Origin: Folioceros fuciformis
Lineage: Eukaryota
Reading direction: 5' to 3'
DNA: 64,000 bases
Assembly: GCA_049999805.1 (NCBI GenBank)
Contig: JBNGIO010006248.1
Coordinates: forward strand, 45,900 to 109,899
Shown here piece after piece: positions 1-64,000 of the stretch. Below the pieces are notes generated by a model. The model saw only the letters and a program-made list of their open reading frames with translations. It was not told the DNA's origin and did no database searches. Within the stretch, counting starts at the first letter, position 1. Each line of letters starts with the position of its first letter. The position numbers and the translations under genes were made by a program.

Positions 1-941
1 GCTCTGCACACTGCGGCGTCGGGATGTGCGCATTTTCAAGCACTCGGGACCGGAAGCCATCGCCGAGCTACTTTCGACCTACTGCGGGCGGGTCCCGGAC
101 GGGAGGAACTCAAGGAAGGTGTAGCCAGGGCCACAAAGCGGCTTTGGAGTTCCGTACGAGACGAAAGAAGGAACGAAAGTGGTCATATGTACTCTCCTCC
201 TCCCGCCAAAACCAAAACTGGGGTGGATCTTAAAGTCAACCAACTTGCTGTTGCTATACAACCGCTCCTTCTGTGCCCCGCACCAATCACCATGCGTATC
301 GTCCTTTCTATGCTTTCTCCCTCCCACATGCTTTTTTTTTTTTTTTCAATTTTCCAATCACGTCCAGGAAACTGTTATCCCATTGTTCCCGCACTTGGTT
401 GGATGTAAAGCTTCGCTTGGAGGTGAAGGTGGAACAATTTCATGGGATTCTTCCCTTTGCTGGATTCCCACACATGCACCTGGCTTGTACACAAGAATAT
501 GAGCTCATATATTTGTAAAGAAAATTTATGAAGATCATACGCTTTAGTAAGCTTGGTTGGCAGGAAAGTGGGCTGGAGTGCAATGTATGAGGAATGCTTG
601 GATAACTACTTTTGCAAATTTTCTTCAATGTTGGTGAAACATATGTAATGGAAGAGACAAGTAGCAAGTGGGCCAAGACACGAAAGCAAGTGGGTAAAGA
701 CAAGAAAGAAGATCCCATGCACCAATCATAGTAGGACACCTGTTTTGGTGCCCTAAAAGACAATATGTGGTCCATGAGGGTGCATGTATCTTCATGTGTG
801 TTCAGGGTGCTCACAACCTTGCACATATGTGCTATTGGTTCCACTCTATTCTGAAGTAGATGAGGTAGGTGATGAAGAATGGGAAGAGGCTTTCATGTAT
901 TGAAAAGTGAGTGTAGGTTTAGTGCATATGATTTGTTTGTC

Positions 942-1247
942 GATGATGTAGATTTGTACTAGATTCATCTTGAGGTAGATGATGTAGTTCTATATTGGAT
1001 TGATCTTGTAGTGAGTGGTGTAGGTTTGTATTCGGTTGACCTTGTGGTAGATGATGTAGGTTTGTATTGGGTTGATCTTGTAGTGAGTGATGTAGGTTTG
1101 TATTAAGTTGATCTTGTAGTAGATGATGTAGTTTTATATTGGATTGATCTTGTAGTGAGTGATCTAAGTTTGTATTTGATTGATCTTGAGGTGGATGATG
1201 GAGATTTGTATTGGGTTGATCTTGTAGTGAGTGATGTAGGTTTGTAC
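942..1247. repeat. 36-bp tandem minisatellite, about 8.5 copies, with 72-bp higher-order alternation
   Basis: Units such as gatgatgtaggtttgtattgggttgatcttgtagtg start at 942, 978, 1014, 1050, 1086, 1122, 1158, 1194 and 1230. From 978 onward the unit starts alternate gat/agt. Confidence 0.9.
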
Positions 1248-1869
1248 ATATGGTTCATGAAGGGTGTGTGTATCTAGGTGTGTGTTTAGGGTGTTCACAA
1301 CCTTGCACATCAACCACTGAAAAAACACCTAAAAAACCCTAAACACACCCTCTAATTAGGATGTTACTATACACTGTAGATCATGGTTAAATGAAATGAT
1401 GACTATATATGGTAGCTTACTCAAAGTTGACATTCCAAAAGCTTACTCATAATCAAGATGTCCTTACTTGAGATCATGGATCAATAGTCCAATTCTAGTC
1501 TACTCAAAGTAGACATCATATAACTCATGGTTAGGCTGTTACTACTTTAGATCATGGGTCACTTAATATTAGTTAAATATTTAATCTAGACATTTTATAC
1601 CTCCTAATTGAGATGTTGTTACTCCAACTCAAGGATCACTCCAGATTAAGCAGATATGTAATTATAAAATGCTCAAAGCCCTGAATCGTAAGTTTTTTAT
1701 ACAATATAAAAAATGTTTAAAACCCTAAACCCATAAAAAAAGGACTCATGATGAAAAAAGTGCATATCTCAATCCATTTAAGAACTTACTAAAGGGTTAG
1801 TAAGATTAGGAGGCTAGACCCCATGCATGCTTGTGTGAGGATTAGTTTGATTGGTGAGCTATTCCTCAT

Positions 1870-2251
1870 GTAGTTCTAAACCCTTTCTCCTAAGTTGAAC
1901 CCTAAACCCTAGGTTGACTTGTTCTTTGTTTAGTAACGTTAAATAGTTTAGGCTTTGATAGATTAATCTTAAATCCTAAACCCTAGGTTGATCCGTTCTT
2001 ATATTAGGTTAAATAGTTTAGGGTTTGATAGATCTGATACCTTAAACCTTAGGTTGATTCTTATTTTAGGTTAAATAGTTTAGAGTTTAATAGATTAATT
2101 TTAAATTCCAGGTTGATCTATTCTTACTTTAGGTTAAATAGTTTAGGGTTTGATAGATTAACCTTAAACCCTAAACCCTACACTTAAAAAAAACAAGAAA
2201 GAATGGAGTTTGGGGTTTAATACTTTTTCAGGGCTCTAGCCAAACCCTAAA
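1870..2251. repeat. Degenerate 60-70-bp AT-rich repeat containing plant telomere-like motifs (CCCTAAA/TTTAGGG) in both orientations
   Basis: About 4 recurrences of taaaccctaggttga...ttaaatagtttagggtttgatagat, plus aaaccctaaacccta near 2166-2180. Confidence 0.75.
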
Positions 2252-2420
2252 TCATTAACTTTTTCGAATTTGAGCGTTGTACATTACAAGAATTTAGGTG
2301 CAAACAGGCATGGACTTTCTTCGGGTTTCAGAATTGCAGTTTCGAGAACGTCCCGACCGGTGGTGGGCCAAAGAAAGTGTTGGGAATATTCCAGGTCCCA
2401 GCATGCAGAAAAACTTAGGA

Positions 2421-2459
2421 GCAAGCTAAGCTAAGCTAAGCTAAGCTAAGCTGAGCTAA
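2421..2459. repeat. (GCTAA)n microsatellite just downstream of the receptor kinase stop codon
   Basis: gcaagctaagctaagctaagctaagctaagctgagctaa read directly. Confidence 0.85.
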
Positions 2460-2480
2460 GGTGAAGTAAGGTAAGGTACG

Positions 2481-5400
2481 CTAGCGAGGACCGGACAGTT
2501 CCACAGCCTCGAGATCGAAGGTGGAGTCCTCGACCATCCTGTCGAACCTTCGGGGAAGCAGGCGGGCCTGCTGGGTACGCCGGAGCTCCACCTTCTGCCA
2601 CTCCTCCCAGCGTTCGGCGAGGCCGTCGCCCTCCAGCATGCGCACGACTACGGCCATGGAGGGCCGGTCGGCGGGAGAGAACTGGGTGCACAGCAACGCC
2701 ACCTGCACCATCTCCTCCAGCTCGAAGGCGTTGAAGTCGGTCTTGAGGCGGGCGTCGGCCAGGCACTCCAGCTTCTTCTCGTGGTGGAGCGTCTTCACCC
2801 AGTCCAGCAGCATCACGTCCTTGCGCTGGTTGATTCGCCCGAAGTCGAATGCCCGCTCTCCGGTGATGAGCTCCAGCAGCAGGATGCCGTAGCCGAACAC
2901 GTCCGTCTTCTCGGACGACTGGCCTGTGGAGAGGTATTCTGGTGCGATGTGGCCCACCGTCCCGCGCACCGCCGTGGTGATGTGGGTGTCCTGGTGGTCC
3001 AGCAGCTTGGCCAGCCCGAAATCGCCCACCACCGCCTCAAATGTGTCGTCCAGCAGGATGTTGGCCGCCTTCACGTCCCGGTGGATGATCTTGGGGTCGC
3101 AGTGTTCGTGCAGATAGAGGAGACCCCGCGCCGCCCCCAGGGCGATCCGCTTCCGGGTTGCCCAGTCCAGTACCGGGTTGCCCAGAATCGTGTCTGGATC
3201 AGACAAGGAGAAAAATTGAGCTCATGAGTGAGAACAGTGTGGTTGGAGGTGGAAGAGACTGGAAGAAAACCCGGGTGTTGCATGAGGATGTGAAGAAACA
3301 AACCATGAATGGAGGTGAAGATGAAGCGGGTGGAAGAGAATGTGAGGCGAAACGTAGTTGGAGGAGAAAGTGAGGCAAGGAGGAGCAGGAGGTGAAGCAG
3401 AGGGTGTTGGAGGAGGAAGTGAGGGGAGCCCCACGGGTGGAGGTGAAGATGAAGGAGTTTGGAAAGAGAAGGAAATTTGGAAGGGAAGGAATGGCATTGA
3501 GATGGACGCACCGTGGAGTCGGGATGCCACGCTGCCGTTGCACATGAAGGGGTAGACGAGGAGCCTCTCTGTTGGCGTCATGCAGAAGCCCACCAGTCGG
3601 AGGAGGTTGCGGTGCACAGCCAAGCTTATCATCTCTACCTCCATCTGGAACTGGAGCTCGCCTCCTGCGATATTGCCGTCCTTCAACCGCTTGACGGCGA
3701 TGGAGGATCCGTCGGACAGTCTGCCTTTGTAAACGTGCCCGAACCCGCCTTTCCCCAGAACGTTTTTGTTGTCGAAGTTGTCTGTGGCGATCTGCAGTTC
3801 TCGAAGGGAGAATTTCTTGAGCTGGCCCAGGGAAGCATCTGGACTTTGGGCTGGAGTGAAGGAGTTGGGTTGGTGTTAGGATGGCGGAAGTTGGAGAAAT
3901 TTGAGGTGGATGGAGAGGAGGACGGGAAGGGGGATGGTTACCGTGGACGTCGAAGAAGGCTTGCTTTGTTTGGCGTCGCATCCACGATAGGGCAGCGAGC
4001 ATCAAGAGGGCCAGTAGAAGACCGGCGCTGACGAGGACACAGGCCAGAAACCAGATGCTGGGTCTGCCAGACTTTGCCATGCCTACGTCTAGGTTGCTGC
4101 TCCCTGCGTGGGAGGAAGGAATTTATCATTTCATCATGCTGCATGGAAGGAGAAGCAGAGGAATGATGTCCAGGAGATGGATGGAAAAGCGTCTACCTTC
4201 AACCTGAGTGAGGGGCTGGTCTTCGATGAAATTGGGGCAGCCCTGTGTTGGACCCAGCAGGCAAGCTGGGTTATTCGAAAAGCTGGATGCCTGATTCAGT
4301 CAGTAAACTGATGCCTCGCAGATGAGCATCTCTCGCTTCAACGGCATTCAGACGTGTAGCTTGAATGTGAACCTACTTGAAATTGGCTGACGAGATTCGG
4401 GGGCCGGTCCCGTTGAAGTTGTTGGAAGACAGGTCCCTGACCCAACAAGTTCCTGGCACTATGAGTTTGCAGTCATGGACTGACTCAGGCACAAAAACAA
4501 CACCGTCTGGAATGAATCAGCGACGTACAAGACTTGAAGGTTGGTCATGTTGCTGAAAAACGACGTGTCTCCTGAAAGGTTGTTGTTGTTCAAGCGCCTG
4601 GACAGGTACCAAACTACAGGGCATCAGCTGATCCTTACAGTTCGGGAGACACAGAATTCGAAGTTTTGTTTCTCATGCAAAGGAACAATACATAGAGCAA
4701 ACAAAAGTAAGCATCGTTACTCCGACACAGAACCACACGGAGGAGAAGCAAGGGTTTTCCTCTTCTACAACGACGGTTAACTCTCTTACACAAAAGCAAG
4801 ATTTTGAAGCTGCCCGATTGTCGAAGGGATGCATCCTTCTAACTTGTTGTTGGAGAGATCTAATTCGACCAGCCCAGTCAAGTTCCCCAATTCCGGGGGA
4901 AGCGTTCCAGACAAGGAGTTAGATGACATAACCCTAGAACACGAACAATCCATGAATTAGAAATTCTGCACAAGAAAAGGTTTGCACATCTCCACTCCCT
5001 TCATCACAGGGCCAGCTACGTACAAGTGCTGAAGGTTTGGTAGGCTCCCTATCGCCGGTGAAAGGATTCCGGATAACCTTACACCAGAAAGATCTCTGGC
5101 ACAAACCCATGCAGAGAACGGTACGTCAGGCCAAGAACAAGCACACACCAGGTGCATCACGGGAACAAGAAGGCCCATCGTCCAGCACTAACATCCTGAT
5201 GACTGACAGCTGATTTGAGCAGGTAACGTGGAAAAAACCGCATGCATCAACTGCAAGCCTGTCCCACGAATCAAGATTATGCCCTGGGTCCGCCAGGTAC
5301 TGCTTCATGGTGATCAGCGCGTTTACTGCAAGAACGCAACACCTCAAACGTCAGCACAACAACCACCGCATTCCACCAGAAAGTGTACCAGCGCAGAAGC

Positions 5401-5508
5401 AGGCTCCCCACCTTCCAAGCTAACGCCAGGAGATATAATCGTCCCGCCCACGAAAGAGCACAACATGCCAATCACCACAACATACAGCAGCAGCAACAGA
5501 GCCTCCAT
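2481..5508 (-). CDS. LRR receptor-like kinase, subfamily LRR-II (NIK/CIK-like, SERK-related), multi-exon
   Basis: Signal peptide [14 protein letters not shown] (ATG 5508), N-cap [15 protein letters not shown], short LRR exons and a TM segment [18 protein letters not shown]. Juxtamembrane [19 protein letters not shown], kinase motifs [15 protein letters not shown] and [11 protein letters not shown], and C-terminal ELSGPR*. There is no SPP-rich exon, so it is not a canonical SERK. Confidence 0.93.
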
Positions 5509-8008
5509 AGCCACCTCCACCACAGGGACTGCGCTGCAAGCGTAGCCCCTGACAAAATATCCTCCTCCCCTCCCGGTCCTCAACTCATGCTGTCCGTTTC
5601 CTTCCTGTTCCTCGAGACAGAGAGTACGCTGGCCTCAGCTTCAGCAATGCACACACCTCCCCAGCTCCACGGGGAGCTCCAATGCCGCTCCCCGTCCTAA
5701 ACCGGAAGCGCCCACAATGCTGCTTCATCTTGGCTGCTTCTTCCCCCGTCACCCGCGCACTAGATCCCTCAAATGCGAGCGCACGAGCGACTGCCCAAGA
5801 GCAAATTTATCACGCAGCAGCAACCCACCAAGCCAGCACTGCCTTCCTCGCATCCCCTCCGCTCGAAAGTCCAGGGGGACCGGCCGACAGAAGGTGCGTT
5901 CCCCTATCCCCTCGACCCCTGCGCTGCGCTGCAGGCCTGAATGCCGCGGGCAGTAGGCACGCGCGAGATGACGGGAGGGAACGTGCAAATCGCAAACTCG
6001 GGCGTGTTACGGGCACTAATCCCCGCGCATCCGGAGGCCGCAGCACCGTACCCGATGTCACCACAGCCGGTACTCGCCTCTACTCTCTCCCGCCTGCGAC
6101 CCGCCCACTCGGCCCGGCCCAAGACAGTGTGCTATCTGACGCACCCTGTGGTCACGACTGGAGCTCGGGAGCCCGGAAGGGCAGAGCCATTCAGCTTGGC
6201 GCAGCCGGTGCGTGGGCACGGACAAGCAGCCAGGTGGAAGGACACAGTTGTTTGGGTCTCCATTGATTCCCCAACTTGACAAGAACAAGACAAGCAACAG
6301 CAGAGGCACGCAGCCCCGTGCCCAGCCACAGTGCCATGCGCATGCCCAGGTGTAGCGCCTCTCATCCCTCTTCTCTTCCTTCCTGCATGGAACAAACACC
6401 ATCATCTCCATTCCATGTATATCCAAGCACGCACTAGAGACAAGACATGTGCATCTATGTGGTGGCACCCACGTGAAGTGATTGTGACCTTGGTTATGGC
6501 TGATGCAAGCACATTAGGTGAGGCTGTCCTGGCCTGGTTCCGGCTTCGAGAATCAAGACCTTAGAATTTATGCAGAGAGCTGGCTGCCTTGCCGCTGGGA
6601 TGTCATGCACAATGTGGCGCCAGAACGTGTCCTGAAGGGACATCAATGATTCGATGTGATTCCAAATGCATTAAGGAAAGGACCCTAGGGGCTCCTCAAA
6701 CACTCAATTGAGGAGGGTGCCGCATCATCCATCAGGACAGTCCAGACCAGTTTGTGGGTGCTTTTGCTTTTGCACAACTTGTCTGTCGCTGGGAGGATGT
6801 TGCCAAAGAGGCCCTGTCGCCGCCGTGCAGCCTGCCTCCAGCAGAGTAGGTTGCTATGGAGATTTGCGTTGATTCATCGGGTCTGCAAGGAACCTACGTG
6901 TTCAACCTAATGCATGTGTACGTTGTATGTCGGTTTAACACTCGGCACGTTCTACGGTAAGGACAGGGGGTGAGCTACATCGGTACTAAGCTTGGCAGAC
7001 ATGAAGGAAGCGTCAAATGGGAATCTGAGGAAGCTTGTCGTCCCCGTGAATATTAGTCTGGCAAACTGGAACTACCGCTGATATCTTTCAGAAGATTTGG
7101 CATCCATAGCCACATATCGGAGAATCGAGGAGTATAGTTCGTACAACGATTACTTCATGTGGAGACTCAACACAGGATGTACCAAATTTGAAGAAGTCTG
7201 TACTGCATTACCAAAGTTTCTTGATAATTGGAGATTCAAGCATGAGTTTATGGAGGATCTGAAAAGAAGGTCCATCGTTTTGAAACCTTCAAGAGTACCT
7301 TGGCACATTGAACAACCCAACGAGCAGGTTACTCGTACACCTGGATCCTTCTTTCTCTCATCTGCCAGATCCATTCTGAGTTTTTTCTTGAATCGGGGAG
7401 ATGGACGCCTCGTTTCCTCTTTTGCTACGTTTGATATTGTCGGACTTATATAAGGCGAGGAGCTAGACGCCTGCTTGTTACGTCCTGAGTTTGCTCTGAC
7501 CCTAGTTTTATGAAGTGGACAGCTGCACGCCTCACCCGCTTCTTCTACCAAACGTGACCTGACGTTTATGAACCAGTGAGCTGCATGCCTCACAGTCTCG
7601 TCTGCCAGATCTGATCTGAGCTCTAAGAACCCGGTAGCTGCACGTGAGATGAATTAGAGTGAGCGACCATATTTAGCTGGGAGCCTCAGCTATGTCACCG
7701 ACAGGCACAACCTAATCGGTCTGCAAGACTACTGAGCAGATTGCCAAGTGACAATTAGAAAAAAAAGGTTCCGGCAAACAGCACAAAGACAAGGAAGTGC
7801 TAACATCTGTCCTATTCCTCCTATAAGACCCTTCACTCGGGACCTTGAGACTCTTCCAGGAATCTATTCCGCAGCGAGCTACTACACAGGTGGTACCAAA
7901 CAGCAACAAATTTGCAGATCCATCGTCTGCACTAAACCGCATCGGGCTCGGGGTTCCTAATCCGAAACCATCACACCACTGTAACGGTTCAAGCTGACAT
8001 AAAGAGGG

Positions 8009-8452
8009 CTAGTCTCCAACAGGGCCCATGCCCTGCTTCAACCGCTCCCTCCTCAACTTCTTCTTAGACACCGCCTTCTTCTTCCTGACAGGATGAGTCT
8101 TGTGTGCATAGGTGTACAAGTAGTAGTTGCCGATGAGGAATGCCAACACCAATCCGACTACCACAAGAACCACTACAATTCCGGGGTTATATCCCGATTT
8201 CACGGTCTTAGAAGAGAAAAACGCCTACAACAGGAGCAACACGCGTTAGCTACGGCGCTAGCCCGCAGTTTAACACCAAACGGCAGATCTGGACATCGCT
8301 CACCACAACAGCAAACCACGAGGGGAGCGGAAGGTATCACAGACATGGAGAGGAAGGCATCACAGATAGGGAGCGGCAGAACACATGCGAGGGACAGATC
8401 TGGTTGAGCAGCAGGGCCAAACCTGTCCAGAGGATCGATCCGACTCAACCAT
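8009..8452 (-). CDS. S1FA: DNA-binding protein S1FA family, 2 exons (8452-8423, 8206-8009)
   Basis: [48 protein letters not shown] matches the plant S1FA pattern. Exon 1 [10 protein letters not shown] is joined in phase by a GT-AG intron. Confidence 0.9.
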
Positions 8453-8887
8453 GGCTGCTTCTCGGCTTGCCTGCAATCGCAAGTGCTCCTGATTGGACCC
8501 GCGCTACAGATAGTGGAGCGCGCCCGCTCCAGTTCCGATAGGCTTCGTGTCCGCTCTCGCTGCTCAGCCCGCTTCACTGCACCGCAGAACTCTAGCTGTG
8601 TCGACCAATGTCGGGACGGAGAGGAGACTAATTTTCCCGACGTAGTAAAACCCAGTACACATAGCGCGTTAGGTAGTTGATCCATACAGGACCCATTTAA
8701 AGACATACGCCGTATCCTGACTTCCAGTTAACCAGTTCCGAGGCCAAGTCCATGCATGCGCATCGCAATGGCGGGGTCGCATCTGGGGCCAAAAAAAATG
8801 CTAAGTCTGAAGAACAAAAATGGATGAGACTGCGAACAGACTCTGAATCCTCGAGATTTCCGAATGCTGTCCCGGGAGGTGACTGCG

Positions 8888-10930
8888 TCAAACTGCTGCC
8901 CGGATGGAGTCAGTGAAGGATCCGATAGCAGCGAGTCCCTCCTCTGGGCTTGAAGCATCTCCAAGCAATTTCACCACTCTGCTGCCTACAATGACACCGT
9001 CCGCCCCCCATTCCACCATCTGCGATGCAATGCAGGGGGGGGGGGGGATATTACTATACTCATCCAGAGATCATGTCATGGAAGGAAGGAACTCTCTCCA
9101 GTACAAGTATGGGCATACCTGGATTGCATGTTCTGGTTTAGAGATTCCGAAGCCAACAGCAACCGGGATTGTGGGGGCCTCCTGCGGGGGTTCCAAATTT
9201 GATTACGAGACTGAAAAAGATACTCTGCATTTGCATTTCCAGCCTTGTTCGAAGCACTAAAGACGAAGTCGTGTTCGAAGCACCAAAGGCAGAGAACAGC
9301 ACACACCTCCTTGATGTCTTTCAGGAGATCTCGAACCTTGGACGATACAGATGCGCGAGCTCCTGTCACACCTGTCAGACTAACCTGCACGAATGCAGGA
9401 GAGATAGGGAGTCACCTACCGAGGTTCATGTATAAGGAAGTCTCGGTACTATTGCTCCGGGGAAAAAAGCACCAAACTTACTAAGTAAAGAAAGCCCTGT
9501 GTTGCGTGGGCTATGGCTCCCATCCGTGCCTTAGAAGTGGTTGGCGTGGTCATGAGCACCTACCAAACGAGAGATGGTTAGTGGGGAGTACCAGCTCAGG
9601 GACAAGACCCCACAAACCTGCGATCGTACCAGCTCCAGCCCATGCTTCAATGTGAGGACCCGCAGTTCGTCTGTATCCTCTAGCGTCAGGTCAGGTACAA
9701 GCAGACCTGCAGGGTGACACAAGTTTTGACCCCAGTGCTTCAGCAAAGTTGCCCACATTTGGCTGCCAGCCTAAGAATTGAAGCGTTGAAAATCACAATG
9801 AGTCGTCGAAAGCCCCACAAAACAACCAAGCACCTGAAGCACCGGAATCCTTGATACTTTTCAAGAAATTCTCTACCCCACGCTTCAATATGGGATTGTA
9901 ATACGTGAACAGCACAACAGGAGCACGCAACTGTGGTGAAACCTGCACAATCAAGCCAAGGCAAACTGTCGAGAACAACCGAGCCACCTGCTACCTATCT
10001 CTGAAACATCCTGCAAACGTCATGGAGCTAGGCTGTACAGGAACAGAGCATCTGGAAGCATTTAGGGTTTAGATCACAGACATCTTGCAGACACGTTCTA
10101 ACAAAACAAATCCTCGGACTGAAGCAGGAAAGACCTTTTTCAACATCACCAGGACTCCCTCCAGGGTGATGCCTTTCTCCAACGCACGTCTGTAGGCCTC
10201 CTGCATCGCGGACCAGGGGGAACTGTCAGAACGCGAAGGCCACCAACATTTCACGACAACAGTCAAGTCGGAACCTTCCAGCCAACAGCTAGCCTTCCAG
10301 CTCCTACACCTTGAAGAGCAGCAGAACCACTACCAAAGCTAACCTGAATGACCGGCCCATCAGCCAAGGGGTCGGCATACGGCACTCCCAGCTCCAGAAT
10401 ATCCGCTCCCCTTTCGTCTAACAGCAACAAGGCCTTGGCAGTGGTGTCCAAATCCGGGTCCCCGGCAACAAGGTAGGGGATGAAGGCAACCTGCACAGAA
10501 AACCACAGAATCCCCGTACGTCCACCAGACCAGAACAGCACCGGCAATTGATTCACCCCCATTCCCACCTCTTCCCCACCTTCGCACAACATCAGTCTCA
10601 ACGTTCCATCACTCCATCTCAAAGACACAACCCAACCCAATCCAATCCAACCCGCACCTTTCCTGCCTTCTTCGCCTCGGCAAACGTGGACGCTAGGCTC
10701 AGCGTGTCGGAGGCCACGGCACAGCACGTGCACAGCCCGCCCCCGCCTCCCACCTTCCCTGCAGGGCCCAAGCTCCAATGCAATGGCCTGGCGGCTGCCC
10801 CAATCGCAGCACCATTCCTGGACTCCAAGCGTAGCACCGACGGGACGCGGGCACGACAACAAGCCCCGGCCGTCTCCAAAACCGCCACAGGATTCTTCGC
10901 CCGCAGCAAGCGGTCACAGGCCAACGCCAT
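8888..10930 (-). CDS. TSA1: Tryptophan synthase alpha chain, plastid-targeted, 9 exons
   Basis: Transit peptide from ATG 10930, then [73 protein letters not shown] and [10 protein letters not shown]; stop at 8888-8890. Confidence 0.95.
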
Positions 10931-11613
10931 GCTCTCCAGTTCAACAAGCACAACACTGTCTGCCTCCCACCTGATGCCCCCCGTTTTGAACTTACTTATA
11001 CCTCGAACAAACAGCCTCCGCCACCGATGGAAAAAACCGAGCAACTCTGACCGAAGTACGTGACCTGACGCACGTACAAATATATACACCCACCACTACA
11101 CTTCTCCGCACGCGCCAGGAGAGCTTGCGGGAACCGAGACTCATGGTTCCAACAGAGGTCACACAAAAAACCGATCCTGGACCAGACGTGCGGCACCCAT
11201 GAGGCAAGCACGCTACATATCCCAACCTCAGATGGATTACTGGCCTCCTTCACATCCTGTGCCTCCTTCACATCCTGTGCCGGTGGGTGCTCAAGTTCCA
11301 GCTTCGGGTGTGGGCTGGATAAAACAGCACAGTGTTCCGCAGGGGCTATGGCAATGTAGGCCTGCACAAACCCATGCCCAAGGTGTGGACAACTGGTGCA
11401 CCACGTCTGTAGGCATAGTGTCGCTTTCATTTCGTATCTTTTACCACAATAAAGGCTCCAGTTACACTCTACTTCAAAGTCTTGAACTCCAGGCCCTTCC
11501 GAGTTCAAACTCCCGGTGCAGGATCTGTAAGTAATTCACGTATGTCTAGGAAGTCCAGGAAGTCTCTAACTCCGAAACAAGGGAGGACAAAGAAAAAACT
11601 TTTTAGCACCGAG

Positions 11614-12570
11614 TCAAACATTGTCTCCTGGAGAAGACCGAGCAGGAGGAAATAAGTGCCAACTCGTCGAGTTGAAGGCTGAAGAATCTGGGAACCTTAT
11701 GTCGTCGATGGGATACTCTATTACCTTGTTACACAGCCGTCTCATATCTTCCCAAGGGGAGTTGGCTTCAACTGAAATGGACGGCGCACGCAGATTTGCT
11801 ATGTAAGAGTTGAAGCTGTTTCCCAGGACGGCTACTTGACTAGTGGTCACCAGGTGCATGTTCGATGCCACCACATTGACGTACAGCTGGAGTGAACAAT
11901 GCGGCATGTAGAACAGGGTGGGCTTTGAGAAAGGCAATTTACCGTCGCAGTTGTCTGTCATCGAACCGCACCCGAGCTCCTCCAGAACTCTGCATTCCAG
12001 CCGCGTAAGGATAGGATCGTGAACCAATACTTGGACGACGTATGGAAGAGACTCTTTACACAACAGTGCAAGGGATAACTGGCACCGTGATCGTTCCGTT
12101 TTGTCTATACTGCCTAATCCATAGACAACCAGCTGAATTTGCCGACCCTTCTCCGGAACTTGGGAATCAAGACCACAACTCTGTCCAAGAGCGTCGTCCG
12201 TAGATGAAGTGACGGGAAACCAGCTCCGGCATTCCGCAAGTTCCAAATTCCTCAGCTGCTCCAAGAATCTCCTGAAAAACTCCGAGGTCTTTACTCTCTC
12301 CTTCGACTTCTTGTACTTCGCCAGTAACTCCTGCTTTTCATGACCAAAATCTTCACCACGGGCGTTGTCTGTGTTCGTTCCTCCCGCCACACTCATCACT
12401 ACCTGTATTTCCTGATCGCACCCTAGGGCTGTTGGACCTTCACCAGCTCCGACCACCTGCAAGATGGTCCTGCTATTGCTTTCGCTCCCTGCAATGCATG
12501 GCGACGGCCGCACTGAAACTCGCAGCCTGTTCTTGCGATACTTCACTACGTGCCACTCCCCGTCTGCCAT
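11614..12570 (-). CDS. SRR1: SENSITIVITY TO RED LIGHT REDUCED 1 (SRR1-domain protein), intronless CDS
   Basis: MADGEWHVV start; SRR1 motifs VVYGLGS, SRCQLSLALL, HDPILT..E, KPTLFYMPHC and VLGNSF. Confidence 0.9.
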   Translation of the reverse strand: MADGEWHVVKYRKNRLRVSVRPSPCIAGSESNSRTILQVVGAGEGPTALGCDQEIQVVMSVAGGTNTDNARGEDFGHEKQELLAKYKKSKERVKTSEFFRRFLEQLRNLELAECRSWFPVTSSTDDALGQSCGLDSQVPEKGRQIQLVVYGLGSIDKTERSRCQLSLALLCKESLPYVVQVLVHDPILTRLECRVLEELGCGSMTDNCDGKLPFSKPTLFYMPHCSLQLYVNVVASNMHLVTTSQVAVLGNSFNSYIANLRAPSISVEANSPWEDMRRLCNKVIEYPIDDIRFPDSSAFNSTSWHLFPPARSSPGDNV

Positions 12571-13029
12571 GCTTTTGTGAGCACCCAAATCTGAGCTGAA
12601 AGACTTACAGCTACCTTTTCCCACTGTTCCAACCGGTGCCAACTACAAGGACCTTACCGGCGTCCCAAAAAACGAAACAATCCAATATAATCTGTTTCCC
12701 CGATGTTCACCCCATTCAACTCCTGCACCAAACCGGTTCTCAGAGACCAGGGACTCCAGCCTATGAAAACCACAAAACCACCCCGCCTAGGTCAACGTAC
12801 CATTCCAAGATTTCCATCCACACTCGCCCGACATCCCCAACCTTCCACCTCAACTTCACCTTCGGGCAAGTCGACGGAACCTGCTACATATCACCTGCTG
12901 ATAGCATGCACGATAGGGCATAGACGTGAACTCTACTATACATCACATCGCTTCACTCACCTAAAACAAGCGACAACCACAAACACCAAGAGAAAATCGC
13001 AAAGCACGGCAAATCACTCACTCACTCAC

Positions 13030-13410
13030 TCAATCGTCCGACAAGCTTGCAAGAATCATTCTGGCCTCGAACAGAATTTCACCAGCTTTCTCCAGCCAGA
13101 ACCTCCCCTGCGCGTCGGAAAACACAAGCCACTATCAAACGCCCTCCGGCAGCTTCAGATCCGCATCAAACGCGATGCAGAAATGGAGAAACGCCGGTGC
13201 TGCTAGCGAAAAATCCCCAACCTCGACCACGTTACGGGGCACGCCGTAGCCGTGACAATACATCTCTCCCACAAGCATCTGCATGGAAGAGTCACCTCCT
13301 TCTGCAGCCTTCAGCGTGGATTCGAAGAAGCGTCTGACGCAATCTGCCACCACAAGCCGCAGCGGCACGCGCTGCCCTGCCTCTTCTGCTTCTTTGCCCG
13401 TTGCAGCCAT
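13030..13410 (-). CDS. Small Sel1-like-repeat protein (plant conserved uncharacterised family), 2 exons
   Basis: VPLRLVVADCVRRFFESTLKAAEGGDSSMQMLVGEMYCHGYGVPRNVVE | GRFWLEKAGEILFEARMILASLSDD* follows the Sel1 pattern A..GD..Q..LG.MY..G.GV......WL.KA. Exon 2 is 13107-13030. Confidence 0.8.
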
Positions 13411-13610
13411 GGCCTTTGATGCTCATAAATCTAGCGATCGGCGAGGCGAAGGAGGCAATTGGTTTATATTCGTCTCCTGCTATCTATTCCGGCGCGCATA
13501 GCATACGTTAGGCTCTTTCCTGTTTCGTAAACATGTAGGCGATGACATACATACGTTATCGGAAACCATTCCTGTTTCGGGGATGTTCGTCGGATGTCTT
13601 TCTGATAAAC
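13411..13610. promoter_or_regulatory. Putative compact bidirectional promoter between the Sel1-like gene (-) and PCCA (+)
   Basis: Two start codons are head-to-head with only 200 bp between them. Inferred from geometry alone. Confidence 0.5.
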
Positions 13611-17861
<4,251 letters not shown>

Positions 17862-18052
17862 CCCGTCTCTGCAATAGAAGACTCAGTTGTCTTGGAAACG
17901 GAAAATGTAGCGGTCGGAACGAACCGAAATACTCCTGTTTAGTTGTATAAATTACTGGTCATACCTACTTTCTCCAAACAATTTGTCAAAAAGGTAGACA
18001 GTGAAGCCATGTACAAGACACGGAGTTGATCTATCAACGACTCTTTCCCTAT

Positions 18053-19045
18053 CTATCGATATTGCTTAGGCAATCGGTACCCAGTAATCACTTTCTTGTC
18101 CGTAAACATTCGGCCTGTGACAGGCATCACGTTCCAGTACAGGGTTAAGTTAAACTCCAAGCCTCGTAGATTGTTACCCTGTAAGCAAGGCAGATGACGT
18201 CCATCAGCTGAGAACTGCCTTCAACAACTCAACGTGGACAAAAGTATGAATGAATTAATCAATCAATCAAACCTGATCAACAAAAGGATATTTGGTCCTT
18301 GTTCGCCGCAAAATCTTGGCATCTTCTTTCTTCTCTACGATGGCGTCCCAGAGACTAATCTGAACACGGAAGGCGTAGGCATTTTCAGCACTCAACCAAG
18401 TCGACCATGCCCTCATGACTCCTACATTGAGTCAGCCTACCTGGTTGAAAGGATTATCTGGCGTCTCATACTCTGCAGCGAGAAAAACAAAGAGCTGAAA
18501 ACACACACAAACACTCAAACCCTTGAGATAAAACACTTGTTAGTTTTCCGCGACCGAACAAGATACAAGTACAGTACACGCAACCTGCTTCGTGTTCCAG
18601 GTGAAAACCGACTGCAGATCGGCTGAGATGCTCAGAATCAGCCTCGCCTGCAAGCTTACCAGCTCAGCATCCTTGCAATTCAAGAATAACCAGCACGAAG
18701 TTACATGTCACGTGAGAATGCCTCACCTCGTCATTCCCTCCTGGCAGTTTGAGAAAGGACTCAACCCCTAGTATCTGCAACAGCGATTCAGGCTAAATCG
18801 TGGGCAACTCCTGCACAACTACTGAGCTAAGGCTTCCCAATTGGCAAACTCAAAGCAGGCTTCAAAGCGCACACAATCCACACCAACGTTGCAATTGCAT
18901 CTGGTTCTGGTATGCGCACCTGCACTTCCGCCGAGGGTTCAGCACGATGAAACGAATCCGTCACCGAGGCGAGCGCGCAGAGAATGGCAAGAATCGTGAT
19001 GCCGAACGTGACTACCGCATTGGCTCTGAACAACAGGGAATGCAT
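18053..19045 (-). CDS. SPCS3: Signal peptidase complex subunit 3 (SPC22/23), 6 exons
   Basis: [71 protein letters not shown]; stop 18053-18055. Confidence 0.93.
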
Positions 19046-19332
19046 CTTGCCAACGGAGACCGCAGCACCCGCTGTTGCCTCTTCATGCCATTATAGGGGC
19101 CTCAACGCCCCTTTAATGTTTCGATTAACAGCTAAACTAGTTTCAGGCAAGGGTAGGTCAACTAGCCTCCAAATCACGGGCCGGGCTTGATGGGATCAGG
19201 TTGCACCCAGACCTTCTGCTTGGAGCCGGTTCCTCGGTCTGTACCAGAATGCGGCAAGGCAGGCGGCGGAGGTTTTGGCATCTCGAATGCAGTCGGTCGC
19301 TTTGCGTTTAACATCTGGCTGATCGGCGCAGA

Positions 19333-19924
19333 ATGAAAGGATGTACGCTGACTCCGGATCACCGGAAGGAATTGAAGCAATTGAATAGCGAATTGATGCT
19401 CAACATGCTGGAGCTGGCGGAGATTCTGGTTAAGAGACCGTCGCAGTATGCACGGAGGGTGGAAGATATGTCCTTGTTTCTGAGGAACATGAATCATCTT
19501 TTGAACTCCCTGCGGCCGCATCAGGTGTGTACTTTTGTCGACGGTGGATACCTGGATGCCTTGTTTGTGTGCGTCTGAGGAAAGCGCAAAGTGATCCAAA
19601 CTTGGGATCTGGCCAGGCACGATCTACCATGATTCAGATGCTGGAGTCACAGATAAAGCGTCGGAAGGAAGCTGTAGAGGATATTCGTAGGTAATGGACT
19701 TGATTGTTGTTGTTGTTGTTTTTCTTTTTTGGGAAGGAAATGGAAGAACAGTCTTAGCAAACTGGAGTATTTTCAGGAGAAGGCAGGAGACTCGGTTGTT
19801 GCTGCAAGAGTCGGAGTCCATGATTCGAGGTTATGTGGACGACAAACAGATCACTGTGGCTTCCTTGCCTGTGCCGATGGACTTCAGCACGAACAAGAGG
19901 GGGGGATCGGGGGCACACGTTTGA
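19333..19924 (+). CDS. MED7: Mediator subunit 7 (C-terminal helical part; N-terminus short or unresolved), 3 exons
   Basis: DHRKELKQLN.EL..NMLELAEILVKRPSQYARRVED...NMNHLLNSLRPHQ|ARSTMIQMLESQIKRRKEAVEDIRR contains the MED7 signature LN..RPHQAR. Confidence 0.82.
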
Positions 19925-20149
19925 AACGTCTTAGACGGTCTGTGTTTTGGCCGAGGAAAAAAAAATGTTGTTGGAGCGCTCGGCTAGACGAAGTCTCGAT
20001 TGCGTTTTAGGGTGTTTGTAGTTTAGGGTCTAGGTTGTGTCGTCGATCTTTATTAGTGTGAAGTGGAGGTGTCTGGAGAAGCCCTAACAATTGTAGGGCC
20101 CTGCTTGTTGTCGCGACTGGCATGAGGTGGTCTGGGGTCTTTTGTCGCT

Positions 20150-21466
20150 ATGTCGGATGAGGTACAGAGTCGGAAGAGGCGGAAGACCCAGCCGCCAAGA
20201 CGATCTATATGCACGGACCAGCAGGAGGGGTGTTTGCTGCTCAGCACACTGCCGGAAGATTTGGTGACGGTCGTGTTGTCTAGACTGGCTTTTCACGACC
20301 GTGTTCGGTGCCGCTCCGTCTGCCGCAAATGGAATACGCTAATCAGCAGTCCAACATTCAAGACCCTGTGTGCGCATTTGCCTATGGCGGCCGGGGATAT
20401 TCATTTCCCTGTAATCGGCAAGGGCAGGGTTTGGTTTGGATTCGACATGGTTTGGCAGAAGTGGAGGAGGATGCCGTCCCTGACCTTCCTTCCTGTGGAC
20501 CCTTGCCAACTGGGAAAGCAGGGTTTCTGCATCTTGTCCAGCCACAGGGGCCTGCTATGCGTGCGTCATGTGCAGGGGAGGGATAAGCAGTCCATTTTTG
20601 TCTGCAATCCGATGACGAAAACCTACAAGGCGCTGCCGGCAATGCAGGGATGCAGGCGTCCCGGGGCTGTGCACCTCCAGGTCGCTGAGGATGGCAAGTC
20701 CTACAGCTTGGTTGCGGTCACTTGCGGCCAGCACACGAGCGCGCCGATGCCAGACGCAGGTATGTACGCGCTGTCCATCCGCTTCAGAGGCTTGGGCAGA
20801 ATTCGATTTTCGGGGAATAGGTAGGTTGTGATGGTGTCTGAAGCTCAGGGTTGTGTGGCAGACTATGGGCTAGCTAGGGTGGAAGTTTATGACTCAATTT
20901 CCGGCATATGGACTTTACTTCCCAGCAGCGGAATGCCAACACCGGGCATGCTGTCTGCGAACCCGGCGCAGAGCGTGTTGCATAATGGGTTCGTGTACTT
21001 CTTGGCATACCATCGCATCAACGAGCGTTGGAGCCAGACCTGTCTCGTAGGATACCACCCTGGCCGGCGCTCCTGGACTAGACCTTGTGTTGTGCCGGAC
21101 TCTTGTAACGGGCCGCTGCTGTTGGTGTGCGGTGGAGAGGTGATGCTACTGCAGGCGAACAAGCTGCACATCGGGCAACCCTTGGACATATACCGACTTG
21201 AAGAGAAAGCGGGCAGATGGACTTTGGAGACTAAAACACCAACTCTTCATACACCCGGTTGTCCACTAAGCGAGTGGGACAGATTCAGCGTGGTTGCGCA
21301 TGAGCACTTTATCTGCCTCACTACTCTCACGTCCAGGCAAGTGGTGGTATATGATTCTCGTAGCAGATTATGGGAGAGTTGGCCCAAGTTCCCATGCACT
21401 TGGACGTCTGGCTTCTACAATCCTCCGTCTATGACATACGAGTATGGTGCTACCACGAGAGTCTGA
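20150..21466 (+). CDS. F-box protein with kelch-like/F-box-associated beta-propeller, 2 exons (intron about 20760-20861)
   Basis: F-box LPEDLVTVVLSRL...RCRSVCRKWNTLI, followed by SSHRGLLC, VCNPMTKTYKALP and EVYDSISGIW. Confidence 0.88.
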
Positions 21467-21789
21467 TATCAGAGGGTACTATTCTGGATATGCTCTCAAT
21501 TTTTTCTGTACATAGTGGTGCAGCTGAATGTATTTGGGCGTGTGGGAGTAAAGCGCTATCACAATGGAGGGAGACGCCCTCTCTGGCCGAGTGCGTCCTA
21601 GCCTTTGTATCTGCTGCATCCAGACTTCTATCACCTCCTCCAGACAAAGATGTGCAGACTTAATGACAAAAAATGGTGCTCACGCTGTGCGTGGCCCGAA
21701 CAGTTACTTGTACTCAGGCACCACAAGACCTAACTCGTGACGCCGGGTTTAAGGCCTAAATCAGATATTACCATAGCTTTACCTCGTCT

Positions 21790-23209
21790 CTAGTAATATA
21801 TGGTCCGGGTGCGATGATGCGGAGGCATGTCTTCTGTTGTCTCTAATATTCCGGAGGACCAAAGCCACCAGTCGAGGTGTACGCTGAGAACCTGCGCAGA
21901 CAGTCTGTGAGCACAAAATAAATAACGACAAAGGCGACTACGGGCCACACCGACTTGCTCCCACCTCTTTCCTGGCTCTGGCTCGGAGTTGCTCCCGAAG
22001 CTTTTCGACAGCTGTAATGGTGCACGCACGAATTTCCACCTCCTCCTCCGAGCCCGAGGCGATTTCTTGCTGCTCATCCACTGTCCTGGCAAGTGATGAG
22101 CTGAAGGTGAGTACTCCCCAATGCCTTAGAACAGCGGGCACCACGTAGTCAGCAAACATAGTTATCGATGCCATGTCTTCGAATCGGCCGAGGTCCTCTC
22201 CGTTGAAAGCACCCCACACATCGGCGACAAAAATTTGGGCCCTTTTGTACAGAAAGATCTGATGTCCCTTGTAAACGCAGTGGTCTCTGAAACCTGCGTA
22301 AGCGGCAAGCGGCAACGTCAGCGTGTCCCGCAGATCCATAGGCAGGGTGCGACTCAGATTAAATGCCTCGTACCAGGAAAGTGCTGCGTGACAAGATGAA
22401 CGAGTGTCACCGCAGATTGTTTGGCAGCAGCCACAAGGTTAGCTGCTTGGCCGTTGAAGCTCATTTCTAGTTCTGCTCCCAGCTGTCACAGATAAACATC
22501 AGAGTGAGCGATTGTTGTTGCAAGCACAAGGTAAGACAGAAGTTGCGAGCAAAAAGTGAGTAAGACGTTGTGTCTTCACCTCATTCAGAAGGCGAGCCCG
22601 CTCGTCTTCTAGAGGAAGGGGGCGAGGCCACTGAATCAACTCTCGCAACTTAGGACCTGCAGAACAACTGTCAAAACCCTCGGAAGTCGCGCAGCATGAT
22701 ACGAAGTTGACTGATACGGAGCTCACCGGTATAAGCTTGCAAAACACCAGCCTCCAACACAGTGGGGTCGTTCTTCAAGGCATTGGTTAATCCAGCAGCA
22801 AGATGGTCGTATTGCAAATCGGGATCTGAAACCGAAAAATGACCTTACGGATGACGTGAAAAGCATTCGCACAGCTGCTGCATCGATGGACTGGGAGACG
22901 TGAAGTACCAGGCCAAAAGCAGAAGTTGAGAGCATCAAGCACCAGCAAGTACTGCGCGGTAAGCGGGCCTCCATCAAAATAGTGGATGCCTTCGAAGTCC
23001 CACTTCACATTGGGAACTTGATAACCAATATGCTCTGCAATCTTCTCAATCCCTGCGAGCAACAGCATTCCCGCTTCAGTGGCCTTCCTACACGGAAAAG
23101 TGCACTTGCTGCTTGCAGTGTAACACTTCATACCCTCAAGATTGATGGAGACATGTGATGCATGGCTGGCAACCCATTCCGAAGTTGCACGGACAACGTC
23201 CACACCCAT
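21790..23209 (-). CDS. QNG1: Queuosine 5'-phosphate N-glycosylase/hydrolase (queuosine salvage, DUF2419), multi-exon
   Basis: YLLVLDALNFCFWP, LPLEDERARLLNE, FPGFRDH..YKGHQIFLYKRAQIFVADVW, ITMFADYVVPAVL, EEVEIRAC and LDWWLW..PHHRTRTIYY*. Confidence 0.92.
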
Positions 23210-24013
23210 GACGCCAGGTCGAATTGGATTCACCTTCTGAAACAACATTGTGAGGAACATACGTGAGATGAACTCAGCATTTCGTTTACTCTCCACGTAC
23301 TCCCCATAGCATGTTGTAATTGCGTGACAACTTAAGAAACCATGGAGAACATTGCGGTAGACTTTTCAGGAGATTCCTACAATAAAATACCCAGCAGTTA
23401 AGTCGCCACCTCTGTGGATAACATCCGAAAGAAGCTCTCCCCTTTAGCGTCTTGCCTCTGCAACTGCAAAGAAGGGACGTAGTTGCAAGTCCAGACAGAA
23501 AACCAAAACAAACATGAACAGACTATGGTTTGGTTTCCAGGGCTAAGTCTCGTATCCCCGATTTCTTTCCCCCACGGCGAGCACAGAAAACATGCTGCAG
23601 CTTTTCGCAAGAAACCACGAAACAGACTGCACCACAAGCGGCCCCGCACCTTCCACCGCGCCACTCACAACGCAGATGCCGCCGCACTCGGCAGAATCCG
23701 AGTGGAGCCGTTTCTTTGGAAAAAAAACGTGTATCGGCTCAGACAGGAAAAGGTTCGGTACCTGGTACGGACCAGCGCACGTTTTCGGTGGAGGAGAATG
23801 TTGGGGACCAGGGAACAGACAGTCCTTAAGTTGTGAGGACCGAGAAAAGGGCGCAACATCCAGCAGTACAGGCTCTTGGGCTTCCTCGTTTGTACAGATG
23901 TACTGTACATAGGAAAGGGATGCTATCTTGAAGAAGAAGACGATGCTTTAGAAGGCGAGGAAAGATACCGCTTAAATTAGATGTAGACGAAAGGTATGAC
24001 GTACACAATGTGC

Positions 24014-26137
24014 TCATTTCTCCCACACTGCATAACTTTCTCCAGAAGTTGCTACTTTCCACTCAGCTCCAGGACTCCAGCTGCCCTCCCCTAGTTTCAT
24101 GCACAGGTTACCTCCTATTGCTGCTGCATAGAGCTCAGCATTTGCTTCGTAAATTACAACTGGGGACCTGCTATGGATGTCACACCGTCTTCTAACAGAG
24201 ATCTGCACACCGTGTGTTGAAGCAACAGTGAGTGTAAACAAGGATGGTACATTCGGAATGAGAAAAGGAGGGCCAAGAAAGCTGGGTACCAGAGTTCCAA
24301 TGGCCGTGCAAATCTCGTTACCCCACAGGAAGATGTGATCATAGAAAACAGTAGGTTGTCCTGGATGTGTCAATATGTAGGCGTAACCCTGCAGATGTAA
24401 GACAGAAGACCAACGATGGAGAAGGCTGCTTGACATTAAAACAGACTGTTCGAGAGGAGGGAGAGGACCAAACCTGCATAACATGTTCACTCGGGAATGG
24501 CCAGTGGGCCTGTGACAGAGAGAACGATAAGGTGAATAACAGGGTGGCTTGTTTATAAGCAAGGGGGGAGGGGGGCCAAGTTTACGGAGGTAAACACATA
24601 ACCTGAGAGGAGCCTGTGTCGTGATTGTCTACAAATGTTACAGCTCTGGAGGGCCACATACCCAGAACACCAGATGGGCGACTTTTACTGTCTCGAAGTC
24701 GCCACCATTCCTTCTTGGCCACAGCTTCCTGGACAAACTTGGAGCAGTTAGCAACTTGCCTCAGAACTGATGAGAACGTAACATTCATACTCCTGCTCAT
24801 ACCTGCAGAATAGCTTTTGTCGTGAAATCAAAGGCTGAAGCTAGGCCACCAGTGCCATCTATCCAGTCAACAATTCTCTGCCGATGGCTGTCTGTCACCG
24901 TCATCACACTTCAGCAGATATGTCAGCGGCAAATATAAGTCGCACGTTGTTCGTGAGGTAAAGAGCTAGACCTGTTTGACACATCATTGGAGAGAGTGCT
25001 CAACCGAATGGCACTGTACCTTGATCAGCATCGAGTACAAACTCCGGGCCAATATAGCTACACGAATCCCAGTACTCCCCAACAGAAAACTGTGGATTTG
25101 AAGCCTCGATATACCCCTTGACATACCCTGGACTGTACCTGCTGGCCGCCAATCGGAAATCACGGACAAGCCCCGAGGTTCCAGAACATGCAAAACCACA
25201 TATGGTGCTTACCCTTTGGCATAGTCAAACCGGAAAGAGTCGTATCCTACATCCTTGATTAGCCATCGGAGCCATCCTCCAAGGTCATCCCGAACAAACT
25301 TCTGAGTGTGATCGATATTGGGAACTCCTTCAAAAACCACCCCGGTGCTGGGATTACCCTGTTCGTTGAAATACACCCGGATATAAGGCATATACAAAAG
25401 GAAAAGCCTTTCAGCACCATGGAACATGTTTTCGAGAACCCACCAGCCCACCAGTGTCACTTGTTACAGCATGCTCATCCCAAGGTAAAGACATTCCATC
25501 ATATCTATTGTAAATACCCCCGACACCTTGTGTGCTCCCAATACGATGATTGATCACTATGTCTGCTATGGCGTGGACACCATGCTCTTTCATTCTCTGC
25601 AGCAAACTCCTCAGCTCGATTTCAGTGCCATACGCTGAGTTCAGAGCGTAAAAATCTCGAGGGAGGTAACCTAGTCATGTGACGGGAGCAAAAGATTACC
25701 AAGCTGTGAATCAGATATAGGAGCCAACTTGAAACCCTGTAAACCCACCTTCTGGAGCGAAGGATTCAGAGCTAGGCGGAAGCCACATGGAAGTAAAACC
25801 CATAGCAGCAAGCCGTGGGATTTCCTCCGACAGATGCACCCACCAGGCCTTGTTATGAGACTCCCAGTTGAAGCCCTGTCCGACAGATAGGTCGATTAAC
25901 AGTTCCAGACACAAAAATTAAATATGTAGACATTATTCTCCCTGATCCTTAACCTACGTACCTGCAAAATGACTTCCCTTCCCCTAGATGTAATTGTTTC
26001 TCCTGATGCAAAGCTCCAGATCCGTCAGCTCAACCTCTTGCAGCAAAATACGGGATATCAAAGAAGCACGGATAGCCAGACATTCGCTTCACTTTCACCT
26101 GATGGCAAAGTTTTCTCTTCATCGTTTCCTGATGTGG
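24014..26137 (-). CDS. AMY2: Alpha-amylase, GH13 plant AMY2-like (5' end unresolved)
   Basis: [70 protein letters not shown] and C-terminal YAVWEK*. The start codon was not identified with confidence. Confidence 0.88.
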
Positions 26138-27934
26138 CCTATGATTGACACAAATCCAAAAGTCCACCGTTTAGAGACAGGACCTCCACACCAAACCAAT
26201 AGAAGTACTGATCACGTAACCACTGTATGCAGTTTAGAAAGCACAACCAGATTCTCGTTGTTTCCCTCAGGTGTTCGAGAGCTCAAAGCTTCTACCTATC
26301 GACACCGAGAATTACCGATTAGCTTCATCATCCGGAGCCTCAAATGGAGATCCAGAATTGAACCGAAAACGTCTCCGAAAAATTAGCCTAAACCCCTCAA
26401 TCTCTCAGGACGCAACCAGCTTGGCCATAGTGTTCGAGGGGATTGCCTGCAGCGAAGACTCAGAAGTAGGAAGAATTTCTCCTAGACTAGCCCCCTCCGG
26501 GTGATCACCCTGCTGCGTGCTCTCTGCTGCACCATCGTGCTGAGGCACATAGATGTGATGTAAGCTCAATTTGAGCATGCGCTCTTCGGAAAAGGCCGAT
26601 CTGTGCAGGAAGGGAAAGCTCACAGCTGTACAACCTCATTGCCACACTTCATAGCAGAGAAGAAATGCATCAGCACATCGCCTATCCAAATTGCAATGAT
26701 TGCAGGTGGTCCGACTTACCTGCAGACACAGCCAGCAGATCGAAGCTCCATTGCAGCGGAACTCAAGATCGTGGACATCGTACGCGCGGGGGGTACACAC
26801 AAACAACCTCGGGTAACCTTCTAGCAAGCATTCTAATATAAAAGTTCCCCGGCTTAAAGGCTACTAAGTTGTTGGTTACGACGTGTGGCAATTTGATGCC
26901 GTAGGTGGGAAAGACGCGTGCACGTCCAGGAATAGATTCCAATTGATTCCATTATAAGCTCGACGAGAAAGTAGGTACATCGGCGAGGCTGCCATCCTCG
27001 AAGTTTAACGAGGACAGCATGACAGCATTTAACAACTTCGAAATTGTCCAGAAACACTGCGGGAGATTTCACTTCTCGTGGAGTCGGCACTCCAGCTGAA
27101 TCTGGGAGCACCAAGCAGGACCTAGGAGCCCTACTACCTTCAACATGACCCGACGAACTCATCAGATGACATCGACTTTCCATGTGCATATGCTATGAGC
27201 CCTGCTTCCAAACACAGTTCAAATGTGTCAACTCTTGGGGACTAGAAGTGTCGGCTCTCACTCAATACAGCTGCGATCTAAGAAGGCGGATAAAATACAA
27301 TCAGCAGACATAACCTACCACAATAACCCTTACATTTTCAGACGTAATCGGGAATGGGAGGGGAGTCCATCATCCGTCTGCAAGGAACCTTTGCAACTTA
27401 CCTTGCCTCGATGCAATGAAGGACCGTCAAGCCAATGACATTCCACCAGCTGTGCAGTAATGCGCATACTTGACTCCTTCACATACTGACTCTGCTTCCA
27501 CTTTGTCGTTACCAGTGTCAGAGATAGACGCCTCCCTGGGCAGAGGATTGCGAGCCTTTCCAACTTGAGATAATACCAGGTTAAAAGCCTCCACACCCAG
27601 GCCATCCAAGTCCGCCCTGATGTAAAAGCCAATTAACTCCTGGGCAACCCACGGGCCTCAGAGAGAAATTGCAACATGATGGAACAGCAGCACCTGCTGC
27701 ACCAACTAACGCATGACCAGCCAAGCTCGCATTCCTAGAATGGCGTAACAGCGGCTTCATGTTACCTCTCCGCCCATGCAGGCAATGAGCTGTAAAATGA
27801 GCCGAATTTCCACATGAACCTGTAACGTAACACAGTAACACCCGCAATCACGAGAAAGTTGCTGGAATCTTGCATTTTTAGCAGAATCATACAGGAGATT
27901 TCGCGAAAAGGTCCTTCTCCTCCTGCAAGGGGGG

Positions 27935-29337
27935 CTAGCGGGTTTCTTCCCAATCCTTCATTTTTTTACTTCCTGCAGGCTTAGCAATCGGTCGATTCAT
28001 CCCAGCCATCTTGCTGTTATACTTTGCCCGGAGAGGATCATTATACGTCCACCTGCCACAACATCAGAGATAACGTGAGAAATTCCAGACTCTGCACAGA
28101 CATGCCAAGTAAGGAAAAAAGGGAAGAAGGCAAAAACTCACGGGTTGTCCCACTCAGTCGTATCTTCTGCGACAAGATGTGTCCACTTGGTGCGACCACT
28201 GCGTCCAAAGTGCTTAACCTGCATAACCTTGGGCAAGATTGTCTTGTCCATTTTATCTTCACCCGTAGGTGCAGAGAAATCTCTCTTGAAAATTTGATCC
28301 GTTGACACAGTTCCTGCTCTATCATCTGAAGCTGACTGGAAGAAAGGTCCCCTGTGATAGTACTTCTGCATAAATTTCCATTTCTTCTTGGTCACAACCG
28401 TCGGCTTAGGATTCTTCCTCGCCCACTCCCTGCGCTCCTCATCCGTCATATTCCTCAACTTCTCGATCTCTTCTTTCTCTTTCACCATCACCTCCCTGTT
28501 CTCTCTATCTCGTTTGATTCTCGCAATCTCCCTGGCCTTCCAGGCTTCGTATTCTTCAGCCTCGTTAGTCTCATCGTCCGTGTCAACATCCCCGGCGTTC
28601 TGTTCTGCCTGCCTATTCTTCTCCGCCTCCTCTTCCTTACGTATCTCCTCCACCAGCAACTGCTTGGTTTCCGCCTTCCTCTCGTCCAGCTTCTTTTTCA
28701 TTGCCTCATGAAACGCAGCTTCCTCCGCAGCCAGCTTCTCCCTCTCAGCAATGGTCTCCCTCTCAGCTTTCGGCACAAACACCGGCTTCACCATAGCCAT
28801 ACCTCCGTACTCTTCCTCCGATCCAGTCTCGTACTCCGACTCCTCCTCATCCTCATCCTCCTCCTCCTCATCTTCCTCCTCAATTGCGGCTTCTTCCTCC
28901 TTCTGTCGTTGTAGCAGCTTTTCCCTGATGCGCCGTCTTCTTGCCTCGATCGCGTCCTCATCTTCCTCCTCCTCCAATTCAGCCGCCTCCGCCGCCTTTG
29001 CCTCCTCCTCCTTCGTAGACACTAGCTCCGCCTGCCGAATTTGGCGATGACTAGCAATCACCTCCTCCCGATCCCGAACCCTCTGGGCCAGGCGTCGAAG
29101 CCTTGGATCATCCTTAGCAGGAAACTCGGCATCCTCCTTAGGAAAGGCCCGCGCAAGCGTTTCCCGCAGACTGTGCACAGATCGGGGTCCTTTAGCCTCA
29201 GCTTCGTCCTCCACACCCTCCGCCCACTCGGGAGCTTTCCCTGGCCAGTATCTCTTCACCTTGGTCTGCCCGATCTTGCCCCGCAGCTTGTCGCGCACCG
29301 CGATGGCGGCATCGCTCACTCCCGCCGCCACAGACAT
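27935..29337 (-). CDS. MFAP1: Microfibrillar-associated protein 1 (spliceosomal B-complex, Spp381 homologue), 2 exons
   Basis: KVKRYWPGKAPEWA, acidic and coiled-coil tracts, EYEAWKAREIARIKRDRE, KFMQKYYHRGPFF and MQVKHFGRSGRTKWTHL. Exon 2 reads WTYNDPLRAKY...KDWEETR*. Confidence 0.95.
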
Positions 29338-29943
29338 CGTCCCTGATTCTCTTCAGGACTCGCCGCTGTTTTCCTTCAGCGCCGTCCAGCGCGAGCTCGA
29401 AGATAACATTTACAACGCCCTAAAACGACTCGCGAATTCGAACCCATGCCAAGACACCCCGCATGACTGTGACTGCATCAACTGCTACAAGTGGGCCTTC
29501 CCCGATTTGGATCCCTCCTGGAACCCCTGGCGCTATTCGTCACTACGAAGTTATTGTATTGTAGGCACGAAACCCGAAGCGCAAGGTCGACATTTTCTTC
29601 ACATCCCCTTGTTATATCACATTAGCGACGGTGATGTCTTTGGTTTAGGGTGGGCTGGCCGTCATGCGTCCCCCTGTCATAATCTGAACTACAGATTATG
29701 ACCTGGGTTCCAAAGGGTAGGGCGGGGACCTAAGTAAAGCCACCGCCTTTGTTACAACTCCTGATGCCGTGAAGGTGGATTGCCAGTACAAATCGATCAA
29801 CATTAGTTTGTACCGCCCAAGGGGACGCCGAACAGTGAGCGGATGCTCCGAAAACATGTATATTACCCCTCTTCTTCAAGAGACTCAATACATTCAGCAG
29901 GCGTCTCAATGCACGCCCTGCCCTCTATCGCGGTCCACTTGAC

Positions 29944-58700: not shown

Positions 58701-60301
58701 CGCTCTTTCCAAAATTGCATGCCTGCATCGTGTACTTAGTAATACGCGGTTCCTGATTAAAGTTGTTGACTGCAGATTTTTCTAGAAACATTGGATGAGT
58801 GCAAAGCTTTGGAGAAAGCAGTATTACTGTGCATGCATCTGGATCAATTTCCAAGTACAGAAAGGCAGGAAGGGGTCATTGACGTGTGGTGGATTGTGCA
58901 TGACGGGGGTTTGTTACTCCTGCTAGCTCATCTATTGACGCGACATAAGATATGGAGGAAGTGCAAGCTGAGAGTCCACACAGTGGCTGAGAAACTCGAC
59001 AATTCAGAGCAAGTCCGAACAAATTTGAAAAAAATTTTAGATCAGGTACGCTGGTTACATGACATGCTAAGGGGAGAACTGGGTTTGACGATGTACATAT
59101 ATGAATTCCCTTTCGACCACGACAGGTTCGCATTGAAGCAGAGGTGGAGGTATTGGAACTCGATGACGCTGGCCTCGCACCGTACACTTTTGACTACACC
59201 ATTCGGACGGAGGAGGCAAGAGCTTATGCTGAACAATTGGCATCACTCAGGTTTACAGTCGCCTGTGATCTGTGAAGTTTTGGCATCGGTGGGCGCTTAT
59301 CAAGGCGTTGGTCTTAGTTGTTGAAATAAAAAAGATCTTTTCTTGGTCTTGCAGGCACCGACGTGATGATCAACCAACAGGTCGGAATCGTCGAAGAGGT
59401 CAAGTCGGCATCGATTCTCCTGTCCGCTTGAACAGAATATCGGAGCAGACATCCGCTTCCAAACAAGATGAGGGGCGCGTGAAGAAAGGGGTTTTGTCGG
59501 CAGTTCCCGGTGAGCTGAGTATGATACAAGGTGCAGCTCACACTCCACGGACAGTCCGCCGGTACCCAGATTCTACTGAAGATTATCACGATGGCTCCTT
59601 CAGGGATCTGAAGCATGATCCCGCAGACGAGTTAGCCGCACAGATTCCACGTCTCGTGAGCTCTTCTGAGCAGCTGGTCGGCGGTACCTCTTTCCAGACT
59701 GAAATGAACCGTGAGACATCAGAGAGGAGAACCTTAGGGCGGCTTTTCGCTGGTTCGGATGAACCAGTCACTGAAGTTGAGGTCGTAATTGAGTCTCCAC
59801 GAGTAAGTACAGATCTCGAAGATGCAGAAGCTGCCGAAAGAGGAACGAACCACTCAGACGAATATGACGTGGAGGTGAGTTCCTCCCTTCATTTCACGTC
59901 GCTGACACCTCGATCTGTTCGAATGTTCTAACATCTCCAGAAATTTGGCTAATATGTTCCTTGCACTACAGGGTGAAGGAGGACGGCCACCAATCCGGGT
60001 GGGCAGTGCAGGGCAATTGTATCCGGGATCTCCTCATCAAACGCAATTCCTTTCACAACATGGTTTGGAACCCATAAGTCGAACATGGGAGACGTTCAGT
60101 CAGAACTACTCTCCAAAGCATTTGAACGACTTAATCGTGGAGCAGTCCAAAGATGCACAGCTAGTACTAATTAATCTCCCCGATCATTACAAGGGTATGG
60201 TGCCTTCCCATTATATGCAATACTGCGAGGAATTAACGCGGGGACTAGACAGAGTCTTGTTTGTCAGAGGTACAGGAAGGGAAATGTGGGGAGGTGGTTA
60301 A
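55758..60301 (+). CDS. Cation-chloride cotransporter (SLC12 family), divergent CCC2-like, multi-exon
   Basis: LGTLSGVLIP, NAIATNG...GGTYYLISRALGP, FFPCFTGILSGADRA, SIPAGTL, PRLLQAIA.D, PSWRPKWKFYH, NWRPQLL, GLGALEPNT, IDVWWIVHDGGLLLLL, LVLINLP and VRGTGREM. Confidence 0.92.
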
Positions 60302-61052
60302 GAACATCTCTGAGGGAATAACCAAAAGTGGTTGGCCCTCGGGCCGACAATGTATAGCGGACAGTCTGATACGTATCGTAACATACTTGACAACATAGTC
60401 TGACACAACAGGATGATCGTGACATCGTGGGTATCTGGAGTACAACTTCACCTCCCTCACTGGACAATCTCTTGGACAGTGGAGTGTTGAATGATCACTG
60501 CGTCAAGCTCCAAGCCTCTTGCTTCATGCATCGAGGAGTGTTTAAATAATCATTCCACAAGGCTGGTCACGGAGAGCTCTCACCATACTTGGACTCGGGG
60601 AACTAGACAACATCTCGGAGAAGATGAGCGCTCTAAGCATCTGAGCTATCAGAGTAGCAATTTGAGAAGCTTGATAGCGTTACACCGTTTTCCAGGTGGG
60701 ACTAAGTTCCTGTAAGTAAATACTCGTTTATCACATTACGTACCAGCCCGATGTGCACACGTCTCACGTCAGTCATCAGCATTCTAGGCATCTCCGTTGT
60801 GGCTGCACGGCAGTCAACCCTAGAGGGAGGGACGGAATGCTCCAATCTATCCTGCAGCAAGCCAGCCTGCTTGTCGGTGCCTCACGCGTGGTCGGAATCC
60901 AGCAAGTTCCGGGGAAGATTGCTTCACTTTCATCACTGCTGCCTTTCACAGTCTGGGCCATTTCCTATAGTCGAGCTGCGTATTAGGGCAAGTATTCGTC
61001 TGAATAGGGCGTATCGTTGGCTGCTCCACCGGCCCCTGGAATGCTGAGTTAG

Positions 61053-61926
61053 ATGGCTGCTCTGGTAATCGTTTGGGTTACGGCGCAGATCGACGCTTAT
61101 CTGGTCTCCTTTAGGCCCTAGCGAGAGCTTGCGGAGTTGCCAGATTCCTGCAGGCTCTCAAAGCGCAGGCAAGTGAGCTGCCCTGCCTCACTTCATCCAG
61201 CATGGCGTTGAGGTCTGCTACTAGGGTTGGTGAGAATCCTGCATCCCAGGCTACCTTCCCTGCTTCTCCCAATTTCGAGGATGCTTCTTTTATGAGCTTG
61301 TGACCTGTGTTTGTGGTCTGACAGGGCAAATAGGAGGAGACCTGTGCAGGAGATCCTTCACATTAAATGACCTCATCAGAACGGGGCAGCTGGAGAAGGA
61401 GTTGGGCAGGTCCCTGCTGAGCAAATCACATATGAGCGCATCAAGCTCAGGGGTGGAGGTTAAGCCTCCTCCCGCGAGGATGAGCAAGGAGGTGGTGGTG
61501 TATGAGGGGCCCCTGGCCAGCACGCTACAGAGAGTCAAGCTGCTCTCTCTGTCGACATGCTGCCTGTCTGTGTCATGTGGCCCTGCTCTCACTTTCTTCA
61601 CTGCTGGGGATCTCTCGGTGCTGGCCAAGGGAGCCCTGGCGTCGACCATGATGCTGCTCAGTGCTTCCACCACAGCTGCTCTGCACTGGATTGCCAGCCC
61701 TTACGTGCGGAAGTTAACATGGGTTCCAGGCTCCAAGGAAATGGAGGTCGAAATTCTCTCCTGGATGGCTACTTCCTTGCATAAAACCATTAGAATCGCT
61801 GATGTCAAGGCGCCTGAGACGCAGCGTCCCTTGGTCACCTTCGCTGCTGAGGGTAACTTTTACTTCATCGACAAAGAGAAGTTCCCGGATCAAGAGCTTC
61901 TGAAGAAACTGACACCCCAAACATGA
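61053..61926 (+). CDS. TMEM70: TMEM70-family mitochondrial membrane protein (5' exons tentative)
   Basis: VYEGPLASTLQRVKLLSLSTCCLSV, two TM helices, STTAALHW..PYV..L and RPLVTF.A.G.FYFID. Tentative presequence exons at 61053-61064 and 61115-61172. Confidence 0.8.
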
Positions 61927-62244
61927 CATTCAGAGTGATCTCTTTAATTCGAGTTTATTCCAAGTTCTTCTAGTGTCGGGCTGAAGTATCGTGCCCTTCG
62001 CACCTCTTCTAAAACCTAACAACACTTGTCATTTTTTTAAACCTACTTTGTCTTGGATGATTGGCTTAATTCGCCAGTTTTCGACTCTGTAATTGGTGGT
62101 GCAATGTCATCGTCCAGGGAAACGATCAAATCTGATCGCTGTGTGGAAAAACATACAACCGTGATGACTCGACCAGGTAATGAGACGTTATCGACCGAAA
62201 TGAAACATGAATGGAGAGCGGAGTACATATTCGCCATAGTACAC

Positions 62245-63918
62245 TTACCGGTTCGGGCTCTGGTCTCTGTGGCCAGTGGACATAGTCCCATCAGAGCGCT
62301 GTCCGGTCTCAGGTCGATTGAGGATCCGCTTCGTTGATCTCGTAGAGTCTTGCTTCCACTTTGCCCTCTTCGTATCCTGCCCCAGCTCCTTGTCCATCTT
62401 CTCGTCGTCAGAATCCCAGTCCTTTCCCCATGCGGTGAGCCAGTCAGGATGCATGCGCTTGCCACAGGTTGGCCTGCAGCATCGCCTCTCTGAGCCTCGA
62501 AACCAGACTAGTAAACAGTGCACGTGGTAAAGGCAGCCACACGAAGCCCCCACGAAGTCTAAGCAGTGAAACCATCTCTCACACACCGGGCAAGGCTTAA
62601 TCACAAGAGTTTCGGGAAGCCGAAGATCTTCCGGATAGTCGGTTGCCTGAGGGATGGCTCTGGGAACAACGCTCAGGTCCGTGGCCTCCTTGTAACGCTC
62701 GGTGATGAGGGCGCGAACTTGTAACAAAGTCGCCGCCCGCTCCTCCCTCGCCTGCTCATATTGCAATTGCTTCTCACAATCCCTGTGCTCACGGATCGCT
62801 TGCTCTGCCATCTCCTTCGACTTTGCCTGCTCCGCTTCAACCAGCTTCTTCATATTATCGAGCTTGCCCAACGACGTCGCTAATGATTCAGTCTGCTCAG
62901 CCGTAAGCGCCAAAATGCCCGTGAGAAATTCCATGTCTGACTTCAACTGCGAGATGTGGTATTCATCCTTGCCGTTCTCGGGGTTCAACACCTTCTTCTC
63001 CTCAAACACATCTTGCAGCTTCTTCTCTAAACTTCGCCTTTCGCGCTGAAGCTTATCATGCCGCTCCCTTGTCTCCTGCGTTTGCTGCGCAACCTCTTCA
63101 CTTCTCTCCTTGTTCTTGTCCAGCAACCTCAGCGCCTGCTCCCGCTCCTCCGCAATCAAAATCCTCCTTCTCTCCAAGTGCTGGACACAGCTCTGCGCAT
63201 CCTCCAAGTGCCGCCTCACTTTCAGCTCTCGAGCTTTCGCTCTCGAAACCTGCTCCTCGTGGCTCTCCTCCCTCGCCCTCTTCTCCAACTCCTTCTGGTA
63301 AACCAGGTCCATCGTCGGATTTTGACGATCCTCCAAGTACATTCTGAAACACTGTCGCAGCTTCGAGGGACGCGATTTCCACTCCTCCTCCCCCTTTACA
63401 CATGCAACCTCTCGATCCTCCTCCTCCTCATCGTCACCGTCGTCATCATCAGCAGGACAGATTTGCCTCTTCTGGTTCCACTTCTTGGGATTCCGATCTG
63501 CCCGTTGCCGTTTGAACTGTGCCTCGAACGCAAAGCTCGCCCAGTCCACTGTCAAGCCGTAACGACGGTCGGCAATCAAACCGCGGACAAATGCCAGTCC
63601 CACTCGCCTCTTCTTACTCGTCGGTATCCCGTACACCTTCTCCAGCATTAGCTGAGCAAATTGAACCATTCCCTCATCCGGATTCCCATCCTCGTCCACA
63701 ACAGAACGGATCAAATAACCTCGCCCGCCCGGTACTGCTGTAAACACCTCATCTACAGCCTGCCGCGACACAATCAGCTCAAATTCCTTGTCGCCGGGAT
63801 TTGCACCTTTGTTACTCAACCCCAAACTATCCCGATAGTACTCCAGCGGGTTTGTCGTTTGCTGCAGCCCATCCAGGCTCAAGACCTGCCTCAGCTGCCC
63901 TTCATTACCATCCGCCAT
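62245..63918 (-). CDS. 557-aa intronless protein: unknown N-terminal domain, long coiled coil, C-terminal RING-like zinc finger
   Basis: Uninterrupted ORF with an E/K/R/Q-rich heptad region and CPVC-x13-CGC-x2-H-x2-C-x11-C-x4-C. Confidence 0.78.
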   Translation of the reverse strand: MADGNEGQLRQVLSLDGLQQTTNPLEYYRDSLGLSNKGANPGDKEFELIVSRQAVDEVFTAVPGGRGYLIRSVVDEDGNPDEGMVQFAQLMLEKVYGIPTSKKRRVGLAFVRGLIADRRYGLTVDWASFAFEAQFKRQRADRNPKKWNQKRQICPADDDDGDDEEEEDREVACVKGEEEWKSRPSKLRQCFRMYLEDRQNPTMDLVYQKELEKRAREESHEEQVSRAKARELKVRRHLEDAQSCVQHLERRRILIAEEREQALRLLDKNKERSEEVAQQTQETRERHDKLQRERRSLEKKLQDVFEEKKVLNPENGKDEYHISQLKSDMEFLTGILALTAEQTESLATSLGKLDNMKKLVEAEQAKSKEMAEQAIREHRDCEKQLQYEQAREERAATLLQVRALITERYKEATDLSVVPRAIPQATDYPEDLRLPETLVIKPCPVCERWFHCLDFVGASCGCLYHVHCLLVWFRGSERRCCRPTCGKRMHPDWLTAWGKDWDSDDEKMDKELGQDTKRAKWKQDSTRSTKRILNRPETGQRSDGTMSTGHRDQSPNR

Positions 63919-64000
63919 CTCTGTACCCCCGGTAATCTCTGCAAGAACTTGTCACTTTTAGTTGTGACGATGCTAACCGTCCATCACCATCATCCCAATA

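What the first reader, a model, noticed from the sequence alone, without database searches (positions are those of the whole stretch)
11614..13410. Sel1-like ORF and SRR1 appear to share one spliced transcript (dicistronic mRNA or in-frame fusion)
Seen: the Sel1-like stop (13030) lies 460 bp upstream of the SRR1 ATG (12570) on the same strand. The spacer holds three normal-sized GT-AG intron candidates: 12960-12881 (GTGAGT..GCAG), 12800-12723 (GTACGT..TGCAG) and 12657-12596 (GTAAGG..TTCAG). That leaves almost no room for a separate terminator and promoter. If an alternative donor at 13082 (G|GTGAAA) is spliced to 12880, the exons read without a stop and in frame into the SRR1 ATG. Established: nuclear polycistronic mRNAs are rare in land plants, and SRR1 acts in phytochrome/clock signalling in Arabidopsis. 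Inference: a dicistronic or uORF-like unit, possibly with a splice switch to a fusion protein.
Basis: partly seen in the sequence, partly recalled or inferred. Interest (0 to 1): 0.72.

Follow-up and report, generated by a model that had tools for sequence, protein, structure and literature searches.

The report
Spliced RNA linking two hornwort genes
In a hornwort-like plant, RNA assemblies join a small Sel1-like gene to the neighbouring SRR1 gene through two introns, most likely as read-through between tightly packed genes rather than as a fusion protein or a true two-protein message.

Summary
Both ORFs are real and 459 bp apart. In one spliced-RNA run (contigs only), a single 1,478-nt contig runs from ORF1 exon 2 and its stop through the whole SRR1 CDS. 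Open fusion paths arise in 15 of 164 splice combinations, so one is unremarkable. Contigs cannot prove one molecule: another contig merges ORF1 with its divergent neighbour. Intron 13025-12898 looks like the family's own intron 2, now 4 nt behind an early stop. ORF1 lacks a C-terminal motif kept in 117 of 119 relatives. Signs of a translated bicistron are missing: ORF1 has a consensus start, ten AUGs precede SRR1, and none of 49 related loci has SRR1 nearby. Best reading (0.45): spliced read-through of the kind known in Arabidopsis, with SRR1 protein made from shorter RNAs. Rivals: overlapping separate mRNAs (0.28), obligate dicistron (0.17), fusion (0.04). Long reads and TSS mapping decide.

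The parts
13222..13410 (-). ORF1 exon 1 coding part (63 codons) of a small Sel1-like protein of the At2g38450 family; start context gccATGG
   Evidence: 54% identical to Amborella P0181; Pfam Sel1 only weak, E 0.013, below cut-off; only family member found in the assembly
13108..13221 (-). ORF1 intron 1 (114 nt, phase 0), at the same codon as in relatives; both spliced and retained forms assembled
   Evidence: joint contig depth 9.5, retained contig 11.3
13026..13107 (-). ORF1 exon 2 (82 nt) with the stop codon at 13032-13030 and 4 nt behind it; relatives have a 70-nt exon without stop
   Evidence: 70 nt in 28 of 28 parsed loci, of 46 tried
12898..13025 (-). Intron A as spliced in RNA (128 nt, T-rich, phase 1 in ORF1's frame); probably the family's intron 2.
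   Evidence: joint 12897-13026; contig length 1478 equals the sum of the modelled exons; homology inferred
12801..12897 (-). Spacer exon 3 (97 nt), non-coding for either main ORF; holds AUGs 12889, 12834, 12817, 12803; in relatives the exon at this place codes the conserved C-terminus
12723..12800 (-). Intron B (78 nt), spliced; junction 101 nt behind ORF1's stop on the joined RNA
12596..12657 (-).
12571..12712 (-). AUG-free 142 nt directly before the SRR1 start, with an AT-rich word at 12691-12683 and a T run at 12672; room for a separate SRR1 start site or an ORF1 poly(A) site (lead only)
11614..12570 (-). SRR1-domain CDS, one exon, 318 aa
   Evidence: PF07985 E 8.6e-33; three further copies elsewhere in the genome, none with an ORF1-family hit in the 3.1-3.5 kb loci fetched
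11426..11613 (-). 3' region covered by the joined contig (188 nt); contig ends at 11426

Best explanation
Partial read-through with splicing across the spacer in a very compact genome. Shown: minus-strand RNA that contains ORF1 exon 2 and its stop is spliced at 13025-12898; RNA is spliced at 12800-12723 into the SRR1 exon; the contig path is unbranched. Inferred: RNA polymerase II starting above 13410 splices ORF1's inherited intron 2 and intron B, which removes the T-rich stretch behind the stop, and runs on to the end of SRR1. This gives an RNA of about 1.7 kb with two ORFs 253 nt apart. Ribosomes start at ORF1's consensus AUG and seldom reach SRR1 past nine further AUGs. The junction 101 nt behind the stop and the 1.4-kb tail should make that RNA a substrate for nonsense-mediated decay. 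SRR1 protein then comes mainly from shorter RNAs that start below ORF1's AUG (exon 2/3 or the AUG-free 142 nt). No fusion protein is made.
For: One 1,478-nt contig covers 13109-13026, 12897-12801 and 12722-11426; there is no cover in 12898-13025 and no alternative joint. Intron A has the phase of family intron 2 (28 of 28 parsed loci have a 70-nt exon 2, ours 82 nt; end-anchored likeness P 0.024, post hoc), so ORF1 transcripts are expected to use it. ORF1 start is gccATGG; ORF1 has 4 internal AUGs and the spacer 5, against 5.1 expected from 2000 shuffles. In Arabidopsis, second ORFs of 7 of 8 tested read-through RNAs were rarely translated, and 202 of 271 second genes have their own start site (PMC9768141). 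An intron 99 nt behind a stop triggered decay and one at 28 nt did not (PMC1693880). Neighbouring transcripts abut or overlap on both sides.
Against: Only one run, as contigs, which the tool says cannot show a single transcript, a start or an end. The two junctions need not be on one molecule. Another contig merges ORF1 exon 1 with the divergent carboxylase gene, so merges do happen here. In Arabidopsis read-through RNAs are a small minority (0.06% of wild-type long reads), whereas here the joined path is the only one assembled; this fits an obligate unit or overlapping mRNAs as well. No separate SRR1 start site was shown.
Confidence: 0.45

Rival explanations
1. Two separate mRNAs that overlap. 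ORF1 mRNA splices its own intron 2 and is polyadenylated in intron B or in 12722-12571. SRR1 mRNA starts in exon 2/3, with intron B as its 5' UTR intron. The assembler merges them over the shared exon.
For: The same run merges ORF1 exon 1 with the divergent gene, and the SRR1 and TrpA contigs overlap by 16 nt. Intron A is explained by ORF1's own gene structure. A 3' UTR as long as SRR1's (188 nt) would end inside the shared region. Contigs drop short tips and rare forms (tool note). A T run at 12672 follows an AT-rich word at 12691.
Against: No branch, loose end or unspliced form in the spacer. Exon 3 is 41% G and has no AATAAA/AATGAA-like word. The SRR1-TrpA tandem junction does break in the contigs while this one does not (n = 1).
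Confidence: 0.28
2. Obligate, functional dicistronic mRNA like CDC26-TTM3: one start site above 13410 and one poly(A) site near 11426. ORF1 acts as a large uORF, and SRR1 is made by reinitiation, shunting or internal entry, which also shields the RNA from decay.
For: The joined path is the only one assembled. Small ORF first, and a spliced inter-ORF of 253 nt, close to algal medians of 260 and 212 nt (PMC7896298). Both ORFs are open. A second small-ORF-first pair 96 nt apart exists in this genome.
Against: ORF1 start matches the consensus and AUGs are not depleted, the opposite of algal bicistrons (PMC11892635). No SRR1 hit near 0 of 49 related loci. No Sel1/SRR1 term in the supplements of the two algal papers (weak, tables may hold gene ids only).
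Confidence: 0.17
3. Splice switch to an ORF1-SRR1 fusion protein (446 aa) through donor 13082 and introns B and C.
For: The path is open and uses GT-AG ends.
Against: Only 1 of its 3 spacer joints is seen; the donor used keeps the stop; stop read-through meets a second stop 5 codons on. 15 of 164 combinations give such fusions. A search of proteins of 112-2000 aa found no fused form, but it also missed the known plant relatives, so it is weak.
Confidence: 0.04

Closest known systems
Arabidopsis read-through transcripts with intergenic splicing (Kurihara et al. 2022, PMC9768141)
   Same: Tandem genes, splicing between the 3' region of gene 1 and the 5' region of gene 2, T-rich stretch behind the first stop removed, architecture that predicts nonsense-mediated decay.
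   Different: There they are minor forms beside monocistronic mRNAs and shown by long reads.
CDC26-TTM3 bicistron of plants and algae (seen only through PMC9768141 and PMC11892635)
   Same: Small conserved protein first, unrelated enzyme-sized ORF second.
   Different: That pair is deeply conserved and both ORFs are shown translated. This pair is not adjacent in 49 related loci and has two spacer introns and five spacer AUGs.
Exclusively bicistronic loci of green algae (PMC7896298, PMC11892635)
   Same: Short ORF1, inter-ORF near 250 nt.
   Different: They have weak ORF1 start contexts and few AUGs before ORF2; both features fail here.
At2g38450-type small Sel1-like proteins of plants
   Same: N-terminal helix and Sel1 repeat, intron 1 position, phase of intron 2.
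   Different: ORF1 stops in exon 2 and lacks the W..V.DK.PGYNASDS end found in 117 of 119 flowering-plant relatives; no GT-AG splice variant restores it.

Membership tests
Read-through transcript with intergenic splicing (Kurihara 2022) | One RNA molecule overlaps two protein-coding genes | tested here: inconclusive
   One contig spans ORF1 exon 2 to the SRR1 end, but contigs do not show molecules
Read-through transcript with intergenic splicing (Kurihara 2022) | Splicing between the first stop and the second start | tested here: met
   Joints 13025-12898 and 12800-12723
Read-through transcript with intergenic splicing (Kurihara 2022) | Poly(A) site of gene 1 inside the spliced intron; own start site of gene 2; accumulation when decay is blocked | not testable with these tools
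   Needs 3'-end, CAGE and decay-inhibition data
Leaky-scanning bicistron (green algae type) | Short inter-ORF (medians 212-260 nt) | tested here: met
   253 nt spliced, 459 nt genomic
Leaky-scanning bicistron (green algae type) | Weak ORF1 start context | tested here: not met
   gccATGG matches the general consensus quoted; no hornwort-specific matrix was available
Leaky-scanning bicistron (green algae type) | AUG depletion before ORF2 | tested here: not met
   5 spacer AUGs against 5.1 in 2000 shuffles, plus 4 inside ORF1
Leaky-scanning bicistron (green algae type) | No monocistronic forms; both ORFs translated | not testable with these tools
   Needs long reads and ribosome profiling
Conserved bicistron or conserved-peptide uORF | Same pair adjacent across lineages | tested here: inconclusive
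   0 of 49 related loci (15 clusters, apparently flowering plants) have SRR1; 25 of 28 parsed have 1.5 kb or more behind the stop. No other hornwort or bryophyte locus was obtained.
At2g38450-type Sel1-like protein | N-terminal helix plus Sel1 repeat and shared intron 1 | tested here: met
   54% identity over exon 1, same junction; family profile score 94.6 bits
At2g38450-type Sel1-like protein | C-terminal PGYNxSDS motif | tested here: not met
   117 of 119 relatives have it; absent in 7136 distinct splice variants scored. Whether other hornworts have it was not testable.
SRR1 family (PF07985) | SRR1 domain above the Pfam cut-off | tested here: met
   114 bits against cut-off 24; orthology to At5g59560 among the four copies was not tested

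The most novel reading that the evidence does not exclude
SRR1 has taken over the promoter and last exon of an unrelated Sel1-like gene, which lost its conserved tail and became an 88-codon uORF. The result would be an obligate hornwort dicistron whose second ORF is translated past ten AUGs and an exon junction that should trigger decay, so by a route other than leaky scanning. It would be a young bicistron caught in the making, and tight small-ORF-first pairs (also CDC26 before a carboxylase) might be common in hornworts.
Probability: 0.15. Interest if true: 0.7.

Novelty: new member of a known kind. Interest (0 to 1): 0.38.

Why it matters
If it is read-through or overlap, it is one more case of a described phenomenon and a warning for annotating compact hornwort genomes, where transcripts abut and merge. 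If it is an obligate dicistron, it would be a land-plant case that lacks the leaky-scanning signature and shows how a bicistron can arise by exon capture. It would also suggest a long-read survey of hornworts; no paper on nuclear bicistrons in hornworts came up in the listings.

Tried and rejected
No RNA holder was on record as such; X1 was judged RNA from six GT-AG joints. X2 and X3 laid nothing at 82%: no evidence either way. Contig depths (31.8 for the joined contig; 9.5 and 11.3 at intron 1) were not used to rank parts, as the tool forbids that reading. Homologue searches with exon 1 found only generic Sel1 proteins or nothing; the representative search was crowded by long Sel1-repeat proteins and gave one family member. 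A 'WKVGD' word in exon 3 looked like a relic of the family tail, but reaching it needs unobserved joints or micro-exons, and the best of 7136 variants gains under 10 bits: rejected as unproven. CDC26-TTM3 was sought as an in-genome positive control but failed: CDC26 sits before a carboxylase and the TTM3-like hit is cut by a contig end. Atlas searches gave only unnamed plant and algal clusters. The SRR1 protein is not in the exact-match collection. Earlier-findings look-ups were empty. A GC donor noted for a TrpA intron was my slicing error. PMC10952607 and PMC6704554 passages held nothing of use. No structure or complex prediction was run, since binding is not claimed.

Full report
Setting. 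The window lies in an 87-Mb assembly of 7240 contigs. It encodes both an LCIB-family and a DELLA-family match above cut-off. LCIB is reported in hornworts and algae but no other land plants, and DELLA in hornworts (PMC8075897, passages), so the organism is most likely a hornwort (inference). That paper also notes high gene density. The locus holds four genes in 4 kb: a biotin carboxylase gene on + (PF00289; likely ATG 13611), then on - the small ORF1, SRR1 and tryptophan synthase alpha (PF00290; ATG 10930).

Observation in the DNA. ORF1 (ATG 13410, intron 13221-13108, stop ending 13030) gives 88 aa. SRR1 (12570-11614) gives 318 aa with PF07985 at E 8.6e-33. The gap is 459 nt. The three intron candidates have the stated ends and the fusion path is open. 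That is not remarkable: 15 of 164 enumerated combinations of exon-2 donors, YAG acceptors and introns B and C give an in-frame fusion.

Observation in RNA. The run search listed three runs, none on record as RNA. Laid on 10200-14400, X1 gave 5 contigs, all at least 99% alike, with six GT-AG joints; X2 and X3 gave none. Record 2 (1,478 nt) covers 13109-13026, 12897-12801 and 12722-11426, and these lengths sum to exactly 1,478. So the spliced path from ORF1 exon 2, with its stop, into the whole SRR1 CDS exists. The first intron is 13025-12898, not 12960-12881. No joint uses donor 13082. Reading through ORF1's stop meets another stop five codons later. Intron 1 is seen both spliced and retained. 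Limits: one run; contigs drop rare forms and cannot show starts, ends or single molecules. Record 4 merges ORF1 exon 1 with the divergent carboxylase gene, which shows that overlapping transcripts are merged here. The TrpA contig begins at 11441, 16 nt inside the end of record 2.

What ORF1 is. It belongs to the At2g38450-type family of small Sel1-like plant proteins: 54% identical to the Amborella member over exon 1, found through P0139 (560 hits, best 120 listed; the named ones are flowering plants or uninformative). It is the only member found in this assembly. Related genomic loci have intron 1 at the same codon, a 70-nt exon 2 and a phase-1 intron of 81-130 nt before the exon for the C-terminal motif (28 of 46 loci parsed, 28 of 28 with 70 nt). 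Here exon 2 is 82 nt and the intron is also phase 1. Its last six codons resemble the family's (P 0.024 by shuffling, chosen after seeing the data). I infer that intron A is the gene's own intron 2, now 4 nt behind an early stop. The motif present in 117 of 119 relatives is absent, and none of 7136 distinct splice variants restores it. Whether this loss is shared by other hornworts could not be tested. The family has no functional study in the 3 listed papers that name At2g38450 (listing only).

Is it a translated bicistron? The spliced inter-ORF is 253 nt, near the algal medians of 260 and 212 nt (PMC7896298, passages). But algal bicistrons have weak ORF1 start contexts and few AUGs before ORF2, and one added AUG more than halved ORF2 output (PMC11892635, passages). 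Here ORF1 starts in gccATGG, has 4 internal AUGs, and the spacer has 5 against 5.1 expected. Junction B lies 101 nt behind the stop and 1,398 nt follow the stop. In plants an intron 99 nt behind a stop triggered decay while one at 28 nt did not, though one cited case at 80 nt did not either (PMC1693880, passages). The last 142 nt before SRR1's ATG are AUG-free. The pair is not adjacent in 0 of 49 related loci from metagenomes (15 clusters at 90% identity; taxon not given by the tool, flowering plants by likeness); 25 of the 28 parsed have at least 1.5 kb behind the stop. The same SRR1 query found paralogues at 31-36% identity with E below 1e-23. No bryophyte relative was obtained, so conservation within hornworts is open.

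Comparison with what is known. Kurihara et al. (PMC9768141, parts 1-3 of 6 of the text read: abstract, results, discussion) report 271 Arabidopsis read-through loci, 158 with intergenic splicing. Such splicing removes poly(A) signals, second ORFs are rarely translated (7 of 8 tested), 202 second genes have their own start site, and the RNAs rise in decay mutants. This locus works most like those. It differs in that the joined path is the only one assembled and in the apparent inheritance of intron A. A search of that paper's supplements for the Arabidopsis gene ids found nothing, but only 35,000 characters were held and one file was unreadable, so the locus table may not have been seen. CDC26-TTM3 was seen only through citing papers. 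SRR1's role in the clock and flowering is from abstract starts and a reference title; nothing here shows that role in hornworts. The listings (top 3-30 rows each) showed no report of this pair.

Verdict. I put spliced read-through with SRR1 made from shorter RNAs at 0.45, overlapping separate mRNAs at 0.28, an obligate translated dicistron at 0.17 and a fusion at 0.04. The first two are ordinary; the third would be of real interest. Long reads, start-site mapping and ribosome profiling separate them.

Noticed in passing
L062 (G000:C6320), reverse strand 1501-1683 and 1780 onward: A 60-aa CDC26-like ORF (PF10471) is followed 96 nt behind its stop by the ATG of a biotin carboxylase (MCCA-like) gene on the same strand, not by TTM3. 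A TTM3-like C-terminus lies at the end of another contig (L061), so a second CDC26 there cannot be excluded. Possible second small-ORF-first unit.
   Followed up: partly
window 10931-11441 (-): The TrpA contig begins 511 nt above the TrpA ATG and holds 8 AUGs and a 144-aa ORF (11430-10996) without Pfam hit; it may be an SRR1 3' extension merged with the TrpA leader.
   Followed up: partly
window 13411-13610: Divergent ATGs of ORF1 and the carboxylase gene are 200 nt apart and the stretch is covered by one contig: overlapping 5' leaders from a bidirectional promoter are likely.
   Followed up: no
window 13108-13221 (-): ORF1 intron 1 is the only one of six introns in the laid stretch with an assembled retained form; retention gives a 91-aa variant.
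   Followed up: partly
window 12803 and 12596-12657 (-): Splicing of the unused canonical intron would turn a 23-codon uORF with a good start context into a 31-aa N-terminal extension of SRR1 (349 aa); not seen in RNA.
   Followed up: partly
L003, L004, L005: Three further SRR1-domain copies in the genome; two are open, one has stops within the match; they lack the window copy's N-terminus.
   Followed up: partly
window 13426-13292 (-): An out-of-frame AUG in weak context 16 nt above ORF1's start opens a 44-codon ORF overlapping ORF1.
   Followed up: no
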